64,000 nucleotides of DNA, taken from the NCBI GenBank assembly GCA_003229305.1, contig QIDH01000055.1:3240-67239 (forward strand). The letters are read 5' to 3'. A model generated the notes under the pieces. That model ran no database searches. It was not told the origin of the DNA and saw only the letters and a list, made by a program, of their open reading frames with translations. The stretch comes from Acidimicrobiia bacterium. Its GTDB lineage: Bacteria; Actinomycetota; Acidimicrobiia; Spongiisociales; Spongiisociaceae. The position numbers and the translations under genes are program-made. Below are positions 1 through 64,000 of the stretch, piece by piece; position 1 is the stretch's first letter, and the number at the start of each line of letters is the position of its first letter.

Positions 1-464
1 CCTTCATGCGGTCGTTCCGGTTCGGGGCAATAAGCGTGGTCCCGATATTCATGACCGTGATATTGCTCTATGCATTCATGTACATCGCCGACTTCTCGAT
101 CAACCTCGTTACAGCCACCATCGGGGCCATCTCGATCGGCATCGGTATCGATTTCGCCATCCATCTGGCGATGCGCTACCGCGAAGAGTTGGCGCGCCAC
201 GGTGACAGGCTGACCGCGGTCAGCAAGGCGGGCGAAGGTACTGGGGTCGCGCTGCTGGCCTCCGCGGTGTCGAGTGCGGTCGGGTTCATCATCCTGGCGT
301 TCGCTCCCATGCCGATGTTCGCCAGCTTCGGCCTGCTGACAGCGGTGATGATCTCCCTGGCTGCAATGGCGACGCTACTGGTTCTGCCCAGCCTGCTCGT
401 CCTCGTGACCAGCGACGGTCAGGGCGTTGTGGTGGCATCGTCGCCAGGAGGGGGAGAATCGTGA
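1..464 (+). CDS. MMPL/RND-superfamily membrane transporter, C-terminal fragment (gene begins upstream of window)
   Basis: ORF 6..464 is open to the window edge. It has hydrophobic TM helices and a GIGIDFAIH-type motif typical of the last TM bundle of MMPL/SSD transporters. Confidence 0.7.
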   Translation, partial: FMRSFRFGAISVVPIFMTVILLYAFMYIADFSINLVTATIGAISIGIGIDFAIHLAMRYREELARHGDRLTAVSKAGEGTGVALLASAVSSAVGFIILAFAPMPMFASFGLLTAVMISLAAMATLLVLPSLLVLVTSDGQGVVVASSPGGGES

Positions 465-468
465 CGAA

Positions 469-855
469 CTAGCCGCGATCCAGCCATGTCTCGTGGACCC
501 GTACCCACATCAACCCGTTCGGCGCCGTTTCCGAACGCTCGAACACAACTGTGCTCGAACGTCGCCGAGGGTGATCGCCAGATACATGGGTCTCGACGTA
601 GGAGGCGACCACTGTTTCGCCACTCTCGTGCAGGAGTCGATGGTCTGAGGTCGAAATCACGAGATCTGGGCTCGCCCCTTGGCCACCTGTGACCGACTCG
701 ATTGTGCCTGCCCTGTCCACTTCGGCACCGTCCGGTCCCACGATCGTAAACTCCGTTGCCAGGACCGATTCCATCCGCTCCGTGGAGTCGGTTCTTCCCT
801 GAAACCACGCCTCGAAGAAGGCGTGCATCTCGATGATCTCATCAACCCAGTTCAC
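469..855 (-). CDS. NTF2-like / DUF4440-type small protein
   Basis: 128-aa ORF with an N-terminal FFEAWFQG pattern and a size typical of SnoaL/DUF4440 NTF2-fold proteins. Confidence 0.55.
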   Translation of the reverse strand: MNWVDEIIEMHAFFEAWFQGRTDSTERMESVLATEFTIVGPDGAEVDRAGTIESVTGGQGASPDLVISTSDHRLLHESGETVVASYVETHVSGDHPRRRSSTVVFERSETAPNGLMWVRVHETWLDRG

Positions 856-960
856 TTGGGCGATCGTAGTCCTGGTGCCGCGACTCGCAGCGTTGTGTCA
901 GCCGACTACACGCGGCGAGTTCAACGATGCGATCCAGATCTTCCGTTCGCAGTGACTTGG

Positions 961-1470
961 CTAGTTCGGTGGAGCGTCGAGGCCGTGGGCGGCGATGACC
1001 TTGTGGAGGCCGCCTGTGATGGAAAGCTGTTCGGCAGCAGTCAGGTGGGCGCTGAAATGTCTTTCGATTCCAGCTAGGTAGATGGGCGCAGCCGATCTCA
1101 GGGCGGTCGTTCCGTCTTTCGTGATCTTTGCCAGGGTCGCCCGCCCATCATCCGGGTCGGGTTGGCGGGCTACCAGGCCTTGGCGTTCGAGCTCGTCGAC
1201 GAGGCGGCTTACCCTGGTTCGAGATAGCACCACCCGCTCACCGAGGTCCTGCATTCGCAACCCGTGCTCTGCCGCCCTGAGTTCGAGCAGGACGTCGTAC
1301 CAGTTGAGCGGGATCACGCCGGCTGCCGCGAGGTCGGCTTCGATGGCCCGTAGGGCGCGGTTGTGGGCGAGCAGCATTGCACGCCAGGGTGCAACCGGGT
1401 CGAGCGGATCTGTCGGTTCGCTGTCTTGGCGTGCCACGACCACACGATACTCATTTGTGTGCATGCACAC
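961..1470 (-). CDS. MarR family transcriptional regulator
   Basis: 169-aa ORF with a winged-HTH core (LRMQDLGERVVLSRTRVSRLVDELERQGLVARQPDPDDGR). It is divergent from the yceI-like gene. Confidence 0.85.
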   Translation of the reverse strand: MCMHTNEYRVVVARQDSEPTDPLDPVAPWRAMLLAHNRALRAIEADLAAAGVIPLNWYDVLLELRAAEHGLRMQDLGERVVLSRTRVSRLVDELERQGLVARQPDPDDGRATLAKITKDGTTALRSAAPIYLAGIERHFSAHLTAAEQLSITGGLHKVIAAHGLDAPPN

Positions 1471-1514
1471 ATAACCCTAGTCTGTGCGTACGCACGTATT
1501 TATCGGAGGTCATC

Positions 1515-2083
1515 ATGACGAGTCCTGTTCGCACTATCAATGGCGTCGAGTTGCCGTCGGCAGGTACTTGGACGATCGACCCAGGACATGCCCAGGTCGG
1601 CTTTGTCGGCCGGCACTTCGGGCTCACCAAGGTCCGTGGTCGTTTCACCGGCGTTGAAGGGGCTCTGGTGATTGCCGAGGCCATCGAGGACTCCACGGTT
1701 TCTGTGGACATCGAGATGGCAACGGTCAGTACTGGGGATCAAACCCGCGACGACCACCTGCGGTCGAGCGACCTGATCGACGTCGCCGAACATCCAAACG
1801 CGAATTTTCGATCGGTCCGCCTGAACACAGAAGGGGCCACCGCCACGCTGGTTGGGGATCTGACGGTCAAGGGAGTCACCAAGCCGGTCACCCTCGATAT
1901 CGAGTACTCGGATACGCCAAGGACCCATGGGACAACGAGCGAGCCGTCTTCAGTGCGGAAGGCCAGATCAACCGTGAGGACTGGGGCCTGACCTGGAACA
2001 TGATTCTCGAGACCGGCGGGCTGCTCGTATCCAGGGAGATCCGCCTCGAGATCGAGGTAGAACTTATCCGCCAACAATCGTGA
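1515..2083 (+). pseudogene. yceI: YceI family polyisoprenoid-binding protein, interrupted by a 1-nt frameshift near 1905-1910
   Basis: ATG at 1515 follows GGAGG. The YceI motifs (TWTIDPGHAQVGFVGRHFGLTKVRGRF) run in frame 1 up to LDIEY. The conserved C-terminus (LGYAKDPWDNERAVFSAEGQINREDWGLTWN...IRLEIEVELIRQQS*) continues in the +2 frame to the TGA at 2081-2083. Total length is 569 nt, one base short of a multiple of 3. Confidence 0.75.
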
Positions 2084-2534
2084 GACTCGATGTAATCGCC
2101 CCTTCGAGGGAACGACAGGGGGCGTCCCGGTTTTTCTGGATCACATGGAAGAGGCTGGCGATGGGCTGCACTTGGATCGGCGTCGGCAGGTGGCTCGCCA
2201 GCCGCGTGATATCGCTGTAGTCAGACGTCAGGACCGCTGAGCCTCGCTGTGCTGCCGTCAGGGTGACGTGGGCGTCGACCACGTCGGACATCTCGGCCTT
2301 CGCCAGGAGTGATCCCACTTCGTGAGCCTGATCAGCGCTGAATGCGGCCACCTCGCAGCCGCGCAGGAATCGCCGCAGTTGCACTTGGCGAGCACTCCTG
2401 CTGGTTTGGGCAACAACTGGAGCGGTGGTCGTCGGTACGACTCCGAGTTCTAAGCGAATTCCATGATCCGCCCAGACTTGCCGATCGTTCCGGTCGGCCG
2501 CGACCAGTACGCCCGCGTCGTAGACCATGCTCAC
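2064..2534 (-). CDS. vapC: PIN-domain ribonuclease toxin (VapC-like)
   Basis: 156-aa ORF with an N-terminal VYDAGVLVAADRND acidic motif and a later DAHV acidic residue. Its start overlaps the upstream antitoxin stop by 4 nt. Confidence 0.7.
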   Translation of the reverse strand: MSMVYDAGVLVAADRNDRQVWADHGIRLELGVVPTTTAPVVAQTSRSARQVQLRRFLRGCEVAAFSADQAHEVGSLLAKAEMSDVVDAHVTLTAAQRGSAVLTSDYSDITRLASHLPTPIQVQPIASLFHVIQKNRDAPCRSLEGAITSSLTIVGG

Positions 2535-2800
2535 GTTGAGCGAGGTGGCTTTGTCGATGAGGCCTCCGCAGCGATACGTCGACGTGCTGCCGCTAGCTCG
2601 CTTTCGGTCAGCGAGCCGTGTTCACGCTCCCACTCAGCGACCGCTTCCAAGCCGTCGCGCAACAGCAGGGCCCTGCGGGCCGCTTCGGTCATCCAAGCGG
2701 AGACACTCATCCCGTCGGTCGCTGCGGCGATGAGGACGCCTTCGTGCACTTCGGGATCGACGGTAATTGCGAGTTTTGGCGAAGGGTTACCTCGTGGCAT
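2531..2800 (-). CDS. vapB: Ribbon-helix-helix type antitoxin (VapB-like)
   Basis: 89-aa ORF translationally coupled (4-nt overlap) to the PIN gene. It has a small charged C-terminal tail. Confidence 0.6.
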   Translation of the reverse strand: MPRGNPSPKLAITVDPEVHEGVLIAAATDGMSVSAWMTEAARRALLLRDGLEAVAEWEREHGSLTESELAAARRRIAAEASSTKPPRST

Positions 2801-2881
2801 GGCCCGAGTTTACCGCCACACAGGGGGAGAATGAAGAGGCTTGTTCGTGTCCTTCGATACGCGTTGTGGTGATTGGGATCG

Positions 2882-3379
2882 TCAGCGGCCTTTGGCAACT
2901 TCGAATTCTCGGGCTTGATCAGCCAGTACCCCGTACAAGTATTCGCCGAACGATCGTGATGCAATCAGCAGATAGGACGGCTCTGCGCCCTTGTCGTCCC
3001 TGACCACCTCGGTTGCGGTCGCTGCGACGGACGTGCGGGCTGCCGATCCGGGAGGGAACATCCGGTCATCGAAATCGAGTGCGCAGACCTTGGCCAGCAG
3101 CGCTTTCGCTTCTGAGCCTGTGATTCGGATGGCCGCCCTGACGTGAGTGAGGTCGATCGATCGTTTGTCTGGCGGTGGGTCTGCGTCGAGAAGGGTCCAC
3201 TCGTTCGGGCTGGTGGAATAGGCGAGCCCATCGCCGATTCGTTTGGCGTGACCTGTCTCGATGCCTTCGAAGCTGGCTCCGACGATTCGCGTCTTTCGGG
3301 ACGATGTCTCGTCAGAGATCCGAATGTTGGGGCCCGCCAATTCCGCTCCGACAGGGCTTGCGAACGTTGGCTCAGCCAC
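2882..3379 (-). CDS. soxG: Sarcosine oxidase subunit gamma
   Basis: 165-aa ORF, last gene of the soxBDAG order, overlapping the soxA stop by 8 nt. Its composition is SoxG-like (TLLDADPP...LAKVCALDF). Confidence 0.8.
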   Translation of the reverse strand: MAEPTFASPVGAELAGPNIRISDETSSRKTRIVGASFEGIETGHAKRIGDGLAYSTSPNEWTLLDADPPPDKRSIDLTHVRAAIRITGSEAKALLAKVCALDFDDRMFPPGSAARTSVAATATEVVRDDKGAEPSYLLIASRSFGEYLYGVLADQAREFEVAKGR

Positions 3380-6206
3380 GGAGACGCTCTCCCTGCGGAT
3401 CGAAATGGGCGTGATGCTCCATCACCGTGGCCTTGATGATCTCGCCGTCGGTCAGCCGAACGTCCACGATCGTTCCAGGATCCTTAAGATGGTCCGCAAC
3501 AACGCCAAGGCAGATCGATTTGTTCAGGGTTGGCGACATCCGGCTCGAAGTGATCCGCCCAACGATCTCCGTGCCCTCGGTGATCTGGCTTGCCTCTTTA
3601 GGCACCACTGTTGGGTCAACCGGCTGGAGAGCGACGATCCGGCTTCGCGCCCCGTCAGCCAACTGCCACTCCAGCTCCGGCTTGCCTGCGAAGTCGTCCT
3701 TGTCGAGCTTGATCGCCCAGTCGATGCCGAGGCTGAACCCCTTTGTCAGCCCATCTGTGTCTTGGCCGACGATGAAGTGACCCTTCTCCAGTCGCATGAT
3801 GCGCTGCGCCTCGACTCCGAACGGGGCCACGCCCAGGTCTTGGCCTGCCTCCATGAGGGCCTCCCACAGGTGCAGGGCGTATCCGGCCTTGACGTGCACC
3901 TCGTAGCTGAGCTCGCCGGTGAATCCGATGCGCCAGATGACGCAGTCCTCGATGCCGGCCACTGCACCCTCCCGCACCTTCATGTAGCCGAAAGTTTCCT
4001 TGTCCAGGTCGACCTCAGTGAGCCTGCTCAGCAGCTCGCGCGACTTCGGGCCGGCGATGTTGATCGAGGCGAATCCGTCGGTTACGGCGGTCATCGTCAC
4101 GTCCCATTCGGGGTGAGCGGTCTGGAGCCAGTCGTCAATCCAGTTCCACACCCCGCCTGCGCCGCCAGAGGTGGTGGTCATCAGATAACGATCCTCGCCG
4201 AGATGGCCGACTACTCCGTCGTCCATGACTACCCCATCTTCAGCACACATCACCCCGTATCGCACGGAGCCGACCGGGAGCCGCGACCACTTGTTCGTGT
4301 AGACGAAGTTGAGCAGCTTGGGCACGCCCTCGCCTCGCAGGTCGAGTTTGCCGAGCGGGCTGACGTCGATGATGCCGACGTTGTTGCGAACGTTGCGAAC
4401 CTCTCCGGCCGGATCTCCGTAGTGCTCTGGGCGGATCCACATGCCGGCGACCAGCGCAGTCGCCCCTTTCGCCACATGCCAGCGGTGCATGGGGGAGTAG
4501 CGGACCGGGTTCATCTCGGCTCCGCTCAGCGCGCCGAGGCTGGTTGGCGCGTATGGCGGCCGCCACGTGGTGGTGCCAGTGTCCGCGATCGACCGCCCGG
4601 TCGCTTCAGCATGGATGGCCACTGCATTGCCCACCTCCAACTTCCCCTGCATCGGGCCCATCGTGACCGTGGTGTATCGCTTGTTGAGCTCCATGAGGTC
4701 ATATCCCTCGTTGGCGGCCGAGATGAGATCCTTCGACTTGATGTCCTCCGAGTAGTCGACGAAGCCGTGGGTGGAGGCCCGGTACAACTCCATGTGGGCT
4801 TCCGGTTTCAGGTCAGGTACGGAGCCTTCGGCTGTATCCGCCGTCTCTGGTGGGAGGGCGGACGGCGTGAGACGCTGCCACCTCGCTCTGATCTTCATTG
4901 CTCTGGCTGCGGCGTTTGCCCCGATGGCTGACCCGTGGGCCACGAGTTGTTCGGTGGTTCCGTCGCCGACCATGCCACCTGTCACCAGCACCTCGTCCGG
5001 CAGGTCGCCAGGGAGGAATCGGGCGGCCCCTTCGCTGTAGACGGGCCTGGAGCCCGCCATATTGAGTAGCGAGGTGGGCGTGGTCCACCCGACCGAGGTG
5101 ACCAGCAAGTCCGCGTCGATTGATCGGCCCCCGACCTCGACGGTCGACAACTTGGTCCTGCCTTTGGCACGAACCAGATCGCCGCCCGCCCTGGCGTCAA
5201 CTATTTCCGCGACTTCTACGCCGGCTCCGGCCAGGTCAGCGGCCGCCGACTCTCCCTCGGTGTTGGCGGTGAACACCACAGCTCGCTCTCCGGGTTTCAC
5301 CGCGTAGAGGTTGACGAGGCGCCGGACCGCTCCTGAGACCATGACGCCTGGCAGGTCGTTGCCCTCGAATACATACGGCCGTTCGATAGTGCCCGCCGCC
5401 ACCACCAGCGTCTTGGCGCGAGCCTTGATCAGGCGCTCGCGAACGTGTCCAGGGTCACGCTGGTTGATCATGATCCAGTTGCCGTCGTAGCGGGCGCCGA
5501 CCACCGAATTGGTTAGCAGTTCGATGTTGGTATTGGCCTGCACCCTGGCACTCAGCTCGGCCAATGCAGCGAGGTCGTCGGCCGATCCGTAGCGCAGATG
5601 TCCGCCGATTGCATACTCTTCCTCGACCAGGATGACATTCGCGCCTGCCTCGGCCGCGGCGATCGCGGCGGCCATCCCGGCCGGGCCCGCACCGGCCACC
5701 ACCACGTCAGGGTGGGCGTAGCGCTTGTCATAATGATCGTCGCTCACCCGGTCGTCTATGCGGCCACCATGCGAGAACCGCCGCAGGACCCGCTGATATG
5801 CAGGCCACAGCGGTCGGGGTGAGATGAACGTCTTGTAGTAGAAACCCGGAGCCAGAAAGCGGCCGACGGCCTGATTGGCCGACTTGATGTCAAACTCGAG
5901 AGAGGGCCAGGTGTTCTGGGAAGAGACATTCATCCCGGCTTCGAGGCGGCGGTGCCCGGCCCTGACATTCGGCTCGTCGTTCACCTGGAGGATCGTGTTC
6001 GGGTCGAGATAGTTGGCCGTCAAGATGCCGCGCTTGCGGTGGTATTTCAGGCTACGTGAGAACACCTTGACTCCCGACGCCGCCATTGCCGAAACGATCG
6101 TGTCGCCCTCGTACCCGGTGAGAGGTTTGCCGTTCCAAGTGAAAGACAGTGGTGCGTTCCGGTCGATGATCTCGCCGGGCTGGGGGGGAAGGCGCATCTC
6201 GGTCAT
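3372..6206 (-). CDS. soxA: Sarcosine oxidase subunit alpha
   Basis: 944-aa ORF with an N-terminal 2Fe-2S-like fold (FTWNGKPLTGYEGDTIVSAMAASGV), an FAD/NAD dinucleotide motif (DVVVAGAGPAGMAAA) and a C-terminal GcvT-like folate-binding domain. Confidence 0.93.
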   Translation of the reverse strand: MTEMRLPPQPGEIIDRNAPLSFTWNGKPLTGYEGDTIVSAMAASGVKVFSRSLKYHRKRGILTANYLDPNTILQVNDEPNVRAGHRRLEAGMNVSSQNTWPSLEFDIKSANQAVGRFLAPGFYYKTFISPRPLWPAYQRVLRRFSHGGRIDDRVSDDHYDKRYAHPDVVVAGAGPAGMAAAIAAAEAGANVILVEEEYAIGGHLRYGSADDLAALAELSARVQANTNIELLTNSVVGARYDGNWIMINQRDPGHVRERLIKARAKTLVVAAGTIERPYVFEGNDLPGVMVSGAVRRLVNLYAVKPGERAVVFTANTEGESAAADLAGAGVEVAEIVDARAGGDLVRAKGRTKLSTVEVGGRSIDADLLVTSVGWTTPTSLLNMAGSRPVYSEGAARFLPGDLPDEVLVTGGMVGDGTTEQLVAHGSAIGANAAARAMKIRARWQRLTPSALPPETADTAEGSVPDLKPEAHMELYRASTHGFVDYSEDIKSKDLISAANEGYDLMELNKRYTTVTMGPMQGKLEVGNAVAIHAEATGRSIADTGTTTWRPPYAPTSLGALSGAEMNPVRYSPMHRWHVAKGATALVAGMWIRPEHYGDPAGEVRNVRNNVGIIDVSPLGKLDLRGEGVPKLLNFVYTNKWSRLPVGSVRYGVMCAEDGVVMDDGVVGHLGEDRYLMTTTSGGAGGVWNWIDDWLQTAHPEWDVTMTAVTDGFASINIAGPKSRELLSRLTEVDLDKETFGYMKVREGAVAGIEDCVIWRIGFTGELSYEVHVKAGYALHLWEALMEAGQDLGVAPFGVEAQRIMRLEKGHFIVGQDTDGLTKGFSLGIDWAIKLDKDDFAGKPELEWQLADGARSRIVALQPVDPTVVPKEASQITEGTEIVGRITSSRMSPTLNKSICLGVVADHLKDPGTIVDVRLTDGEIIKATVMEHHAHFDPQGERLRG

Positions 6207-6472
6207 GACACCTCGCCTACGGTCAAAACGGAGGTGATCTCATTTGTCACGGAGTGGCGTTCGATGTTCAGGAACTTGCGACAACCGCTGACGTGGAACC
6301 AGCGTTCGGTTGCGAACCCGGCGTGGTTGTCCTCCTCGTATAGGTATCGGCGCCACTCGGCCCTATCTTCGGGGGCCAAGCCTTCGATCGACGGGCGCGG
6401 CTTGATCGGTCCGGAGTAGGAGAACTCCGAGCTGTTGCGTGGCCCGCAATGCGGGCACTCGATCAATAACAT
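6203..6472 (-). CDS. soxD: Sarcosine oxidase subunit delta
   Basis: 89-aa ORF beginning MLLIECPHCGPRNSSEF (zinc-ribbon SoxD signature). It overlaps soxA by 4 nt. Confidence 0.9.
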   Translation of the reverse strand: MLLIECPHCGPRNSSEFSYSGPIKPRPSIEGLAPEDRAEWRRYLYEEDNHAGFATERWFHVSGCRKFLNIERHSVTNEITSVLTVGEVS

Positions 6473-6493
6473 AGCGTCACCAAATCCGCTCGG

Positions 6494-7828
6494 TCAATGG
6501 CCAACGGCGGCTGCCCCCTTCTCACCCGTCAGGGTGCCCTTTTCGAAACGATCGAGCTGGAAGGCTTCGATCAGTTTCGGTATTCGGCCGGTGGCGACAG
6601 CCTCTGCGGTCTGTTCACCTGCGACCGGTCCTGCCTTGAACCCGTATGTTCCCCAGCCAACATCCACGTAAAACCCGTCAACAGGCGTCGGCCCGATGAT
6701 CGGGGAGAAGTCTGGCGTCATGTCGCACAGGCCGGCCCACTGACGCAGCAGACGCAGCTTGGCAAGGCTCGGCATCAACTGGAGGACGTGGCCTGCCAGG
6801 CTCTCGATGAACTCGAGCGAGCCGCGGGTCGAGTATGAGGCGAAGGGGTCGGTGGCAGCACCGAAGACGAGTTCGCCTCTGGCGGTCTGGCTGACGTAGA
6901 CGTGTAACGACCCGGAGACGATGACTGGGTCCAGGAACGATTTGACCGGCTCGGTTACAGCGGCTTGCAGCGGCCTTGTGTGGATCGGCATCTTGACCCC
7001 AACCATGTCCGAGATGATCGAACTCCAACCGGCAGTGCAGTTGATCACGATCGGTGCCGAGACGTCTCCCCTCGACGTACGCACCCCTACGACCTTGTCG
7101 CCCTTGACGTCGATGCCGGTGACCTCTGTGTTCATGTGAAGGTGAACGCCTTGCGCGTCTGCCGATCTGGCGTACGTCCAAACCACCGCGTCGTGGCGGG
7201 CGATGCCGCCTGGCGGATGCCACAGCGCTCCGAGGATTGGATAACGAGCTTGGCCGCTGACATCCATTAGCGGGACGAGTTTCTGTATTTCTTCTGGGGT
7301 GATGACTTCGCTGTCGATGCCCTGCAACTTGTTTACCTCGGCCCGCCAGCGCATGGTCCGCAGCGAGGCGTCGCTGTGGGCCAGGGTCATGTGGCCCCGC
7401 TGTTCGAACATCACGTTGAAATTGAGATCCTGCGACAGGCGTTCGAAGAGGTGAACGGACCGGTTGTAGAAGGCCACCCCCTCTGGTGTGAGGTAGTTGG
7501 ATCGAATGATCGCCGTGTTGCGTCCTGATCCACCGCTGCCGATGTATGACTTCTCGATGACCGCAACGTTGGTGATGCCATGGTTCTGTGCCAAGTAGTG
7601 GGCGGTCGCCAGGCCATGCAGACCGCCACCGACGATCACGACGTCATAGGTCGGCGCCAAATCGTGATGGCGCCAAACCCGTGGCCAGTCTCCGCCCCTC
7701 ATCCCCTTGCGTATCAGGCTCAGGGCAGAGAACTTGCGCCCGGTTCGACCGGCTTGTTTGGCCAACGTGGGTTCTCCTTGGCGCATCGTGTGACCCCACC
7801 TCGGACGTGCGATCTGATCGTGCGACAT
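6494..7828 (-). CDS. soxB: Sarcosine oxidase subunit beta (start uncertain; alternative ATGs at 7786 or 7702)
   Basis: YDVVIVGGGLHGLATAHYLAQNHGITNVAVIEK FAD motif with a SoxB-like body. The maximal ORF is 444 aa, and 7786 has a better GGTGG upstream. Confidence 0.9.
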   Translation of the reverse strand: MSHDQIARPRWGHTMRQGEPTLAKQAGRTGRKFSALSLIRKGMRGGDWPRVWRHHDLAPTYDVVIVGGGLHGLATAHYLAQNHGITNVAVIEKSYIGSGGSGRNTAIIRSNYLTPEGVAFYNRSVHLFERLSQDLNFNVMFEQRGHMTLAHSDASLRTMRWRAEVNKLQGIDSEVITPEEIQKLVPLMDVSGQARYPILGALWHPPGGIARHDAVVWTYARSADAQGVHLHMNTEVTGIDVKGDKVVGVRTSRGDVSAPIVINCTAGWSSIISDMVGVKMPIHTRPLQAAVTEPVKSFLDPVIVSGSLHVYVSQTARGELVFGAATDPFASYSTRGSLEFIESLAGHVLQLMPSLAKLRLLRQWAGLCDMTPDFSPIIGPTPVDGFYVDVGWGTYGFKAGPVAGEQTAEAVATGRIPKLIEAFQLDRFEKGTLTGEKGAAAVGH

Positions 7829-7912
7829 CCTAGGCCCAGATCAACGAGGTGTTTCCGCTCGTCCGAGGACTCGGACGGAAATGTTGGGTCGGCGCGCGGG
7901 TAGCGTGGCCTG

Positions 7913-8311
7913 ATGGATGTCACAGGCAATATATCGAAGCCAAACCGAGTCGCCTCCGTCCGATCGGGAGGCGTGGTCGAGGTCACATTGGCAGCGCTCG
8001 TATTCGTCGGCGTGTTGGCTCAAGCGGCCCTGGCTGGGCAGCACATAGCCTTCGAGTCGTCGATCACGCTTCACGGCGTGATCGGCAACGCAGTGTTTGC
8101 CTTCCAGGCTATCTTGGTCGCAAGCGCCGTCTTCAAGAAGATGAGCAGCGAGGCGAAGCTGATTGTCGCCGCGATGTTGGTCCTGCTTGCAGCCCAGACC
8201 GGACTCGGTTATGCGGGCCGAGAGGCGGAGGGTTTGGTCGCATGGCACATTCCCCTTGGGGTCGCGTTGTTCGGCTTGGCTACATTGCAGCTGGCTCGGA
8301 TTCGCAGCTAG
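7913..8311 (+). CDS. Small integral membrane protein, unknown function
   Basis: 132-aa ORF with four predicted hydrophobic helices. Confidence 0.5.
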   Translation: MDVTGNISKPNRVASVRSGGVVEVTLAALVFVGVLAQAALAGQHIAFESSITLHGVIGNAVFAFQAILVASAVFKKMSSEAKLIVAAMLVLLAAQTGLGYAGREAEGLVAWHIPLGVALFGLATLQLARIRS

Positions 8312-8354
8312 TGCAGTCTGGTTCGGTGCCTCTTGGTCTCCTGGTGAGCAACGG

Positions 8355-8948
8355 TTGACGAAGCCGGATGAGAGTCTCGCCGATCTGTTGGTCAGGGTCC
8401 GGGCGTGCACCGTGTGCGCGGACGATCTGACGGCCGGTCCGAGACCGGTCGTGCAAGTTGGGGCTACGGCGGGGGTGGTCATCATCGGCCAGGCTCCAGG
8501 GCGCCGGGTGCACGAGAGCGGAGTGCCGTGGGACGATCCGAGCGGGGAGCGGTTGCGGTCGTGGCTTGGCGTAGATTCTGAGGCGTTCTACGACCCCGCC
8601 AGGGTTGCGCTGATCCCGATGGGCTTCTGCTACCCGGGGACGGGGCCTTCTGGTGATCTCCCGCCCAGACCCGAATGTGCGCCGCTGTGGCATGAACCGC
8701 TGCTCGGCCACCTTGGCGACGGGGTGGTGAAGGTGATCATTGGAGCGTATGCCCAGAAGCGATACGTCCCAGACCGAAAAAAGTCGCTGACCGAGACGGT
8801 ACGCGCCTGGCAGGACTACGCGCCCGACACGTTCGTATTGCCCCATCCGTCACCACGGAACCAGCGGTGGTTCAAGCAGAACCCCTGGTTCGACACAGAA
8901 GTCATCCCGGCCCTGAGGAGCCGCATCAATTCCATGCTCGGGAACTGA
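8355..8948 (+). CDS. Uracil-DNA glycosylase superfamily protein (start uncertain; TTG at 8355 proposed)
   Basis: GQAPG motif followed by HESGVPWDDPSGERLRSWLG and a C-terminal LPHPSPRN motif, both typical of UDG-superfamily members. The upstream part of ORF 8163..8948 overlaps the preceding gene and lacks an ATG. Confidence 0.75.
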   Translation: MTKPDESLADLLVRVRACTVCADDLTAGPRPVVQVGATAGVVIIGQAPGRRVHESGVPWDDPSGERLRSWLGVDSEAFYDPARVALIPMGFCYPGTGPSGDLPPRPECAPLWHEPLLGHLGDGVVKVIIGAYAQKRYVPDRKKSLTETVRAWQDYAPDTFVLPHPSPRNQRWFKQNPWFDTEVIPALRSRINSMLGN

Positions 8949-9049
8949 ATCGGGGGGCGTTGACGTCACAGGTGAGTGTGTTCAGGCCTGGGGATTCTGC
9001 GCCGATCATTGCGTTCGACGAGTCTGGGCCGACGTAGGACGAGGGGCCT

Positions 9050-12000
9050 TTGAAACCGATGACGAGGACATATCCGACCAGGTGGCTTTCGATCTTGTTG
9101 GCTCTGATGCTGGTTGCTGCGGCCTGTACTTCGAACAGCGAGATTGCCGAGCCAGACGGTGTCGACGCCAAGCCGACCCAGGTGGATGTTCCAGGTCCCC
9201 TCGCAGTCGATGGGACGCCCGCCTTACTGCAGACGAGCGGTCCGCTCACTCTGACGTTGAGTGCCGGCCAGGGGTTGGCACCTGAGGCGGAAACGCTCAC
9301 GGTCGTCGACGGGCAGTCTCTGACAGACTCTCAGGTTCAGGCGATCGTCGACCGCCTGCCGACTTGGGCGCCGGACTCCGAAGACCAGGAGGACTTCGAC
9401 AGGCCGGCAGAGACCTTGCCACCGCCCCGCACCGGCGAGACGATCGAGTCCACCTTCCCGGTGTCGCTCGAAGCGCCAGGACCCGAAGCGGTACCGTCTG
9501 GTCCGCTGGAGGTACTCCGATTCCAACCAGACGGCGACGTGGATGTGGCCCCATCGATCAGCGTCACTTTCAACCAGCCGATGGTGCCGGTCACAACCCT
9601 GAGCCAACTCGATGCGCAAGACGTACCGGTCACGATCACCCCTGACTTGGTTGGCACCTGGCAGTGGATCGGCACCCGCACACTGCGGTTCGAGTACGAA
9701 TCCGACCTGTTCGATCGGCTCCCCATGGCCACCGAATACACGGTCGAGATTCCCGCCCGGACAACCTCGCAGTCCGGTGCAGAGTTGACCGAGACAGTTA
9801 CCTGGCAGTTCCAGACTCCAACGGTCCAGATCATCGATTTCTACCCCGAACGTGAGGGCCTTGCCCTCAACCCGATCTTCGTGGTCCGCTTCGACCAGCG
9901 GGTAGATCCGGCCGAGGTGCTGGAGACGGTGACCATGCGAGCCGACGGTGAAGTTCGGGCGATCCGGCTGGCCACCGAGGACGAAATAGCCGACGACGAA
10001 GAATTAGCTCGCCGAGTTTCGGCAGCGCTGGAGGGACGCTTTATCGCATTCCGTTCAGAAGAACCCTTTGACCCAGACACTCGCATTGCAATCACCTTCG
10101 GCCCAAACGTCCCCTCGTCTGAGGGCCCACGTACCTCTTCATCCACGCAGAGGTTCTCCGCCAGCACCTTCGCGCCGCTTCAGGTCGAGAATCAGAACTG
10201 CCAGGGCAGCGAGAGTTGTTATCCGCAGAGCCCTCTCAACATGTGGTTCAACAACGAACTCGACCTCGACGCCTTCTATCCGGCTTTGATCGAGATCGAA
10301 CCCGAGCTGGCCGGCGCAGTGATCAGCGCACAGGGCTCGTCGATCCTCATCCGGGGAGCGACCCGTGGTGCGACGACATACCAGGTGACCCTGCCGGCCG
10401 GTCTGAGGGACGTGTGGGGTCAGACCCTCGGTGAAGACGTGACACTCAGCTTCAAGGTCGGGCCCGCCCAACCACAGTTGATCGGGTTCCAGAGGGAACT
10501 ATTGACCACCGACCCGTATTCGGAGTCCCCCTCGGTCTCGGTCACTTCGGTCAACCACGAACGGCTCGATGTCGAGATCTACCGGGTCGAGCCATCCGAC
10601 TGGCCGAAGTACATGACAGCCCTGGAACGGCAGTATGACGAAAGCCGGTCGTTCAATTTCTCCGTTTGGGATCGGGTTGTCGACAGAGCAGTGGACGTGG
10701 GAGGCGAAGACGATCAGTTCACCGAAACGACGATCGACCTCAGCGACGCCCTGAACGGGGACACCGGCCAACTGGTGGTTGTTGTGTCACCAGAGCGACA
10801 GTTTCGACAGGACGATCCCCTCTACTGGTCGAACCGTCCGACGATGGTGTGGGTGCAGGTGACCAACATAGGCCTCGACGTGTTCACCGACCGTGATGAA
10901 ATCGTCGTGTGGACCACCGACCTTGCCACAGGAACGCCGCTGGCCGGCGTTGAGGTGAGTTTGGTTGGCGTCGGCACATCGTTGACGACCGGCGCAGGCG
11001 GCCTCGCGACCGCCGAGCTGTCGGCTGCGCGGACCGAGGTTGTCGTCGCGACCGACGGCACAGACGTAGCCATGCTGGCCTCCCCGTACGACAGCTTCGG
11101 GCGTGAACAGACCGATGATGTGGTGCTGTTTCACGTCTTCGACGACCGTGCCATCTATCGTCCAGGCGAAACCGTGAACGTCAAGGGTTGGGCCAGGCGC
11201 CTGAACATCAGCACCGACGCCCAGATAGCCCTCATCGGAGACAGTGCCAATCTCACCTACAGGGCATATGACTCCGTAGGCAACGAGATCGCAACCGGTA
11301 CCACCACGGTCAGCCGCCTCGGTGGTTTCGACTTCGCCTTCGACATCCCGGCGCAGGCCAATCTCGGTTTCGCGTACATCGACCTGTCGCTCGATGGAGT
11401 TTCTGGGATCGGTGGACCCCGCTCGACCTCGCAGCCGTTCCAGATTCAGGAGTTCCGGCGGCCCGAGTTCGAAGTGACGGCTCGCAACGAATCACCTGGC
11501 CCATACCTGCGGACCGACCCGGCGACGGTCGCCGTCGACGCCGCCTATTTCTCTGGTGGACCGCTCCCCAACGCTGAGGTGAACTGGGTCGTGACCACCC
11601 GCAATGCCATATACAGCCCTCCCAACTGGGATGAGTTCACCTTCGGGACGTGGGTGCCATGGTGGATCGGTGGACCCTTCTACGACGACTACTCATACGG
11701 CCGCGAATTCGGATACGCCGACGCGTATTTCGAAGATAGCTACTACATAGGCGATGGATTCTCAGGCGTCCCAGGGTTCGATCCGGGCGAGGTGAAAGAG
11801 TTCTCAGGCTTCACGGATGCCAACGGCTCGAACTTTCTCCAGATCGATTTCGGCGGTGACGAGACTGACCAGCCGGTGACGGTCAGCGCCCAGGCCACCG
11901 TGTTCGATGTCAACCGGCAGGCGTGGGCTTCGGCGACCGACCTGCTCATCCACCCCGCCGACCTGTACGTCGGCTTGCGCGGCGAGCGAACCTTCGTCCG

Positions 12001-15000
12001 CCAGGGTGACCCTCTCGAGATTTCGACGATCGTCACCGACATCGCCGGCAACATCGTCGCCGACAAGGCAGTGACGGTCGTGGCCGGCCGCCTCGAGTGG
12101 CGTATCGAGAACGGCATCTGGGACGAATTGGTCGTCGCCACCCAGACCTGCCAAGTCCGCAGCGAGACGGGCCCGGTGTCTTGCACCTTCGAAACCGATG
12201 AGGGCGGTACCTATTCGATCACAGCGACCGTGACAGACGACGCGGGTCGCAGCAACCGCAGCGAGCTGACCCGGTGGGTGAGCGGAGGCAATGCCAGGCC
12301 AACGCGCAATATCGAACAGGAACAGGTCACCCTCATTTCCGACAAGGCCGAGTACGCGCCAGGAGACACCGCTCAGATTCTGGTGGAAGCGCCATTCGCT
12401 GGTGGAAAGGGCATTGTCACCGTCGCTCGCAACGGCATCGTCTCGACCTCGCCCGTGGAGTTCGATGGTTCGACCGCCGTGTTGAGCATCCCCATTTCCG
12501 AAAGCGACATTCCGAACCTGCATGTCCAGTTCGATGTGGTCGGGGCGTCTGAGCGGCTGGCCGACGACGGAACCGTCCTGCCGGGAGCGCCTGATCGACC
12601 TGCGTTCGCGGTCGGAAATCTGGTGCTGGCAGTGCCCCCGACATCTCGAACATTGTCGGTGGAGATCGAACCGGCGGCCGCCACCATCGAGCCCGGCAGC
12701 CGCACCTCGGTTGCCGTGACGGTGACAGACGCGGCCGGCCGACCGGTCCAGGATGCAGAGCTGGCCGTTGTCGTGGTAGACGAGGCTGTGCTGGCTCTCA
12801 GCAACTACGAGTTGCTGGATCCGGTGAGCACCTTCTACCGCCAAATCCCCGCCGAGCTTCGATCCCGCTACGGCCGGTCCAGCCTGGTTTTGGACAATCC
12901 GCAGGACTTCGAAAAGGCAGGCATCGAGAACGCCGAGTTCAGTGGGGCCGCACGGGCCGGGGGAGACGACGTAGGGGCCGAGGGCCCGTTCGCTGCCGAC
13001 GGTGGCGAAGCCGCAGCCGGGTACGCAGGCAGCCAAGGACAGGCCTCCACCCCCACCATCGACGTTCGCACCAACTTCGATGCGCTGGCGGTCTTCGCCC
13101 CAGAGGTCACGACCGACGCAGATGGCCTTGCCACGATCCGAGTGCCGTTGCCGGACAATCTCACCCGCTACCGAGTGATGGTGGTGGCCGTTGACGGGGA
13201 CGACCAGTTCGGCTCGGCCGAGTCGAATATCACCGCCCGCCTGCCTCTGATGGTCCGCCCATCGGCACCACGTTTCTTGAACTTTGGTGACGAGTTTGAG
13301 CTCCCGGTGGTGGTCCAGAACCAGACCGACCAGCCGATGGATGTGGACGTCGTCCTCCAGACCGCCAACCTGGTAATGGCTGATCGCAGCGGGACCACGG
13401 TCACCGTTCCGGCCAACGACCGCATCGAGGTGCGCTTCGAGGTAGCGGCCGACCGCTCTGGCACCGCCCGGTTCAGGGTTGCGGCAGTCAGCGGAGGCGC
13501 ATCGGACGCGGCGGCCGTATCGCTGCCTGTGTACACCCCGGCCACGGCCGAAGCCTTTGCCACCTATGGGGTGTTGGACGACGATGGGTCGATCTCTCAG
13601 CCGATCCTCGCACCTACCGAGGTCTGGCCGCAGTTCGGAGGGCTGGAGATCAATACGTCCTCCACCGCCCTTCAGGCTCTCACCGATGCGGTGATCTACA
13701 TCAACGACTATTCCTATCGCAGCGCAGACGGTCTCGCCTCGCGCATCCTGGCCATCGCCGCGCTACGTGACGTGCTAGACGCCTTCGACGCAGAGGGCTT
13801 GGCGAGTCCTGCGCTACTCGATGCGACCGTTCAGGCCGACCTTGACGACCTGCGTTCGCTCCAGAACCCCGATGGCGGGTTCCCGATCTGGCGCCGGTTC
13901 GACATCTCATGGCCTTACCACTCTGTGCAGGTCGCCCATGCCCTGGTGGAGGCGAAGAACAACGGCTACGCCGTCCCAGCAGACACGCTGAGCCGAGCCT
14001 TGGACTATGTCCGGAACATCGAGAACTTCTACCCACCGACCTACGGCGAAAGAACCCGCAACACCATCAGCGCATACGCGCTCAACGTTCGCTATCTGGC
14101 CGGCGACACCGACTCTGGCAAAGCGGCCGATCTGTACCGGTCGGCCTCTGCCTCTGACATGCTGAGCCTCGAAGCCGTGGCCTGGCTGTGGCCGGTCGTC
14201 GACGATGCGTCGATCGAGCGGGAGATCGAGCGGCTGTTCAACAACCGGGCGACCGAGACAGCGGGAGCGGCCACCTTCACCACCAGCTACGGCGAGGATG
14301 ACTACCTGGTCCTGAACTCGAGTCGACGAGCCGACGGGGTAATCCTCGACGCGCTGATCGCTGAAGCGCCAGACAGTGACCTGATCCCGAAGGTCGTGGC
14401 CGGGTTGCTCGGAAACCAGACGAGAGGTCGCTGGGCCAACATGCAGGAGAACATGTTCATTCTCCTCGCCCTGAACAACTACTTCGACACCTTCGAATCC
14501 GAGGATCCCGACTTCGTGGCCAGGGTGTGGCTTGGCGATATCTACGCAGCGGAAACCACGTTCGAGGGACGATCAACCGATCGCAATGAAACTCTGGTGC
14601 CAATGGCCGACCTCATCGCCCAGGGTGACAGCGACCTCGTGGTGGACAAAGACGGTGCAGACGGCCGGCTCTACTACCGCCTTGGTTTGCGCTACGCCCC
14701 ATCAGACCTCGACCTCGATCCACTCGACCGAGGCTTCGTAGTCTCTCGCACCTACGAGGGTGTCGACGACCCTGATGATGTCAGGCTCGGCGACGATGGT
14801 GTGTGGCGCATCAAGGCTGGGGCGCAGGTCCTGGTCCGCCTGATGATGGTGGCCGACAGCCGCAGGACCCATGTTGCTTTGATCGATCCGCTCCCTGCCG
14901 GCCTCGAGTCGCTCAACCCCGCCTTGGCGGTCACACCGGACATCGACCTCGACCCGACCGTGGATCGCTCGTCGTACTACTACTGGCGTTGGTTCAACTA

Positions 15001-15193
15001 CCAGAACCTGCGCGACGACCGGGCCGAAGCCTTCGCGACGATCGTCTATGCGGGCACATACGAATACACATACGTGACCAGGGCCACCACCCCTGGAGAA
15101 TTCGTTACCCCACCAACCAGGGCCGAGGAGATCTACGCCCCGGAAACCTTCGGCCGCTCCGGCACCGACATCGTGGTCGTGGTCGTGGAGTAG
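9050..15193 (+). CDS. Alpha-2-macroglobulin family large lipoprotein, thioester-less (MagD/YfaS-like)
   Basis: 2047-aa ORF. The signal peptide has a lipobox-like LVAAAC. Repeated beta-sandwich (MG) regions are present, followed by a C-terminal A2M/TED-like region (GLLGNQTRGRWANMQENMFILLALNNYF). The position equivalent to the YPYGCxEQ thioester reads YSYRSADG. Confidence 0.85.
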   Translation: MKPMTRTYPTRWLSILLALMLVAAACTSNSEIAEPDGVDAKPTQVDVPGPLAVDGTPALLQTSGPLTLTLSAGQGLAPEAETLTVVDGQSLTDSQVQAIVDRLPTWAPDSEDQEDFDRPAETLPPPRTGETIESTFPVSLEAPGPEAVPSGPLEVLRFQPDGDVDVAPSISVTFNQPMVPVTTLSQLDAQDVPVTITPDLVGTWQWIGTRTLRFEYESDLFDRLPMATEYTVEIPARTTSQSGAELTETVTWQFQTPTVQIIDFYPEREGLALNPIFVVRFDQRVDPAEVLETVTMRADGEVRAIRLATEDEIADDEELARRVSAALEGRFIAFRSEEPFDPDTRIAITFGPNVPSSEGPRTSSSTQRFSASTFAPLQVENQNCQGSESCYPQSPLNMWFNNELDLDAFYPALIEIEPELAGAVISAQGSSILIRGATRGATTYQVTLPAGLRDVWGQTLGEDVTLSFKVGPAQPQLIGFQRELLTTDPYSESPSVSVTSVNHERLDVEIYRVEPSDWPKYMTALERQYDESRSFNFSVWDRVVDRAVDVGGEDDQFTETTIDLSDALNGDTGQLVVVVSPERQFRQDDPLYWSNRPTMVWVQVTNIGLDVFTDRDEIVVWTTDLATGTPLAGVEVSLVGVGTSLTTGAGGLATAELSAARTEVVVATDGTDVAMLASPYDSFGREQTDDVVLFHVFDDRAIYRPGETVNVKGWARRLNISTDAQIALIGDSANLTYRAYDSVGNEIATGTTTVSRLGGFDFAFDIPAQANLGFAYIDLSLDGVSGIGGPRSTSQPFQIQEFRRPEFEVTARNESPGPYLRTDPATVAVDAAYFSGGPLPNAEVNWVVTTRNAIYSPPNWDEFTFGTWVPWWIGGPFYDDYSYGREFGYADAYFEDSYYIGDGFSGVPGFDPGEVKEFSGFTDANGSNFLQIDFGGDETDQPVTVSAQATVFDVNRQAWASATDLLIHPADLYVGLRGERTFVRQGDPLEISTIVTDIAGNIVADKAVTVVAGRLEWRIENGIWDELVVATQTCQVRSETGPVSCTFETDEGGTYSITATVTDDAGRSNRSELTRWVSGGNARPTRNIEQEQVTLISDKAEYAPGDTAQILVEAPFAGGKGIVTVARNGIVSTSPVEFDGSTAVLSIPISESDIPNLHVQFDVVGASERLADDGTVLPGAPDRPAFAVGNLVLAVPPTSRTLSVEIEPAAATIEPGSRTSVAVTVTDAAGRPVQDAELAVVVVDEAVLALSNYELLDPVSTFYRQIPAELRSRYGRSSLVLDNPQDFEKAGIENAEFSGAARAGGDDVGAEGPFAADGGEAAAGYAGSQGQASTPTIDVRTNFDALAVFAPEVTTDADGLATIRVPLPDNLTRYRVMVVAVDGDDQFGSAESNITARLPLMVRPSAPRFLNFGDEFELPVVVQNQTDQPMDVDVVLQTANLVMADRSGTTVTVPANDRIEVRFEVAADRSGTARFRVAAVSGGASDAAAVSLPVYTPATAEAFATYGVLDDDGSISQPILAPTEVWPQFGGLEINTSSTALQALTDAVIYINDYSYRSADGLASRILAIAALRDVLDAFDAEGLASPALLDATVQADLDDLRSLQNPDGGFPIWRRFDISWPYHSVQVAHALVEAKNNGYAVPADTLSRALDYVRNIENFYPPTYGERTRNTISAYALNVRYLAGDTDSGKAADLYRSASASDMLSLEAVAWLWPVVDDASIEREIERLFNNRATETAGAATFTTSYGEDDYLVLNSSRRADGVILDALIAEAPDSDLIPKVVAGLLGNQTRGRWANMQENMFILLALNNYFDTFESEDPDFVARVWLGDIYAAETTFEGRSTDRNETLVPMADLIAQGDSDLVVDKDGADGRLYYRLGLRYAPSDLDLDPLDRGFVVSRTYEGVDDPDDVRLGDDGVWRIKAGAQVLVRLMMVADSRRTHVALIDPLPAGLESLNPALAVTPDIDLDPTVDRSSYYYWRWFNYQNLRDDRAEAFATIVYAGTYEYTYVTRATTPGEFVTPPTRAEEIYAPETFGRSGTDIVVVVVE

Positions 15194-15270
15194 GGGAGTT
15201 CGGTGTCAGATATCGGCTGCGAACTCAAAACCTGAGGCAAAAGGGCAGTTCTTGGGCCTACTTGCGAGTC

Positions 15271-15681
15271 CTACGGCCGCAACTCGACGAACCCGGCCGC
15301 GGCGAAATCCTGATCGAATGCGAACGCTTCGCGAATACGTCTGGATCGCATCACCTCGAAGCTCGTCGCATCTACAAACGAGTAAGACCTCTCGTCGTGC
15401 TTACGTAACCACCCCCACGCTTTGACTTCTTGGTCGGCTGTTACACCATGCATCGTCAGCTTGGCTTGCGTTTGCAGAGTGCCGACGCGATCAAGAAAGG
15501 CAACCGCAGCGTTGTGCCCTGCCTTGCGGCTCAGGAAAGTCCAGGTCTCGCCGACAATGAGGTTTGTTGTCAGCGTCTGTTCGGAGCCTCTTAGGTGATT
15601 GACTATCGCGAGAGCATCGTGGTGACGCTGGTCGCTGGGGAGTGACCAAGCCACCCACCAGCTCGTATCGACAAACTTCAA
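15271..15681 (-). CDS. vapC: PIN-domain toxin (VapC-like)
   Basis: 136-aa ORF with MKFVDTSWWVA (N-terminal Asp), a later FVDATSF acidic motif and FDQDF. It overlaps the upstream antitoxin by 4 nt. Confidence 0.75.
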   Translation of the reverse strand: MKFVDTSWWVAWSLPSDQRHHDALAIVNHLRGSEQTLTTNLIVGETWTFLSRKAGHNAAVAFLDRVGTLQTQAKLTMHGVTADQEVKAWGWLRKHDERSYSFVDATSFEVMRSRRIREAFAFDQDFAAAGFVELRP

Positions 15682-15923
15682 GGCCGGTAAACCACTTCAT
15701 CGATCTCGCCCGGATCGGCGGTCAGATTATGCGGAGCGAAACCAGCCAGTTCCTGCCACGGGCTCAGTACTCCCGCAGTCGACTTTTCGGGAAGGACCGC
15801 AGCCAGGCCCCTGCGAATCAATTCAGATTTGGAGATACCGCGGCGCCGAGCCTCGGCTGCTGCCTCTGCATCGAGCTTCTCAGGAATCGTGATCGTGATC
15901 GATTTCATTCCCCCATAATACAT
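15678..15923 (-). CDS. vapB: CopG/RHH-family antitoxin (VapB-like)
   Basis: 81-aa ORF with an ITITIPEKLDAEAAAEARRRGISKSELIRRGL ribbon-helix-helix signature. Confidence 0.75.
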   Translation of the reverse strand: MYYGGMKSITITIPEKLDAEAAAEARRRGISKSELIRRGLAAVLPEKSTAGVLSPWQELAGFAPHNLTADPGEIDEVVYRP

Positions 15924-16057
15924 ATGTTTCTACGCGTTGCCTACATAGTATTGGGGCCACGCCCTGAGGCGAAATCTGCGTTGGCGATTGAACGACAGAC
16001 ATCTGGGCGGTGGACCGAAGAATTCGAGATCTTCGCCGTCGGACCACGATTGCGAGG

Positions 16058-16879
16058 TCAGTCGCCGAAGATCTCGTACTGGCCGGAGTGGATCAGGGTG
16101 TGGATTCGCTGGGCGATGTGGTCCGGTGCGGAGTATTCGGGGTGGCTTCGCATCAGTCCGGCCGCGTCTGAGAGTTGCTCCATCTCTGCCACGCCCTTCG
16201 TGGCAGGATGCTCTGCATAGATAAGACGATCTGGATTGATTCGGCCGAGAGCCAATGCCGGCTTGATCCGTTTCTCACAGCGGCATCTGGCGTATTCCGG
16301 GCTGACCAGACCACAGTTGTCTCCGACGAAAGATCTCACTCTTGACCGAGCGCGGGACAGGCGCTTGCGGTAGGTGGCAGGAGCGACATCGCAGATGTAG
16401 GCCCCGTCCTCTGAGGACACCTCGAAGATCTCGCCGAGGATGTAGGCCACCCGATGATCACGATCGAGGCAGGTGAGCATCGCCTGAGTGCAGGCCAGGC
16501 GCACTTCGGTCGCCAACAATTCGGCAGCCGGGTCAGAATTTGGCGCGGCGTCTGCCAGGCCGGCCACCAGATCTTCCCCGTACAAGTCGAATGTGAGTTC
16601 CATCCTCTCCACTGCGGATTTCTTGCGATCCATCAGATGGTTGACTGCAATGCGGTGGACCCAGGTGCCGAACTTGGCCTCGCCCCGGAACGTGGAGATG
16701 CGAGTCATCACGCGGATCAGGATCTCCTGAGTTGCGTCTTCCGCCTCCACCGGCTGGGTGACCATTCGCAGCGCGAGGCGGTAGACGTTGTCGCGCACTC
16801 CGCTGACTAGATCGCTGAGGGCGTCCGCGTCGCCACCTTTGGCGGCCTCGACGAGACCCCGCTCGTCGACCTCCGTCAT
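16058..16879 (-). CDS. ECF-type RNA polymerase sigma-70 factor with a ~95-aa Cys-containing C-terminal extension
   Basis: Region 2 (DATQEILIRVMTRISTFRGEAKFGTWVHRIAVNHLMDRKK) and region 4 (YICDVAPATYRKRLSRARSRV) are recognisable. An extra C-terminal domain follows, carrying C-x10-CRC. Confidence 0.85.
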   Translation of the reverse strand: MTEVDERGLVEAAKGGDADALSDLVSGVRDNVYRLALRMVTQPVEAEDATQEILIRVMTRISTFRGEAKFGTWVHRIAVNHLMDRKKSAVERMELTFDLYGEDLVAGLADAAPNSDPAAELLATEVRLACTQAMLTCLDRDHRVAYILGEIFEVSSEDGAYICDVAPATYRKRLSRARSRVRSFVGDNCGLVSPEYARCRCEKRIKPALALGRINPDRLIYAEHPATKGVAEMEQLSDAAGLMRSHPEYSAPDHIAQRIHTLIHSGQYEIFGD

Positions 16880-17301
16880 GCCGGAAGCGGCGTACCGCGA
16901 GGCTGATCGATCATGACCAACCAGCTCCCGTCGCTCTGGCGGCGGACCACGTCAGCGCTGCGGCCACCGTCTCCGACAGCGGTGCCGTCTGGTGCGACGC
17001 CGGTCATCTTCCACTCGTTCGAGACGAGCGCGAGCTCGCCAACCGTCAACACTTTCTGTTCGGACACGTACTCGATTTGCGGCTTCAGGGCCAAGAATTC
17101 GCTCAACGCTTCGCGGATCTGGTCTTTACCGACCAGGACGACACCGGTCTGTGGCTCGAACACCGCGTCTGGTTCGTACAGCTCCATCAACTTGTCCAGG
17201 TCGCCGGTGGCTGCCCGCTCTGCGAACAGTTCCATCAGGTGTGTCGGCGAGGTCGCCTTCATTTCGGTTGTCATTTCTACTCCTAAGGATCGTTGCTTCA
17301 A
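16876..17301 (-). CDS. SnoaL/NTF2-like protein, translationally coupled to the ECF sigma gene
   Basis: 141-aa ORF with a 4-nt overlap to the sigma gene start. It has the DKLMELYEPDAVFEP pattern of SnoaL-like folds. Confidence 0.6.
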   Translation of the reverse strand: MKQRSLGVEMTTEMKATSPTHLMELFAERAATGDLDKLMELYEPDAVFEPQTGVVLVGKDQIREALSEFLALKPQIEYVSEQKVLTVGELALVSNEWKMTGVAPDGTAVGDGGRSADVVRRQSDGSWLVMIDQPRGTPLPA

Positions 17302-17361
17302 GGAGTTAGACGGTGAGGCGGGGTCAGTTGTGACTGGAAACTTGTACGTGTTTGTGAAGCG

Positions 17362-17757
17362 CTACGAGGAGGGGGTGATCACCACACCGCGGTCACCGTA
17401 TGGAATCCGGTTGCGTTTGATGATCCCACCTATGGTCCCCAGCGCCTTGGTGAGCTTGGTGATGAACCCGTACTTGGCCTTCACCTTGACCCTGATCGCA
17501 TCCAGTTCCGAACCCTGTACCAATCGAGCCGTTCCATCGGTTGGCTCGCTGCCTTCCGTTACTCGACCGCGCACGTCGCACGGTTGAATGGTTACCCGTT
17601 CGGTATGGGCGAGCCGCTTGGCCTTGCCCGATCCCGAGCTGGTCCAGAACGCGATGTCACCACCGTCAAGAGGCACAGCCCAGACAGTTGTCGGCACAGG
17701 GGTGCCATCACGGCGAAAGGTAGTCAGGAGCAGGTACTTCTCATCAGCAAGAGTCAT
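17362..17757 (-). CDS. PPOX-class (pyridoxamine 5'-phosphate oxidase-like) probable F420/FMN-binding protein
   Basis: 131-aa ORF with the KYLLLTTFRRDGTPVPTTVWAV motif typical of the PPOX split-barrel family. Confidence 0.7.
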   Translation of the reverse strand: MTLADEKYLLLTTFRRDGTPVPTTVWAVPLDGGDIAFWTSSGSGKAKRLAHTERVTIQPCDVRGRVTEGSEPTDGTARLVQGSELDAIRVKVKAKYGFITKLTKALGTIGGIIKRNRIPYGDRGVVITPSS

Positions 17758-17766
17758 GGCGCCACA

Positions 17767-18567
17767 CTAGATGCCGAGTCGAGGTGGGCACTCGACTATC
17801 TGGTAGCCGGACCATTCCGCCTCGAGGTTGTTGGACATGACCGATGCCTTCTTGGCCGTTTCGCCCAAGTCGATGTCGATCAACCCGAGAGCTTGGCCGT
17901 CACCGGCGGGGATGAGCACGGTTCCGTCCGGGGTGATCACCCGGCTGTCCCCTCGGAAGGTGGCCTCGACCGAGGCGAGTTGTTCGTGGCCGATTCGGTT
18001 GGCGACAATCACGAAAACCCGGTTTTCGAGGGCGCGCACCTTGAACACATCGAGGCTTTCCGGCCCGCCAAAGTTCGATGGGCAGCACAGGATCTGGACT
18101 CCGCCTTGCGTGAGGATCCTGCTTCGCTCCGGGAACCAGGCGTCGAAGCACATCACAGCCCCGATGGTCGCCTCTGGTACCTGATGGGTCGTGACCTGGC
18201 CGCCGACCGAGAACAGCGGTTGTTCGAGCCTGGTGAGGTGCCGCTTGCGCTGGCTTCGGACTGCTCCGTCCGGCGTGGCGATGACCGCGGTGTTGAACAG
18301 CTCGTCTCCATCTCGCTCGGCGACACCAAACACCAGCGTGGTTTCGGTGCTGCTGGCCAAGCTTGAAAGCCTGGCGACGGTCTGGCCGTCGAGAGGTTCC
18401 GCGAACTCTGCGAGCGCATCGGCCGATTCGAACAGGTAGCCGGTGGTACACAGCTCCGGCAAGACGATCAGATCGGCCCTGGCCCCATTGAGCGCGGCCT
18501 CGATGATGGAGACGTTGGCATCCGGGTCGCCTCTGACGACATCAAACTGGAAGTAGCCGACTCGCAC
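17767..18567 (-). CDS. Carbon-nitrogen hydrolase (nitrilase superfamily) protein
   Basis: 266-aa ORF with candidate E-K-C triad contexts (LIVLPELCTTGY; RKRHL; AVMCFDAWFPE). Confidence 0.85.
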   Translation of the reverse strand: MRVGYFQFDVVRGDPDANVSIIEAALNGARADLIVLPELCTTGYLFESADALAEFAEPLDGQTVARLSSLASSTETTLVFGVAERDGDELFNTAVIATPDGAVRSQRKRHLTRLEQPLFSVGGQVTTHQVPEATIGAVMCFDAWFPERSRILTQGGVQILCCPSNFGGPESLDVFKVRALENRVFVIVANRIGHEQLASVEATFRGDSRVITPDGTVLIPAGDGQALGLIDIDLGETAKKASVMSNNLEAEWSGYQIVECPPRLGI

Positions 18568-18701
18568 GACGACACCCTACCGGAGCTCGACCTTGATCTC
18601 CCGTGCCCGAGTGAAGGCGCCATCGAGGAGATCGAATTCCCAACACTCTGCTCGGGATAAACAGGCTGCGGAGGTTCTTTCGTCAGGCCACAGGCGATAT
18701 T

Positions 18702-19217
18702 TTGGACGTCGCCTGTGGCACTGGGGAGAATTTCGAATACTTGACCGAGGCCGACAGTGTCGTCGCAGTCGATCTTTCGCAAGAAATGGTGGCCGAGTCT
18801 GCCAAGCGGGGGAACGGATTCGGGGTCGTCGTAGCTGACGCCGAAGATATGCCATACCCGGATGACAGCTTCGACACCGTGGTTTCGGCGATGTCCTCTT
18901 GCACCTTTCCGGACTATGTGGCTGCTTTCAGAGAGATGGAACGGGTCACCAAGCCTGGCGGCCGCATCCTTCTGTTTGAACATGGCCGCTCTTCGTTCGG
19001 TCCGATCGCCAGGCGGCAGCATCGCAGGTGGGTTCACAAGACACTGCGCTCCTTCGCCTGCCGTAGCAACAGGGAGGTCGCATCCGACCTGGCCGAGGCC
19101 GGGCTCACCGTCGAGTCCCATGTCAGGAGCCACCTCGGCATGATCACCGAGTCGTTGTATCGGTGTCTTGATCTCTTGGTCGCGTCTCGTCAGCTGAGGG
19201 TTGCGTCTTCGCCATGA
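18702..19217 (+). CDS. Class I SAM-dependent methyltransferase, apparently N-terminally short (TTG start inside motif I)
   Basis: The (I)LDVACGTG motif I lies at the very start, with motif post-I VVAVDLS and KPGGRILL. An in-frame TGA at 18612 has no ATG/GTG/TTG between it and 18702. Confidence 0.7.
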   Translation: MDVACGTGENFEYLTEADSVVAVDLSQEMVAESAKRGNGFGVVVADAEDMPYPDDSFDTVVSAMSSCTFPDYVAAFREMERVTKPGGRILLFEHGRSSFGPIARRQHRRWVHKTLRSFACRSNREVASDLAEAGLTVESHVRSHLGMITESLYRCLDLLVASRQLRVASSP

Positions 19218-20161
19218 GCCTGCCGGTAACGCTCCTGCGCGTATTCGCGATAGGTGATCGGCTCGTATCTCGCAGGATTCTCCGAATCGCTGAAGCCAGG
19301 CAGACACTCGATCATCGCGTCAGCGTCCGGGTTGCTGAAGTACGCGATCGATTGCCTGCGGGTCGATCCCTGGCTATCAGGTGGTGGGTTGATCACTCTG
19401 TGGAGCGTCGACACCCAGCGATTGTTGGTCCATCTCATCATCGCATCTCCGATGTTCACGACGAATGCGTCTGCGACTGAGACAACATCCATCCACGTGC
19501 CGTCCTTGGCCTGTACCTGTAGTCCGCCTGGCGAATCCTCGGTGTAGAGGATCGTGAGGACCCCGTAATCCGCATGCACCCCGGCCCGGAGTTGGCCAGG
19601 CGCAGGCAGATCGGTGGGTTCTGGATAGTTGAGAATCCGAAGCGAGGAGAGGTCGGTGCCGAATCGACCTTCGAGGTAGTCCTCCGGCAATCCGAGGGCG
19701 GCCATGAAGATCTTCCTCAGGCGCCCAGCCAACCTGCCAAGCGCTGCGTTGTAGGCGAGGCATGCGTCTTGGAGGTCTGGCGGATCAAGGGGCCAGGCGT
19801 CGCCAAGGAACCTGAGGCCGAAATCAAGGGTTTCCTTCAGGTCCTCAGGAGCGTCTTCGCCTGCTGCGGCTCCGAGACTCTCCGCTCGGAACGGAAAATA
19901 CATCAGACCCCCCATGGAATCACCGGTTCGGCCTACATCCATCTTGGTCTTGTCCGGCAGGTCGAAGAAGGTCCGGGCTGAGGCCTTCAGGTGGCCGATC
20001 AGGTCTTTGGGGATCCCGTGGCCAACGATGACGAAGAATCCAATCTCCTCACACGCTCGGGAGATCTGCTCAACGACCTCGCTGAGTGCGCTGCCCAGAC
20101 CCGATTCGAACGGCGAAATGTCGATGATCGGTATTTGAACCCTGTCGTCTTGTCTGCGCAT
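19190..20161 (-). CDS. 2-oxoglutarate/Fe(II)-dependent oxygenase (isopenicillin N synthase-like family)
   Basis: 323-aa ORF with an N-terminal IPIIDISPF plus GFFVIVGHGIP (DIOX_N) and a candidate H-x-D...H facial triad (GVHADYG ... STLHRV). Confidence 0.85.
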   Translation of the reverse strand: MRRQDDRVQIPIIDISPFESGLGSALSEVVEQISRACEEIGFFVIVGHGIPKDLIGHLKASARTFFDLPDKTKMDVGRTGDSMGGLMYFPFRAESLGAAAGEDAPEDLKETLDFGLRFLGDAWPLDPPDLQDACLAYNAALGRLAGRLRKIFMAALGLPEDYLEGRFGTDLSSLRILNYPEPTDLPAPGQLRAGVHADYGVLTILYTEDSPGGLQVQAKDGTWMDVVSVADAFVVNIGDAMMRWTNNRWVSTLHRVINPPPDSQGSTRRQSIAYFSNPDADAMIECLPGFSDSENPARYEPITYREYAQERYRQAHGEDATLS

Positions 20162-20475
20162 CAGACCAGGACTCCTTGGTCGGCGTCTACCGCGGGCCCT
20201 CAGAAGCTGCTGGAGAACCTCGATTTTCGGACTGTACCCGTGCCTGCCATGGCGTCAACTTGTGGTCGATGTTCGTTGGCCGAGAGCCGGTTGCAAGAAG
20301 TCGGGCCACACCTCGTGCGCATGGGCTCGATCTTTCTGGTACAACCGGCTGGCAGGCGGAGGCTCTTCGGTTCGGACGAGACAACCCGGGGCCGGCGTTG
20401 TGGCCGGCGGTGAGGTTGGTTCCCTATCTTGTCGCGGCCGGAAACGATTGCGTTGTGGCACCAGGGTTTGTCTGC

Positions 20476-21204
20476 ATGACGCTTGAGCGAGTCGACTTTG
20501 CGACCGATAGAGGCACAGATGGGTACCAGATGACACCGATTCTCCTAACTGCTGACGAAAGCCCCGCCGGCCACCCGTGTGCGTCCACCAAGCACTACCG
20601 GTCCGACCTCGCCCTCTTGAACTACCTTCTCCAAGACCTGCGCGCCCTTGTTCGCAAGGCGGTCTATGGAGACATCGCCCTTACCGCACACGAGACCTTG
20701 ACGTGGGAGGTGCACGGTCTCCGCAGGCGGACCGTCATTTGCGATCCGAACCGACTGTCAGGACGCACCGACTTCAGCATCGTCGGATTCTTTGGCGACA
20801 GGAGGCCGGAGTCCGACGACGAGCCGATTGAGGAGGTGGAGGTTGGACTCCTTGCCGAGTTCAGGAACTACCCGGGAATACTGAGCTACAGCTCCGTGGA
20901 GTTGGTCGACAAACATTGGGCCAATCTCGTGGTCCACACCGAGCCCGCGGATCGCGAAGCATGGAGGAACAGCAAGATCCACGTGCACGCTGCTGAGGTG
21001 ATGGCCCCAGAAATCTACCGGAGCGTTCGAATCAACAACGGTTCTCTGTACGACGGTGTGATCGGTTCGGAAACGATTGTCATCGAGAGCACCAAATATT
21101 GGGATTACGACTACAAGCCGACCTGGCACGGGCTCCGGACACTGCTGGGAGGAGCTACCGAGAAGGTCGAGGCCCCATTCGCCGAGGGGTCGGAAACTCC
21201 CTGA
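20476..21204 (+). CDS. Hypothetical protein (242 aa)
   Basis: Long ORF with coding-like composition. ATG at 20476 is chosen because the upstream 100 codons look non-coding (Arg/Gly/Pro shadow). No family recognised. Confidence 0.45.
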   Translation: MTLERVDFATDRGTDGYQMTPILLTADESPAGHPCASTKHYRSDLALLNYLLQDLRALVRKAVYGDIALTAHETLTWEVHGLRRRTVICDPNRLSGRTDFSIVGFFGDRRPESDDEPIEEVEVGLLAEFRNYPGILSYSSVELVDKHWANLVVHTEPADREAWRNSKIHVHAAEVMAPEIYRSVRINNGSLYDGVIGSETIVIESTKYWDYDYKPTWHGLRTLLGGATEKVEAPFAEGSETP

Positions 21205-21232
21205 GGCCGGTCGCCCTAAATCCGTCAAGAAA

Positions 21233-21466
21233 ATGTCGCGACAGACGAAACTGTTGGGCATGGAACGCCAACATGTGCTCAGCGCGGTGCGTGGGATGAA
21301 CTCGACCGACGTCCGCTGCTGCGAGTGCGGGTATGCATACCGAGAGATAACCCAGGATCGGACCATGACCCGGTTGGCGCGACGCCAGTGGATAGATCAA
21401 GGCGATCCGAATGTAGTCCACCGCGGCGTCAACAACGCAGATTATCGCCGGGCCGACTCGGCCTGA
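21233..21466 (+). CDS. Possible small hypothetical protein (77 aa)
   Basis: ATG at 21233 in an otherwise empty 310-nt gap. No recognisable motif apart from a CCECG cluster. Confidence 0.2.
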   Translation: MSRQTKLLGMERQHVLSAVRGMNSTDVRCCECGYAYREITQDRTMTRLARRQWIDQGDPNVVHRGVNNADYRRADSA

Positions 21467-21517
21467 CGGCCTTCTAGAGCCCAGGTCCTGAATCTTCGCG
21501 AAGTACGCTGCGCGTCC

Positions 21518-22255
21518 ATGTCGATCACTCAGGCTTTGATCTTGTATGCAGCGGGAGTCGGTGCAGGCTTCATCAACGCGGTCGCGGGCGGAGGCTCGGC
21601 GATCACCTTGCCGGTGTTGGTAGAACTGGTCGGCGAAACTCTCGCAAACGGAACCAACCGTGTGGCAATCATGATCTCCAATGTCGTCGCAGCCTACGGA
21701 TATGAAAAGGACAAGAAGGTTCCCTGGAAACTGACCAGAACTCTGATCCCGCCTGCGGCGGTCGGGGCAGGACTCGGAGCCTGGGTCGCCACTCAACTCT
21801 CCCCAGGAGCCATCCGGACGGCGTTCGGCGTTGTGCTGATATTGATCGCTGTTTCCGTGCTGGCCGGGCCAAAGGTCTGGCTCGAAGAAGTGGAGCCGCG
21901 GCTGCGGCAACCCTGGACAACGCTGGTGTTCCTGGGAATCGGATTCTATGGCGGCTTCGTTCAGGCGGGGGTCGGGTTCTTGTTATTGGCTGGGCTGATT
22001 TTCGGAACAGGCGTCGACCTTGTCACGGGAAACGCTGCCAAGGTCGTGATCGTGGCCGGATACACCTGGATCGCGCTGTTGCTGTTCATATTCGCCGGGC
22101 AGGTCGATTTCGGTCTTGGACTGGTGCTCGCAGCCGGCAACTCGAGTGGCGCATATGTGTCTGCGAGACTCGCCGTGAAGAAGGGAGCAGGCTGGGTCCG
22201 CTGGGTTCTGGTGGTCGCTGCCCTGGCCGCAGCAGCCCGGATGCTGTTCGCCTGA
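21518..22255 (+). CDS. TauE/SafE family sulfite/organosulfonate exporter-like membrane protein
   Basis: 245-aa polytopic ORF with AGVGAGFINAVAGGGSAITLPVL and a repeated second half typical of TauE/SafE. Confidence 0.8.
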   Translation: MSITQALILYAAGVGAGFINAVAGGGSAITLPVLVELVGETLANGTNRVAIMISNVVAAYGYEKDKKVPWKLTRTLIPPAAVGAGLGAWVATQLSPGAIRTAFGVVLILIAVSVLAGPKVWLEEVEPRLRQPWTTLVFLGIGFYGGFVQAGVGFLLLAGLIFGTGVDLVTGNAAKVVIVAGYTWIALLLFIFAGQVDFGLGLVLAAGNSSGAYVSARLAVKKGAGWVRWVLVVAALAAAARMLFA

Positions 22256-22279
22256 TCGGTTCGGGCCAGGTGCCAGCCG

Positions 22280-22870
22280 CTACGCCTCTTTCGCTACCGG
22301 GCCAGGAGAGCGGGCCTCGCGCACTGTGGCTCCGGTGAAGCGAGCTCTGATGTCTGCTTCGTATCGGGCATCGACGATTGATCGCCAGACCGGCGCAAGG
22401 ACGACGCCGAGTCCAGCCAATCCGATGGACAAACCTGTGAACCACACAAGAGATGCGATCCCGTCTGAAAGATCGACGAGACCCCATCTGCCCAGCAGAA
22501 AGGCCCAATCATGTTGGCCTCCAATCAGTGGGAGGTCCTGAAAAGGGGCGTCTGCGATGTAGATCGAGACGTTCTGCGCTGCTGTTGCCGCCCACCCCAG
22601 CATCAGGCCGCTGGCGATCTCGTCACGTTGGCTCAGCCAGAAGTATGCGCCGAGCCCGAGCGGCACGGATATCTGGGCCACCGAACCGGCCAAGAACTGG
22701 GGGACGACACCGAAGCCCGATCCGAGAAGATGTCCTAGTTCGTGAAAACCGAGATCCACCAGGCTCAACAGGGGAATGCTCCGTCCGGCGGCAAATGCTG
22801 CGCCGATTCCGAGCGCGACGATCAACGAAACGATGATCGAAAGTGCGTTGGCGCGGAACTCGGTTGTCAT
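22280..22870 (-). CDS. Polytopic membrane protein with an HExxH motif (putative intramembrane zinc metalloprotease)
   Basis: ATG at 22870 (MTTEFRANALSIIVSL...). A GFHELGHLLG motif lies at the end of TM helix 2, followed by several further TM helices. Confidence 0.5.
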   Translation of the reverse strand: MTTEFRANALSIIVSLIVALGIGAAFAAGRSIPLLSLVDLGFHELGHLLGSGFGVVPQFLAGSVAQISVPLGLGAYFWLSQRDEIASGLMLGWAATAAQNVSIYIADAPFQDLPLIGGQHDWAFLLGRWGLVDLSDGIASLVWFTGLSIGLAGLGVVLAPVWRSIVDARYEADIRARFTGATVREARSPGPVAKEA

Positions 22871-22970
22871 ATGGCGGTATCGACATTTGGAGGCCGAATC
22901 TGGAATTCGGGCGGCTAATTGGGTACCGGGACCCAGCGGCGACATCTTTGGGGCGCTGTAATCTCAACCT

Positions 22971-24101
22971 GTGACGAACTCTGCACCCGATGATCGTTCA
23001 AGGCGTCTGCTGGCTTTCGGCTTCGGTGTGGTCGCATTGATCATCGGCGTCGCGGCTTTCCTCATGATCAGAGGCGGAGGTCCGGCCCTGTTGCCGGATC
23101 TGGAATCGTTGCCGCCGGGCGCGCCGGCCTTTGCTGTCGTCGAATGGCCGCCGGATTCCGGGAATCTCGGTTTGATGCTCCGGTTCGACGGCGTGATTGC
23201 CAACGTCGGGGAGGGGCCTCTGTTTGTGGACGGGGATCCGAGCGGACTGTCCCAGACCGCGGACCCGATCGCCCAGGTCCTGTTTGACGCGTCTGGTTCG
23301 ATCGTTGACCGGCTGCCCCTGTCAATCGGATCCTCAGAATCCGATGTGCGCTTCGAGAACTCCGATGGTCATGGCCACTGGCATCTCATGAGTGTGGCCG
23401 AGTATTCGCTTTGGTCGGACTCTGAGGACCTGCGATTAGTCGCAGGATCCAAGATCGGATTCTGTTTGGCGGACGTACAGCCGGTCGATGACTACGAGGG
23501 GGAGTTGACGACGGCCGTCTATGACGCCGCCAATCAGTGCGCGCCGGGAGATTCAGAGGCAGCGTTTCTGGCAATGGGGATTTCCGCCGGCTGGGCAGAC
23601 GTGTACTCGTTCTCGATCGCCCTGCAATGGATCGATGTGACCGACGTGGCACCTGGCGTCTATCGACTGGCAGGCGTGGCAGACCCAGGCGGCGTGCTGG
23701 CCGAGTCCAATGACAACAACTTGCTCGTTTTCAGGCCGGAACCGGTGATTGTGCCGGGCTTCCTGGCTGTCGAGGCTCAGGTCGACGTGCGTGGTAGCAC
23801 TGCATTCCGGCTGTCCGCTGACGCTTTCCAAGGCGACCTCGACCTCGGCCTCGAAGGCGAGGACGCGCAGGATCCCGTGGCGGTCGCCGCAGGTTCGCCT
23901 CGGTTCGTGGTAGTGGAGCCGCCAAGCAATGGCTCGCTCAACGTGGAGGTCGGAGTCGAATTCGAAGCCCCAGACATCGTCTATACGCCGGCGGTCGGAT
24001 TCGTCGGTGTCGACTCGTTCACATTTGTCGCGATCGATCCCGGTTTCGACGATCCGCGGCCGCCGAATACTGCGGTGGTCACCCTCAACGTGGTTGGTTG
24101 A
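22971..24101 (+). CDS. Lysyl oxidase-like copper amine oxidase with N-terminal membrane anchor and C-terminal Ig/cadherin-like domain
   Basis: HGHWH copper-binding His triad. SKIGFCLADV aligns with the LTQ lysine context of animal LOX (HKASFCLEDT). GWADVY aligns with the LTQ tyrosine. QWIDVTDVAPGVY matches LOX QWIDITDVKPGNY. Confidence 0.75.
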   Translation: MTNSAPDDRSRRLLAFGFGVVALIIGVAAFLMIRGGGPALLPDLESLPPGAPAFAVVEWPPDSGNLGLMLRFDGVIANVGEGPLFVDGDPSGLSQTADPIAQVLFDASGSIVDRLPLSIGSSESDVRFENSDGHGHWHLMSVAEYSLWSDSEDLRLVAGSKIGFCLADVQPVDDYEGELTTAVYDAANQCAPGDSEAAFLAMGISAGWADVYSFSIALQWIDVTDVAPGVYRLAGVADPGGVLAESNDNNLLVFRPEPVIVPGFLAVEAQVDVRGSTAFRLSADAFQGDLDLGLEGEDAQDPVAVAAGSPRFVVVEPPSNGSLNVEVGVEFEAPDIVYTPAVGFVGVDSFTFVAIDPGFDDPRPPNTAVVTLNVVG

Positions 24102-25461
24102 CGGACGCGCCATCGGGGGACGACGACGCCAGTCCGTGTTCAGTCGCCGTTTGGTCTTCGTAGAACCGCCAGGCCAGCAACATCGCGACCGATGTCGAGA
24201 CCAATGCAATCAAAGTAAGGCCCTGGTAGGTACTCAGTATGGCTTCGGCTCCCGACTCGACGGCGAGCCTTTCCTCAAATCGACGAATGAAGAATGTGAG
24301 CAAAGGCACGGCGGTCATCAGCGCGGCCACCGCGAGACTGAAACCAAGCAATCCGCCGGCGATACCCAGCCTGGCGGGTTCAACCGATCCCATGATGAAG
24401 GTGTAGTTGGCGGCAAGGAAGGCTCCGGCGCCGATGCCGATCATGGCCCCAGCCGAGAGACCGAGCCACAGCCCGGTGTCCGTCCCCAAAGCCTGGGTGG
24501 CAAGGAATCCGACGACCAGCAGCGCCAACCCTTTCAAGGCGACCGGTCGAGGTCCGGACCGATCGACCACCCGACCGGCAATGGCGGCGCTGAGGAGCCA
24601 GGTTATCGCCACGGCAAGGGGGAGGACATCGTCGAAGACTGCGCCGAGCAGGTAGGCCTGGTCCAGACTGGCCAGCGTCGCAGCGAACAAGAAGCCGTTG
24701 AACAACGCCGCGCTGAAACCTCTGGACTTGAAAATCTCGGGGTTGAGCAGCGGACTGTCGACTCTTGACTCTATCCAAACGAAGTTGACCATCAGAATGG
24801 CCGACATCGCCAAGAGGACCAGTACCCATCCATTGGCGAAACCGTTCTCGTAGCCGAAAACGAAGCCCAAGATCAGGCAAACGGTCGAACCGGTGAACAC
24901 GGCGGCTCCTACCCCGTCAAAGCTCTCTTCGCTCGACCTGGGTGAAGAAACAATAAGCCGCCGGGAAGCGACCGCGCCGATCACGGCGACGGGCAGGCTG
25001 AGCAAAGAGACCCATTGCCAACCGACCGCATATGTGAACAACCCCCCAACTACCGATCCGATCAATCCGGCCGACACCAAGATCCCAAAGGCTCTACCCC
25101 GCTCCGACGGCGGAGTCGCTTCGACCAAGAGGCCCAGGCCCAGCGATAGCAATAACGCGGCGCCGACGGCCTGGAATGCCCGGAACACAACCAGCAACGA
25201 GAAGTTGGGAGCCAGACCGTACAGGGGAGAGGCGACTGCCAGGATCACGAATCCGTACGGAAAGAGCTTGTTCCTCCCCTTCAGATCTCCGAGTCTGCCT
25301 GAGATCACCAACAACGGCGTCGATACCAACAAGAAGGCGACGCGCACCCAGCCGACCGAACGAATCCTGACGAGGTCACTGACAATGAACGATCCCACCG
25401 AATCCGTCGCCACCACGGCATTGATCGCGACCAACACAACTCCGAGAGCGACGATGGCCAA
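24085..25461 (-). CDS. MFS transporter (DHA2-like, about 14 TM)
   Basis: 458-aa polytopic ORF with the GRLGDLKGRNKLF MFS loop 2-3 motif. Confidence 0.85.
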   Translation of the reverse strand: MAIVALGVVLVAINAVVATDSVGSFIVSDLVRIRSVGWVRVAFLLVSTPLLVISGRLGDLKGRNKLFPYGFVILAVASPLYGLAPNFSLLVVFRAFQAVGAALLLSLGLGLLVEATPPSERGRAFGILVSAGLIGSVVGGLFTYAVGWQWVSLLSLPVAVIGAVASRRLIVSSPRSSEESFDGVGAAVFTGSTVCLILGFVFGYENGFANGWVLVLLAMSAILMVNFVWIESRVDSPLLNPEIFKSRGFSAALFNGFLFAATLASLDQAYLLGAVFDDVLPLAVAITWLLSAAIAGRVVDRSGPRPVALKGLALLVVGFLATQALGTDTGLWLGLSAGAMIGIGAGAFLAANYTFIMGSVEPARLGIAGGLLGFSLAVAALMTAVPLLTFFIRRFEERLAVESGAEAILSTYQGLTLIALVSTSVAMLLAWRFYEDQTATEHGLASSSPDGASVNQPR

Positions 25462-25523
25462 TACGAGCCACTTCTGGCGGTCGTCCGCGAGTGGGGGAGT
25501 GTCGTTTGGTTCGGGATCTAAGG

Positions 25524-25745
25524 CTATTTATATCTCCAGACGATGCGTCCGCGGCTCGGGTCGTAAGAAGACAGCTCGAGATCGACCTTGTCACCGGGAA
25601 GAATGCGGATGAATCGGCCTCGCCGCATCTTTCCTGATGCACGGGCCAAAACTTCCAACCCCCCGTCGATTTCTACTTTGAACATTGCGTTCGGCAGGGT
25701 TTCAACAATTGTTCCCTGTACACGAAGGACGTCGTCCTTTGGCAA
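25524..25745 (-). CDS. infA: Translation initiation factor IF-1
   Basis: 73-aa ORF reading [26 protein letters not shown]...[35 protein letters not shown], the canonical IF-1 S1 fold sequence. Confidence 0.97.
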
Positions 25746-25919
25746 TAGGTTTCCTTTGGTATGACAGTGTTACGGCCAGCGCAGACGTTGTCGTGCGACG
25801 GCTCGGAGAGGGTACCGTACCTGACGCAAAGGCGTCATTTCTAGTGGCCCGCGACTTAGCTGGCGCGGGCGCCACGGTCCTGAAGCCTCCCAGGACACAG
25901 AACGGGCCCAAGGCCTGGA

Positions 25920-27341
25920 CTATTCCGCCGTCTTTGAGCGCGCATTCAACGTCGCATGCACCTGATCGATGTCATTGGCGCACGTCTTCGACGCCTTCCA
26001 ATACAAATAGCCGGTCGGCAAGAAGAAGATTTGGAACATTGCGAGCCCCAGGGAGTAGTTGGTCGGCACACTGAAACTGGATGCAAGCCTGCCGGCGGCG
26101 ACCCCGGTGAGTCCCTGCCCGATTGATCGCCCGACGCCGTTCACCAGATTCCCGAGACCGAAGATGGTGCCCCTGTGCTCAGGAAGGTTCACATCCGTGA
26201 GAAGGGCGAACCAGTTCGGTGAGTCCGCCGAGGTGAAAGTGAGAGCAACCAATGCGACGACGAAACTGGCCGCCACGAAGGGGTTGGTGAACACGCTTCC
26301 GAACGTTGCCAATACCACCGCCGTGGCATCACCGTCCGTAGGAACGTCGAGTCCATTCAACGGAATGAAGAAGAAGACGACAAAGAACGGCACGGCGGCC
26401 AATATGCCGGTCGCAGAGATGAGAGCCCTCGCCCTCGGCGTCCGCTTTTGCAACCGGTCGCCAAGCCACCCTGACGCGATTGAGGTGATACCGCCGAGCT
26501 GGAACATCACCCCGAACAAAGCCCCAACCGTTGTCGCAGTGACGATGCTGTAACCCTGCGCCTCGACTTTGGCTTGGTAGAGCAACGGCACCCAGATCAG
26601 CGAGCCGTAGGCGATCTGCGCCGAAAAACCCTGGAGGATCAGCCAGCGGTTGGTCGGCTTGTCAATCAGCATCTTGACGTCCGCCAGGGCGATCGTGTGT
26701 TCGTACTCGGAGCCAGAGTCGAACAGGGGGGACAGTGCAGGTTCGGCCCTGCCCCTTGGAGGATTGAAAGTGGTGAGGAAAGCCAGTGCGACGACCACCC
26801 CCGTGCCGGCCACCACGAGAAACGCCTTGCGCCAGTCCTCGGCCCCAAGCAGCCCGCCCGCTGCCAGCCCAACAATGCCGCCCGCGCCTTGTGACAGACC
26901 CCAGAAACTCATCGCGACGCCCCTCCTGGCCGGCGAGATGAAGTCAGAGATAACCGAAAACCCTACAGAGGCGATCGAGCCCAATCCGATTCCGGTGATG
27001 ACCGACCAGCCTGCAACACCCAGGAGCGAATCGGCCGTGGTGGTGAGGAAAAGCCCCGCCGACCATACGATCGTGCCCCAGAAGAGCAGGTTCTTGCGGT
27101 TGCCCTTGTCGCCGAGATATCCCCAACCGACGGCCGTCAAAGCTGAGACGAGAATGGTCAAAGCCGTGACCCAGCCGAGGCTCCCGACGTCTGTGCCTAT
27201 GTCTTGTGCCATCACTCTGAGTAGGGCCGGGTACAACGCACCCGCCGCATTGTCGAGTGAGGCCAAGAGTACGAAGATGACGACCGTGTAACGAACGTGG
27301 CCGACCCCGCCCCAGAAGGCCGGGCGCCTGGTAGAAGACAT
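25920..27341 (-). CDS. MFS transporter
   Basis: The ATG at 27341 (MSSTRRPAFWGG...) precedes the first TM helix. The protein is polytopic with a GYLGDKGNRKNLL MFS motif. The 5' part of ORF 25920..27548 looks non-coding. Confidence 0.8.
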   Translation of the reverse strand: MSSTRRPAFWGGVGHVRYTVVIFVLLASLDNAAGALYPALLRVMAQDIGTDVGSLGWVTALTILVSALTAVGWGYLGDKGNRKNLLFWGTIVWSAGLFLTTTADSLLGVAGWSVITGIGLGSIASVGFSVISDFISPARRGVAMSFWGLSQGAGGIVGLAAGGLLGAEDWRKAFLVVAGTGVVVALAFLTTFNPPRGRAEPALSPLFDSGSEYEHTIALADVKMLIDKPTNRWLILQGFSAQIAYGSLIWVPLLYQAKVEAQGYSIVTATTVGALFGVMFQLGGITSIASGWLGDRLQKRTPRARALISATGILAAVPFFVVFFFIPLNGLDVPTDGDATAVVLATFGSVFTNPFVAASFVVALVALTFTSADSPNWFALLTDVNLPEHRGTIFGLGNLVNGVGRSIGQGLTGVAAGRLASSFSVPTNYSLGLAMFQIFFLPTGYLYWKASKTCANDIDQVHATLNARSKTAE

Positions 27342-27508
27342 CTCGGGGACGGTAGTGCCAAGTCCGGGGTCCTCCTGGCAGATCGAGCTGACGTCTGCTG
27401 AACAGCGATAAGGCGAGATCGGGTCGTAGCATCTGGTTATGAGTCTCCACAGCTTGAAGGGTCTGGTCGGAAGTCCACCGGTCGCGGTCCATCGGGAATG
27501 CCCGCGCC

Positions 27509-29842
27509 TTGACCAGGTTCGTGGCAGGTCCGGGCTGGGTTTCAGCAACGAATTCGGGCCGACGCCTGACTCTCGTCATCCGCCAGTCGCCCGATTCGGG
27601 TGGTCCGCTTTTGGCTGAGACGAGACGGCCCCCTCGCACACTGATCTTGGCATTGGCTGCGGCCGCAGCCATTGCAGTCATCTTCCTCACCCGATCCATT
27701 TCTGGCACAGACGAGAGCGATGCCGGGCAGATCCTGGCCGCCGGCGCCGAACAGGCCGACCCGGCTTTGCTTGATGGTGGATGGGTCCAGATCGACCTCC
27801 CAGGTACGGCGCAGTTGCGGAACGTTTGGGATGTTGAGGGGATTCTCTACGCGGCTGGCCGAATCCCTCAGACAGGCGAAGCTGTCCTGTGGAGGAGTGG
27901 GGAGGGTCGCGATTGGCTCCAGATAGGTGCGTCTGACGGTTCGTTCGCCGGCTCGTCCATCAACTCGATAGTTGTGTTCGCCGGCGAGGTTCTCGCCCTT
28001 GGTACGAGGGCGCTGGAGGCATCGGAAGGGTCTCAGATGATCGTGCCGGCCGTTTGGCGCTCGGCAACGGGAGAGGAATTCACGCTGTCGCAAGACCCAT
28101 TGTCGGTCGACGATGTCACGGCGAGTTCCGGAGGAGGCTTCCTTGGTGCGGCCGTCGCAGAAGGCCGGTTGGTGGTTGTGGGCTGGTCGGGTGGTTCAGG
28201 CACCCTGGACGGTGAGGGGGCAGCAAGGGGAGCGGTATGGATATCGGAAGACGGGTCGTCCTTTATCTCCGTCGAGGATGAGCATTCCTTCTCCTCGACG
28301 GGGACTGTTATCAGAGACGTGGTCCGTGTCGGAGATTCCGGGCTGATAGCAGTTGGGGGGAGTGGGGGCTCAGCCGTCGTCTGGCAATCGGCCAACGGCG
28401 ACGCCTGGGAAATCGTGTCCGAGGGCAGCGGGCCGGCCGACGGTGGTGGCGCTTGGTCCGCCGACCTGCTGGTCAGTGGACCGAACGGCGTCATTTCGTA
28501 TGGCGTATTCCGGCCGGACGCGGCCGAGGCCCTAGGAGACGGGTCCCTTTATTGGTCAGGCTCGGGAGAATGGGAGAGAGTCGATGGAGCCGTCTTCGGC
28601 GGAGGCATCCCTAGCGGTGTCGATGCGGACGCGGTCGGTTATGTGGCTGTCGGCGAACAGGACATCGGGGACGGTGAGTCTTCTGGAAGCGCATGGGTGT
28701 CTCGCGATGGGGCTACTTGGAACCAGTTGACAGTCGAGGGCCTTTCGGGCGGCGTCTCGAGTGCCAACGCCGTGGCGGTATCTGACGACGGAGTGGCGAT
28801 CGTCGGTTCGGCCTATGCGCAACCGGCCATCTGGTTCCGTCCGGCGGGCGATCTCGATCAGAACCAGCCGGTGGCAGCCGCCGGGCCTTTGGCCCCGCCC
28901 GCCTGGGCGACGGTGTTTCAAGAACAGACGGCTTCGGATGCCAGTCCCGTTTCGATATCTTCCGCCGGCGGACGGTTCTACGGGTTCGCGGCGGAGAGGG
29001 TTATTTGGACCTCGGTCGATGGGAGGGAATGGTCGCCAGCCCTTTTCGATGACGTTGGCCTGGGTGACGCCTCTGCCATCATTTCGGTCGTCGAGGCCGG
29101 GGACGTTTCCGTGGCCATAGGCGAGGCTGACGGAAGCGGGCTGTGGGTCTCTACCGACGGCAATCAGTGGGGGAGGCCGGCATCGAAACTCCCTTGTTGC
29201 GCTGAGGCTCTCTTCACGGATGGCTCCGGTTTCACGGCCCTCTTTGCCGCTGGAGACGCCTGGGTCACGGCCGGATCTGCTGACGGCCTGATTTGGGCAG
29301 TCGTTGACGAGAACTTCGACTTTCCCCTCGACGATCTCTGGGAGAGCGCCGCGCTAGGCCCGTCATGGTTCGTTTGGGGCTCAGAAGAGGGCGGCGAGGA
29401 TATTCGGATGTGGGAATCTGTCGACGGAGGTGGCTGGGTCGAGGCCAAGGGTCCTGACGGAGACTTTGGCGCCGTGGCGTGGGAAGGAGTTTGGCAGTTC
29501 CAGGGCCAGATCGTGGTGGCAGGCACGGTCGGTGAGCGCACCGTCGTGTTCACGACGGTCGATGGGCTGACTTGGACGCCGGTACCGCTCCCCGATATCG
29601 ATGTCACTCCCACGGTCAGGGACGCGGCCCCGGTTCGAGAGGGGTTGGCTTTGTTGCTGGTTCTGGACGGCAGGCGCCTGGCCGTGTCACAGGCGGTCGG
29701 AGGACGATTGGAGGAACTCGTGCTCTTGTCACCTAGCGACGGCTTCGGTGGCCTGCGGGCGGTGTTGGTGCCAGGAGCAGACGCGTTACGAACGGTCGGT
29801 CCCGACCACGGACGGATGACCGTCTGGGAGTGGATCCCCTAG
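27509..29842 (+). CDS. Membrane-anchored beta-propeller protein with about 9 degenerate BNR/Asp-box repeats (start uncertain)
   Basis: An N-terminal TM segment (LILALAAAAAIAVIFL) is followed by recurring W-x-S-x-D-G-x-x-W/F units: WRSGEGRDW, WISEDGSSF, WQSANGDAW, WVSRDGATW, WTSVDGREW, WVSTDGNQW, WESVDGGGW, TTVDGLTW. Confidence 0.7.
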   Translation: MTRFVAGPGWVSATNSGRRLTLVIRQSPDSGGPLLAETRRPPRTLILALAAAAAIAVIFLTRSISGTDESDAGQILAAGAEQADPALLDGGWVQIDLPGTAQLRNVWDVEGILYAAGRIPQTGEAVLWRSGEGRDWLQIGASDGSFAGSSINSIVVFAGEVLALGTRALEASEGSQMIVPAVWRSATGEEFTLSQDPLSVDDVTASSGGGFLGAAVAEGRLVVVGWSGGSGTLDGEGAARGAVWISEDGSSFISVEDEHSFSSTGTVIRDVVRVGDSGLIAVGGSGGSAVVWQSANGDAWEIVSEGSGPADGGGAWSADLLVSGPNGVISYGVFRPDAAEALGDGSLYWSGSGEWERVDGAVFGGGIPSGVDADAVGYVAVGEQDIGDGESSGSAWVSRDGATWNQLTVEGLSGGVSSANAVAVSDDGVAIVGSAYAQPAIWFRPAGDLDQNQPVAAAGPLAPPAWATVFQEQTASDASPVSISSAGGRFYGFAAERVIWTSVDGREWSPALFDDVGLGDASAIISVVEAGDVSVAIGEADGSGLWVSTDGNQWGRPASKLPCCAEALFTDGSGFTALFAAGDAWVTAGSADGLIWAVVDENFDFPLDDLWESAALGPSWFVWGSEEGGEDIRMWESVDGGGWVEAKGPDGDFGAVAWEGVWQFQGQIVVAGTVGERTVVFTTVDGLTWTPVPLPDIDVTPTVRDAAPVREGLALLLVLDGRRLAVSQAVGGRLEELVLLSPSDGFGGLRAVLVPGADALRTVGPDHGRMTVWEWIP

Positions 29843-29896
29843 GACAGACGGGTGTTCCTGTTTCCGCTTGCAGTGGCGACCAGGCCACATCGACAA

Positions 29897-29923
29897 GGGA
29901 GCGGCACGAAAGATGCCGCTCCC
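29897..29923 (+). terminator. Stem-loop downstream of the propeller gene (GGGAGCGGCA-CGAAAGA-TGCCGCTCCC), weak U tract
   Basis: A perfect 10-bp GC-rich stem lies 54 nt after the stop at 29842, followed by TTGAGG. Confidence 0.45.
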
Positions 29924-30063
29924 TTGAGGAATGTTCTAGTCGTGTTCCGCACGAATGATCGTTACGTCTTTTCGGCTCGAACCCGAAGGGTTCGTGATGA
30001 CCGCCCGTGACTGGGAGACACGCTGGCACCAATTAGGCGACCAACAACTAGTTGTTGTCGGTA

Positions 30064-30351
30064 TCAGGCTTCGGAGACCACGCCACGATTGCGGGGGAAA
30101 CGAACTGGGCTGTGGTTGTAGCAAAAGGGTCCATGGTTGTAGCGCGACAGCTTCGTTTCGCAGTCGTTTGTCGTGCAAAACCTGGTGTCTTCGATGGTTT
30201 TGGGCCGACGACCCTTCATTCTCCGCCATGCCCGCAGAGTTGCCTGGCTCTCCATTACCGCTCCGTTCCGCCTTGTGGCGAGTAGTCCCTGTGCTGGTTT
30301 CGAACGCCTAGCTGTAGCCCAGCCTCCCGCTCTTCCAGTTGTGTACATCAT
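30064..30351 (-). CDS. Small basic protein with C-x4-C...C-x2-H zinc-ribbon-like motif (internal ATG alternatives)
   Basis: 95-aa ORF with the C-terminal half RFCTTNDCETKLSRYNHGPFCYNH. No family name recalled. Confidence 0.4.
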   Translation of the reverse strand: MMYTTGRAGGWATARRSKPAQGLLATRRNGAVMESQATLRAWRRMKGRRPKTIEDTRFCTTNDCETKLSRYNHGPFCYNHSPVRFPRNRGVVSEA

Positions 30352-30501
30352 CGGTAATTTGCGTCGATCTGTGGAGCCACAATTAGAAGACCCCCAGAGT
30401 GGCTAGTTTGCCACTCAGGGTGGTGATATTTGTTCAGATGGTCTCTCAGGGATTAGAGGCCGGCGATCCCTATGAGATACGCGGAAGGCTTGGGCTCGCC
30501 A

Positions 30502-31092
30502 TCAGCCCAGAATGTGATCGACCGTGGCGCGCAGGTCTTGGATCCCAGTCCTTTTCGCAGCGCTGACCCAGACAATCTCTGCTTTGTCTACTTCGAGGCG
30601 CGAGGCGAGTTCTTCGCTCCTGCGGTGGCGCTTGGAGGGCTTAACCTTGTCCATCTTCGTCGCCACAAAACGGTAGGAGCATTCAATGTGCTCCAACCAT
30701 TCGACGGTGCTCAGGTCGAGTTTGGTTGGGCCGATCTCTCCGTCGATCAAGACAAGCGTGGCCGCCAGAGTTTCCCGTTCGATCAGATACGTCTCAATCA
30801 TCCCGGACCAACGGCGTTGCTCGGATTTCGAAGCCGTCGAGAATCCGTACCCAGGGAGATCGACCAGCCATCGGCCTGATCCGGTCGGCTCACGTTCGTA
30901 GACATTGATCAACCTGGTGGCGCCAGGGGTCTTGGACGTTCTGGCAAGGTTGCGCCGGTTGGCAAGTGCGTTGATGAGCGACGATTTGCCTACGTTTGAT
31001 CGTCCGACCATCGCCACTTCGATGACAGAGTCCGGTAGTTGTTCCATCCTCGCGGCGGATTGGACGAAGTTCAGTCTGAGGGGTTCGGCCAT
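30502..31092 (-). CDS. engB: Ribosome biogenesis GTP-binding protein YsxC/EngB
   Basis: G1 GRSNVGKSSLINAL, G3 DLPGYG, G4 TKMDK. 196 aa. Confidence 0.92.
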   Translation of the reverse strand: MAEPLRLNFVQSAARMEQLPDSVIEVAMVGRSNVGKSSLINALANRRNLARTSKTPGATRLINVYEREPTGSGRWLVDLPGYGFSTASKSEQRRWSGMIETYLIERETLAATLVLIDGEIGPTKLDLSTVEWLEHIECSYRFVATKMDKVKPSKRHRRSEELASRLEVDKAEIVWVSAAKRTGIQDLRATVDHILG

Positions 31093-31128
31093 CGCGGTCC
31101 GCCGCCAGGGTGCTTCACGGGCCCGGTT

Positions 31129-31638
31129 TCACAGATAGGTGCCGGAGTACTCGCCTGGTTCTTGGCCCGGCTCTATCGCTCCTCGCGCCCGCATCTCGGC
31201 TAGCTGAGATTGAGCCTCTACCTGTTGGCTCACAAGGGAGGCTTGGATGCCGTGGAACAGACCCTCCAACCAACCGACCAACTGAGCTTGTGCGATGCGG
31301 ATCTCCGACTCGGAAGGCGCGTTTTCCCCGGCCGCGAGAGGTAGGAAGATGTCATCCATTTCGTTTCTGAGTTCGGTCGAGATGACATCTCGCAGCTGAT
31401 CCAGCGAGCGCTCGTGAACCTCGAGCAATCGGCGCCTGCCTGGCTCATCAGTAGGTGCTTGGCGGACCTCGTCGAGCATTGCTCGAGTCATCGACGCCAT
31501 CCGGATGAGCTTGGTCGGCTGAGATATGGCCGGTTCCTCCGCCGCTCTTTCGCTTCGTTGGGCGGCTCCTGGCTCGTCGCCTACCACCTCTGGCTTTACG
31601 GCCTGTTCGTCAGAATTCTTCGGATCTGTCACCCTCAC
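31129..31638 (-). CDS. bpa: Bacterial proteasome activator (Bpa/PafE family)
   Basis: 169-aa ORF with a disordered N-terminus, a helical core (LIRMASMTRAMLDEVRQAP...LVGWLEGLFHGIQ) and a C-terminal GTYL, comparable to the GQYL proteasome-docking tail of mycobacterial Bpa. Confidence 0.8.
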   Translation of the reverse strand: MRVTDPKNSDEQAVKPEVVGDEPGAAQRSERAAEEPAISQPTKLIRMASMTRAMLDEVRQAPTDEPGRRRLLEVHERSLDQLRDVISTELRNEMDDIFLPLAAGENAPSESEIRIAQAQLVGWLEGLFHGIQASLVSQQVEAQSQLAEMRARGAIEPGQEPGEYSGTYL

Positions 31639-31946
31639 AGCCTAGGGCAGGTACGAGGCAGTGACCGCACCTATGCGCGACTCCGAGGGCTGGTGGCCCC
31701 TGGCCATGTGCGGTTTCGTGCTGGCGCGTATGGGAGGGATGCTTGACCTGTGGCAGGCGCAGCCGTCTTCTTCAACACGTAGTCAGAGTTGAAACACTGG
31801 TTATCCAGTCTGAAGTGCGCTAAACTAGCGTTGAGCGTCGCTCTGAGCGGACCACCGCACGGTGTGACGACGCCGGGTCTGGCCAGGGCTCGCAGGCCGA
31901 GCAAGGCTACAACAAGCAGGAGACGCACGCCAAGGGAAGGGACCCG

Positions 31947-32201
31947 ATGGCGACGATGAAGGTGAGCGATATGGCCGAGGACTTTCCACCGATTCTCGAC
32001 GCGACACATGTTGCCAAGCTATTGGGGATGAATGTGCAGATGGTGCGCAAGTACGCACGGGAGGGCCGGATTCCCGCATACAGGCTTCCGGGGGGAAGGA
32101 CCTTCAAGTTCTTTCGGGATGAGGTTTTTGAATTCCTCCGCAAACACCCGGTCACGGACGAAATCGATTTGAATGAGAGTGTTGAGGCCGACGCCGACTG
32201 A
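31947..32201 (+). CDS. Excisionase/MerR-like helix-turn-helix DNA-binding protein
   Basis: 84-aa ORF reading LDATHVAKLLGMNVQMVRKYAREGRIPAYRLPGGRTFKFFRDEV, an HTH_17-type signature. Confidence 0.75.
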   Translation: MATMKVSDMAEDFPPILDATHVAKLLGMNVQMVRKYAREGRIPAYRLPGGRTFKFFRDEVFEFLRKHPVTDEIDLNESVEADAD

Positions 32202-32241
32202 GAATTATGCTGAGTCAAGCCCCGCAGCGTGTGGCAGGTGT

Positions 32242-33060
32242 TTAGACCGCTACGCGGTCATTGTGGGCGACTACCGCATCGAGACTCATCGCAACGTAGC
32301 CGGCGCTCCTGTAGCGCTCGTTTTGGGAAGTAGCGATCATTCCGTTGAGCACGGCTGCGGCTGCCGGCGACAGATCACCTTGGGACCTGATCGGCAATGC
32401 AGAACCTCGGCGGTGGGCGATCGCCACGTCCAGAGGGTTCATACCGTCGAACGGTTTGGCGCCGCTGACCATTTCGTAGAAAGTCACTCCAAGGCCGTAG
32501 ATGTCGCATTGAGGAGTAGCCGGCGCGCCAGCGACCCGCTGCGGCGACATGTAATGGATCGAACCGAACACACCGTCAGGCGAAGGTCCGCCGACCTCGG
32601 TTGCGATCCCAAAATCTGAGAGTTTCACGCCACCATCGTTTCGGATGAGGATGTTGCTCGGTTTGATATCGCAATGGACTACGCCGCGGCCATGGATGTG
32701 ACCGAGTGCCCTTGCCAGGGCTCCGACAATTCGGATCGCGGTCGCAGGAGGAAGGTGGCCGCGGCGTAGAATCTGGTCAAGTGCCTCTCCAGGCACAAAC
32801 TCCTCGACGAGGTACGGTCGAGGCCCGTCATGGTCGGCATCCAGAAGCTTCACGACGTGTTGGTGGTCAATGCGGGCTGCCAACGAGATGCCTCGAGTGA
32901 ATCGGGCCCTGGCAACCGGGTCACCGGATGCTCTCTTCGACAATCGTTTGACTGCCACGAACCGGCCCAAACGCAGATCACGCGCTAGCCACACCGCGGC
33001 ATCTCTGCCGGCGGAAAGACGTCGCTCGAGGCGATAGCGCTGATTCCCCACGGTCGTCAC
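32242..33060 (-). CDS. Soluble Ser/Thr protein kinase-like protein, catalytic domain only, several canonical residues substituted
   Basis: VAVK, HCDIKPSNILI and DFG are present. The Gly-loop reads LSAGRDAAV, the alpha-C RE position reads RG, and APE reads SPQ. There is no TM or sensor domain (272 aa). Confidence 0.8.
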   Translation of the reverse strand: MTTVGNQRYRLERRLSAGRDAAVWLARDLRLGRFVAVKRLSKRASGDPVARARFTRGISLAARIDHQHVVKLLDADHDGPRPYLVEEFVPGEALDQILRRGHLPPATAIRIVGALARALGHIHGRGVVHCDIKPSNILIRNDGGVKLSDFGIATEVGGPSPDGVFGSIHYMSPQRVAGAPATPQCDIYGLGVTFYEMVSGAKPFDGMNPLDVAIAHRRGSALPIRSQGDLSPAAAAVLNGMIATSQNERYRSAGYVAMSLDAVVAHNDRVAV

Positions 33061-33198
33061 AAACTCTCCCTGTAGCTGTGTTGATAGTCCGACGGATCAT
33101 GTAGAGCAAGGGGTTGTTGCCAGAATACAAGGGAATGGTTCGTTCGACCTAGACAGAATCGCGCCCAAAGTGATCGAAACTACGCACCGTGAAGTAAT

Positions 33199-33233
33199 CC
33201 GCTTTCCGCTTTCCGCTTTCCGCTTTCCGCTCT
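33199..33233. repeat. Heptanucleotide tandem repeat (CCGCTTT)x4 plus one imperfect unit
   Basis: Read directly: ccgctttccgctttccgctttccgctttccgctct. It is intergenic, about 140 nt upstream of the kinase start and about 130 nt downstream of the M23 peptidase gene. Confidence 0.9.
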
Positions 33234-33364
33234 GCTGTCCGGTCGTCGGCCTCCGCTACCTCCACTGTCAGCCGCCTGATCGATCTACGGTCCATTCCGC
33301 CACACAACCTCGATTCGACCCAAGGTGGCGACCGATAGCGGATGGCTGGAGGCGGATGGCCCTT

Positions 33365-34519
33365 CTACCCGCAGGCCTTGGCGAGGAGTGGATAGGGATT
33401 GATCGGCTCTATGCCTCTCGGATGGACCTCGAAGTGCAACATGGGCCGAGCCCCTCTTGCGTTGCCGCTGTCTCCGACGTAGCCGACAACGGTCCCGGCA
33501 GCCACCTGGCCGCCCGCCCCGAACGAGTCGAGATGGGTGCCCCAATAGACGGTGCCTTCTGCCGTAGTGAGACGGAACTGAATCCCGCCGATGGTTCCCG
33601 TGATCTGCTCGACGAATCCTGCTTCGGGGGCTCGGACCGGAGTACCCCTTGGAGCGAAAAGGTCGTTCCCCTCGTGATACCGCCCGCTACTTCTCGGGAA
33701 ACCCCAGTCGTTGAAGAATGAGGCTCCAGGAACAGGGCAGACCCATCCGCCTCCACCTGGCACTGTTAGACGCTGGCCGACGGTTATCAGGTTGGCGCTC
33801 GGTAGCGCATTGATTTCCAGCAGGCGATGCACGGATGTCCCCTGATTCGCCGCGATCCCGCCAAGGGTGTCGCCTCGAGCCACTACGTACACACTGGAAT
33901 GGGCATGTTCCGGCGAAAAGCTGGGGGGCGGAGGAGAGATTCTCAGCCTGGTCGTCTCAAACACGGTCGAGGTCGTGGACATGCCGTTGGCGCTCGCGAC
34001 GCTGCTTACGCTTACTCCGTATTTCGCCGCTATGGATGCGAGGGACTCGCCCCGCTGAACCACGTGATTCAGCGGGGCGGATCCACCGGTGGTGCCTGCG
34101 CCGGGGACCGAAAGAACTTGTCCAACCCTGATTTGGCTCGAGTTGGAGATGTCGTTTGCGCTGATGAGGGCGCTCAGTGAGACATTGTGGGACACCGCGA
34201 TTCCACTGAGGACCTCTCCGTACCTGACGGTGTGGGTACCTGAAGCGTGGCCTCCCGTGGATCCGGTGGATGTGGTGGATCCGTGGATTTGCAAGGTCTG
34301 GCCGACGACGATCCAGTCGGGATTCGAAATCTCGTTGTGGCTGACGATCGCCGACACGGTTGTGTTGTTGGCCGACGCGATCTCACCAAGGGTCTCGCCC
34401 GGTTTGACCACATAGGCGGCGGCGCTGGCCGCGGCTGCCAGACCCATTACGAGGAAGAGAACAGCGGCGGCCCTAATGGCACGCCGCGTACGGTCGTCGA
34501 AACGAATGAACGCGGGCAT
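33365..34519 (-). CDS. Secreted LysM-repeat M23 family metallopeptidase
   Basis: Signal/anchor helix, then four LysM units (e.g. YVVKPGETLGEIA..., HTVRYGEVLSGIA..., HVVQRGESLASIA..., YVVARGDTLGGIA...). The C-terminal M23 domain carries HEGNDLFAP and LHFEVH motifs. Confidence 0.9.
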   Translation of the reverse strand: MPAFIRFDDRTRRAIRAAAVLFLVMGLAAAASAAAYVVKPGETLGEIASANNTTVSAIVSHNEISNPDWIVVGQTLQIHGSTTSTGSTGGHASGTHTVRYGEVLSGIAVSHNVSLSALISANDISNSSQIRVGQVLSVPGAGTTGGSAPLNHVVQRGESLASIAAKYGVSVSSVASANGMSTTSTVFETTRLRISPPPPSFSPEHAHSSVYVVARGDTLGGIAANQGTSVHRLLEINALPSANLITVGQRLTVPGGGGWVCPVPGASFFNDWGFPRSSGRYHEGNDLFAPRGTPVRAPEAGFVEQITGTIGGIQFRLTTAEGTVYWGTHLDSFGAGGQVAAGTVVGYVGDSGNARGARPMLHFEVHPRGIEPINPYPLLAKACG

Positions 34520-34654
34520 TTACCCTCCACGGCTCCGCCCGCGGTTTGCCAACCTACATCGAATTCTCAGTTTGGCAAGACCCAAACGCAACTCAGAGGG
34601 TCGCCAGTTGGTCGCCTTCGATGGGTCAGGGCAGGTGACACCAAGACTGGAGAG

Positions 34655-35251
34655 TCAGTTCGCCTCGGTCGGAGTCCGGTTCAGATGCTGGCGGTACTCT
34701 CGCTCCAGTAGTCCCCAGACCGAGTGATCAAGCCATTGATCCCTTACTTTCAATTCTTCGCGAAGCACCCCTTCCTTCGTGAAGCCGAGCTTGATGGCAA
34801 CCCGCTCGCTCGGTGCGTTTCCGACCGCGATTCGCAGGATGATTCTGTGCATGTGCATTTCGTCGAAGCCCACTTCGAGGATTCGGCGAGCCGTCTCCGT
34901 GGCCACTCCGCGGCTCGTTACAGATGAATTGATCCAATACCCGACTTCACCGGTCCGGAACGCCCTGGAGGTGAACCAGATGGACATGTTGCCGACGTGA
35001 TTGTCTGGTGCGCCGTCGGCCCTGATCGCGAAATCGTATGCCCTGCCCTCTTTCCAGGCCCGCGTTGAATCCTTGACGAAATTCGTGGCGTCGAGTCGTG
35101 AATACCGTTTGTTGGCCCACGGCAGCCACTCATGAAGTTCATCGAATGATTCGACGACCGCGGCATGAAGCGGTTCGACGTCACGACGTCGAAACGGCCT
35201 GAGGGTGAACCGCTCCGTATTCCGGTTGTGAGTGTCGAGAGGGCCGTGCAT
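34655..35251 (-). CDS. GNAT family N-acetyltransferase (RimJ/RimL-like)
   Basis: 198-aa ORF with the RGVATETARRILEVGFDEMHMHRI acetyl-CoA binding motif region. Confidence 0.85.
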   Translation of the reverse strand: MHGPLDTHNRNTERFTLRPFRRRDVEPLHAAVVESFDELHEWLPWANKRYSRLDATNFVKDSTRAWKEGRAYDFAIRADGAPDNHVGNMSIWFTSRAFRTGEVGYWINSSVTSRGVATETARRILEVGFDEMHMHRIILRIAVGNAPSERVAIKLGFTKEGVLREELKVRDQWLDHSVWGLLEREYRQHLNRTPTEAN

Positions 35252-35302
35252 TGGCTGCAGACTATCCTGAATGGCGGATTGAGGGCCGGCCGCTCGTGGA
35301 AG

Positions 35303-35893
35303 ATGCCGGTCGTCGTGTGTCCGAACTGGGAAGAAACGCCGGCCCCGTATGATGCGGTGATGCTCGATTGGGACCTTCCTGGATTATCGTCCGGCCCGCC
35401 GGCCGGCAACGGCGAACCAAGGGCGGCGGTGCTCGCGGCGCTGTTCGAACAAGACGGCGACATCCGGTTGGTTCTGACCAAACGGCCCATGCACATGCCG
35501 ACCCATCCCGGCGATCTCGCCTTTCCCGGCGGCAAACCCAAACCAGGCGAGTCCCCGGTGGAGACAGCCCTGCGCGAGGCCAGAGAAGAGGTCGGAATTC
35601 TTCCGGAATCGGTCGAGATAATTGGGTTCCTCGACCAGATTCACACCGTGTCGTACGAGCGCATGGTCGTGCCGGTCGTTGGTCGTTTGGCCGAGGTTCC
35701 CGAACTGGTTCCTGATCCATCCGAGGTCGCCAGGATCCTGCTGCCCACTCTCACAGAGCTGCGAGATCCAACGAGATGGAGACAAGAGGACTGGGACGGG
35801 CACATGTTGGATTTCTTCGAGCTCGAGGACGAGATCCTCTGGGGAGCAACCGCCCGCATGGTGAGGCAGATGTTGGGCCTGAGCCTGGATTGA
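35303..35893 (+). CDS. NUDIX hydrolase, CoA pyrophosphatase-like
   Basis: Nudix box GGKPKPGESPVETALREAREEVGI. ATG at 35303 is chosen to avoid overlap with the GNAT gene. Confidence 0.8.
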   Translation: MPVVVCPNWEETPAPYDAVMLDWDLPGLSSGPPAGNGEPRAAVLAALFEQDGDIRLVLTKRPMHMPTHPGDLAFPGGKPKPGESPVETALREAREEVGILPESVEIIGFLDQIHTVSYERMVVPVVGRLAEVPELVPDPSEVARILLPTLTELRDPTRWRQEDWDGHMLDFFELEDEILWGATARMVRQMLGLSLD

Positions 35894-35900
35894 GTGCCTC

Positions 35901-36671
35901 TCAAAGCCCGGTGACGATGTGCAAGATTTCGTCGTGTCGCGTCCCGTTGGACGCGACCGCATTCCCGGACCCGTACTCGGCCTGGCCTGAGAAATCGGTG
36001 AACACCCCACCCGCCTCCTGGATGATGATGCTCACCGGTGCCACGTCCCAAACGAAAACTATTGGGTCGATCATGACCTCGATTCGACCGGTTGCCACCA
36101 AGAAGTAGCCGTATCCATCACCCCAAGTCCTGAGCCGCATCGGACTTGCATGCAAGCGGTCGAGCATATCTTTTGGCAGGTATCCGTATCCGCTTGCCGA
36201 CAGGACGAACTCGCTCAGTTCGGATCTGGTCGACACTTCGGTCTTGGTTCCGTTGTGGAAGCAGCCGAGGCCCCTGCCCGCGAATACGGTCTCACCCAAT
36301 GCCGGCAAGTGAATTGCCCCGGCAGCAACCCCATCCTGGTCCTCGACCGCAACCAGAGTGGAGTACAGGGGCACGCCTCTGACAAAGGCTTGCGTACCGT
36401 CGATTGGATCGATGATCCAGCGGCGCCTGCCAGAACCCTCGGTCGCGCCCTCCTCCTCGCCGACGATTCCGTCGCCTGGATATCGATCAGCGATCGCCTT
36501 TCTGATCGTCTGCTCGGCGGTTCGATCTGCGACGGTCACCGGTGTGCCGTCAGCCTTCACGACAACATCGAGGTCCGGGTTCTGAAACCATTCGAGCGTG
36601 GCATCGCCAGCGGTCCTGGCCATGGCCACGACGTCTTCCAGGAGTTGTTCTGCGGATGGATCCTTGGACAT
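35901..36671 (-). CDS. hisN: IMPase-family phosphatase, HisN-type histidinol-phosphatase likely
   Basis: ATG at 36671 (MSKDPSAEQLL...). Motifs: PVTVADR, GEEEG, WIIDPIDGT, WDVAP. The C-terminal NAVASNGTRHDEIL resembles actinobacterial HisN. Confidence 0.7.
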   Translation of the reverse strand: MSKDPSAEQLLEDVVAMARTAGDATLEWFQNPDLDVVVKADGTPVTVADRTAEQTIRKAIADRYPGDGIVGEEEGATEGSGRRRWIIDPIDGTQAFVRGVPLYSTLVAVEDQDGVAAGAIHLPALGETVFAGRGLGCFHNGTKTEVSTRSELSEFVLSASGYGYLPKDMLDRLHASPMRLRTWGDGYGYFLVATGRIEVMIDPIVFVWDVAPVSIIIQEAGGVFTDFSGQAEYGSGNAVASNGTRHDEILHIVTGL

Positions 36672-36934
36672 TTTGCAATCGTACCGACGGTCGATGTTGT
36701 CCTGTGCCTCATGCCTGCCAGGCGACCTTTTGAGAAAGTTTTTGTCGCGGTAAACCCGAATGGGTGTCAGGAGCGATATGTGGGTATGTAGTCGAGCAAT
36801 CCCCTTGCTCGGTGTTTGTGGGGGAATGGTTCGGTCCCCTGGCCGGAACCATTCAGGTCGAAATTCGTGCCGGCCGGCATTGCCTCTCGTCCGGTCGGCA
36901 CCATCGACCCACCTGACCCACGGAGGTTCCGCCT

Positions 36935-36984
36935 CCGAAACGCCGGTGTATTCCGTCCTCGGGCGGAGGACACCGGCGTTTCGG
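36935..36984 (+). terminator. Long hairpin CCGAAACGCCGGTGT-(20 nt)-ACACCGGCGTTTCGG followed by TTTTT on the + strand
   Basis: 15-bp perfect stem with a T5 tract only in the + orientation. It sits 37 nt downstream of the minus-strand cimA stop, so it could also act as a U-less terminator for cimA. Confidence 0.5.
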
Positions 36985-37020
36985 TTTTTCTCCTTCGTCG
37001 GAGAACGCAGCGCGGGCTGT

Positions 37021-38592
37021 CTATCTGCTTTCCGACCGGAGCAGGCCGACGACAATGCCATCGGCCAGCGCCTGCCATGACGCCTCGATGATGTTCTCGT
37101 GCACCCCGATGGTGCCCCAAGACCCGACATGGTCCGCTGTCTCGAGCAGCACACGCACTCTGGCTCCCGTCGATTCTCCAGAGTCGAGCACCCTGACTCG
37201 ATAGTCGATCAGTCTGAGGTCGGCCACTTGGGGGTACTCGATCTTCAACGCCGTTCGCAGCGCTTGATCGAGAGCATGGACCGGGCCGACGCCCTCTCCT
37301 GTGGTCACGACCCGAGTCCCGTCCACCAGCACCTTGACCGTAGCTTCCGCTACGACCTCTTCGTTCCTGCGTCGCTCGGTGTAGACCCTGAACGACTCGA
37401 GTTCGAAAAAGTCTTGCTCCCAGCCCCCTGCAGATCTGACCAGCAGTTCAAATGTGCCGTCCGCAGTCTCGAAGTGATGACCCCGGTGTTCGAGGTCTTT
37501 GATCTGTCCGATGATGACCTTGGCCTGGTCGTCGCTCAGGCTCAGGCCCAGCTCGGAGGCCTTCGATTGAACCGAGGCCTTTCCGGCCAATTCGGAAACG
37601 ACCATTCGGGTTTCGTTTCCCACCTCCTTGGGATCCTGGTGCTCATAGGCATCTCGACGTCTGGCCAATGCCGAGGTGTGGAGCCCAGCCTTGTGGGTGA
37701 ACGCAGACGTCCCGATATAGGGCCGATGGGGATCGAGGGAGATATTCACCACTTCGGCGATGTGGTGGGCGATCGGGGAGAGGCTGGCCAGCCGCTCCTC
37801 ACTGAGTACAGGGATGCCCATCTTCAGCACCAGGTCGGGCAAAATTGTCGAAAAGTCTGCGTTGCCGGTCCGCTCCCCGTATCCGTTGATGCAGCCCTGG
37901 ACCTGTTTGACGCCTAGTTCAACCGACGTGAGAGTCGAGGCTACAGCGCAACCGACATCGTTGTGGAAGTGCACCCCGATTTGCGCGTCGGGGAGAAAAT
38001 CTTGGACGGCTTGGACCGTTACCGCCACCTCTCCAGGAAGCTTGCCCCCGTTGGTATCGCAAAGAACGAGGCGCTCCGCTCCCGCTTCAAACGCGGCCTT
38101 CAGAACTCTGAGGGCGTAGGCCGGATTGGCGGTGAACCCGTCGAAGAAGTGCTCGGCGTCATAGAACACCTTCCGCCCCTTGCCCTGGAGATAGTCCACC
38201 GATTCGGCGACCATCGCCACGCCCTCGTCCAGGTCGACCCGCAGGGCCTCACGCACGTGGTAGTCCCATGCCTTGCCGACGATGCAGATGACCTCGGTCT
38301 CTGCGTCCAGCAATGCGCTGAGCTGTGCATCGTCTGCCACGTTTCCGTTTGGACGCCTTGTCGAACCGAAAGCCGTCAGGGTGGCATTCGAGAACGACAG
38401 CTCGGTTTTGGCACGCTCGAAAAACTCGTTGTCCTTCGGGTTGGCTCCCGGCCAACCGCCTTCGATGTAGCCGACTCCAAGATCGTCCAACAGTCTGGCA
38501 ACCCGTAGTTTGTCCCCGACCGTGAGGGAGATGCCCTCCTGCTGCGATCCGTCTCTCAATGTCGTGTCGTAGATCTCGAGTTCGGGTTTCAT
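37021..38592 (-). CDS. cimA: (R)-citramalate synthase / 2-isopropylmalate synthase family (CimA-type, 523 aa)
   Basis: ATG at 38592 preceded by GGAGAG. IYDTTLRDGSQQEGISLTVGDKLRVARLLDDLGVGYIEGGWPGANPKD is typical of the long CimA clade, and a C-terminal LeuA-dimer regulatory domain is present. Confidence 0.85.
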   Translation of the reverse strand: MKPELEIYDTTLRDGSQQEGISLTVGDKLRVARLLDDLGVGYIEGGWPGANPKDNEFFERAKTELSFSNATLTAFGSTRRPNGNVADDAQLSALLDAETEVICIVGKAWDYHVREALRVDLDEGVAMVAESVDYLQGKGRKVFYDAEHFFDGFTANPAYALRVLKAAFEAGAERLVLCDTNGGKLPGEVAVTVQAVQDFLPDAQIGVHFHNDVGCAVASTLTSVELGVKQVQGCINGYGERTGNADFSTILPDLVLKMGIPVLSEERLASLSPIAHHIAEVVNISLDPHRPYIGTSAFTHKAGLHTSALARRRDAYEHQDPKEVGNETRMVVSELAGKASVQSKASELGLSLSDDQAKVIIGQIKDLEHRGHHFETADGTFELLVRSAGGWEQDFFELESFRVYTERRRNEEVVAEATVKVLVDGTRVVTTGEGVGPVHALDQALRTALKIEYPQVADLRLIDYRVRVLDSGESTGARVRVLLETADHVGSWGTIGVHENIIEASWQALADGIVVGLLRSESR

Positions 38593-38619
38593 GTTCTCTC
38601 CGTGGCGGGGCTGGGCAGC

Positions 38620-38644
38620 AAAAAACCCCTTGCTGGGCAAGGGG
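38620..38644 (-). terminator. Intrinsic terminator inside the cimA leader (CCCCUUGC-CCA-GCAAGGGG-UUUUUU on the minus strand)
   Basis: 8-bp GC-rich stem plus a U6 tract, ending 27 nt upstream of the cimA ATG. Confidence 0.8.
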
Positions 38645-38675
38645 TTCGGGGCGCATACGGTTGTTGCGTATGCGC

Positions 38676-38711
38676 CTAGGTGATGATGACGATCATTTCG
38701 ACAACAGTCAT
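38676..38711 (-). CDS. Leader peptide MTVVEMIVIIT (11 aa) of the cimA attenuator
   Basis: ATG ACT GTT GTC GAA ATG ATC GTC ATC ATC ACC TAG read on the minus strand. 7 of 11 codons are Ile/Val. It lies between the promoter and the terminator. Confidence 0.7.
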   Translation of the reverse strand: MTVVEMIVIIT

Positions 38712-38720
38712 AGGGGTTCG

Positions 38721-38749
38721 AGTATGACCTGAGCCGCCTCGACCGTCAA
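38721..38749 (-). promoter_or_regulatory. Sigma-A type promoter TTGACG-17 nt-CATACT for the cimA leader transcript
   Basis: The -35 element is at 38749-38744 and the -10 element at 38726-38721. The -10 element ends 9 nt before the leader ATG, implying a nearly leaderless leader-peptide mRNA. Confidence 0.6.
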
Positions 38750-38813
38750 CATTTTCGCGCTCGCCGGCGATTATCAACGCCAGGCGGCCGTCCACTCGCT
38801 ACCGTCGTAGACC

Positions 38814-39887
38814 ATGTTCGCTCAATCTCTGGCAGGTGCCTGCGGCTCCGATCCCGGAATCATCTGTGAGTTGGTCTTCAACCTGACCGGTAGTGAGTCG
38901 GTCGCCTCGCTATCTGAGTCTCTGACCAAGCCTCTCAGGGTCGCGGTGATCCTCATAGTTGCCTGGGTTCTGGCGAGACTGGTCCGCAGGGCCATCCACC
39001 GGACGACGGAGAGTTGGGTCACAGGCCAAACGACCAGGTTGGAGGCGGCCAAGGCGACGCCACAAGAGGGTGGCCGAATCGAATCTGCCAGACGGCGGAT
39101 TTCGCAGACGGCCATCAAGGCGGAAAGAGGGCAGCAGCGGGCGAGGACGCTGAGCGACGTGCTGGAGTCGACCGCTTCGCTCGTCATCTATTCGATTGCT
39201 GGGATGATCGCCCTCTCAGAGTTCAATGTGAACCTTGGTCCCCTGATCGCCGGCGCAGGAATCGTCGGGGTGGCAGTCGGATTTGGGGCACAGAGTCTGG
39301 TCAAGGACTTTCTGTCTGGCATCTTCATGTTGCTGGAGGATCAGTACGGCATCGGAGACATCGTCGATGTGGGCGATGCTTCGGGTGTCGTCGAAGAGGT
39401 CAGGCTGAGGACCACTCAGATCCGCGATGTGGAGGGAACGCTCTGGCACATCCCCAACGGCGAAATTCGCAGGGTCGCCAACAAGTCCCAGGATTGGGCG
39501 AGGGCTGTGATGGACATCGAGGTCGCATACGACACCGACCTCCGCCACGCAATGGCGACCATCAAGGCTGTGGCGGTCGATGTCTGGAACGATCACCTCG
39601 AGAATGCGACGATCCTCGAAGAACCGGAGATATGGGGAGTCCAAGAGTTCGGGGCTTCTGCCATTGTCATTCGCCTGGTGGTCAAGGTAGAGCCGGCCGA
39701 ACAGTGGTCGACTGCCAGGGAGATTCGCAAGCGCCTCAAGTGGGCTTTCGACGAGGAAGGCATCGAAATCCCCTTTCCCCAGCAGACTGTTTGGTTGCAC
39801 AACGAGCCAGGGGAGACCGAATCAGGAGCTAAGCCACCTCCCGCCGAGAAGTTCCTGCCGAGGGGCGGCGTGGAAGGCGAGATGTAG
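38814..39887 (+). CDS. Mechanosensitive ion channel (MscS family)
   Basis: GFGAQSLVKDFLSGIFMLLEDQYGIGDIVDVGD... is the MscS TM3/beta-domain signature. 357 aa. Confidence 0.9.
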   Translation: MFAQSLAGACGSDPGIICELVFNLTGSESVASLSESLTKPLRVAVILIVAWVLARLVRRAIHRTTESWVTGQTTRLEAAKATPQEGGRIESARRRISQTAIKAERGQQRARTLSDVLESTASLVIYSIAGMIALSEFNVNLGPLIAGAGIVGVAVGFGAQSLVKDFLSGIFMLLEDQYGIGDIVDVGDASGVVEEVRLRTTQIRDVEGTLWHIPNGEIRRVANKSQDWARAVMDIEVAYDTDLRHAMATIKAVAVDVWNDHLENATILEEPEIWGVQEFGASAIVIRLVVKVEPAEQWSTAREIRKRLKWAFDEEGIEIPFPQQTVWLHNEPGETESGAKPPPAEKFLPRGGVEGEM

Positions 39888-39902
39888 TGACCCTGATGCG
39901 AC

Positions 39903-41708
39903 TCAGCGGTTTGCCTGAGCCCCTGACAGCGTGCGGTCGTCGAGTGGCTCGTCTGCCAACAGTCGAAATCTGAAGACAGTCCAGCCGTCGACCCGCATCG
40001 ACTCCACGTCGCCATTCATCAGTCTGGCGAGCTGACGGGAAACTGACAGACCGAGACCCACCGCTCCAGGGCCACGATCCGTCCCCCGCGTGAAATATGG
40101 CTCGAAGAGGCGAGCAGCTACCTGGCCAGTCACGGCCGGGCCGTTGTCTGCCACATCGATGGTGGCCGATTCCCCTTCGCTGTTCAGCCTCACTTCGATC
40201 AGCGAGCCTCCATATCGAAGGGCGTTCGAGATCAAGTTCCGAACTATCTGTCTTGCCCGCACAGGATCACAGAAAGCCTCCGTTTCCTGTCCAGAAACCG
40301 AAATCACACTTGAATCGGTCAGCGACTGTATCCGGGAAGATTTGATCACCGAGTCGATCAGAGGTCGCAGTTGGGTTTTGGTGTTGAGGATCGCCAATCC
40401 CCCGCTCTCGACGCGTGCGGAAGTCAAGAGATCTTCGACGATTTCGGTCATATCTCTGCCCTGCTCTGCGATCAACGCCAGATATTCGTGTTGTGGCGTT
40501 CGCGGGCCCTCGAGCATCGCCTCGGCGAATCCCAGAATTCCGGTCAGTGGCGTCCGCAGTTCATGGCTTACTGCTGCGATCAGAGAGTCCTTTGAGGCGA
40601 TATTCTCCTGAATCTGTTTGTGCTCGTTCTGTCGGTTCCAGAACAGACGTATCAGCTCCGCCATAGACTGGAGAGCGAGTTCGATGGCGTCGTCTATGAC
40701 GAAATCGGTCGAGCTGCTCGCAACGCCGATCGTGCCCTCCCATGCGCCTTCTAGGATGATCGGGGCCAGTAGTCCAGAGCCGAGGTTCCATTCCGCCGCT
40801 TGACTAATTTCGGGTCCTGACAGGGACCTTGCGTCGAACCTGTGAGTAAGTCCCTTGGCGAGGTCGTCGTGAGCCAGTTGGAACTTCCACCACCTCATCC
40901 CGTCCGGGGAGACGTATGGCGCCCCGATGGCATGCTCACGAATGGGAGTAGGCGGAGAAAATCCGGGCCGCGCTTTGCGGGTCAGAAAAATGGAGTCCGC
41001 GCCAGTTGCGTGCAATACATGGGAAAGAGCGCGCCCGGCCTCGTCTTCATTGATAGTTGTAAGGAAGTGCCGGCTGGCTGTATGCAGGGCAGTCTGCAAT
41101 CGAGCCCGCCTTGCGTTCGCCTCAGCCGCCTCTTGGTATTGGCGTATCAACCCGACCGTGAGCCAGGACATCAGGCCCAAGGCCACCGCGGGGATTCCGG
41201 CCCTGAGGACTACGTCCTGGGTCACGACCCCGTCTTGGACAGCGGACCAGGCCCCCCATGGCGCCATGAACGCGACGACTCCTGCGATCGTCCACGGCCA
41301 CTTGTCTCCTGCCTTGATGGCCAGAACCAGGCCGATCACGAACAAGACGATCAGTGTGATCACCGAGTCGCTCCCGCCCACCTGCATGCCTTTTAGGTTC
41401 TCCAGGACATTGAGGGTTATGACCGTCCCCGCCGTAGGGATCAGGAGCCATGTCGAGTTGGGTTTGGTGCGACAGAGTTGCCAGATCGTGATGGTCATCG
41501 TCAGGACGTATGGGATGCGGGGTTTCGTTATGAGCGAATCCCCTGTCGTCGCAGAGACCAATGCGTCCACGATGAAGACGATCGGGACCGTGAACAGCGA
41601 GGCCCTGAGAACGGCGCGATCTAGACGTTCGAGGATAGATCGGCTGACAGCCGAGGACGGATTGCTCACGACACCCCCTGAGAAGTTGACTACCCGCGCC
41701 TCGGTCAA
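39903..41708 (-). CDS. Orphan sensor histidine kinase (multi-TM N-terminus, GAF-like, HisKA, HATPase_c)
   Basis: H-box AAVSHELRTPLTGILGF, N-box IVRNLISNALRYG, G-boxes DNGPAV and GLGLSV. 601 aa. Confidence 0.9.
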   Translation of the reverse strand: MTEARVVNFSGGVVSNPSSAVSRSILERLDRAVLRASLFTVPIVFIVDALVSATTGDSLITKPRIPYVLTMTITIWQLCRTKPNSTWLLIPTAGTVITLNVLENLKGMQVGGSDSVITLIVLFVIGLVLAIKAGDKWPWTIAGVVAFMAPWGAWSAVQDGVVTQDVVLRAGIPAVALGLMSWLTVGLIRQYQEAAEANARRARLQTALHTASRHFLTTINEDEAGRALSHVLHATGADSIFLTRKARPGFSPPTPIREHAIGAPYVSPDGMRWWKFQLAHDDLAKGLTHRFDARSLSGPEISQAAEWNLGSGLLAPIILEGAWEGTIGVASSSTDFVIDDAIELALQSMAELIRLFWNRQNEHKQIQENIASKDSLIAAVSHELRTPLTGILGFAEAMLEGPRTPQHEYLALIAEQGRDMTEIVEDLLTSARVESGGLAILNTKTQLRPLIDSVIKSSRIQSLTDSSVISVSGQETEAFCDPVRARQIVRNLISNALRYGGSLIEVRLNSEGESATIDVADNGPAVTGQVAARLFEPYFTRGTDRGPGAVGLGLSVSRQLARLMNGDVESMRVDGWTVFRFRLLADEPLDDRTLSGAQANR

Positions 41709-41737
41709 GTATTTGGCTCACAGTATCGCCGCCCCGC

Positions 41738-41860
41738 ATGGATTGCGCGGTATCTGCGAGGTGTTGGCCACGGCCCGGCCAGTCACCTGTGATAGTCTCG
41801 CGAGCGATGATTGCGAGGGCTCGTTTGCCCGTCTCCTGGTGGCAAGCCCACTTTTCATAG
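41738..41860 (+). CDS. Candidate trpS leader peptide ending ...LPVSWWQAHFS* (40 aa from ATG 41738, or 17 aa from ATG 41807)
   Basis: Small ORF in the 229-nt trpS upstream region with tandem TGG TGG codons at 41837-41842, five codons before its stop. Confidence 0.55.
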   Translation: MDCAVSARCWPRPGQSPVIVSRAMIARARLPVSWWQAHFS

Positions 41861-41880
41861 CCGCGCGCCAACCTTGTCAG

Positions 41881-41905
41881 ACGCCGGCGCAAGTCGGCGT
41901 TTTTC
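41881..41905 (+). terminator. Intrinsic terminator in the trpS leader (ACGCCG-GCGCAAGU-CGGCGU-UUUUU)
   Basis: 6-bp GC stem plus a T5 tract, 33 nt upstream of the trpS ATG. An alternative outer pairing CAGACGC/GCGTCTG (41878-41912) overlaps it. Confidence 0.65.
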
Positions 41906-41937
41906 GCGTCTGCAACCGATTTCCTAGGAGACAGACC

Positions 41938-42915
41938 ATGACCGAAAACCGACTCTTCTCAGGCATCCAGCCAACGGGCGAGATCCACCTCGGCAACTAC
42001 ATCGGAGCGCTTCGCAACTGGGTCTCGATGCAGGAGGAGTATGAAGCCATCTACTGCGTCGTCGATCTGCACGCGTTGACGGCCCCCCAAGGACCTGCCG
42101 AGCTTCGGGAAGCGACCATCCGCACTGCCAAGGCGCTCCTGGCAGTCGGTATCGACCCGGATCGGTCGCTGCTCTACGTCCAGAGCCACGTCCCTCAACA
42201 TGCAGAGTTGGCCTGGATTCTCGGGACTCTTGCCTCGATGGGTCATCTGAGCCGGATGATCCAGTACAAAGAGAAATCTGAAAAGGGCGGCCAGAACCTA
42301 GGCCTGTTCGCCTACCCGGTGCTCCAGGCGGCCGACATCCTCATTCATCGTGTGCACGTCGTTCCGGTCGGAGATGATCAATCCCAGCACCTCGAATTGA
42401 CCCGCGAGTTGGCAGAGCGCTTCAACACTCGGTTCGGAGAGATTTTCCCCGTGCCGGCGACGATCACCCCGAAAATCGGGGCGAGAGTGATGTCTCTCAA
42501 GGATCCGACGGCCAAAATGTCGAAGTCGGATCCTGACCCCAAGAGCCGGATCGATATCACCGATTCGGCGGACCTGATACGAAAGAAGATCAGATCGGCG
42601 GTCACTGACTCCGGGATCGGAGTGCGATACGACACCGAAGACAAGCCGGGGATCTCGAATCTGTTGGACATCACGGCTGCGATGTCTGGACGAGCGATCG
42701 ATGAGCTTGTCGCCGAGTACGCCGACCTGCAGTACGGATCGTTCAAAGATGCCGTAGCTGACGCCGTCATAGACGGGCTGGAGCCGTTCCGTTCGGCGTA
42801 TTCTGCGATGACCGACGACTATGTGCGCGACGTAATGGCCTCGAGCGCAGAGCGGGCCATCGACTCCGCCGCCGCCAGTTTGGCTGGGATCCGCGAGGCA
42901 GTCGGCCTCAGCTGA
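41938..42915 (+). CDS. trpS: Tryptophan--tRNA ligase
   Basis: GIQPTGEIHLGNYIGA (HIGH-type) and KMSKS motifs. 325 aa. ATG preceded by AGGAGA. Confidence 0.95.
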   Translation: MTENRLFSGIQPTGEIHLGNYIGALRNWVSMQEEYEAIYCVVDLHALTAPQGPAELREATIRTAKALLAVGIDPDRSLLYVQSHVPQHAELAWILGTLASMGHLSRMIQYKEKSEKGGQNLGLFAYPVLQAADILIHRVHVVPVGDDQSQHLELTRELAERFNTRFGEIFPVPATITPKIGARVMSLKDPTAKMSKSDPDPKSRIDITDSADLIRKKIRSAVTDSGIGVRYDTEDKPGISNLLDITAAMSGRAIDELVAEYADLQYGSFKDAVADAVIDGLEPFRSAYSAMTDDYVRDVMASSAERAIDSAAASLAGIREAVGLS

Positions 42916-43720
42916 TCAGGTCCACTTCGGATGCAAAAAGAAGCGCCATCACCTGGATGAGGTTGAAACTGCTGTGGAGCAAGATCGGCGCAGACAGCGA
43001 TTTGGTCTTCAGTCTGACAAGGGCCAGGACCAACCCCACTCCGAACAGGACGATCAGGGGAGGGATGACGAGCCGGACCGCCTCTACAGCTCCGCCCTCG
43101 ACGGATGGGTTGAACCCGAGGAGGTGGGGGAGTGAAAAAGCGACCGAAGAGGCGACGACCGCCACAGTGGTGGAATTTCGCTGAAGGATCGTGTCGTACA
43201 GGAGGCCCCTGAACAGCAGCTCCTCGATGATCGGCCCGAATATCCCGATGCCTGCCACGATCGCGAACGCGGTGATACCTGCCCCCGATCCTGCCACCAT
43301 GTCCACGAGTGCCTGAGCGTTTTCGTCTCCCGCTCCGAACAACGGTTTCAGGACGAGAGTGAGGCCCGCGGACCCGGCCACGAGCGGTGCGCCGGCCAAG
43401 ACCCACGGCCAATCCCTTGGGTTCACTTCGAATGAGAAATCGCCGGCGAAGTTGCCGGTTCCATGTCGGTGACTGAGCCAACGCAGGACCAGGAAGTTGG
43501 CGAGGAGTTGGACCGGCAACAAGAACCAGAAGGTCCATTCGTTCGAGATCTCGACATTCACGCTCCCGGATTCGGCGTCGAGGCTCGCCCCGCCGACGAT
43601 GATGAGCACCAAGACTGACGCCACCAGACTGGCGCCGACGCCTGCCCCGAACACTGCAAGGCTGTGCCAATATCGCCACTCCGGCCTGGCAGCGCTGCCT
43701 TCGATATCTACCCGATCCAT
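42908..43720 (-). CDS. CPBP family intramembrane glutamic endopeptidase (CAAX protease/Abi-like)
   Basis: EELLFRGLLY motif 1 and FSLPHL / HSSFN motifs. Polytopic, 270 aa. Confidence 0.85.
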   Translation of the reverse strand: MDRVDIEGSAARPEWRYWHSLAVFGAGVGASLVASVLVLIIVGGASLDAESGSVNVEISNEWTFWFLLPVQLLANFLVLRWLSHRHGTGNFAGDFSFEVNPRDWPWVLAGAPLVAGSAGLTLVLKPLFGAGDENAQALVDMVAGSGAGITAFAIVAGIGIFGPIIEELLFRGLLYDTILQRNSTTVAVVASSVAFSLPHLLGFNPSVEGGAVEAVRLVIPPLIVLFGVGLVLALVRLKTKSLSAPILLHSSFNLIQVMALLFASEVDLIS

Positions 43721-43924
43721 AGACGCAGCAGAGTAGCGAGCCGGTTTCGGCCTGCGGTCGGAAGCCCGCCGGTTTCGGCCTGGCGGCCGAAACCCTAAGA
43801 GAGTTTGCGCCGTTCGCTGCGCCCACTAACCGCAAACTCTCGGGGTGTAGGCCGATCGACCGAGCTCGATCGCTGTGGCTGTGGCTGGTAGCGTTGCCAG
43901 GCGCTGGTTCTTCGGAGGGTTTGG

Positions 43925-45082
43925 GTGGATATCGATATTGGCATTGGCAAATCAGGAAGACGAGCCTACGGATTCGACGACATTGCGATCGTTCCCAGCC
44001 GACGCACGAGAGACCCAGAAGATGTCAGCTTGGCTTGGGAGATAGACGGATTCCGTTTCGCGCTTCCGATGATGGGATCTGCCATGGATTCGGCGATTAG
44101 TCCAGCGACAGCGGCTCTCATCGCGGAATTGGGAGGCCTTGGAGTTCTGAACCTCGAGGGCCTGTGGAGCCGCTACGAGGACCCGGCTCCATATTTTGAT
44201 GAGATTGCTTCTCTGCCACCAGAGAAAGCGACTCGGCGGATGCAGGAGATCTACCTCCAGCCGATCGACGCCGGCCTCATGCGGGCGAGGATCGAACAGA
44301 TGGGGGCATCCGGATCAGTCACCGCGGCCTCTCTGACCCCTCAGAGGGTGCGGCAGTATTCGGACACAGTTCTCGAAGCCGGCTTGAACATGCTGGTCAT
44401 CCAGGGGACGGTCGTGTCCGCCGAGCATGTTTCCAGCCGTGACGAACCGCTGAACCTCAAGAACTTCATCGCGGAGTTCGAGCTGCCAGTGATCGTGGGC
44501 GGATGCGCGTCCTATTCCACTGCCTTGCACCTGATGCGGACTGGTGCAGCAGGAGTCCTTGTCGGCGTCGGACCAGGCGCTGCGTGTACGACAAGGGGGG
44601 TGCTCGGGGTTGGTGTGCCCCAGGCCACCGCGATCGCAGACGCGGCGGGCGCGAGAATCCAATACTTGGATGAGACAGGACGTTATGTTCACGTCATCGC
44701 CGACGGTGGCATGCGGACAGGTGGCGACGTTGCCAAGGCAATCGCTTGTGGAGCAGACGCAGTGATGATCGGGTCACCGTTGGCGTCCGCAGATGAAGCT
44801 CCAGGCCAAGGTGCGCATTGGGGCATGGCGACCTTCCATCCGACCCTGCCAAGAGGCGCAAGGGTCATGACCGGGACACTCGGCAGCCTCGAGGAGATCT
44901 TGGTTGGACCTGCTCACGAGAACGACGGGCGCCGGAATCTGTTCGGCGGGTTGCGGGTATCCATGGCGACCACCGGATACGCAGACCTCAAGGAGTTCCA
45001 GAAAGCCGAAGTGATGGTGGCTCCTTCGCTGAAGACGGAGGGCAAGGCCCTTCAGCTTTCCCAGAACGTCGGGATGGGGTAG
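43925..45082 (+). CDS. guaB3: GuaB3-family IMP dehydrogenase-related protein
   Basis: GTG start. [20 protein letters not shown] with a TIM-barrel body lacking a CBS insert, as in actinobacterial GuaB3. Located directly upstream of guaA. Confidence 0.85.
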
Positions 45083-45103
45083 GCCAGTGTTCGGCTCGCT
45101 GAC

Positions 45104-46645
45104 GTGAGCTTCAAGAGGCGCGGGGCGGTGCTGGTCGTCGACCTCGGCGCCCAATACGCCCAATTGATTGCGAGACGGGTCAGGGAAGCACACGTCTATT
45201 CAGAGATAGTTCCCCGCAGCATCACAGCACTGGAGATCCGTGAACGAAACCCGATCGGCGTCATATTGTCCGGCGGTCCTGCCTCTGTGTATGCCGACGA
45301 CGCATACGAAATAGACGAAGAAATCCTGGCGCTCGGCGTTCCGATTCTCGGTATCTGCTACGGACATCAGGTAATTGCTCACAGTCTTGGCGGTACCGTC
45401 GCCAAGACCGGGACTGCCGAGTACGGGAGAACGGAGATGGTCGGCACCGGCGCGGGGGTCCTTCTTGACGGGTTGCCCGAACACCAATCAGTCTGGATGA
45501 GCCACGGCGATTCGGTGACGACTGCGCCAGATGGGTTCACGGTCACGGCGTCAACCGAAGGTTCACCCGTCGCTGCGATGGAGAACCGCTCGGCCGGCAT
45601 CTTTGGGGTGCAATACCACCCTGAGGTAGCCCATACGCCTCGCGGCGACGAGGTGTTCAAACACTTCCTGTACGAAGCTTGCCAGGCTCCGCCCTCTTGG
45701 ACTCGCCATTCGATAATCGAAGAATCGTTGGCCGCCGTCCGTAGCCAGATCGGTGATTCTCAGGTCATCTGCGGGTTGTCCGGCGGTGTCGATTCGTCGG
45801 TTGCCGCTGCCCTGGTGCACGCGGCGGTCGGTGATCAGCTCACCTGCATTTTTGTCGACCATGGCTTGCTGAGAGCAGGCGAAGGCGTACAGGTCGAGGA
45901 GACTTTCCGGCGCCACTTCGACATCAACCTGATCCATGTCAAGGCTCAAGACCGCTTCTTGGATGCGCTGGCGGGTGTGACCGACCCGGAGGCCAAACGC
46001 AAGATCATCGGCGAATTGTTCATCAGAGTTTTCGAAGAGATCGCCGCCGAAATCTCCGATGCCCAGTTTCTGGTTCAGGGGACCTTGTATCCAGACGTGA
46101 TCGAGTCAGGGACCGGTACGGCCGCGAAGATAAAGACGCACCACAACGTTGGGGGCCTTCCTGACGACATGGTGTTCGACCTCGTGGAGCCCTTGCGAGA
46201 TCTTTTCAAGGATGAGGTGAGGGCCGTCGGTGAAGAGTTGGGTCTACCCGCCGAGATCGTCTGGCGCCAGCCATTTCCCGGTCCCGGTCTGGCTGTGCGC
46301 ATCATCGGTGATGTGACATTGGAACGTCTCGAGATACTTCGGGCCGCGGACACCATCGTCGTGGATGAAATACGCAAGGCTGGGTTGTACGGAGAGATTT
46401 GGCAGTCGTTCGGCGTGCTTCCGGCGATCCGGTCTGTGGGAGTGCAGGGCGATGAGCGCACGTACGCATACCCGTTGATCGTCAGAGCAGTGATGTCCGA
46501 AGATGCGATGACCGCAGACTGGGCGCGGCTTCCGTATGACGTCATGGAGGCAATATCGAGTCGGGTGATGAACGAGGTGCCAGGCATCAACCGGGTCGCC
46601 TATGACATATCGTCGAAGCCCCCTTCGACGATAGAGTGGGAATAA
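45104..46645 (+). CDS. guaA: Glutamine-hydrolysing GMP synthase
   Basis: GATase domain (ICYGHQ, HPE), ATP-PPase SGGVDSS motif and a C-terminal dimerisation domain ending PPSTIEWE. Confidence 0.96.
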
Positions 46646-46711
46646 CGGCCTCAAGTGGCCATTCACAGTGGTCGAAACCCTCAAAGAGGCTGACGAACCC
46701 CTGGGATATCC

Positions 46712-48868
46712 ATGGATTGGGGAGACAACACCGAACTGCAGGACATCTTCAGAGCCGAGGTGGTCGAAATGGCCGGCCGGTTGTCGGGAGGTGCCGACAG
46801 CATCATCGACGATGTCTATTCAGCCTCGCCTACCAGCGATCTCGCCAGAGCCGCCCACACCATCAAAGGTTCAGGCAAGGTAATGGGTTTCGAGTACGCG
46901 GCAGACGCCGCGATCGACCTGGAGGGCGTGTGGAAGGCGATAGAGGCAGGAACCCTCAGGCCTACCGGTGCCCTTGGTGCACATCTCAAAGCCGTTGCCG
47001 AGGCCTTGCCGACTGCGGTGAACAGCGGCTCTGAAGCGGACAAAGCCGCACTCAGGGCCGCATCCGAAGGACTTAGGCGGCATCTGGAACACGATCTTCC
47101 CACCAGCCCGCCACCGAATGGCCCTCCTAGAAAGCCTGAGGTCGATTCGGCCAAAAAGCCCGGCCCACCAGATCCTCCAAAGCCTGCCGAACCGCCGTCC
47201 GCCCACCTGGCAGACAATCCGGAGCCCCAGGTCGACCTCGGTGGACTCCTGTCGTCTCTTCACGACCGAATGGCAGGGACGACCACCAGGGTCGAGGTAC
47301 AGCGCCTTTACCAGCTGATCAACCGGGCAGTCGAGGCAAGACTCGATGCGAGCGTCCTGAGCGCGAGCCTCACACCAGACGGAACCTTCGATTCCTCGGA
47401 TGAGAGCGCCACCGACGCCGTTGCTGCTTGGCGCATGGCGACCGAGGTGCTCGAATCTGCCCTCTTGGATGTCGAGCGGCAGGCTCTGGCGCTGTCGAGT
47501 GGCCGGCTCCGCGAGTTGACCAGCGCCTTCCCTCAGCTGCTGCGGTTCATCTCGAGGCGTACTGGCAAGGAGGTGCGATTCGAACTTGTTGGGGACAATC
47601 TCGACATCGATCGCCAGATCCTCGAACGTCTCCAGGAGCCACTCCGCCACCTTCTGGTCAACGCCGTCGACCATGGTATCGAGTCTGCCGAAGAACGGCT
47701 TGCCGCCGGAAAGACACCCACCGGCAACATCGCCTTGCGTGCAATGGTGAGCGCCCACCGGTTGCGGATCACAATCGAGGATGACGGGCGAGGAATCGAT
47801 TGGGCTGCTGTGGCCAAGGAGGGGTTGAAGCGAAATCTTCTCACGCCCAGCTCGACGCACGACTTTGCCGAACTCTCCGCGCTTCTGTACCAATCGGGGT
47901 TTTCGACTCACGACGTGGCCAACGATCTGAGTGGCGACGGACTCGGATTGTGGGCGGCTGCCCAGGCCGCCGAGCAACTAAACGGGACGCTATCGGTTGA
48001 ATCGAATCCTGGGCGCGGTACCACCATCACCTTGACGCTCCCTTCGTCCCTCGCCCTCCAAGACCTTCTGCTCGTCGAATCCGAAGGCCAGCGTTGGGGC
48101 ATTCCGGCCACTGCGGTGGAAGCCACGATGGATCTCGCCGGTTCCGGGATTGAGGACGAAGGCAACCAGCAGGCAGTGTTGTACAACGGCGAGAAGATCC
48201 CGGTCGCGAGCTTCGCTACTGTCGTCGGTTTGCGCGAAGCAGACGATGCCACCCAACTCGTCGTCCTGTCGACCAGGACAGGACCGGTTGGATTGACGGT
48301 GCCAGTCGTCATCGGTCGCCGTCAGGTTGCCGTCAAAGGCATAGGTCCGATGCTCGGTGGGGTGGAGCATCTGACAGGTGCGGCGATGCTGGGTGGCGGC
48401 CAGGTTGTGGTGATCGTCGAACCGAACCGCCTTGGTGAGTTGGTCAGGGTCAGGCCAACTGAACTCACCAGCCGCCCAAGGGTTCTTGTGGTCGATGATT
48501 CTGCGGGTGTGAGGCAGCTGGTCGCCGCTGCCCTATCCAGTAGTGGGTTCGAGGTGGTCTTGGCAGGCGAGGCCGACGCAGCCCTCGGACACCTCGAAAG
48601 GGAGCACTTCGACGCTCTGGTGGTCGATTACCTGATGCCAGGATCCGACGGTGTTGAACTGGTGCGCGATGTGCGAAGGACTCAATCCGCGCTAAGGATC
48701 GTCATGGTTTCGGGTGTTGCGACCGATGAAGACAAGGAGAGAGCATGGTCGGCGGGCGTAAATGCCTATCTCGACAAGTTCGATCTGCGGCAGGGCGTGC
48801 TCGTGCAGACGCTTCGTTCGCTGCTCAGACTTGCCGCCGAACCTCTCCCGACGTTGAAGGAGGTGTGA
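46712..48868 (+). CDS. CheA-like hybrid histidine kinase (Hpt-P3/P4-CheW-like-REC)
   Basis: Hpt AAHTIKGSGKVMGF, a Pro-rich linker, N-box HLLVNAVDHGIE, G1 DDGRGID, a CheW-like P5 region and a C-terminal receiver (VLVVDDSAG...DYLMPGSDG...K). Confidence 0.85.
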   Translation: MDWGDNTELQDIFRAEVVEMAGRLSGGADSIIDDVYSASPTSDLARAAHTIKGSGKVMGFEYAADAAIDLEGVWKAIEAGTLRPTGALGAHLKAVAEALPTAVNSGSEADKAALRAASEGLRRHLEHDLPTSPPPNGPPRKPEVDSAKKPGPPDPPKPAEPPSAHLADNPEPQVDLGGLLSSLHDRMAGTTTRVEVQRLYQLINRAVEARLDASVLSASLTPDGTFDSSDESATDAVAAWRMATEVLESALLDVERQALALSSGRLRELTSAFPQLLRFISRRTGKEVRFELVGDNLDIDRQILERLQEPLRHLLVNAVDHGIESAEERLAAGKTPTGNIALRAMVSAHRLRITIEDDGRGIDWAAVAKEGLKRNLLTPSSTHDFAELSALLYQSGFSTHDVANDLSGDGLGLWAAAQAAEQLNGTLSVESNPGRGTTITLTLPSSLALQDLLLVESEGQRWGIPATAVEATMDLAGSGIEDEGNQQAVLYNGEKIPVASFATVVGLREADDATQLVVLSTRTGPVGLTVPVVIGRRQVAVKGIGPMLGGVEHLTGAAMLGGGQVVVIVEPNRLGELVRVRPTELTSRPRVLVVDDSAGVRQLVAAALSSSGFEVVLAGEADAALGHLEREHFDALVVDYLMPGSDGVELVRDVRRTQSALRIVMVSGVATDEDKERAWSAGVNAYLDKFDLRQGVLVQTLRSLLRLAAEPLPTLKEV

Positions 48869-48869
48869 C

Positions 48870-49859
48870 ATGCGAATACTCGTAGCCGATGACAGCCCGG
48901 TGATTCGTGGCGCGGTGACCGAACTCCTCACAAAGAACGGTTTCGAAGTCGTTCAAGCTGCAGACGGAATCGAGGCGGTGCAGAAGTTCTACTCTGAGCT
49001 GCCCGATCTGGTGTTGCTCGATCTTCAGATGCCGGGTCTCAACGGTTACGTCGCGTGCCGATTGATAAAGGAAGATTTCAAGGTCGCTCATATTCCGGTC
49101 ATCATTCTGACGGCGCACCAGACGGCCGAAGACCGCTACTGGGCACACAAGTCGGGCGCTGACGCCTATATCACCAAAGACCACCTCGGCTCAGATCTGC
49201 TCGCAGCGATCCGGTCCGCGAGAGCCTCGCGGGCGCTGGCGGAATTGACGGGAGGCGAGGAGCGTGAGCCGCTCGATCAGGTTGGCGTTATGAGTCGAGT
49301 TTGCGAAATGCTCGATCGTCAGTTGCTGGAAGCGTCGATCGTCAACGACATCGTGACCCTCGCCACGAAGACTCTCGACCTGCGGTCAACCGTGCAACAG
49401 GTGCTCCAGATCGTCAGGCGTTTTGTCGAGTACGACGTCGCCGGGCTTGCCCTACGGGAGGACAAAACCCTTGGCATTCGGGCGTCTGGGCCCCTCAGCC
49501 GGGACGACATCAATCAGTTCAGAGGTCTGGTTGCCGGGCACTTCGAGCAAGCCATCTCGGCCCCTGTCGAGCCATCGGGGTTGACGGTCTGGTTGGATGA
49601 GGATGCCGTGGTCGACAACGATTCGGATACCGGGGGTCTGCCCTCCTTCTGGACACTGGCTCTGCGTTCCAGGAGCGAAGTATTGGGCATGTTGGCTCTC
49701 GGGAGCGCCAAACCCGGTCTGTACACCCCCCAGATCGTTCGCACACTCCGGATGGTCGAGTTCCCCATGTCGATGGTGGTTGAGTCTGCATACCACCATC
49801 AAAAGATGCTCGAGCAAGAGGCCAGGATGAGCCTCTCGTCCCTCTATCAGCGCTCCTGA
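48870..49859 (+). CDS. Response regulator: REC domain fused to a GAF-like C-terminal domain
   Basis: MRILVADDSP...LLDLQMPGLNGY...ITKD receiver, then an approximately 190-aa alpha/beta domain with no DNA-binding motif. Its start is 2 nt after the CheA-like stop. Confidence 0.8.
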   Translation: MRILVADDSPVIRGAVTELLTKNGFEVVQAADGIEAVQKFYSELPDLVLLDLQMPGLNGYVACRLIKEDFKVAHIPVIILTAHQTAEDRYWAHKSGADAYITKDHLGSDLLAAIRSARASRALAELTGGEEREPLDQVGVMSRVCEMLDRQLLEASIVNDIVTLATKTLDLRSTVQQVLQIVRRFVEYDVAGLALREDKTLGIRASGPLSRDDINQFRGLVAGHFEQAISAPVEPSGLTVWLDEDAVVDNDSDTGGLPSFWTLALRSRSEVLGMLALGSAKPGLYTPQIVRTLRMVEFPMSMVVESAYHHQKMLEQEARMSLSSLYQRS

Positions 49860-50149
49860 CCGGCACCCCGCTTTCAGCTTCGTGAGGATTGGATCCCTCG
49901 TCCAAGGTGACCTCCGATCCGGTCGCCGACTACTAGTCGCCACCCTGATCTAGCGGTCCGGCAGGGGCAAGTGTCCCAGCCGCGGAGCCCACATCTCCTG
50001 GCGCGGCGTAGGACGCGGCCCTCAACCACAACGTGATGCCGGCCGATACCACAATGAGCGTTCAAAACGGTCGGGTGCCGGATCCTCAGACCGTTTCTGA
50101 GGCGAAGGTAGCCAATAGGAGAATCTGTTCTAGTGGAGATGGTGGCCAG

Positions 50150-51016
50150 ATGAGTGGCTCGGACTATTTCGTGCCATTGGTTGGGGGGTTTGTCACGGTC
50201 GTCGCCGTGTTCCTTTCTGTGCGAGCTGTTCGAGTGGCCAAGGATCGGGAGAATTCTGCCAAAGAGGCCGCTGATTTCGCAAACCAGATGAAGAACGAGT
50301 TCGTGGCGATGGTCAGTCACGAGCTGCGGACCCCTCTGACATCCATTGCTGGTTTCTCAGACACGTTGCGAGCGAGCTGGAGGACTCTGCCTGCCGAGGA
50401 AGTCGACGAATTCTTGAGGATCATCACCGCTCAGTCTCACCATCTAGGCGAGCTGGTCGAGGACGTGCTGGTGATTCCGAGGCTCGAGGCCGGCCGACTC
50501 CATCTCGACATGAAACGTTTTCAGCTCTCCGAAGTAGTCCAGGAGGTCACAGACACAGTGTTCTCTGCGCCGGGGAGCCGCGAGGCAGCGGTGGCCATCG
50601 GTGGATCCATCGCGCCGTTCGCCGATCGCAAACGTGTGCAGCAGGTCGTTCGGAACCTCTGCGAGAACGCCAGAAAATACGGTGGCGAGCAGATCCTGGT
50701 CGAGGCCAGCCCCGTCGGGAACTTGGTGATGGTCGTTGTCTCTGACGACGGGCCTGGCATCCCGCCCGCCGACCGCACCCGAATCTTCGAACACTTCGAA
50801 CAGCTGACCAAAGGTGACTCCCGCAGTGAGAACGGGATTGGGCTCGGGCTGCCGATCGCCAGGCGCCTGGCCAGATCCATGGGCGGCGATCTCTGGTACG
50901 AAGATCGTTTCCCGACAGGCAGCCGGTTCTGCTTCACCCTTCCCGCCGGTCCGCCTGAGCCGGATCCTTTGGAGATCGAAACGTTCGCCGAGGAGCCGGA
51001 GCGCAGGGCGAGCTAG
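50150..51016 (+). CDS. Small sensor histidine kinase (one TM, HisKA, HATPase_c)
   Basis: ATG at 50150. H-box MVSHELRTPLTSIAGF, N-box VVRNLCENARKYG, G-boxes DDGPGI and GIGLGLPI. Confidence 0.85.
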   Translation: MSGSDYFVPLVGGFVTVVAVFLSVRAVRVAKDRENSAKEAADFANQMKNEFVAMVSHELRTPLTSIAGFSDTLRASWRTLPAEEVDEFLRIITAQSHHLGELVEDVLVIPRLEAGRLHLDMKRFQLSEVVQEVTDTVFSAPGSREAAVAIGGSIAPFADRKRVQQVVRNLCENARKYGGEQILVEASPVGNLVMVVVSDDGPGIPPADRTRIFEHFEQLTKGDSRSENGIGLGLPIARRLARSMGGDLWYEDRFPTGSRFCFTLPAGPPEPDPLEIETFAEEPERRAS

Positions 51017-51939
51017 TCGAAGGCGAGTGTCCGTCGCAGCTTCGCGTGTTGGTTCGTCGCTCGACCGCGCAGGTCTAGCCATGCCTGCCAGCCGGGTCTT
51101 GGCGTACCATCTGACCTCTACAGGTCCATTGAGGCGAACGGCTCTTCGTTCACCAGGTCTGCCGAAGACAAAGGTCCAGATTCGCAGTGGAGCGTCAATG
51201 CGATCGAGCTGTTCGAAGATCAAGGCGATGAAATCGTTCTGCTCAGCTTCGGACCCTGGCAGCAGGGCGAGGTCGGGGTCTGCGATCCATCCGATCTCGG
51301 TGAAGAACGCAGGGAGACCCACTCGATCCGTGATCTGGGTGTAGTGGTCGGTCGGTAGATCAGAAGGGTCCTCGGGCACGAGGCTCGGGGTATGTCGTGA
51401 AACCCACGGCGTCCGCGCCGGCGAAACGATCGATGATGTCCCCGGCTTGACGACGGATCCGCCAAACCACCCGTCGCGACGACTCAGCAGCCGCTCGTAC
51501 TGGAACGTGACGAACAACTTTGTCTCCGGAGACTCCCGACGGACCACCGAGAGGGCCTCGTCTCCCATAGAGCGACGGTGGCCTCAAACCCGGCTGAATC
51601 ACCGGAGGCCAGCATGTTGACCTCGTTGGCGAGGCCGAGGTACGCAGGGCGGTGCTTGGCGACGAAAGCCCCGAGCGACTGGAGGTAAGCGGTCCTGGTT
51701 GGCTCGTCGATCGGCCTGATCAGCTCGCCTGCTGGACTTGCGCTCGCGACCGCCGTGAAATCAAGGCTGCGTTGGTCGGCCAGCGTTGCTGCTACATCGA
51801 AAACCGTGCCGTCCAGCTCAGCCCAATCGCTCGCATGGAACAGAACGTCGAAATTTTCTTCGCCAACGTGATTGGACAGGGCACTAGCGTCGGGCTTGAT
51901 GAACAGAACCCGCGGAGGCTGGGAGTATGGACAGAACCG
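51013..51939 (-). pseudogene. Decayed clan GH-A (TIM-barrel) glycoside hydrolase-like gene: no start codon, at least 2 frameshifts, one internal TAG
   Basis: The minus-strand reading gives ...AYLGLANEVNMLASG (acid/base NE motif) in one frame, open only from the TGA at 51940. ...LPAFFTEIGWIADP (nucleophile TE-G-W motif) lies in a second frame. ...ADLVNEEPFASMDL*RSDGTPRPGWQAWLDL lies in a third frame with a TAG at 51118-51120. Confidence 0.55.
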
Positions 51940-52550
51940 TCACGATCGAGGTGTTTGCGGACATCAACTGTCCGTTCACCCATGTTGGCCTCGAGCTCGT
52001 CACTTCGGAACTGGCGAGCCATGAAATATCGTTCGAGTGCTGGGTCCGCGCCTGGCCACTCGAGTGGGTAAATGGTCTTCCACTCGACGCTGAATCAGTG
52101 CGATCCAAAGCTGATGTCTTGCGGGACGAGCTGGGAATCGAACGATTCTCAGGGTTCAGGACAGATCGATGGCCTGCCACCACGATTTCGGCGCTCAATC
52201 TGGCAGCTGACGCATACCGCGTGGGCCCCCAGGTGGGTCTGAGCGTTAGCCTGGGCCTCCGGGATGCTCTTTTCGAGCGCGGTCGAGATATCAGCGACCC
52301 ACAGGTCCTGGCCGGCATCGCGGCTGCCAACGACCTGCCTGCGCCTTCCGCCGAGCCGACCGAGGCCGTGCTTGGCGACTATGCCGAGGGCCGGCGTCGT
52401 GGCGTCAGGGGTTCTCCTGACTTCTACGTTGGAGACGAGGAGTTTTTCTGTCCCTCACTGGAACTCGGCCATGACAGTTCCGGTCATCTGACGGCCAGTT
52501 TCGACATTGCCGGTCTCAGGCGCTTCGTGGCCCGCGTCGTCGACCCCTAA
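51927..52550 (+). CDS. DsbA/FrnE-like thioredoxin-fold protein with monothiol CPFT motif
   Basis: MDRTVTIEVFADINCPFTHVG in the typical DsbA_FrnE N-terminal arrangement, but with C-P-F-T instead of CxxC. 207 aa. Confidence 0.7.
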   Translation: MDRTVTIEVFADINCPFTHVGLELVTSELASHEISFECWVRAWPLEWVNGLPLDAESVRSKADVLRDELGIERFSGFRTDRWPATTISALNLAADAYRVGPQVGLSVSLGLRDALFERGRDISDPQVLAGIAAANDLPAPSAEPTEAVLGDYAEGRRRGVRGSPDFYVGDEEFFCPSLELGHDSSGHLTASFDIAGLRRFVARVVDP

Positions 52551-52685
52551 GCCCAGTGGGTTCGGCCGCCCTGTTCAGCAATCTCGGGGCCAGTCTCTGC
52601 GGTGTTGCGATTGACTCGCTAGGCAGGGCGACGAATCACACCCGCGTGATTCGATGCCTGCGAAGCAGGTACCATCCGCTCTGTT

Positions 52686-55600
52686 GTGCACGTTTTTGAT
52701 ACCGAGCCGGACCAGGGCGCCGTTCCAGCGGAATCGCCTCTGTTCGCTGACCTGAACCCTTCCCAGCGCGAGGCGGTGGCCGCCACCGAGGGACCGGTGT
52801 TGGTGGTGGCGGGGGCGGGGTCGGGCAAGACGAGGGTCCTGACCTATCGCATCGCCCATCTGGTTCGTGACCTGAACGTGCCTCCATCCGCGATTTTGGC
52901 GATCACCTTCACCAACAAGGCTGCGGACGAAATGAGGGAGAGGGTTGCGGCCCTGGTCGGCGGTGCAGTCCGCAACATGTGGGTTTCGACGTTTCACTCT
53001 GCTTGCGTTCGGATCCTGAGGCGCGAGGCGTCCAGGCTTGGCTATCGATCGTCCTTCACGATCTACGACGCCCAAGACTCGTTGCGAGCCATCACTCTGG
53101 CCATCAAGGATCTCAACCTCGACCCCAAGAAATTTCCGCCGCGCACGATCAGGGCCACGATCTCGGCGGCCAAGAACGAGCTGATCGACTACGAGACGTT
53201 CGGCGGCCAGAACAACGGCTACTACAACGAGAACGTGGCAGACGTGTACCGGCTGTACCAGCAGCGCATGGTCGAGGCCTCGGCGATGGACTTCGATGAC
53301 CTGCTGATGGTCACCGTCGAGCTGTTCGGCGCCTTCCCAGACGTGCTCGAGTACTACCAGGAACGATTCCGCTACGTCCTGGTCGACGAATATCAGGACA
53401 CCAATCGGGCGCAGTATCAGCTCGTCAAGATGTTGGCCGCCCAACACCGCAATCTGTGCGTTGTGGGTGACAGCGACCAGTGTCTCCCTGCCGACGTGCA
53501 GATCAGCACGCTTTCGGGTTCGGTCCGGATCGCCGACCTGGCGGAGGGTGACCGGGTGCTTGGAATCGGCGGCGACGGATCGGCGACTGAGGCAAGGGTG
53601 GCTGCGGTCAGGTCGTCTACCTATGCGGGCCGCCTGTACAGGGTGTGGGCCGGCGAGCGGACCATCGAGGGCACTCCCCACCACATCTTGCCGGCCCGCC
53701 TCGACAACCTTTCTGGGTCGCACATTGTGTACCTGATGTATAGATCTGACAAAGGATTTCGCATCGGCCTCACGCAATCCTTCCGTCAGAGCAATCGCGG
53801 GAAACGAGATATCGGGTTGAGGGTCCGCTCCAATCAGGAGCACGCTGACAAGGCATGGATTCTCAGGCTGTGCGACTCGCGGGCTGAGGCAAGTTTCTGG
53901 GAGGCGAAACTCTCAGCAGAGTACGGCCTTCCCACTACGTGTTTTCATTCGGTAGGGCGCGAGCTGACAATGGACCAACCCTGGATCGACCGGCTCTACG
54001 ACGAGCTCGATACGGTCTTGGCGGCAAAATGGCTCATGCACGACTTGGATTTGCACACTGAATACCCCCACCACCTTGCACAGAACGGGTATCGACGCCG
54101 AACGCTCAATTTGACGATGTTCTCAGATCGCCGGAACGCCGACATCGGCTATCACCGAGTCCAATGGTCCTCTAACCGTGCCGATGTGGCCGAACGCCTT
54201 CGCGAGGCAGGCTTTCCCATTCGGCCAGGCAAGTTGGACGGGACCTGGCGGTTGGAGACTTCACGCAAGAGCTACCCGGAGGCCCTTCAATATGCAAAGA
54301 GGGCCGCCGGGGCGGGCGGCCTGCAGATCGCCAGGCGGCTTTGCATCGACCGGATCATGTATCACTACACGCCGCTCTCCCATCTCCGGCCGGGGATGAC
54401 CATGCTCGAAGTCGTCGACGGTCTGGCAGTCGAATCAAGTGTCGACCGGGTCGAAATCGGCGACTGGCACGGCGAAGTATTCGACATCGAGGTGACGCCT
54501 CATCACACGTACGTGGCGAACGGGCTAGTCGTTCACAACAGCGTGTACAAATTTCGGGGCGCGGACATTCGCAACATTCTGCGCTTCGAAGAGGACTACG
54601 AGGACGCTCGGATCGTGGTGCTCGATCAGAACTATCGGTCGACCGAGACCATCCTCGACGCCGCCAACGCGGTCATCTCCAACAACGCGCAGCGCAAGCC
54701 CAAACGTCTCTGGACGGATCTCGGTGTCGGCGTGCCGATTGTGCGTTTCGAGGCGGAGGACGAACACGACGAGGCGGGATTCATCGCTGACACGCTTAAC
54801 CAGTTGGACGATCAGGGCGAGCCGGTGTCGCGCGCCGCGATTTTCTACCGGACCAACGCCCAGAGCCGAGTCGTAGAGGAGGTGATGGTTCGCTACGGCA
54901 TCCCATACAACGTCATAGGCAGCGTCAAATTCTACGAGCGGCGCGAGATCAAGGACGTGCTCGCCTATCTGCGGGTCATCGCCAACCCAGACGATCCGAT
55001 TTCCGTCAAGCGAGTGGTCAACGTTCCCAAGCGCGGGATCGGAGACACCTCGCTCGGCCATGTCGATCGGCACGCCGAAAATCAGGGCATCACCTTCTTT
55101 GAGGCCTTGCGGGCGGCAGACGACATTCCTGCCCTGAACAGTCGGGCAGCGAATGCAATCAGAGATTTTGTGACTGTGATCGATGAACTTGGCTTGGTTG
55201 CGGGTGAGTCTGGACCGACCGCCGCGGTTCAGGCCGTATATGACATGACCCAGTATCTCGCCAACTTCGAGATCGAAAAGACAATCGAGTCGCTCGGCAG
55301 GGCCGAGAATCTGCGTGAGCTGTTGTCAGGCACCGAAGAGTTCGAGAACTCGTCAGAAGGCTCGGTCGTCAACGGCGAAGAGTGGGACGAGATGGACGGT
55401 CGTCGCCGGCTCGAACTTTTCCTCGAATCGGTCAGCTTGGTGGCAGACATCGACGACATGGAAGATGATTCGCACGCCGTCACCCTCATGACGCTGCACA
55501 ACGCCAAAGGACTCGAATTCCCCAATGTGTTCATCGTCGGGATGGAGGACGGGATCTTCCCCCACCTGCGGTCCCTCGGAGATCCGGATGAACTGGAGGA

Positions 55601-55976
55601 GGAGCGCCGCCTGTGTTATGTCGGGTTGACCAGGGCCAAGCAGCGCCTGTTCCTGACCAGCGCCTTCTCGCGCATGCTGTTCGGATCGACCAACTACAAC
55701 CCCGCATCTCGGTTCCTGAAGGAGATCCCCCAGGGTCTGATGGAAGAAGCGGGCAAGAGAACTCGGCGGGCCTCGAAGGAGACAGCCGGCGGCGCGGTTG
55801 TGACCGTGGCCGGAGACGAGATTCAGCCGGGCGACCGAGTGCATCACGCCAAGCATGGCAAGGGCACTGTGCAGGAGGTGAACGGGATAGGTGACCGGGC
55901 TGAAGCCGTAGTCGATTTCGACGACGGAAATGCGCGGCGCCTACTTCTCGCCTGGGCCCCAATGCAGAAAACCTAA
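52686..55976 (+). CDS. pcrA: ATP-dependent DNA helicase PcrA/UvrD, intein-containing precursor (743-aa extein plus 353-aa intein)
   Basis: GTG start. Walker A AGAGSGKT, motif II VLVDEYQDTN, motif III split as VVGDSDQ | intein | SVYKFRGADIRN. Later UvrD motifs follow (QNYRS, TLHNAKGLEF, RRLCYVGLTRAK) and a C-terminal Tudor-like tail. Confidence 0.93.
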   Translation: MHVFDTEPDQGAVPAESPLFADLNPSQREAVAATEGPVLVVAGAGSGKTRVLTYRIAHLVRDLNVPPSAILAITFTNKAADEMRERVAALVGGAVRNMWVSTFHSACVRILRREASRLGYRSSFTIYDAQDSLRAITLAIKDLNLDPKKFPPRTIRATISAAKNELIDYETFGGQNNGYYNENVADVYRLYQQRMVEASAMDFDDLLMVTVELFGAFPDVLEYYQERFRYVLVDEYQDTNRAQYQLVKMLAAQHRNLCVVGDSDQCLPADVQISTLSGSVRIADLAEGDRVLGIGGDGSATEARVAAVRSSTYAGRLYRVWAGERTIEGTPHHILPARLDNLSGSHIVYLMYRSDKGFRIGLTQSFRQSNRGKRDIGLRVRSNQEHADKAWILRLCDSRAEASFWEAKLSAEYGLPTTCFHSVGRELTMDQPWIDRLYDELDTVLAAKWLMHDLDLHTEYPHHLAQNGYRRRTLNLTMFSDRRNADIGYHRVQWSSNRADVAERLREAGFPIRPGKLDGTWRLETSRKSYPEALQYAKRAAGAGGLQIARRLCIDRIMYHYTPLSHLRPGMTMLEVVDGLAVESSVDRVEIGDWHGEVFDIEVTPHHTYVANGLVVHNSVYKFRGADIRNILRFEEDYEDARIVVLDQNYRSTETILDAANAVISNNAQRKPKRLWTDLGVGVPIVRFEAEDEHDEAGFIADTLNQLDDQGEPVSRAAIFYRTNAQSRVVEEVMVRYGIPYNVIGSVKFYERREIKDVLAYLRVIANPDDPISVKRVVNVPKRGIGDTSLGHVDRHAENQGITFFEALRAADDIPALNSRAANAIRDFVTVIDELGLVAGESGPTAAVQAVYDMTQYLANFEIEKTIESLGRAENLRELLSGTEEFENSSEGSVVNGEEWDEMDGRRRLELFLESVSLVADIDDMEDDSHAVTLMTLHNAKGLEFPNVFIVGMEDGIFPHLRSLGDPDELEEERRLCYVGLTRAKQRLFLTSAFSRMLFGSTNYNPASRFLKEIPQGLMEEAGKRTRRASKETAGGAVVTVAGDEIQPGDRVHHAKHGKGTVQEVNGIGDRAEAVVDFDDGNARRLLLAWAPMQKT
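53481..54539 (+). mobile_element. Intein (353 aa) inserted in helicase motif III of pcrA/uvrD
   Basis: It begins with Cys (CLPADVQISTLSG, block A), has block B GTPHHILP, blocks F/G VFDIEVTPHHTYVANGLVVHN, and a +1 Ser. Removing it restores VVGDSDQSVYKFRGA. Length is 1059 nt, in frame. Confidence 0.9.
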
Positions 55977-56010
55977 ACCCTCGAACCCCTACGGCCGTTG
56001 TGGCGCGCAT

Positions 56011-56073
56011 GGAACCCTGGGTTGTACTCGGGGTTCCCACGGTCGCTATAGCGACCCTGGGAACCCACGGTTC
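56011..56073 (+). repeat. Double-hairpin intergenic repeat, copy A (forward)
   Basis: GGAACCCTGGGTTGTACTCGGGGTTCCCACGGTCGCTATAGCGACCCTGGGAACCCACGGTTC, starting 35 nt after the pcrA stop. Confidence 0.85.
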
Positions 56074-56139
56074 GCCAACCGGTCTGAGGCTGTTGCACGT
56101 TCGCTCCTAGGATCGAGCCATGCAGCGGACGGTTCGGAG

Positions 56140-57033
56140 ATGAGAGCAGCGGTCACAATCGGGCCTGGCGAGTTGGAAATCGTCGACACCGATCTAACGA
56201 AACGCAGGCCGGGCGAGGTGGTCGTAAGGGTGCAGCTTTCGATGCTCACCTCAACGGATGCGGCCTGGTTCCAAGCGCCGCGGGTCGATTTACTCCCTAT
56301 GGTCCAGGGTGGTCAGGCGGCGGGAATCTTGGACGCTGGAAGTCAGGGGTCGGGGAGCGGCCGCAATGTCGTGGTCTGGCCGTGGATGAACTGTCGCCGT
56401 TGTCGATCGTGTCGCTCAACGTCTAACGAAGTATGTGAGTCTCGCTCCCGACTCGGAATCGATCGGCCTGGCACGCTCTCCGAGATTGCGATCGTGCCGA
56501 GGGCCAACATCGTGACCGTCCCAGGCAGCGTCGGCCCAGCCGAGGCCCTTGCTGCGGTCGAGTATGCAGACGCATGGCGATTGCTCGCCGACGCGGGCAC
56601 AATTGGCCGACAGTCTCGGATACTGGTCGCCGGTAGCGGTCTACTCGCCGATCAGCTGGTCACCCTGGCCGAGCACATGCACGCCAGCGTGGCGAGGGGC
56701 GTGAGCATCCCCGGTTTGACCTTCACCCACATCTTCGCGATCAACGCGCCAATCGATGGACTCCTGCCAGCCTTGAAACCCGCAGGGACCGTGGTTGTGG
56801 CAGGCCACGGTTTGCCTGTAAGCGAAGTTGATCTGCGCTACCTGACTGCCGCCGAGCTGACGGTCAAGGGAAGCGGGCTTGCCAACACTGGGACCTGCGG
56901 AGATCTGTTGACGTGGATGGGTGAAACAGGTTTCGTGCCTGCGGTAGGTGACATCGTTTCGCTCGATGAGGTGGCAAAAGGTCTGGCCGACCTCGGAGGA
57001 TCGTTTAAGCCACTGCTCGTGTCGATCCGCTGA
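56140..57033 (+). CDS. Medium-chain dehydrogenase/reductase (zinc-ADH-like) family protein with degenerate catalytic zinc site
   Basis: ATG at 56140. GroES-like N-domain, structural-zinc Cys cluster CRRCRSCRSTSNEVC and Rossmann LVAGSGLLA. The GHE catalytic motif position reads QGGQ. Confidence 0.7.
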   Translation: MRAAVTIGPGELEIVDTDLTKRRPGEVVVRVQLSMLTSTDAAWFQAPRVDLLPMVQGGQAAGILDAGSQGSGSGRNVVVWPWMNCRRCRSCRSTSNEVCESRSRLGIDRPGTLSEIAIVPRANIVTVPGSVGPAEALAAVEYADAWRLLADAGTIGRQSRILVAGSGLLADQLVTLAEHMHASVARGVSIPGLTFTHIFAINAPIDGLLPALKPAGTVVVAGHGLPVSEVDLRYLTAAELTVKGSGLANTGTCGDLLTWMGETGFVPAVGDIVSLDEVAKGLADLGGSFKPLLVSIR

Positions 57034-57056
57034 ACGGCTGGTTGGTCCGCGACCTT

Positions 57057-57120
57057 CGAACTCGGGGCTCTGACGGCCGCTATAACGACCCAGGGAACCC
57101 TGGGTACAACCCTGGGTTGC
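57057..57120 (-). repeat. Double-hairpin intergenic repeat, copy B (reverse orientation)
   Basis: The reverse complement GCAACCCAGGGTTGTACCCAGGGTTCCCTGGGTCGTTATAGCGGCCGTCAGAGCCCCGAGTTC aligns along the full length with copies A and C. It starts 24 nt after the MDR gene stop. Confidence 0.85.
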
Positions 57121-57163
57121 AAACGCAGTACCGTTGAGGGTCACGACGGATGGAGTATTGGGG

Positions 57164-58276
57164 ATGTCGAACCTTCACAACCTGGCGGCTGTTGGCCAAT
57201 CGATCTGGATCGATTCGCTGTCGCGTTCCATCATCCAAAGCGGCCACTTGGCGGATCAACTCGAGGTGAACGCCGTGACCGGGGTCACATCCAACCCGAC
57301 GATCTTTGCCAAAGCGATGCTTTCAGGCAACAACTATGACGAGCAGCTGGCCGAGCTGGTGGGCCGAGACGCGTCAACGGACGAGATCTACACGGTCCTC
57401 GTCACCACAGACATTCAGGCCGCCTGCGATGTGATGCGATCGGTCTTCGATCGCACCGGCGGCAAGGACGGATTCGTGTCTGTCGAAGTCTCTCCTGAGC
57501 TTGCCCCAGACACGGACGGGACTGTCGCGGAAGCCCGTGATTGGGTCAAGCGGGTCGATCGGCCCAACCTGCTGATCAAAGTGCCGGCAACCGCCGAGGG
57601 AGTGCCGGCCGTCGAAGCACTGATCGGCGAGGGGATCTCGGTGAACGTCACATTGATCTTCTCCCTCGTTCGTTATGGCGAGGTGATGGAGGCGTATCTG
57701 AGCGGACTGGAGCGCTACGCCGACGCCGGCGGAGACGTTTCTACTGTCGCGTCCGTTGCATCGTTCTTTGTATCGAGGTTCGACTCGGAATTGGATGCGA
57801 GACTCGAGGCCCTAGGTACAGACGAGGCCCTGGCCTTGCGAGGGCTCGGGGCGGTGGCCAACGCCAGGGTCGCCTATCTCGATTTCCTCAAGGTTTTTGC
57901 CACGGCTCGCTACCAGAAGCTGGCCAAGCAGGGGGCCGCGGTTCAACAACCGCTGTGGGCCTCGACCAGCACCAAGAACCAGGCCTATTCGGACACTCTG
58001 TACGTCGACACCCTGGCCGGACCGACCACCGTCAACACCATGCCTGAGTCGACAATCGCCGCGTATCAGGACCATGGCCCTGCCTATCCAAAGGTCCTGG
58101 ACATAGAAGACATGACGGACGGCGCGCTGATTCTTGCCAGATTGGTCGATGTCGGCGTCGACTACGACGACGTCACCGACACACTCGAGCGAGAGGGCGT
58201 TGAGAAGTTCATTGTCTCGTTCCGCGAAATGGTCGCCGACATCGAACGCAAACGTAAGGCTCTTCTCGGGGGCTGA
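57164..58276 (+). CDS. tal: Transaldolase (long actinobacterial type)
   Basis: ATG at 57164. GQSIWIDSLSR, TSNPTIF, and the active-site Lys context LIKVPAT. Confidence 0.93.
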   Translation: MSNLHNLAAVGQSIWIDSLSRSIIQSGHLADQLEVNAVTGVTSNPTIFAKAMLSGNNYDEQLAELVGRDASTDEIYTVLVTTDIQAACDVMRSVFDRTGGKDGFVSVEVSPELAPDTDGTVAEARDWVKRVDRPNLLIKVPATAEGVPAVEALIGEGISVNVTLIFSLVRYGEVMEAYLSGLERYADAGGDVSTVASVASFFVSRFDSELDARLEALGTDEALALRGLGAVANARVAYLDFLKVFATARYQKLAKQGAAVQQPLWASTSTKNQAYSDTLYVDTLAGPTTVNTMPESTIAAYQDHGPAYPKVLDIEDMTDGALILARLVDVGVDYDDVTDTLEREGVEKFIVSFREMVADIERKRKALLGG

Positions 58277-58342
58277 CAGAACGGCTTGCACCTCACCCAA
58301 CGTGAGGCTCTACCTTGACGCCAGCCGATCAAGGAGAATGCA

Positions 58343-58828
58343 GTGCCATCAGACGCTTCCCGTCCAGAACCTGTCTCGCTAGGTGAGCACAACGGTTTCG
58401 ACATCTACCCGATGCCGATGTTCCTGACGCTGGCCGTCTCAGAGGTCGAGATGTCCGCCGCCTGGTACCAAAAGGCCCTCGGTTTCGGCACCATGTTCAC
58501 CATGCCAGGAGAAGGCCAGGCCCTCTCTATGGCTCACATCCGACTCGGAAAGTACCAGGACGTGTTGCTTGTGTCGGGTGAGGCAAGTGGCAGTCACGAG
58601 ACGTTCGCGACCCTGACGGTTCAGGATTCGAGTGCGATCGGCGACCTGGCCAGGGCGATCCCGAAGGTGGGGCGGTCCTCGATCGGGGAGACTGCGCAGA
58701 CTCCCTGGAATACGGTCGAGACGATGGTCACCGACCCTGACGGTTACTCCTTCGTGTTGAGTTCGCAAGGGCACGATGAGGAAATGAACAAGGCGATGGG
58801 CGAACTGTTCGACAGCGACGCCGGCTAG
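58343..58828 (+). CDS. VOC (glyoxalase/bleomycin-resistance) family protein
   Basis: GTG at 58343, 6 nt after AAGGAG. Paired beta-alpha-beta-beta-beta pattern with WYQKALGF and DPDGYSFVL. Confidence 0.7.
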
Positions 58829-58865
58829 CCGTTTTTTGGCCTGCCTATCACGCTACATTTGGGGT

Positions 58866-59261
58866 ATGCCACGTCGCATACTCATCGCCAAGCCGGGCCT
58901 CGACGGTCACGATCGAGGGGCCAAAGTCATTGCCAGGGCTCTGCGGGACGCCGGAAATGAGGTCATCTACTCCGGCCTGTTTCAGACACCTGAACAGATA
59001 GTCGAAACGGCGATTCAAGAAGATGTCGATGCAATCGGGCTCTCAGTGCTGTCTGGCGCCCACATGACGCTGTTTCCGAGAGTAGTTGAGTCACTACGTG
59101 AGCGGGATATCGATGACATTGTCGTGTTCGGAGGGGGCATCATTCCTGACGACGACATCGTGGCTTTGACCGAGGCAGGACTCGCAGCCATCTTCACCCC
59201 TGGGGCCCCACTGGGTGCCATCACCGAATGGGTTGATGAACACGTTCCAGATCGGGTGTAG
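58866..59261 (+). CDS. Stand-alone cobalamin (B12)-binding domain protein, acyl-CoA mutase small subunit-like (IcmB/MeaA C-terminal type)
   Basis: [34 protein letters not shown] contains the DxHxxG B12 motif. 131 aa from ATG 58866. Confidence 0.85.
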
Positions 59262-59321
59262 GCCCGGCGGCTGGTTCTACACTCTTTTCGGCGAATCGTC
59301 TCGGCGAAGGAATGTTGACCG

Positions 59322-60470
59322 GTGGATCTCTTTGAATACGAAGGCAAACAGTTTTTCGCGTCCTATGGCATCCCCGTCCCAGACGGCGAGGCGGCCGCGT
59401 CCGTAGAGGACGCCGTAGCCGCGGCCGAGCGGATCGGATTCCCGGTTGTGGTGAAGGCGCAGGTCCACACCGGCGGACGCGGCAAGGCGGGCGGAATCAA
59501 GCTTGCGTCTTCCGAGGACGAGGTCCGCCAGTACGCGTCTGACATTCTCGGCATGGACATCAAAGGCCACACCGTCAACATCGTCTGGATCGAGGAGGCG
59601 TCCGAGATAGCCGAGGAGTATTACGCCAGCTTCACGCTGGACCGCTCGAAGAAGCGGCACCTTGGCATGCTCAGTGCCGAAGGGGGAGTGGAGATCGAAA
59701 CAGTCGCAGATGAGAATCCTGATGCGATCGCCAAGATCTGGATCGACCCGATTGTTGGGCTAACCGATGATCAAACCCGTGGATGGGTGGCCGCTGCGAA
59801 CCTCAACCCGGCTGCGACAGAGGGGGCCGTGGAACTCCTCCAGAAGCTCTACACCGCCTACGACCAGGGGGATGCTGATCTCGTCGAGATCAACCCCCTG
59901 ATTCTCACTCCGAACGGCCAAGTGCACGCTTTAGATTCCAAGGTAAGCCTCGACTCCAACTCGGTATTCCGACATCCAAACTATGAGCGATACGACGCCA
60001 CCCAGCCGAGGGACGAGCGGGAGACCGCCGCCCATGAACAGGGCCTCCAATATGTGGGGCTCGACGGTTCGGTGGGGGTAATCGCCAACGGAGCAGGTTT
60101 GGCGATGAGCACCGTGGACGTGGTCAGCCAGGCCGGCGGGAACGCTGCGAACTTTCTTGATATTGGGGGCGGGGCCAACGCAGAAGTCATGGCAGGGGCA
60201 CTCCAAGTCATCAACAACGATCCCGAAGTGAAATCGATCTTCATCAACATTTTCGGCGGCATCACCAGGGGTGAAGAAGTGGCCAAAGGGATCGTCGGCG
60301 CCCTCGAACAGGTCGACATCGATTCTCCCATCGTCATCAGGCTCGACGGCACGAACGCTGATGAGGGTCGGGCGATCCTGTCGCCCCACCTTTCTGAAAT
60401 GTTGATGGTGGAAGACACGATGCTGAGTGCGGCCGCCAAGGCGGTCGAGTTGGCAGGGGGAGCAGCCTGA
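59322..60470 (+). CDS. sucC: Succinate--CoA ligase (ADP-forming) subunit beta
   Basis: GTG start. MDLFEYEGKQFFASYGIPVP, ATP-grasp domain, C-terminal ligase-CoA domain. Confidence 0.95.
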   Translation: MDLFEYEGKQFFASYGIPVPDGEAAASVEDAVAAAERIGFPVVVKAQVHTGGRGKAGGIKLASSEDEVRQYASDILGMDIKGHTVNIVWIEEASEIAEEYYASFTLDRSKKRHLGMLSAEGGVEIETVADENPDAIAKIWIDPIVGLTDDQTRGWVAAANLNPAATEGAVELLQKLYTAYDQGDADLVEINPLILTPNGQVHALDSKVSLDSNSVFRHPNYERYDATQPRDERETAAHEQGLQYVGLDGSVGVIANGAGLAMSTVDVVSQAGGNAANFLDIGGGANAEVMAGALQVINNDPEVKSIFINIFGGITRGEEVAKGIVGALEQVDIDSPIVIRLDGTNADEGRAILSPHLSEMLMVEDTMLSAAAKAVELAGGAA

Positions 60471-61354
60471 TGAGCATCTTCTTGGACGAAAATACCAAGG
60501 TCGTCTACCAGGGTCTGACCGGTTCGGCCGGGCGTTTCTACGGCCTTCGCAACCGTGACTACGGGACGCAGGTCGTCGCTGGTACCCATCCGAAGAAGGT
60601 GGGCGAGGAGGTCGACGGCATCCCGATCTTCGCGAACGTCGGTGATGCGGTGGAGGCAACCGGCGCCACTGCGAGCTGCCTGTTCATTCCCGCGCCGTTT
60701 GTAAAGGACGCCGTCATGGAGGCGGCCGACGGCGGGGTGAGCCTTATCGTTGTGATCACCGAAGGAGTTCCGGCTCATGATGAGGCGTGGTTCTTCAACA
60801 AACTTGCCGAGGACTACCCGGATGTCCGCCTGCTCGGGCCCAACTGCCCAGGCTTGATCAGTCCAGGCAAGGCCAACGTCGGGATCACCGCAGGCCACAT
60901 CGCCAAAGACGGCGGTCCGGTCGGGATTGTCAGCCGGTCTGGAACGCTGACCTATCAGGCTCTCTACGAGCTCAAACAGCAGGACATCGGGGTCACGACG
61001 TGTGTCGGGATTGGGGGCGATCCGGTGCCTGGCACGTCGTTCATCGATTGTTTGGCGGCCTTCGAGGCTGACCCGGAAACCAAGGCGGTCATGATGATCG
61101 GCGAGATCGGGGGCTCGGCGGAAGAGGAAGCAGCCGAGTTCATCCGTGACCACATGACCAAGCCGATCTCAGCCTACGTTGCAGGCGTGACTGCTCCTCC
61201 CGGTAAGAAGATGGGCCACGCTGGAGCGATCGTGTCGGGCGGAAAGGGTACGGCGGCCGCCAAGATGGAGGCACTCGAAGCGGCCGGAGTCAAGGTCGGC
61301 CAGAACCCAACCGAAGCCGGCGAGCTCATGGTCGACCTGGTTCGCCACCTCTGA
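60470..61354 (+). CDS. sucD: Succinate--CoA ligase subunit alpha
   Basis: Overlapping TGATG junction with sucC. GLTGSAGRF, SRSGTLTYQ and the phosphohistidine loop MGHAGAIVSG. Confidence 0.96.
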   Translation: MSIFLDENTKVVYQGLTGSAGRFYGLRNRDYGTQVVAGTHPKKVGEEVDGIPIFANVGDAVEATGATASCLFIPAPFVKDAVMEAADGGVSLIVVITEGVPAHDEAWFFNKLAEDYPDVRLLGPNCPGLISPGKANVGITAGHIAKDGGPVGIVSRSGTLTYQALYELKQQDIGVTTCVGIGGDPVPGTSFIDCLAAFEADPETKAVMMIGEIGGSAEEEAAEFIRDHMTKPISAYVAGVTAPPGKKMGHAGAIVSGGKGTAAAKMEALEAAGVKVGQNPTEAGELMVDLVRHL

Positions 61355-61362
61355 GCATTTCT

Positions 61363-61425
61363 GGAACCCTGGGCTGTACCCAGGGTTCCCTGGGTCGCCA
61401 GAGCGACCCTGAGCGCCCGAGTTCG
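61363..61425 (+). repeat. Double-hairpin intergenic repeat, copy C (forward)
   Basis: GGAACCCTGGGCTGTACCCAGGGTTCCCTGGGTCGCCAGAGCGACCCTGAGCGCCCGAGTTCG, starting 9 nt after the sucD stop. Confidence 0.85.
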
Positions 61426-61467
61426 ACAAGTTGCTCCTCGTGGCAACCCTATGTGTGCTGAACGTTC

Positions 61468-61499
61468 GGCTCTGGCGCGGGTATACCCGCGCCAGAGCC
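61468..61499. repeat. Perfect 32-nt palindrome GGCTCTGGCGCGGGTA|TACCCGCGCCAGAGCC
   Basis: Read directly. It lies 25 nt upstream of the folD ATG, with no flanking T tract. Confidence 0.9.
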
Positions 61500-61523
61500 T
61501 AAGGTTGCCGACCTGGAGGGCTG

Positions 61524-62375
61524 ATGGCGGCGAAAGTACTTGATGGCAAGGTGGTGGCGGCGGCGGTTCTCGACGAGACTCGGGAGCGGGTGGAGGCCCT
61601 TGATCAACGGGGGATAGTTCCGGCCCTGGCCACTGTGCTAGTCGGTGCTGACCCGGCATCGCAGAGCTACGTCGGTTCGAAGCGGCGACGGGCCGGTGAG
61701 GTGGGTATCCGCTCTGTGCATCAGGAAATAGGTGCAGACGCTTCGCAGGATCAGGTCCACGACACCCTGCATCGGCTGAACCGCGATCCAGAGATCGACG
61801 GAATCCTGCTCCAGCTTCCGCTGCCCGAAGGGCTGGATGGTGAGCGGGCGACTCTCGAGATCGATCCCGCCAAGGACGTGGATGGGCTTCATCCGACCAA
61901 CCTGGGGCTGATCGTGCTCGACCGGCCAGGACTGGTACCAAACACACCGGCCGGCTGCCTACGAATTTTGGACTACTACGACATCCCGATTCGAGGTGCC
62001 AACGTTGTGGTGGTCGGGCGATCGTTTCTGGTCGGTAGACCTCTCGCTCTGCTTCTGGCCGCCAGGGGAGCGGACGCCACGGTCACCATTACTCATTCTC
62101 GGACCAAGGACCTCGCTGGGATTGCTCGCCGAGCCGATATCGTGGTAGCTGCGATAGGGCGGCCCGGCATGATCACACCAGAGTTCATCCGACCGGGCGC
62201 CACTGTGATCGACGTGGGGATCAATCGGGTGGACGGCAAACTGGTTGGCGACGTCGATCACGACTCGGTTTCGGAAATAGCCGGAGCTATCACCCCCGTC
62301 CCAGGCGGGGTTGGACCGATGACCGTCGCCATGCTGATGCGCAACACCGCCATCGCTGCCGAAATGCGCCACTGA
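61524..62375 (+). CDS. folD: Bifunctional methylenetetrahydrofolate dehydrogenase (NADP+)/methenyl-THF cyclohydrolase
   Basis: SQSYVGSKRR (active-site Lys region), ILLQLPLP, VVGRSFLVGRP, TPVPGGVGPMT. Confidence 0.95.
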   Translation: MAAKVLDGKVVAAAVLDETRERVEALDQRGIVPALATVLVGADPASQSYVGSKRRRAGEVGIRSVHQEIGADASQDQVHDTLHRLNRDPEIDGILLQLPLPEGLDGERATLEIDPAKDVDGLHPTNLGLIVLDRPGLVPNTPAGCLRILDYYDIPIRGANVVVVGRSFLVGRPLALLLAARGADATVTITHSRTKDLAGIARRADIVVAAIGRPGMITPEFIRPGATVIDVGINRVDGKLVGDVDHDSVSEIAGAITPVPGGVGPMTVAMLMRNTAIAAEMRH

Positions 62376-62587
62376 GTTCCCGTCACCTGTTCCTTGCCTG
62401 CCGGGACAAAGGGTGGAGCAAGTGTCCTGTCCGTCTGATCAAGTCGTGAATTCAGCAGGTTTGACAGCGGCTCGCTGCATTCTGCATCCTCGACGTCGGG
62501 GTATTGCTATTCATCGACGCTCAACTATTTCTGTGTCAAAGGTCTAGAGGCCCTATGCGCTGTCCTGGTCGCGGGTGTTGACTATCT

Positions 62588-63163
62588 GTGATTCGACGAA
62601 GGGGGATCATCGTGCGTCGAACAGGACGCAAACTCTTGGGTGTAGCTGTTGCTTTCGCTATGGCAATCGGAGCGCCCGCTAGCGCCGCCATGTCTTCAGG
62701 AGACCTCGCCACTGAGGCGCCGGAGCCGATGGAGGTCACGTTCAACGCTGTCCGGATCGCCAATGTGGACGACTCTGATCTGCCGGTGTCGCTGCGGCCC
62801 GCCTCGGTGGAGGTGATACCGGGTCGTGTCGAATTGCTTGACAGCAAAGATGCTGACCACGTAGCGGCCGCTGCGACGTCATATGGCTACACTTTCGGCC
62901 GCAAAGTCAAGAACGGGTTTGGCACGACGCTGTACATCGTCTACGAACGGATCGAGTGGACTGGGACGACAATCAATACCCACTCATGCTGGGGCAAATC
63001 TGGCCTGGCCACCTATAGAAGCTGCAGCAAGTGGACCGGTTCTTCAACATTTGGAGCAAGCTGGATCTTCTCGGTTGGGCCCTGGGGTTGGCCACAATAT
63101 GACCCATGGACGAGCGGTCGCGTGTATAGCAACGGCGCGATCACGATCACGTTCACGTACTAG
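62588..63163 (+). CDS. Secreted hypothetical protein (191 aa), Trp/Gly/Thr-rich C-terminal half
   Basis: Signal-like N-terminus (RKLLGVAVAFAMAIGAPASAA). No recognisable family. Sits in a stretch that looks lower in GC. Confidence 0.5.
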   Translation: MIRRRGIIVRRTGRKLLGVAVAFAMAIGAPASAAMSSGDLATEAPEPMEVTFNAVRIANVDDSDLPVSLRPASVEVIPGRVELLDSKDADHVAAAATSYGYTFGRKVKNGFGTTLYIVYERIEWTGTTINTHSCWGKSGLATYRSCSKWTGSSTFGASWIFSVGPWGWPQYDPWTSGRVYSNGAITITFTY

Positions 63164-63166
63164 ATC

Positions 63167-63430
63167 GTGTTTGAGGATTTGAGACACGCCACGGACAAGG
63201 CGCTGCTTGCTCGCTTCAGCGTGGCCCGGAGCTTGCGTCTCATTGAGTGGGGCCTCTTCGGACTGGCGATTGTGTCGGTATCACTTTGGCCGGTGCCAGC
63301 GGTAGTTATTCTCGCCGTCGCCTGGATGATCGTCCTGGCACATCGGATCGACGGGGACCGGGTGCTCGCTGCAATGCTGTTGAGCCTTGCGTTCGCCGCG
63401 CTATACATCTTCGTATTGACGCCCGTATGA
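63167..63430 (+). CDS. Small two/three-TM membrane protein, hypothetical
   Basis: The GTG start is 3 nt after the preceding stop. Hydrophobic helices follow (LFGLAIVSVSLWPVPAVVILAVAWMIVLA...). Confidence 0.4.
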   Translation: MFEDLRHATDKALLARFSVARSLRLIEWGLFGLAIVSVSLWPVPAVVILAVAWMIVLAHRIDGDRVLAAMLLSLAFAALYIFVLTPV

Positions 63431-63708
63431 GCCGAGGGCCCCGGAGGATGGTGGAGTTGGCACTCCCTGATTCTCCGGACCCCGGCCCCGTGTCCGGCAC
63501 GATCCGGTCTCGACAGATCAGCCAGCTTCGCGGGGCCACAGCCAATCGAGTCAGGAGGTGTTTCGTGTGGAGGCGATTCAGGCTGTTTTGAGACATTGAG
63601 GAAACGCGTAGGAATAGGCTATATGTTCTGATCGCTGCGGCCGTCGCCGTTCCGCAAGCGAATCGCCCTGCAACGCGATGCAGCTCGAACAGTTGTTGCC
63701 TTCGGCCT

Positions 63709-63770
63709 AACTCGGGGCGCTTGTAGTCGCTGTAGCGACGACAGGAACCCAGGGTTGTACCCTGGATTCT
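63709..63770 (-). repeat. Double-hairpin intergenic repeat, copy D (reverse orientation)
   Basis: AACTCGGGGCGCTTGTAGTCGCTGTAGCGACGACAGGAACCCAGGGTTGTACCCTGGATTCT aligns with copy B. It abuts the stop codon of the minus-strand gene at 63770. Confidence 0.85.
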
Positions 63771-64000
63771 TAGGCCGGGCGGCCGCCTTCCAACTCGTCC
63801 TGGAGGACTTGCAGTTCGCTCCATTTCTCATCGGCCGCCAGCCTGGCCTGTTGTGGCCAGGTTCCAGGGTCGTGCGCCCGGAAGGGCTCTCCGCCGGCCA
63901 TCAAGAGTTCCTTGATGCGGTCTGGCTGAGTCTCGGCGAGTTCAGTGAAGGTGTAGATGCCACCCATGTTGAGCAGCTCGGCGATCTTTGGGCCTACACC
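63770..64000 (-). CDS. C-terminal fragment of a helix-hairpin-helix domain protein (gene continues beyond window)
   Basis: The reading frame is open to the window end: ...GPKIAELLNMGGIYTFTELAETQPDRIKELL...PGTWPQQARLAADEKW. This is an HhH-type motif followed by a conserved-looking tail. Confidence 0.5.
   Translation of the reverse strand, partial: GVGPKIAELLNMGGIYTFTELAETQPDRIKELLMAGGEPFRAHDPGTWPQQARLAADEKWSELQVLQDELEGGRPA

Follow-up and report, generated by a model that had tools for sequence, protein, structure and literature searches.

Does the lysyl oxidase homologue (LOX) encoded by an Acidimicrobiia MAG form a functional pair with the HExxH membrane protein encoded next to it in divergent orientation, or are the two genes simply neighbours? 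A preliminary description of the locus, a 64,000-nucleotide stretch of contig QIDH01000055.1 (hereinafter, the window), had considered such a pair conceivable, with the membrane protein as a possible processing protease. Both open reading frames are present at the coordinates given there and are divergently oriented (Table 1). We consider it probable that LOX is a membrane-anchored, extracytoplasmic copper amine oxidase, that the HExxH protein represents a separate family rather than a dedicated partner, and that the adjacency of the two genes is a matter of inherited gene order.

Table 1. Features of the LOX locus (positions in the window; residue numbers refer to the respective protein)
Feature	Coordinates	Strand	Basis or remark
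196-aa polytopic membrane protein, unannotated HExxH family	22280..22870	-	ORF; AF2 pLDDT 93.7, helical bundle
His120-Asp121-Trp122, loop after helix 4	22505..22513	-	invariant columns in alignment A1
HELGH, residues 43-47, inside predicted membrane helix 33-53	22730..22744	-	AF2 helix; alignment A1
Divergent intergenic spacer, 100 bp	22871..22970		between HExxH gene (-) and LOX (+)
Lysyl-oxidase family gene	22971..24101	+	ORF of 376 aa starting with GTG; coordinates include the stop codon
N-terminal membrane helix (predicted signal-anchor), residues 8-34	22992..23072	+	AF2 helix; Kyte-Doolittle hydrophobic stretch 10-41
LOX catalytic domain, residues 40-262	23088..23756	+	domain HMM envelope 40-251; Foldseek alignment; alignment A2
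Copper site His134-Gly-His136-Trp-His138	23370..23384	+	aligned with HRHYH of LOXL2 (His626/628/630)
Lys161, LTQ precursor lysine	23451..23453	+	aligned with K of GHKASFCL, LOXL2 Lys653
Tyr212, LTQ precursor tyrosine	23604..23606	+	aligned with Y of CWDMYRH, LOXL2 Tyr689
C-terminal beta-rich region with Ig/cadherin-like domain, residues ~263-376	23757..24098	+	strands span 259-374 (AF2)
DHA2/EmrB-like MFS transporter	24085..25461	-	Pfam MFS_1, TIGR00711 both sub-threshold

The Pfam search for the lysyl oxidase family that had been suggested as a check yielded a significant match above the gathering threshold (PF01186, 46.9 bits; cut-off 20.4) over residues 128-250, a match that spans only positions 78-185 of the 204 in the model. 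Human LOXL2 (5ZE3) was aligned by phmmer with an E-value of 5e-8 and with the histidine triad, the lysine and the tyrosine all in register, and the same structure was the top PDB match of the AF2 model (pLDDT 87.9) in a Foldseek search (E 2.3e-7, probability 1.0, 239 columns, rmsd 4.3), with ~21% identity in the structural alignment. Thus, the original assignment to the lysyl oxidases holds at the level of both sequence and fold.

The Pfam family, the fold, the His-x-His-x-His copper hairpin and the positions of the lysine and tyrosine of the lysyl-tyrosylquinone (LTQ) cofactor are the same as in LOXL2 and the other animal LOX/LOXL proteins. The characteristic motifs occupy residues 134-138 (HGHWH), 160-169 (SKIGFCLADV), 207-212 (GWADVY) and 219-231 (QWIDVTDVAPGVY), and the QWIDVTDV strand, along with the Glu and Asn residues of the calcium site, also aligns between the window protein and LOXL2. 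In particular, E245-S-N-D-N-N aligns with E722-S-D-Y-S-N-N of LOXL2, so that E245, N247, N249 and N250 are opposite the calcium-site residues E722, D724, N727 and N728; the LPDL motif (residues 41-44) is presumably the equivalent of the calcium-site D549/L550. Across 36 prokaryotic homologues (alignment A2), no variation occurs at H136, H138, K161, Y212, Q219, D222 or E245, and H134 shows at least 90% conservation. The conservation of the Lys, Tyr and His residues, named beforehand as a check on the claim that the copper site and the LTQ residues are retained, is therefore borne out by the alignment. The 376-aa protein has no lysine other than Lys161, which all close homologues retain. In LOXL2, His626, His628 and His630 are metal-binding (PMC5899467).

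The N-terminus contains one hydrophobic helix by both the Kyte-Doolittle profile and the AF2 model, which suggests that the protein is extracytoplasmic and anchored at the cell surface. Tat export was considered in view of S-R-R at residues 10-12, but the twin arginine (11-12) is not conserved in P0004-P0006, which makes a Tat signal unlikely. The catalytic domain opens with the conserved LPDL only ~6 residues past the membrane helix, leaving no room for a propeptide. In the C-terminal region, the match to Big_9 (PF17963) over residues 300-357 is sub-threshold (18.6 bits against 23.6); PF17963 is present in homologues, and Foldseek retrieves cadherin and transglutaminase Ig-like domains for this region with a probability of 0.99. 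The model shows the N-terminal helix and a beta-rich C-terminal domain, in support of the membrane anchor and the Ig/cadherin-like domain described previously. The combination of a LOX domain with a Big_9-like domain is common: most of the best 150 representatives listed align over query positions ~39-374. Compared to LOXL2, the window protein lacks the SRCR domains and the propeptide, has the membrane helix and the Ig/cadherin-like domain instead, and contains two cysteines versus 10 in the LOXL2 catalytic domain. Being so compact (no propeptide, two cysteines, a single lysine), it should be convenient to express and to use in work on the cofactor.

Prokaryotic LOX homologues were described in 2015, with Actinobacteria among the five bacterial clades listed (Grau-Bove et al., PMC4448552), and HTU-LOX of the archaeon Haloterrigena turkmenica is an active, BAPN-sensitive amine oxidase after removal of its N-terminus (PMC6452851). 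The window LOX shares with these proteins the simple plan of a LOX domain preceded by an N-terminal hydrophobic segment, as well as the conserved His triad and LTQ residues (PMC4448552, PMC6452851). Unlike HTU-LOX, in which an inhibitory stretch (Ala39-Gln92) lies ahead of the domain, it has the domain almost immediately after the helix and adds the Big_9-like domain. PF01186 was found in 49 of the 201 sampled genomes of the phylum (24%), and in the phylogenetic tree, the window LOX falls into one clade with LOX of other Acidimicrobiia that share its syntenic location, a pattern that fits vertical descent with loss. The view of prokaryotic LOX genes as sporadic and horizontally spread is weakened by these observations: the rarity was overstated, and the clade and synteny are compatible with vertical inheritance combined with loss. 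Bacterial LOX being already known and common in the phylum, the window gene is one more apparently intact, membrane-anchored example from a family that has been catalogued yet is biochemically almost unstudied, and its significance hardly extends past annotation.

The adjacency of LOX and the HExxH gene is confined to the family of the window's own genome (f1) and near metagenomic relatives, where it is embedded in a syntenic block of ~9 kb. The shared gene order, TauE-HExxH-LOX-MFS-infA-MFS-777aa, was identified in G001, G006 and the contigs of P0003 and P0004. Neither G003 and G039 nor the P0006 contig (L028) keeps the two genes adjacent; the complete genome G052 carries two LOX genes and no HExxH gene. 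When 80 diverse LOX loci were scored for a HExxH gene within 6 kb, 79 had none, the exception being a locus from the same genus. Likewise, in the 201-genome sample, 42 of the 49 LOX-containing genomes lack the HExxH gene, and the two genes are adjacent in none of the six other genomes in which they co-occur. The raw co-occurrence is enriched (7/11 versus 42/190, naive Fisher p 0.005), but we do not read it as a sign that the two genes are linked: four of the six co-occurring genomes besides the window's own belong to one family, with LOX in 8 of its 9 genomes, so that the signal in the phylum sample is driven by a single LOX-rich family, and in the order sample, significance vanishes without f1 (p = 1). 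Thus, neither gene neighbourhood nor the co-occurrence across genomes that had been proposed as a check bears out the functional pair, and the tempting idea of a dedicated protease partner for LOX is unsupported and can be removed; the adjacency is local gene order inherited within one Acidimicrobiia family. A promoter scan of the intergenic spacer detected no sigma-70-like consensus, such a scan being uninformative for this phylum.

Within this family, the HExxH, LOX and MFS genes make up a single indel flanked by TauE and infA, which leaves room for a lineage-specific link, and a module in which the three products work together can be envisaged: LOX might, for instance, be cut by the HExxH protein in its membrane anchor or juxtamembrane linker and thereby be released or activated, and the MFS protein could move the amine substrate or the aldehyde product. 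Compatible with a module are the joint absence of the three genes, as one block, from four members of this family that have no LOX (G002, G004, G014 and G020), the presence of LOX and HExxH together (genera g1, g3 and g6) or their absence together across f1, and the retention of the LOX-MFS adjacency in G003 and L028, from which HExxH is gone, in addition to G001, G006 and the contigs of P0003 and P0004. Furthermore, the predicted HExxH/HDW site would face the outer side of the membrane according to the model, the gap between the LOX helix and domain is short, and animal proLOX is activated by a HExxH protease, BMP-1. However, a single gain or loss event could explain the entire pattern in f1, linkage between HExxH and LOX is missing in G003, G039 and six genomes from the phylum sample, most LOX genomes have no HExxH gene, and there is no propeptide on LOX to remove. 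The genes also lie on different strands, HExxH and LOX divergent, LOX and MFS convergent with a 17-nt overlap at the LOX 3' end, and so do not form one operon. On balance, joint function of the three genes appears unlikely. An extended version, in which they make up a mobile surface-chemistry cassette that one Acidimicrobiia lineage acquired at the TauE-infA junction, with HExxH as a new metalloprotease that sheds or activates LOX, strikes us as very improbable; if true, its intramembrane or juxtamembrane protease would be a bacterial analogue of the BMP-1 activation of animal proLOX.

The neighbour itself represents a membrane family that is conserved, lacks annotation and is likely to contain a metal site. 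Its 196-aa form agrees with the homologues, and the longer 221-aa reading from position 22945 is not conserved. At least 149 homologues were identified, 0 of them with a Pfam domain, and a Pfam search of 31 family members gave no match at E<=10; comparison of the window protein with Pfam, NCBIfam and PDB produced no relative, that is, no known peptidase family or solved fold. The HELGH motif noticed initially is indeed there, as part of a GFHELGH signature in which G41, H43, E44, L45, G46 and H47 are invariant among 31 homologues (alignment A1). The other invariant elements include Q66, P70, W93, D107-A-P and GG-x-HDW, the latter within a later LxLIGGxHDW motif, and HDW (120-122) is a candidate source of the third metal ligand. 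The protein is perhaps a metal-dependent hydrolase, the label of processing protease having been derived from the HExxH motif alone.

An intramembrane metalloprotease akin to site-2 proteases, acting on anti-sigma factors and unrelated to LOX, would be another role for the HExxH protein, and we regard it as quite unlikely. In common with the M50 and M50B families, the protein is small and polytopic and has its HExxH motif inside a predicted membrane helix, and two distant homologues (L115 and L117) adjoin a gene for an ECF sigma factor and a downstream unknown/DUF5667 gene. However, the NxxPxxxLDG motif, whose LDG on a second helix supplies the third zinc ligand in site-2 proteases, is absent and the set of invariant residues is different; hhalign against an M50-type alignment gives a probability of 2.7%, Foldseek finds no PDB match, and a genome search with the Pfam M50B model (PF13398) misses the HExxH ORF in both G000 and G006, so the M50/M50B assignment is not supported. 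The association with sigma and anti-sigma factors was dropped: it is limited to two of three distant contexts, with no sigma factor near HExxH in the third, in the loci of 12 relatives or near the window gene.

For LOX itself, the preferred reading as a copper amine oxidase would imply that the protein first inserts into the membrane by its signal-anchor; His134, His136 and His138 of the catalytic domain would then bind Cu(II), and Tyr212 and Lys161 would be self-processed to the LTQ cofactor. At the cell surface, the enzyme would then oxidatively deaminate primary amines to aldehydes, NH3 and H2O2; the candidate substrates are free amines or the peptidyl-lysine of proteins in the envelope or matrix, and the Ig/cadherin-like domain probably holds the enzyme to a surface partner or selects one. 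A Lys-rich candidate substrate was not found near LOX: no window ORF of at least 80 aa exceeds 7% Lys, and the neighbours are Lys-poor. A non-catalytic role for LOX, as a surface or binding protein with only the fold retained, as might be suspected from the long branch of its subclade (stem 0.49) and the 32% identity between the LOX of G000 and G006, compared to 56-90% for the flanking genes, is highly improbable given that the five catalytic residues and the calcium-site Glu are invariant or nearly so in the 36 homologues, the fast-evolving subclade included, and that the single lysine kept is the one that would form the cofactor.

The LOX gene (see the table) encodes a genuine lysyl-oxidase homologue and appears to be intact. 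The protein scores 46.9 bits against the Pfam Lysyl_oxidase model (cut-off 20.4), and a phmmer search of all PDB sequences returned human LOXL2 (5ZE3) as the sole match (E 5e-8). The phmmer alignment places HGHWH (residues 134-138) on HRHYH of LOXL2, Lys161 of SKIGFCL on the Lys of HKASFCL, and Tyr212 of ADVY on the Tyr of WDMY; the corresponding residues of LOXL2 are the metal ligands His626, His628 and His630 and the precursors of the lysyl-tyrosylquinone (LTQ) cofactor, Lys653 and Tyr689 (PMC5899467). Furthermore, E245-S-N-D-N-N is aligned with E722-S-D-Y-S-N-N, the source of four of the six calcium ligands in LOXL2 (PMC5899467). Among 36 prokaryotic homologues drawn from several phyla, H136, H138, K161, F164, D210, Y212, Q219, D222, Y231 and E245 are invariant, and conservation of H134 is at least 90%. 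The AlphaFold2 model built on this alignment (mean pLDDT 87.9) has 5ZE3 as its top match in the PDB (E 2.3e-7, probability 1.0, 239 aligned columns). The preliminary description had proposed a bacterial LOX with an H-x-H-x-H copper site and the Lys and Tyr of LTQ; the family search, the fold comparison and the residue conservation all bear this out.

Features of the locus and of the related loci discussed in the text
Feature	Sequence	Position	Strand	Remarks
LOX gene	window	22971-24101	+	376 aa, GTG start
HExxH membrane-protein gene	window	22280-22870	-	196-aa form, start at 22870, common to homologues
Spacer between divergent LOX and HExxH genes	window			100 bp
DHA2/EmrB-like MFS gene	window	24085-25461	-	downstream of LOX, convergent
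Overlap of LOX and MFS 3' ends	window	24085-24101		17 nt
Codon of Lys161 of LOX	window	23451-23453
HExxH-LOX-MFS indel	window	22280-25461		three genes
Segment compared with window LOX	L029 (G006)	7278-8348
Two LOX genes near each other	L028	300-7629
Two LOX genes near each other	L032	7008-10220
HExxH member beside ECF sigma factor	L115	2482-4606
HExxH member beside ECF sigma factor	L117	2605-4603

In the protein, a LOX-family domain that keeps all the catalytic residues follows a single N-terminal membrane helix and is itself followed by an Ig-like domain at the C-terminus; the anchor and the Ig/cadherin-like addition described initially are both recovered. Hydrophobicity and the model agree on a single hydrophobic helix at residues 8-34, and the catalytic domain starts at the conserved LPDL (41-44), some six residues further on, which leaves no room for a propeptide, in contrast to animal LOX, which has one, and to HTU-LOX, which has a propeptide-type stretch. 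Conservation does not extend to the twin arginine close to the N-terminus, which makes a Tat signal unlikely; we therefore read the helix as a predicted Sec-type signal anchor. Residues ~263-376 are beta-rich and, in structure matches of the model, resemble cadherin and transglutaminase Ig-like domains; a Big_9 match in this region falls just below the threshold. Only two cysteines (165 and 190) are present, compared with ten in the catalytic domain of LOXL2. Lys161 is the only lysine among the 376 residues, and the closest homologues contain two or three each, always including the cofactor lysine. This could stem from the lysine-poor, acidic make-up of exported proteins here (a neighbouring 777-aa protein is as lysine-poor as LOX) or, alternatively, from selection against self-oxidation; under either reading, the pattern indicates that the cofactor lysine is strongly constrained.

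By analogy with the established chemistry of the family, the His triad would bind Cu(II), LTQ would arise autocatalytically from Tyr212 and Lys161, and the enzyme would convert primary amines to aldehydes by oxidative deamination on the outer face of the membrane, freeing ammonia and hydrogen peroxide. Related proteins bear SLH, He_PIG and Big domains, which point to a probable cell-envelope setting. Possible roles include cross-linking of envelope or matrix proteins and scavenging and modification of free amines; the window encodes no lysine-rich candidate substrate.

Bacterial LOX is already covered in the literature, and the gene in the window adds one more member. LOX has been reported in five bacterial clades, Actinobacteria included, with a conserved His core and LTQ residues and mostly simple architectures (Grau-Bove et al. 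2015; PMC4448552), and a LOX from a haloarchaeon has been shown to work as an amine oxidase that is sensitive to BAPN and relaxed in specificity (Pestov et al. 2019; PMC6452851). When 1.84 billion cluster representatives were searched exhaustively with HMMER, 1534 matched at E<=1e-10 and 5331 at E<=1e-3, some of the weaker matches arising solely from the Ig-like domain. Most of the best 150 matches listed are aligned over query residues ~39-374, indicating that the LOX-plus-Ig-like module is widespread, usually within longer proteins. In a collection with one genome per species, 260 stretches encode a relative, the best 80 of which come from Planctomycetota, Myxococcota, Bacteroidota, Verrucomicrobiota and Actinomycetota, among others. 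The description of prokaryotic LOX as sporadic makes it rarer than it is across the phylum of the window, where PF01186 scores above the cut-off in 49 of 201 evenly sampled genomes (24%) and reaches 12/14, 11/14 and 8/9 in some families. The distribution within the order is patchier (6 of 61 genomes).

The window belongs to a MAG of 1.95 Mb (completeness 72%), with an uncultured Acidimicrobiia bacterium as its nearest named relative. In a quick, unrooted FastTree of 122 LOX domains, with SH-like support only and 21 near-redundant Flavobacteriales rows omitted, the window protein groups with a same-genus genome and three metagenomic proteins in a starred clade of five. This clade is nested in a starred 17-member clade that includes LOX of G003, G052, P0148 and P0006-P0008; the domain-search scores of P0148 are those of the ORF from the same-family genome G006. 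Another, distant LOX type is found in G003 and, as a tandem pair, in G039. Taken together, the clade and the shared chromosomal position are those expected of a gene inherited vertically and lost at times within this lineage, not of one recently transferred. The suggestion of horizontal spread is accordingly disfavored for the recent past of this lineage, whereas the deeper history is beyond an unrooted tree that contains no named outgroups and in which most metagenomic proteins carry no taxon name. LOX and the adjacent MFS gene evolve much faster than the surrounding genes: LOX is 32% identical between the window genome and G006, compared with 56-90% for the flanking genes. Identity is only 32-35% for LOX and the adjacent MFS, and infA, TauE and MFS2 are 90%, 68% and 63% identical, respectively. 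In some relatives, two LOX genes lie near each other; in L028, the contig of P0006, a 987-aa LOX bearing He_PIG/Big_7 and a 542-aa LOX bearing SLH stand on either side of a cellulase/SLH gene.

The proposal that LOX and its divergent HExxH neighbor form a functional pair finds no support in comparative genomics. LOX is flanked by opposite-strand genes on both sides and so shares an operon with neither; its convergence with the MFS gene excludes co-transcription. LOX and HExxH are adjacent and divergent in five loci (the window genome, one genome of the same genus, one of the same family, and the contigs of P0003 and P0004), all with the common surroundings TauE, HExxH, LOX, MFS, infA, MFS and a 730-780-aa protein. 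With the same neighbors in every case, the adjacency is uninformative beyond shared ancestry. Elsewhere the two genes separate. The contig of P0006 reads LOX-MFS-MFS-746aa, and what lies upstream is a cellulase instead of HExxH; in G003, LOX is beside MFS on one contig and HExxH is on another, with no LOX within 981 bp upstream; G039 has its LOX pair and HExxH on separate contigs; and the complete genome G052 encodes two LOX genes and lacks HExxH. The LOX-MFS adjacency, retained in G003 and on the P0006 contig, outlasts that of LOX and HExxH. Among 80 LOX loci from diverse species (flanks up to 6 kb), HExxH is nearby at one, the same-genus locus, and missing from the other 79. HExxH occurs without LOX in 12 of the 17 HExxH-bearing genomes of the order sample, 42 of the 49 LOX genomes in the phylum sample lack HExxH, and the six genomes that have both genes besides the window genome carry them on separate contigs or 170-210 kb from each other. 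Fisher tests of presence and absence give p of about 0.005 when kinship is naively ignored; the order-level signal disappears once family f1, that of the window genome and G006, is removed (p = 1), and four of the six phylum-level co-occurrences besides the window genome come from one family with LOX in 8/9 genomes. In our view, this significance does not speak for a link between the genes.

Four genomes of the window's family that lack LOX have TauE directly beside infA-MFS2, which implies that HExxH, LOX and the first MFS gene come and go as one block, and within f1, LOX and HExxH are present together or both absent. These patterns would be expected of a lineage-specific three-gene module, but a single insertion or deletion accounts for them, making the block weak evidence for a link; such a module is improbable.

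The divergent neighbor is polytopic and carries HELGH, as described initially; a longer version of 221 aa, starting at 22945, lacks conservation among homologues. The homologues number at least 149, are ~190-200 aa long and have no Pfam domains; the few that bear a name are called 'hypothetical protein'. Where named, members of the family are mostly from Acidimicrobiia/Actinomycetota. Across 31 diverse members, G-F-H-E-L-G-H (41-47), G62, Q66, P70, Y76-F77, W93, D107-A108 and L-x-L-x-G-G-x-H-D-W-A (113-123) are invariant; the motifs are also written GFHELGH, DAP and GGxHDW. The AlphaFold2 model is confident (pLDDT 93.7): its long helices pack into a bundle, and HELGH lies midway along helix 33-53. 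Searches of Pfam and NCBIfam with the protein, of Pfam at E<=10 with each of the 31 members, and of the PDB by sequence and profile gave no match, and Foldseek found nothing in the PDB better than E 0.3. The Peptidase_M50B model does not match, and hhalign assigns a probability of 2.7% against an M50-type alignment compiled from relatives; neither identity is supported. Given the invariant HExxH and the later His/Asp, a candidate metal-dependent hydrolase is a reasonable guess. Two distant members adjoin an ECF sigma factor followed by an unknown or DUF5667 gene, an arrangement not seen in 12 other contexts. Several family matches (L015 in G049, L016 in G058, and those in G068 and G154) contain one in-frame TGA or TAG and may be pseudogenes or assembly errors.

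Follow-up and report, generated by a model that had tools for sequence, protein, structure and literature searches.

A Conserved Candidate Leader-Peptide Attenuator Ahead of Citramalate Synthase Genes in Acidimicrobiia

Introduction

Does the DNA directly ahead of cimA, the gene for (R)-citramalate synthase, in an Acidimicrobiia bacterium (contig QIDH01000055.1) hold a device that senses branched-chain amino acids, and if so, how would such a device decide whether cimA is transcribed? A first-pass annotation of the 64-kb stretch of DNA that was analysed (hereafter, the window) described a complete leader-peptide attenuator at this place, with a promoter, a near-leaderless Ile/Val mini-ORF, a hairpin, and an intrinsic terminator, and it assigned to the whole the architecture of ilv/leu-type attenuation. 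The description is strongly supported by what is conserved in relatives. The assignment could not be sustained; the mutually exclusive antiterminator that defines the ilv/leu type was sought in several ways and was not found. Judging from sequence comparison, we suggest that the element is probably a ribosome-mediated transcription attenuator that senses charged Ile- and Val-tRNA and controls cimA.

Results

The cimA Leader and Its Parts

The gene product scores 659 bits against TIGR00977 (cutoff 450), and all LeuA models fall far under their own cutoffs, which upholds the earlier call of CimA rather than LeuA; an Ile/Val leader with almost no Leu likewise fits the isoleucine pathway. The parts of the leader, in the order of transcription, are these:

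38744..38749, minus strand: -35-like hexamer TTGACG, read from the sequence; TTGAC(N) is equidistant in 29/46 family members
38721..38726, minus strand: -10-like hexamer CATACT, separated from the -35 hexamer by a 17-nt spacer and ending 9 nt before the ATG
38676..38711, minus strand: leader mini-ORF MTVVEMIVIIT*, 11 codons and TAG; homologous ORFs of 10-19 codons in 46/46 members
38682..38693, minus strand: putative sensor block ATC GTC ATC ATC (I-V-I-I), positions -5 to -2 before the stop
38650..38676, minus strand: hairpin A, 10 bp (GGCGCAUACG/CGUAUGCGCC) with loop CAACAAC, from folding and family covariation
38645..38649, minus strand: A-T spacer CCGAA, with 2 nt unpaired once GAA pairs with the U-tract
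38620..38644, minus strand: predicted intrinsic terminator T, CCCCUUGC-CCA-GCAAGGGG and U6 (stem 38644-38626, U6 38625-38620)
38596..38601, minus strand: Shine-Dalgarno sequence GGAGAG of cimA, read from the sequence
37021..38592, minus strand: cimA, (R)-citramalate synthase, 523 aa (TIGR00977), ATG at 38592; the putative regulated gene

The first-pass annotation had read the promoter (TTGACG-17-CATACT, 38749-38721), the ATG 9 nt past the -10 hexamer with its peptide (38711-38676), the terminator with its CCA loop and U6 (38644-38620), and the GGAGAG and ATG (38592) of cimA, and all of these are present. The 9-bp hairpin that it described (core GCGCAUACG/CGUAUGCGC, 38675-38651) is there as well and extends to 10 bp with the G of the stop codon, the tenth pair being G38676, the last base of TAG, with C38650. 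Its count of seven Ile/Val codons in eleven was wrong, since the mini-ORF (ATG ACT GTT GTC GAA ATG ATC GTC ATC ATC ACC TAG) specifies three Val and three Ile, or 6/11. For these residues the window copy employs common codons only (ATC, GTC, GTT).

Folding gives hairpin A an energy of -16.3 kcal/mol in the window copy and terminator T one of -16.9 kcal/mol, the latter with a GC-rich stem of 8-11 bp that reaches 11 bp through GAA:UUU. The minimum free energy (MFE) structure of the leader, at -45.1 kcal/mol, consists of two hairpins (z = -4.9 relative to dinucleotide shuffles) and leaves the GGAGAG of cimA mostly unpaired. There is no Shine-Dalgarno sequence for the mini-ORF between CATACT and the ATG, and because only 9 nt lie between the -10 hexamer and that ATG, the sequence suggests an mRNA that is leaderless in type or has a predicted leader of ≤3 nt. 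Taken singly, neither signal stands out: consensus scans of the single sequence returned 2 promoter-like sites versus 1.0±1.0 expected and 2 terminator-like sites versus 2.5±1.7 expected, neither significant alone.

A Family of Leaders before Isoleucine-Pathway Genes

A covariance model built from relatives (R1) defines an Acidimicrobiia cimA/leuB leader family. R1 has one match only in the 64-kb window (68 bits, E~2e-14, spanning the entire model), and the same search found no second copy ahead of other window genes, even with filters off. Outside the window it matches 45 more Acidimicrobiia loci, before cimA or a leuB(-ilvE)-cimA operon, and the family analysed here comprises the window copy and these (n = 46). 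Of these 45, four complete members lie directly upstream of cimA and the remainder ahead of leuB(-ilvE)-cimA, the identity of LeuB and IlvE having been verified in member L011; the element was found only before genes of the isoleucine pathway (cimA, leuB-ilvE-cimA). Conservation in relatives had been set as the test of the earlier reading, and the 45 other loci retain the mini-ORF with its Ile/Val block, the two hairpins, and the U-tract, with family conservation seen at 55-70% CimA identity.

The two stems are conserved as structures. Overall, 88.6% of alignment cells pair, versus 37-52% in slid controls, and 0/500 shuffles reach the observed values; 15/17 pairs of A and T have changed on both sides, including 8/8 modelled pairs of A and 7/9 pairs of T, in which 98% of cells are paired. 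A model-guided alignment replaced one made with MAFFT and RNAalifold, in which only three hairpin A pairs were recovered because gaps had been misplaced. In the window, in L001, and in L002 the gene upstream is transcribed divergently, and at these three loci we could therefore exclude T as the terminator of an upstream gene.

The spacing of the parts is constrained too. In 46/46 members the first base of hairpin A falls no more than 2 nt to either side of the final base of the stop codon, which usually belongs to the first pair of A, and the A-T spacer measures 0-6 nt in all of them (4-6 nt in about half). An ATG or GTG start lies 4-10 nt past a TTGACN-17-NANNNT promoter in 29/46; the CATACT-9 nt-ATG arrangement of the window is identical in L001 and L082, 9 nt being the commonest spacing in the family. 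The window copy obeys the family rules throughout, with an I-V-I-I block, Thr at -1, TAG, an A stem that begins at the G of TAG, and a 2-nt spacer. When the geometry was reduced to a rule (Ile codon, 5 nt, hairpin, ≤8 nt, terminator), 46 matches were obtained in 968 kb on both strands, all of them family members or cimA leaders of Streptosporangiales, and shuffled sequence gave none. On this comparative evidence, the lone R1 match and the geometric rule, we take the element to be more than a chance arrangement. In six cultured Streptosporangiales, 5 nt likewise separate the last Ile codon from the hairpin upstream of cimA. The ORF of these Streptosporangiales leaders runs on into the stem, unlike that of the Acidimicrobiia family.

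The Mini-ORF Is Conserved in the Manner of Codons

Counting back from the stop codon, Ile and Val together make up 76, 78, 85, and 98% of the family's residues at positions -5, -4, -3, and -2, with 4% at -1 and ≤11% further upstream. Ile occupies -2 in 45/46 members, where ATT and ATC are interchangeable, and from -5 to -3 I and V replace one another by way of different codons. Position -1 and the N-terminal parts are free to vary, exactly one free codon precedes the stop, and the reading frame is kept though the N-terminal length varies (10-19 aa). TAG closes 41/46 mini-ORFs (89%), as opposed to 33% of cimA genes.

Locally rare codons are enriched in the mini-ORFs of the family relative to cimA genes: ATT accounts for 47% versus 9.7% (p = 5e-21) and GTA for 36% versus 3.8% (p = 3e-14), p-values that overstate independence because the family members are related to one another. 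Together, codon-like conservation and rare-codon enrichment suggest, indirectly, that the mini-ORF may be translated and that read-through may respond to the cognate amino acid.

The Search for an Antiterminator

Hairpin A and terminator T are structurally compatible; both stand in the MFE structure, and they share no nucleotides. The first-pass annotation had proposed folding the leader to look for mutually exclusive antiterminator pairings, and T was kept in the MFE structure with the ribosome at any codon. Footprint-constrained folding retained T in every ribosome state. Folding under the same constraint, by MFE and by partition function, of full transcripts and of transcripts ending before the 3′ arm of T (T3′) gave a classical antiterminator no support. 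Since T folds with the ribosome at every position, no computed state shows read-through.

Nor did the family yield a competing helix. Pairing between the 3′ arm of A and the 5′ arm of T (A3′:T5′) is without covariation (observed value and shuffled mean are equal, with 338/500 shuffles at least as high), the segment from the A loop to the T loop is no more stable than shuffles (z -0.7 to +1.4), and the A3′xT5′ duplex is weaker family-wide than its shuffled counterpart (-3.6 versus -4.3 kcal/mol, z = +2.8). In the window A3′:T5′ amounts to -0.9 kcal/mol, with P(T5′ paired) = 0.04, and the pairing is absent from the L036 clade and Streptosporangiales too. Complementarity between the A loop and T3′, which would make a pseudoknot, is depleted in the family (z = +3.0); an unbiased column scan for conserved helices returned A and T only; and other pairings (the mini-ORF 5′ end with T5′ or T3′, A5′ with T3′, the mini-ORF tail with A3′) were none of them above chance. 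Complementarity between the mini-ORF tail and the downstream Shine-Dalgarno region is strongly depleted (z = +5.0), and the T5′ arm, which is pyrimidine-rich, matches the downstream region slightly better than shuffles do (z = -2.1). Several of the competing pairings are depleted.

Two other possibilities were rejected. A downward extension of A into the spacer or T, of the kind made by the boundary trinucleotide in Corynebacterium glutamicum, is contradicted by flanking bases that are unpaired in the window and in several members inspected by eye; in the sequences read by eye, no extension of the A or T stem into the other stem was seen. A starvation-induced frameshift into the +1 frame, which stays open across the terminator, was set aside, open frames being expected at this GC content and AUC-AUC not being slippery.

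Discussion

How might a leader of this kind work? We envisage that transcription would start at the ATG of the mini-ORF or a few bases before it, and that a ribosome would translate the mini-ORF while RNA polymerase makes hairpin A and then T. After the presumed sensor, I-V-I-I, come one free codon and a TAG whose final base would take part in the first pair of A. Because one free codon and the stop separate sensor from hairpin, a ribosome waiting at any sensor codon should leave A folded, at most fraying its base when held at the last Ile, and a ribosome that has passed the Ile/Val block would have to unzip A before stopping. The logic we favour, tentatively and with slightly under half of our total belief behind it, is that a folded A beside T would prevent termination, keeping cimA ON when Ile and Val are scarce, and that once A had been unzipped by the finishing ribosome T would act, turning cimA OFF when they are plentiful.

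Since A and T share no nucleotides, antagonism of A on T would not be ordinary base-pair competition; it could be steric, or could involve polymerase binding to hairpin A or docking of the stalled ribosome. A steric block is conceivable because the gap between A and the base of T is 0-6 nt and T has to form within the exit channel of the polymerase. Stalls at -5 and -4 fall 17 and 14 nt from A and cannot melt it by entrance or footprint estimates of reach (by the widest estimate, a stall at -4 only touches the first base of A), and that these positions are 76-78% I/V although too distant to melt A counts, we think, for the favoured logic. The depletion of both A3′:T5′ and A-loop:T3′ pairing fits a requirement that A3′, once freed, not capture the terminator in the OFF state. 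Against this logic, the 4-6-nt spacers in about half of the members may relax a purely steric block, and an intact A meaning ON does not by itself account for the abrupt end of the block at -6 on its upstream side. The absence of rare codons from the window copy counts against the attenuator reading as such, and so does the 9-nt gap between the -10 hexamer and the ATG, which would leave a leader of about 2-3 nt.

It is possible, though we are inclined to doubt it, that these leaders embody a switching principle that does without competitive pairing, in which a hairpin set against a terminator would block it with no nucleotides in common and the ribosome would have nothing to do but unzip A after passing a four-codon Ile/Val checkpoint. 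Exclusion from the exit channel, a put-like hold on the polymerase, and docking of a stalled ribosome at the A/T junction are possible bases for it. Such a principle would explain the invariant spacing from last Ile through codon and stop to hairpin, the 0-6-nt A-T spacer, the usefulness of I/V at -4 and -5, and the fact that all competing pairings are depleted. We know of no close precedent for non-pairing antagonism between such a hairpin and a terminator. Neither pyrBI/pyrE nor HK022 put uses an RNA antiterminator pairing to suppress termination: in the former a ribosome close by does so through its bulk, in the latter a folded hairpin acts in cis on the polymerase. These are resemblances only: the pyrBI/pyrE ribosome covers a terminator arm directly, whereas here a hairpin intervenes, and HK022 put consists of two specific stem-loops with processive action, unlike the present element, to which we claim no similarity in sequence or structure.

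A classical three-hairpin attenuator would read the same parts differently. A would be the 1:2 protector, a ribosome stalled at the last Ile would cover the base of the A5′ arm and free A3′ to pair with T5′ as a 2:3 antiterminator and allow read-through, and with Ile plentiful the ribosome would finish and depart, A would re-form, T would form, and transcription would stop. With a 12-nt footprint past the first base of the A-site codon, and the ribosomal A site at the last Ile codons, an A3′:T5′ hairpin (-6 to -9.5 kcal/mol) does form in roughly half of the operon-type members folded (e.g., L011, L005, L012, L016, L037, and L020), in which the 3′ arms of A and T are alike; 68% of cells are able to pair in the A3′:T5′ register versus 32-55% in slid registers, and a stall at the invariant -2 Ile invades 4-7 bp of A by two of three reach estimates. 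We nevertheless consider this arrangement unlikely, given the lack of covariation in A3′:T5′ (338/500 shuffles equal or exceed it), the unremarkable A-loop-to-T-loop energies and the weaker-than-shuffled duplex, and the failure of the pairing in the window, the L036 clade, and Streptosporangiales. I/V codons at -4 and -5 would, moreover, give termination under starvation, and the A3′ arm is never covered once the ribosome has reached the stop codon, so that this antiterminator would form just as well under ample Ile.

Control could instead fall wholly or partly on translation, with stalling in the mini-ORF altering the pairing of the cimA ribosome-binding site and the terminator being constitutive and leaky. 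Leaderless sensor sORFs (polycysteine sORFs) that act on translation are known from mycobacteria (bioRxiv 10.1101/834739), and the slight T5′ complementarity to the downstream region (z = -2.1) would suit such a scheme, but the complementarity expected of the mini-ORF tail is strongly depleted (z = +5.0), GGAGAG is mostly unpaired, and a conserved stem and U-tract between sensor and gene point to a transcriptional end point; we give it very little credence. We regard as highly improbable, too, that no amino acid is sensed at all, the hairpins terminating transcription constitutively, stabilising RNA, belonging to a small RNA gene, or binding a protein or tRNA, and the mini-ORF being a motif at the RNA or DNA level. 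The sequence conserved at the base of A (GCGCA...UGCGC) might serve for recognition, and in Streptomyces coelicolor ilvB, according to the citation in PMC1262725, mutation of candidate regulatory codons had no effect, which indicates that leader-like ORFs in Actinomycetota do not always behave as predicted. The pattern in our family is nonetheless that of codons, with ATT and ATC swapped at -2, I and V swapped at -5 to -3, and -1 free, in a frame kept across 10-19 aa from starts at a fixed distance from the promoter, with locally rare codons enriched and only isoleucine-pathway genes downstream. Nor was there a T-box, riboswitch, or other Rfam match: nothing relevant appeared at E≤10 in 38300-39100, no match reached gathering scores in the whole window, and members L001, L011, L039, L050, and L081 gave no relevant match.

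The attenuator that we favour can be set beside several known systems. In E. coli trpL, ilvL, thrL, and hisL, codons for the pathway product lie in a leader peptide that is followed by a pause or protector hairpin and then by an intrinsic terminator. The cimA leaders have this order in common with the enterobacterial attenuators, and, much as in ThrL, Thr and Ile occur together in the peptides of the cimA-proximal subgroup (MTSPTTTIIIT, MARTTTTIIIIE). The enterobacterial 2:3 antiterminator pairing has no counterpart here; the first hairpin does not include the regulatory codons, which in enterobacterial leaders sit within region 1; the mini-ORF, without a Shine-Dalgarno sequence, is leaderless in type, unlike enterobacterial leaders; and since the stop codon abuts the hairpin, a terminating ribosome could not cover region 2 as it does there.

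The closest parallels are actinobacterial. The ilvB1 uORF attenuator of Mycobacterium tuberculosis has been tested, and its four-codon block is LVVI, with GUA as a regulatory codon (PMC13236596). Like our leaders, the ilvB1NC system places a short uORF rich in branched-chain amino acids and a Rho-independent terminator with U-tract before a branched-chain gene of an actinobacterium, and its proposed logic is the same as the one we favour, an upstream hairpin forming on stalling and being masked once the ribosome is at the stop codon; unlike A and T, which share no bases, its antiterminator and terminator are described as mutually exclusive, and its leader is 166 nt long with a conventional 5′ region, whereas our mini-ORFs begin 4-10 nt past the -10 hexamer (PMC13236596). 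It controls ilvB; here the gene is cimA or the operon leuB-ilvE-cimA. The three-hairpin attenuator of C. glutamicum ilvBNC likewise combines adjacent hairpins with touching bases and a GUA control codon, and its first hairpin has been proposed to pause polymerase, but it has a GCC trinucleotide common to antiterminator and terminator, over which the two compete and in place of which our leaders have separate stems and a 0-6-nt spacer (PMC11857589).

Leaderless mini-ORFs of 12-29 aa occur before amino-acid genes in Streptomyces and Corynebacterium, for instance S. lividans ilvL (MRTRILVLGKRVG), often with hairpins and a U-stretch downstream and, in actinobacterial ilvB leaders, with runs of I, V, and L; none is reported for cimA (PMC8079986, PMC1262725). 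The ilvB leader ORFs overlap the terminator hairpin itself, whereas here a separate hairpin stands between ORF and terminator, and no sequence relationship to the Streptomyces and Corynebacterium leaders was detectable with the tools applied.

A search of the literature for leaders of cimA or citramalate synthase found nothing relevant, and the present family offers the first evidence we have found of leader-peptide control of the citramalate route to isoleucine by its end product. It counts 46 members in the Acidimicrobiia, a group that is little studied and for the most part uncultured, and 6 in Streptosporangiales, and it follows unusually strict, measurable rules. That several actinobacterial elements built of a leader peptide and a terminator, S. 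coelicolor ilvB among them, are unlike the E. coli attenuators is a long-standing puzzle, which these rules, together with the depletion of antiterminator pairings, make directly testable. The model can also be used to annotate such leaders and to flag regulation of cimA, leuB, and ilvE in metagenome-assembled genomes.

Results

The leader in front of cimA

Read on the minus strand, the region upstream of cimA contains each element that the first-pass annotation had described, from promoter to cimA start codon, at the coordinates it gave:

Parts of the cimA leader in the window
38749-38744, minus: -35-like TTGACG, read from the sequence; 17 nt to the next hexamer
38726-38721, minus: -10-like CATACT; 9 nt, then the mini-ORF ATG
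38711-38676, minus: leader mini-ORF, ATG ACT GTT GTC GAA ATG ATC GTC ATC ATC ACC TAG, encoding MTVVEMIVIIT*
38676-38650, minus: hairpin A, GGCGCAUACG-CAACAAC-CGUAUGCGCC; the G of TAG belongs to its first pair
Between the hairpins, minus: spacer CCGAA
38644-38626, minus: terminator T, CCCCUUGC-CCA-GCAAGGGG, followed by U6 at 38625-38620
38601-38596, minus: GGAGAG of cimA, with the cimA ATG at 38592

The peptide has three Ile and three Val, so that six of its eleven codons, not the seven once counted, specify these residues. Folding of the leader RNA gives two hairpins (-45.1 kcal/mol, z = -4.9); simple consensus-type promoter and terminator scans of the window are not significant taken alone, and an Rfam search of the window returned no family match. 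The gene downstream encodes 523 amino acids and scores 659 bits against TIGR00977 (cutoff 450), with all LeuA models far under their cutoffs, which upholds its earlier assignment as citramalate synthase over LeuA. Since the gene upstream, an MscS-type channel, is divergent, T is not the terminator of another gene in the window.

Within 10 kb on either side of cimA there are no other branched-chain amino acid genes. Further neighbors in the window encode a Ser/Thr kinase, a LysM cell-wall protein, GuaB3, GuaA and a CheA-like hybrid kinase; no NCBIfam model matches the products of the long ORFs 27509-29842 (plus strand, 777 aa) and 42819-43835 (minus strand, 338 aa) at E≤1e-10. A mechanically called ORF downstream of cimA (35901-37154, minus) shares 134 nt with the cimA 3′ end. 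Models for HisN (histidinol-phosphatase, scoring under the curated cutoff) and of the inositol-monophosphatase type match it only from residue ~171; translation probably begins well downstream of the called start, and the gene may be cotranscribed with cimA.

A family of related leaders

Scanning metagenomes and one genome per species with CimA, we obtained 160 loci. The best CimA relatives are only 63-70% identical, and the closest are nearly all Acidimicrobiia MAGs; the window's Acidimicrobiia-like lineage is therefore sparsely sampled. The layout of the window recurs directly upstream of cimA in four loci, with identical promoter spacing, hairpin A beginning at the stop codon and the terminator next; a fifth example, L083, is truncated.

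Leader peptides of the four cimA-proximal relatives
L001: MTSPTTTIIIT*
L002: MHAPTSIGIT*
L081: MASATTIIIIR*
L082: MARTTTTIIIIE*

The cimA-proximal leaders, with L001, L082 and L081 as examples, are Thr-rich ahead of the Ile run, a likeness to E. coli ThrL and a hint that Thr and Ile may be sensed together in the control of a threonine-bypassing pathway.

In most other Acidimicrobiia, ilvE or leuB immediately precedes cimA, and whole-locus scans place a like element 1-2 kb further upstream, before leuB(-ilvE)-cimA (in L011, LeuB scores 485 bits, cutoff 393, and IlvE 425, cutoff 279). Such operon-type leaders precede leuB-ilvE-cimA or leuB-cimA at L011:944-1012 and about 40 other loci; the window's lineage and the four loci listed have cimA alone with a private leader copy. 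The terminator sequence is nearly invariant among operon-type leaders (ACCGUCCAC...GUGGGCGG) and differs in the cimA-proximal type. Between ilvE and cimA, L012:2830-3000 holds an ORF with a stretch of repeats rich in Asp, His and Glu (MSNDHDHDHDHEHEHEHEHEHEHE...GHGHTHGGAGHGHD); it either extends CimA at the N terminus or encodes a small metal-binding-like peptide in its own right.

From 25 sequences we built a covariance model, which recovered 46 members, 21 of them outside the building set. In the window it finds a single copy (68 bits, E 2e-14, a rough value from a model built in this work) and no second one, even with search filters off. On the model-guided alignment 88.6% of cells in the two stems pair, against 37-52% with slid partners; 15 of 17 stem pairs have changed on both sides, and none of 500 shuffles matched the observed values, the members being phylogenetically related. 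The leader layout is thus conserved in relatives, a check that the first-pass annotation had proposed.

All 46 members have an ORF of 10-19 codons. In 29, the end of a TTGACN-17/18-NANNNT promoter lies 4-10 nt (most often 9) upstream of an ATG or GTG that has no Shine-Dalgarno sequence. Counted back from the stop, positions -5, -4, -3 and -2 are Ile or Val in 76, 78, 85 and 98% of members; the share is 4% at -1 and does not exceed 11% at -6 or any position upstream of it. The I-V-I-I-T* of the window fits exactly. Among these related members the stop is TAG in 41 of 46 mini-ORFs, as against 15 of 46 cimA genes at those loci. Among Ile codons, ATT accounts for 47% in mini-ORFs versus 9.7% in cimA, and among Val codons GTA accounts for 36% versus 3.8%, with p-values inflated by relatedness; the window's mini-ORF (38676-38711) uses common codons only, without the rare ones typical of the family. 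Hairpin A has 7-13 bp (-12 to -23 kcal/mol) and starts within 2 nt of the stop's last base in all members, exactly there in 29; 0-6 unpaired nt separate it from T.

A conserved cimA leader of another kind, M..GLLII(G/S/R)RRAG*, occurs in cultured Streptosporangiales (Nonomuraea, Streptosporangium fragile, Planotetraspora mira, Acrocarpospora corrugata); its ORF crosses the 5′ arm of a 10-11-bp hairpin and stops at the loop, with the terminator directly after. As in the Acidimicrobiia family, the last Ile codon lies 5 nt before the hairpin.

Streptosporangiales cimA leaders
L050:2885-2963
L051:2885-2963
L052:2849-2927
L055:2845-2920
L056:2884-2962
L058:2846-2924

A strict pattern (an Ile codon, then 5 nt, a perfect hairpin, up to 8 nt and a hairpin with T-run) matched, in 968 kb on both strands, family members and these six leaders and nothing else; shuffled sequence gave zero matches.

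Antiterminator pairing

Textbook leader-peptide attenuation requires an antiterminator that competes with the terminator. The mutually exclusive pairing that the first-pass annotation suggested seeking by folding did not emerge from folding, covariation, duplex energies or a helix scan. With a ribosome footprint imposed codon by codon, T stays in the minimum-energy structure of all five cimA-proximal leaders, and its 5′ arm (T5′) is essentially unpaired before the 3′ arm (T3′) is synthesized (in the window, pairing probability 0.02-0.04 with the ribosome at the Ile codons). The classical three-hairpin logic can call on a hairpin between the 3′ arm of A (A3′) and T5′, which forms in about half of the folded operon-type leaders once the last Ile comes under the footprint; that pairing, however, lacks covariation, is no more stable than in shuffled sequence, is indeed weaker than shuffled controls family-wide (-3.6 versus -4.3 kcal/mol, z = +2.8), and amounts to -0.9 kcal/mol in the window, so we regard this logic as unlikely. 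Relative to shuffled sequence, complementarity is also depleted between the A loop and T3′ (z = +3.0) and between the mini-ORF tail and downstream sequence (z = +5.0), in a test that gives the true stems z = -25 and -24. An unbiased conserved-helix scan found A and T and no further helix.

The 5′ arm of T is pyrimidine-rich and anti-SD-like (CCUCC/CCCUC) in the window (within 38596-38644) and in its equivalents in L001, L081 and L082, and family-wide its complementarity to the downstream region slightly exceeds that of shuffled sequence (z = -2.1); this could secondarily affect how read-through transcripts are translated.

Discussion

The leader is probably an Ile/Val-responsive, ribosome-mediated attenuator, to judge from its sequence conservation and from modeling. 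Its geometry bears on how the signal would be relayed. With the last Ile codon in the A site, hairpin A has its first pair at +12, counted from the P-site codon's first base. Judged by the entrance (helicase) estimate of ribosome reach, which derives from established structural and frameshifting work, A is intact there; by footprint-based estimates, 4-7 of the 10 pairs are invaded. A ribosome stalled at -4 or -5 leaves A intact by all estimates, except for one terminal pair by the widest estimate at -4; a ribosome at the stop codon destroys it by all. Positions -4 and -5 match -3 in their strong Ile/Val content, so half or more of the sensor block could signal only that A is intact, and the coherent reading is therefore that folded A means read-through. 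A folded hairpin A would let polymerase continue into cimA, and a ribosome clearing the Ile/Val block would unzip A and license T to terminate. In that OFF state the freed A3′ adjoins T and must not trap it, which the depletion of A3′:T5′ pairing fits. We hold this switch logic tentatively, as a possibility that the codon geometry suggests. Folded A and T share no base; steric exclusion is a candidate for their antagonism, because the base of T, 0-6 nt from A, must form inside polymerase. Other candidates are the hairpin's hold on polymerase and a stalled ribosome docked at the A/T junction.

Control of branched-chain amino acid genes by leader peptides is well known, and the cimA leader shares its sensor principle with the known attenuators; the antiterminator pairing, which is among the features that define the classical family, was tested for here and failed to appear. 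In Actinomycetota such peptides are known for ilvB and leuA (PMC1262725), eight leaderless ones occur in S. lividans (PMC8079986), and a three-hairpin model with a shared GCC trinucleotide describes C. glutamicum ilvBNC (PMC11857589). For M. tuberculosis ilvB1, with an LVVI block and a GUA codon, the switch logic that we favor for the cimA leader has been proposed and partly tested (PMC13236596). GTA is enriched in our mini-ORFs, and GUA is also the codon named as regulatory in the ilvB leaders of M. tuberculosis and C. glutamicum. In mycobacteria, leaderless polycysteine sORFs affect translation by way of SD pairing (bioRxiv 10.1101/834739); the corresponding pairing is depleted in the cimA leader family. 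None of these Actinomycetota examples (ilvB/leuA, S. lividans, ilvBNC, ilvB1) concerns cimA, and full-text literature searches found nothing tying citramalate synthase to a leader peptide. With the sensor principle already known, what is new in the attenuator we propose is its target pathway, its lineage and its strict, unusual geometry, and the Streptosporangiales that carry a cimA leader are organisms tractable for experiments.

Follow-up and report, generated by a model that had tools for sequence, protein, structure and literature searches.

A probable leader-peptide attenuator upstream of trpS in an Acidimicrobiia bacterium, with counterparts at related trpS loci

The 64,000-nt stretch of DNA analysed here (the window) carries, in the 229-nt gap that separates a divergent histidine-kinase ORF (39903..41708, minus strand) from trpS (ATG 41938), an element that, judged from its sequence, is likely a classical ribosome-mediated transcription attenuator answering to charged tRNA-Trp. 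Ribosome-mediated Trp attenuation of trpS had been proposed in a first-pass annotation of this DNA, and it is now supported by the trpS leaders of relatives, by covariance models trained without the window and by negative Rfam searches. Directly observed are the individual elements and how they are spaced, the calculated stability of the terminator and the conservation of the arrangement across Acidimicrobiia trpS loci. The features are, in order of position:

41720..41725, minus strand: TACTGT, a -10-like box whose likely role is to serve the divergent histidine-kinase gene
41790..41798, plus strand: extended -10 element TGaTAGTCT (TAGTCT = 41793-98), 8 nt before ATG 41807
41807..41860, plus strand: trpL-like leader peptide ORF of 17 codons, MIARARLPVSWWQAHFS and then TAG
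41831..41839, plus strand: GUCUCCUGG, anti-SD-like, overlapping the first Trp codon and complementary to CCUAGGAGAC
41837..41842, plus strand: UGG UGG, two Trp codons in tandem at which the ribosome is proposed to stall
41838..41873, plus strand: weak 1:2 helix, GGUGGC (41838-43) with GCC/ACC (41867-69, 41871-73)
41860..41868, plus strand: region 2, the GC box GCCGCGCGC, 5′ arm of the predicted antiterminator, its first base being the final one of the stop codon
41879..41904, plus strand: predicted intrinsic terminator, from folding against shuffles
41906..41912, plus strand: GCGUCUG, 3′ arm of a helix with CAGACGC (41878-84)
41923..41940, plus strand: trpS ribosome-binding region CCUAGGAGAC (41923-32, with AGGAG at 41926-30) and start codon
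41938..42915, plus strand: trpS, tryptophan--tRNA ligase, 325 aa (TIGR00233, 336 bits; cut-off 177)

The first-pass annotation had placed the trpS Shine-Dalgarno sequence and ATG 41938 after a 229-nt upstream region, and these coordinates are borne out, with AGGAG 7 nt 5′ of the ATG. It had also read a mini-ORF from the internal ATG 41807, with TGG TGG at 41837-41842 five codons before the stop. Both are present as described: the start lies at -131 from trpS (-106 to -149 in relatives), and five codons (QAHFS) separate the Trp pair from the TAG at 41858-60. The longer alternative offered for the same frame, from ATG 41738, exists as an ORF of 40 aa in frame with 41807 but fails as the relevant leader reading: because ATG 41738 precedes the sole plus-strand -10-like box (41793-98), it is the 17-aa reading that matters, and the peptides of relatives are 9-14 aa long. 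The 40-aa ORF has no Pfam match, nor has any overlapping ORF on either strand.

TAGTCT at 41793-98 is the only plus-strand TAnnnT within 41650-41940. The same scan finds none between the terminator and the trpS ATG, so that trpS apparently depends on read-through. On the minus strand, the only TAnnnT in that interval is TACTGT, 11 nt before TTG 41708. Relatives show the same economy: each of the 17 has a single TAnnnT within 45 nt upstream, at a distance of 6-12 nt from the start of the mini-ORF (6-9 nt in 16 of them). With the window counted, the box is found 6-9 nt 5′ of the start in 17/18 leaders, against a background of 0.5% (0.0012 per position). The closeness of the -10 box to the leader start, in the window as in the relatives, points to a leader transcript that is leaderless or almost so.

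Downstream of the stop codon, ViennaRNA folds a stem of 10 pairs, AGACGCCGGC-GCAA-GUCGGCGUUU (41879-41902), made up of a 5′ arm at 41879-88 (region 3), the GCAA loop at 41889-92 and a 3′ arm at 41893-41902 (region 4), with five U at 41900-04; at its core, ACGCCG (41881-86) pairs with CGGCG (41895-99) directly ahead of TTTTT. The terminator is predicted at -16.4 to -16.9 kcal/mol (z between -3.3 and -4.8 relative to dinucleotide shuffles), its sequence is unique within the window, and its U run ends 33 nt upstream of trpS. An earlier description of it as ACGCCG-loop-CGGCGU-U5 (41881-41905) was right about the hairpin and the U run but not about the U count, which is five in total, one having been counted twice. 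A strict scan of 41400-42300 for terminators and promoters, with rules that asked for a -35 box and for at least five T after the maximal stem, made no calls; for the terminator this is because the extended stem takes up part of the U run, and the scan has been superseded by folding with shuffles.

The candidate antiterminator begins where the leader ORF ends. In a fold of 41855-41892, region 2 (G41860-C41868) pairs with 41880-41888 (8 bp with one bulge and one single-base gap, -10.7 kcal/mol), and the 3′ arm of this helix (41880-88) falls entirely within the 5′ arm of the terminator (41879-88). Its z is only -0.6, no better than shuffles, and the 1:2 helix of the window (-9.5 kcal/mol, z about 0) is likewise no better than shuffles, so the window copy appears to be a diverged one. 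The first-pass annotation had named another alternative helix, CAGACGC/GCGUCUG. This is indeed a perfect 7-nt inverted repeat (41878-84, 41906-12), and a structure forced to contain it reaches -16.2 kcal/mol against -17.7 for the minimum free energy (MFE) fold, but as an antiterminator it is ruled out: since its 3′ arm follows the U run, it is unable to decide termination.

A comparison with the trpS loci of relatives, which the first-pass annotation had suggested, recovered the conserved WW mini-ORF and the terminator with equal spacing and the same three-helix logic. The nearest relatives found are 64-69% identical in TrpS (genome and metagenome scans peaked at 66-69%), and 17 Acidimicrobiia trpS loci, with TrpS 55-69% identical, carry a mini-ORF of 9-14 codons with WW, WWW or WWWW. 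The Trp run lies 2-4 codons before the mini-ORF stop, the distance to trpS is as in the window, and TGGTGG is invariant across the alignment of 13 seed leaders. After the stop, CCGCGCGCC is found also in L001, and GCGCGCC in L016, L018 and L103. The 1:2 helix is clear in most relatives (UGGUGGUGG with GCCGCCGC), where full-length folds pair UGGUGG(UGG) with the GGCCGCCGC box after the stop. This post-stop box pairs in turn with the 5′ arm of the terminator at -10.7 to -22 kcal/mol in all relatives but L001, for which the terminator was mis-assigned. The terminator is present in all of them, and the family mean z values are -1.7 for 1:2, -1.1 for 2:3 and -3.6 for the terminator.

The leader is absent in several of the nearest relatives (L002, L003, L005, L006 and L081), and leader-bearing loci are scattered over the whole TrpS tree, a distribution that fits an ancestral element lost repeatedly; the trpS leader is probably old within Acidimicrobiia. 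Decayed copies occur as well: L099 has RRRR in place of WWW, and L022 keeps the -10 box without the mini-ORF. Together with these, the relatives offer a natural series of Trp-codon variants, namely a single W, WRW, WW, WWW and WWWW.

A search with a simple pattern, in which TAnnnT is followed after 6-9 nt by the ATG or GTG of a WW-containing ORF no longer than 20 aa, gave 18 matches in 0.80 Mb of Acidimicrobiia-type loci, the window being one of them and all lying directly upstream of trpS, and 0 matches in a further 1.09 Mb (1.9 Mb in total). On the two strands of the window, this is the single site that combines TAnnnT, 6-9 nt, a short ORF and a strong hairpin followed by a T run. These counts bear on the idea that a random short ORF with WW and a GC hairpin are neighbours by accident in a divergent promoter region, with no functional tie. 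At 61% GC, both short ORFs and GC helices are common, WW mini-ORFs of at most 20 aa turn up some 0.04-0.07 times per kb and strand in these genomes (a chance of about 1-1.5% per 229-nt gap), and the alternative helices of the window do not rise above shuffles. The composite nevertheless recurs at the corresponding position in 17 relatives and is otherwise absent from the sequence scanned, the terminator stands well clear of its shuffles, and models built without the window match exactly this site; chance co-occurrence is disfavoured, and we regard it as extremely unlikely.

Those covariance models, built from relatives only, place their top match in the 64-kb window at 41831-41907, with 19.5 bits for model R1 (E 0.01) and 17.6 bits for R2 (E 0.03) over 128 kb, and E 3.6e-5 for the 229-nt gap; R2, the broader second model, did not raise the score of the window. 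The score is low relative to core members (58-77 bits) and close to that of two clear members outside the seed, L001 (24.3 bits) and L004 (18.3 bits), which have plain WWW and WW leaders despite their low model scores. RNAalifold, applied to a crude MAFFT alignment of 18 sequences in which the terminator was misregistered, returned only a 5-bp helix of the Trp codons with a terminator arm; the helices were judged instead by per-sequence folding and a hand-specified structure. The proposed pairing is realised in 83% and 77.5% of cells, compared with 32-58% when the partner is slid. Covariation is weak, with helices that are nearly invariant, 1-2 compensatory pairs and a 2:3 helix not above shuffles. 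Because the sequences are almost invariant, covariation neither supports nor contradicts the helices, and the slid-partner control alone is informative.

The low covariance score, the chance-level 1:2 and 2:3 helices of the window and the frequency of decay and loss in the family (the RRRR copy, the copy without a mini-ORF, the several clades without a leader) all invite the view that the window holds a relic, a descendant of the Acidimicrobiia leader that has lost Trp sensing and whose hairpin dampens trpS constitutively or is idle. Against this view, the ORF is intact, with WW in frame and at the right distance from the stop and from region 2, the -10 box is intact, and the antiterminator keeps eight G-C pairs over 8/10 bases of the terminator 5′ arm. 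The two plain leaders that score equally low, and the E. coli trp attenuator, in which the 2:3 helix is likewise weaker than 3:4, also speak against it, and we consider a relic unlikely.

Another possibility is that control is mainly translational, with GUCUCCUGG (41831-39) sequestering the trpS Shine-Dalgarno region (41923-32) until it is freed by a ribosome sitting on the Trp codons. Both the 116-nt and the 237-nt leader contain the 9-bp helix in their MFE folds, and its -16.0 kcal/mol puts it at the 5th percentile of random 18-mers. The pairing is not conserved, however: the percentiles of relatives are uniformly spread, so that sequestration by the Trp-codon segment is rejected as a family feature and the helix in the window may be due to chance. 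Moreover, a conserved, stable terminator with a U run sits between the helix arms, and coupling on one transcript would be needed between the leader ribosome and a distant Shine-Dalgarno sequence. Mainly translational control is, in our judgement, very improbable.

We also considered that the leader might act without sensing by a ribosome, as a T-box or riboswitch or through a TRAP-like protein; some RNA element is clearly present, and trpS of Bacillus is T-box controlled. Neither in the window nor in any of 20 related loci does an Rfam family reach its threshold, and a permissive Rfam scan of the gap gave chance matches only (E at least 1.7). Trp_leader (RF00513) has no match, either at its gathering threshold or with E relaxed to 10, and T-box (RF00230) has none in the region, where the first-pass annotation had expected no T-box or riboswitch; the same scan does detect T-boxes in the Firmicutes loci L051 and L061. 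With only about 100 nt from leader start to terminator, the leader is moreover too short for a T-box, and a leader of any of these kinds is scarcely credible here.

For the ribosome-mediated attenuator that we favour, we infer the transcription start, the translation of the leader, the stalling and the switch to be as follows. Transcription would start about 7 nt past TGaTAGTCT, at or beside ATG 41807, so that the ribosome would read the 17-codon leader from a leaderless mRNA. With abundant Trp-tRNA, it would reach the UAG at 41858 and mask region 2 (41860-68), leaving region 3 (41879-88) to pair with region 4 (41893-41902) and transcription to terminate at the U run. When Trp-tRNA is scarce, the ribosome would stall with UGG 41837 or 41840 in the A site and its 3′ edge about 5-8 nt short of region 2, which could then capture the newly made region 3; no terminator would form, and the polymerase would enter trpS. 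Region 2 adjoins the stop codon and is 20 nt away from the last UGG, distances that, with the footprint of the ribosome taken from general knowledge, fit this logic.

In E. coli trpL, tandem Trp codons stand a few codons before the stop, and the window shares with that leader (RF00513) the placement of the Trp pair, the predicted intrinsic terminator and, as proposed here, a 1:2/2:3/3:4 logic. There is no sequence similarity between the two, and E. coli trpL, unlike the leader proposed for the window, controls biosynthetic genes and is translated from a Shine-Dalgarno site. Vecchione and Sello reportedly described in 2010 a leader-peptide attenuator of the auxiliary trpRS1 of S. coelicolor. 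The first-pass annotation had pointed to attenuation of a trpS paralogue in Streptomyces, and this is documented (PMC1262725, PMC8079986): trpS2 of S. avermitilis has a leader-peptide attenuator (Seliverstov 2005, PMC1262725), a trpL2 with one W and no U-rich tract lies ahead of trpS in S. lividans (Droste 2021, PMC8079986), and leaderless Trp leaders are documented in Streptomyces upstream of both trpS and trpE (PMC1262725, PMC8079986). Compared by description, the Streptomyces trpS leaders resemble the one proposed here in having a short leaderless Trp ORF and hairpins before a monocistronic trpS in an actinobacterium, and in the attenuation of a synthetase gene by its own amino acid. They differ in coming from Actinomycetes, not the class Acidimicrobiia, and in that the regulated Streptomyces trpS is described as an auxiliary, antibiotic-resistant paralogue; unlike S. 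lividans TrpL2, the window has WW and U5.

The trp-operon attenuators of Streptomyces and Corynebacterium (for example S. lividans TrpL1, MFAHSTRNWWWTAHPAAH) are likewise actinobacterial and leaderless, and they have a WWW run, GC-rich terminator and antiterminator helices and shared GGCC/GCC-type triples, which resemble the GGCCGCCGC and CGCCGGnGGCC boxes of the Acidimicrobiia trpS leaders, although they precede trpE or the trp operon and not trpS. E. coli pheST (pheM) is again a synthetase operon under a leader peptide rich in the cognate amino acid (PMC1262725), but for another amino acid, in another phylum and with an SD-dependent leader. The trpS T-boxes of Firmicutes (RF00230) also sense the charging of tRNA-Trp and choose between termination and read-through ahead of trpS; unlike the leader proposed here, the T-box itself binds the tRNA and needs neither a ribosome nor a leader ORF.

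A more far-reaching version of the proposal would make these leaders an ancestral, class-wide Acidimicrobiia RNA family, absent from Rfam and the searchable literature, that governs a housekeeping (possibly the only) trpS, with GUCUCCUGG here as an added anti-Shine-Dalgarno through which one stalled ribosome would both block termination and unmask trpS translation; taken as a whole, we find this rather unlikely. The kind of control is already known from Streptomyces trpS, Acidimicrobiia is a new class for it, and our understanding of attenuation itself is unchanged. With this finding, the attenuation of trpS by leader peptides reaches beyond Streptomyces into a second class of actinobacteria, one that is poorly studied and largely uncultured, and the finding provides a compact and highly specific signature (TAnnnT, 6-9 nt, a short WW ORF, a GC box and a terminator). 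The seed alignment could become an Rfam family and improve the annotation of metagenome-assembled genomes, and the variants in W number, together with the decayed copies, could show how the number of regulatory codons tunes attenuators in leaderless mRNAs.

Sequence inspection of the trpS upstream gap recovered each element listed by the first-pass annotation, whose central observation, a tandem-Trp ORF and terminator before trpS, is confirmed with all parts present. The features of the locus are as follows:

39903–41708, minus: sensor histidine kinase ORF, divergent from trpS
41709–41937: intergenic gap, 229 nt, histidine kinase ORF to trpS
41725–41720, minus: TACTGT box
41738, plus: ATG opening a 40-aa ORF
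41790–41798, plus: –10-like box TGaTAGTCT, 8 nt before ATG 41807
41807, plus: in-frame ATG of the 17-aa leader mini-ORF, MIARARLPVSWWQAHFS
41837–41842, plus: TGG TGG of the leader ORF
41858–41860, plus: leader stop TAG
41860–41868: GC box (region 2), GCCGCGCGC, starting with the final G of the TAG
41878–41884 and 41906–41912: inverted repeat CAGACGC/GCGTCTG
41900–41904, plus: T run TTTTT after the GC hairpin
7 nt 5′ of the trpS ATG: AGGAG
41938, plus: start ATG of trpS, tryptophan--tRNA ligase (TIGR00233 match of 336 bits; cut-off 177)

A convergent CPBP-family intramembrane protease ORF (42908–43720, minus) overlaps the 3′ end of trpS by 8 nt (42908–42915), so trpS appears monocistronic.

The TGaTAGTCT box is the sole plus-strand TAnnnT within 41650–41940, which makes the 17-aa reading from ATG 41807 the relevant one; the 40-aa reading was dropped, as ATG 41738 lies 5′ of this box. 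In each of the 18 leaders, the window's among them, a single TAnnnT occurs within 45 nt 5′ of the mini-ORF, and it lies 6–9 nt from the start (one exception, 12 nt); the background in the trpS loci is 0.0012 per position. A box this close to the start is the mark of transcripts that are leaderless or nearly so in actinobacteria, as documented for leader peptides of Streptomyces (PMC8079986). The interval from terminator to trpS contains no promoter-like box, so trpS expression should depend on read-through. On the other strand, TACTGT, the gap's sole minus-strand TAnnnT, sits 11 nt 5′ of TTG, the first codon of the longest histidine-kinase ORF, which suggests a kinase-gene promoter and back-to-back divergent promoters ~68 nt apart; the true kinase start may be further in, e.g. 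at codon 14, a GTG with AGGGGG ahead of it.

The terminator hairpin, AGACGCCGGC-GCAA-GUCGGCGUUU (41879–41902; –16.4 to –16.9 kcal/mol, ViennaRNA), was equaled in stability by 1 of 200 dinucleotide shuffles, gave z –4.8 in a separate shuffle test, and occurs once within the window. A built-in terminator scan missed it because there are only five U's, three of them taken up by the extended stem. A second hairpin at 36915–37044 (both strands; ACGCCGGTGTCCTC...CCGGCGTTT), with the clade-typical CGCCGG/CCGGCG terminator stem, weak matches to the leader models (12.6–16 bits) and no Trp mini-ORF, is probably an ordinary terminator.

The attenuation reading is supported chiefly by comparison with relatives, which we retrieved by TrpS from GTDB species genomes and metagenomes (L-numbers denote loci); the best TrpS matches are Acidimicrobiia MAGs with at most 69% identity, so the comparison is class-level rather than species-level. 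Reading 300 nt 5′ of trpS in each locus, we found consecutive Trp codons in a mini-ORF in 17 distinct loci, bearing out the conservation that the first-pass annotation had proposed to look for. The peptides are:

L001: MNDVTLRSWWWTTD
L004: MKNAHGTWWTTP
L007: MSVRRMSWWWPTD
L008: MSAWWRPPL
L016: (M)MELVGSWWWRQR
L018: MRTGRSWWWSRES
L023: MSTCWWWWSHDK
L028: MQIMRSWWCRRR
L086: MIVLDRLSWWWPQF
L087: MMVNVRSGWWFSI
L091: MTVYAPRWWCHSE
L093: MRGLVSLAWWWHF
L096, L098: MAEPRWWSGTE
L101: MNRWWWPGER
L103: MKSTHSWWRRKG
L109: MKVHRASWWWPTD
L082, variant: MKTHGNLWRWTST
L009, L011, variant with a single W: MSAARWSG.EE
L012, L013, variant with a single W: MLRVSVKPRWSA
L099:1489–1572, variant: CGT CGG CGG CGT (RRRR) at the position of UGG UGG UGG in relatives

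The mini-ORF start lies 106–149 nt 5′ of the trpS match in relatives, and ATG 41807 is at –131. In a neighbor-joining tree of TrpS proteins, leader-bearing loci are scattered across the whole Acidimicrobiia clade with leader-less lineages interspersed, and the window's TrpS is sister to a group of L001 (WWW) and the leader-less L002, L003, L005, L006 and L081. Some leader-less loci, e.g. L022, keep the –10 box and have lost the mini-ORF; together with the scattered distribution, this fits an ancestral trpS leader that was lost repeatedly.

The arrangement is also specific. A search for TAnnnT, 6–9 nt, ATG or GTG, and a WW-containing ORF no longer than 20 aa, covering 0.80 Mb (both strands) from Acidimicrobiia-type loci and the window, gave 18 matches; each lies directly 5′ of trpS on the same strand, and one is at window 41807. 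A further 1.09 Mb of other fetched loci gave none; without the promoter condition, WW mini-ORFs occur at ~0.04–0.07 per kb. A broader pattern (5–30 aa ORF after the box, then a hairpin of –12 kcal/mol or lower within 90 nt, before a T run) has one site in the whole window, the trpS leader. Trained on 13 relatives with the window left out, a covariance model placed its best match in the 64 kb at 41831–41907, plus strand (19.5 bits, E 0.01; E 3.6e-5 on the 229-nt gap alone), and a second model (19 relatives) gave the same top match at 17.6 bits. Core members score 58–77 bits, so the window leader is a diverged rather than a core member; the low-scoring, non-seed L001 (24.3) and L004 (18.3) carry plain WWW and WW leaders, respectively.

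In full-length folds of most relatives, UGGUGG(UGG) (region 1) pairs with a post-stop GC box, consensus GGCCnCCGCG (region 2), and further 3′ the terminator hairpin CGCCGGnGGCC...CCGGCG with its U run forms from regions 3 and 4. Folding only the stretch from 12 nt beyond the last Trp codon to the terminator loop, so as to mimic ribosome stalling with region 4 not yet transcribed, pairs the GC box with the terminator 5′ arm: these 2:3 antiterminators range from –10.7 to –22 kcal/mol versus –14 to –22.5 for the terminators, except in L001, whose terminator was mis-assigned in this test. The E. coli trp leader has a 2:3 helix weaker than its 3:4 helix. Family mean z scores against dinucleotide shuffles are –1.7 (1:2), –1.1 (2:3) and –3.6 (3:4). 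In a 13-sequence alignment, pairs form in 83% of cells for 1:2 and 3:4 and 77.5% for 2:3, versus 32–58% with the partner slid 1–3 columns; the helices are almost invariant in sequence, so compensatory changes are few and covariation weighs little either way. The window's CCGCGCGCC recurs at the same position in L001, and its GCGCGCC recurs in L016, L018 and L103.

In the window, region 2 pairs with 41880–41888 (eight G-C pairs, one bulge, one single-base gap; –10.7 kcal/mol), wholly within the terminator 5′ arm (41879–41888), and lies 20 nt from the last Trp codon (15–18 nt in relatives). Taking ribosome footprint sizes as background, a ribosome at the UAG would cover region 2. Given this overlap, spacing and coverage, the predicted geometry is right for a classical ribosome-mediated attenuator ahead of trpS, for which we infer transcription start, leader translation, stalling and switch. 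The analysis shows the elements themselves, how they are spaced, how stable the terminator is, and conservation across the family. The window's 2:3 (z –0.6) and 1:2 (–9.5 kcal/mol, z ~0) are no better than shuffled versions of this GC-rich sequence. Among the variants, L099 looks like a decayed Trp leader, each UGG having become CGG or CGU; it has no stop ahead of the terminator and still matches the model at 32 bits. That the window holds a decayed copy, no longer sensing Trp, we consider improbable; its element is probably a leader-peptide attenuator that senses Trp, or a descendant of one.

The overlapping CAGACGC/GCGUCUG helix proposed in the first-pass annotation exists as an inverted repeat but cannot decide termination, because its 3′ arm is transcribed after the U run; in read-through RNA it is nearly isoenergetic with the terminator (–16.2 vs –17.7 kcal/mol). 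In addition, GUCUCCUGG (41831–41839, overlapping the first UGG) is complementary over 9 bp to CCUAGGAGAC (41923–41932) in the trpS ribosome-binding region, a helix present in MFE folds (–16.0 kcal/mol, 5th percentile of random 18-mers). The equivalent anti-SD test in 17 relatives gave a uniform percentile spread with no conservation of the pairing, which could be either chance or a second layer private to the window.

A T-box or other riboswitch would have offered a different account of the gap, and covariance scans found none there or elsewhere in the window: Rfam 15 at gathering thresholds gave no match in the 64 kb, and a permissive scan of 41600–42050 gave chance-level matches only (E ≥ 1.7) and no T-box. 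The same scan detects T-boxes in two Firmicutes loci, and 20 Acidimicrobiia trpS loci, clear leader carriers among them, gave no match, so the trpS leader lies outside Rfam coverage. Ten non-Acidimicrobiia loci, most of them from Firmicutes, were scanned and showed no T-box upstream of trpS; the T-boxes in Anaerosphaera (L051:4041–4231 and L061:4041–4231, 108–114 bits) lie just 3′ of trpS, before the next gene.

In seven relatives (L016:1700–1950, L018, L006, L027, L031, L002, L003), a cimA/leuA-like synthase (N-terminus ..EIYDTTLRDG..) is divergent from trpS and has ahead of it, on its own strand, a mini-ORF of leaderless type with an Ile run at its end (~60–420 nt upstream of trpS, minus strand in every locus): MRTTPSTIIIIA, MAHLATTIIIT, MTSVTGIIIG, MTSPTTTIIIT, MQEIASRSIIIDP, MNIHTGIIID and MSIHTGIIID. 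Each is followed by inverted repeats of high GC content, with a U-rich run after the final one, and the arrangement looks like an Ile-responsive attenuator. It is absent from the window, where the divergent gene is the histidine kinase.

Leader-peptide attenuation of trpS is itself known; Vecchione and Sello (2010) reportedly found the auxiliary gene trpRS1 to be controlled by ribosome-mediated attenuation. In S. lividans, leaderless trpL2 (MMTRTCTQLWRAA) and trpL1 (MFAHSTRNWWWTAHPAAH) were mapped upstream of trpS and trpE, respectively (Droste et al., 2021; PMC8079986), and GGCC-type complementary triples were noted by Seliverstov et al. (PMC1262725). Leaders of this kind in Acidimicrobiia did not turn up in a full-text literature search. 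What the window adds is a copy in a new class, with a conserved family behind it. The trpS leader brings no new principle; it makes a neat, well-supported example and is a candidate for a new Rfam family.
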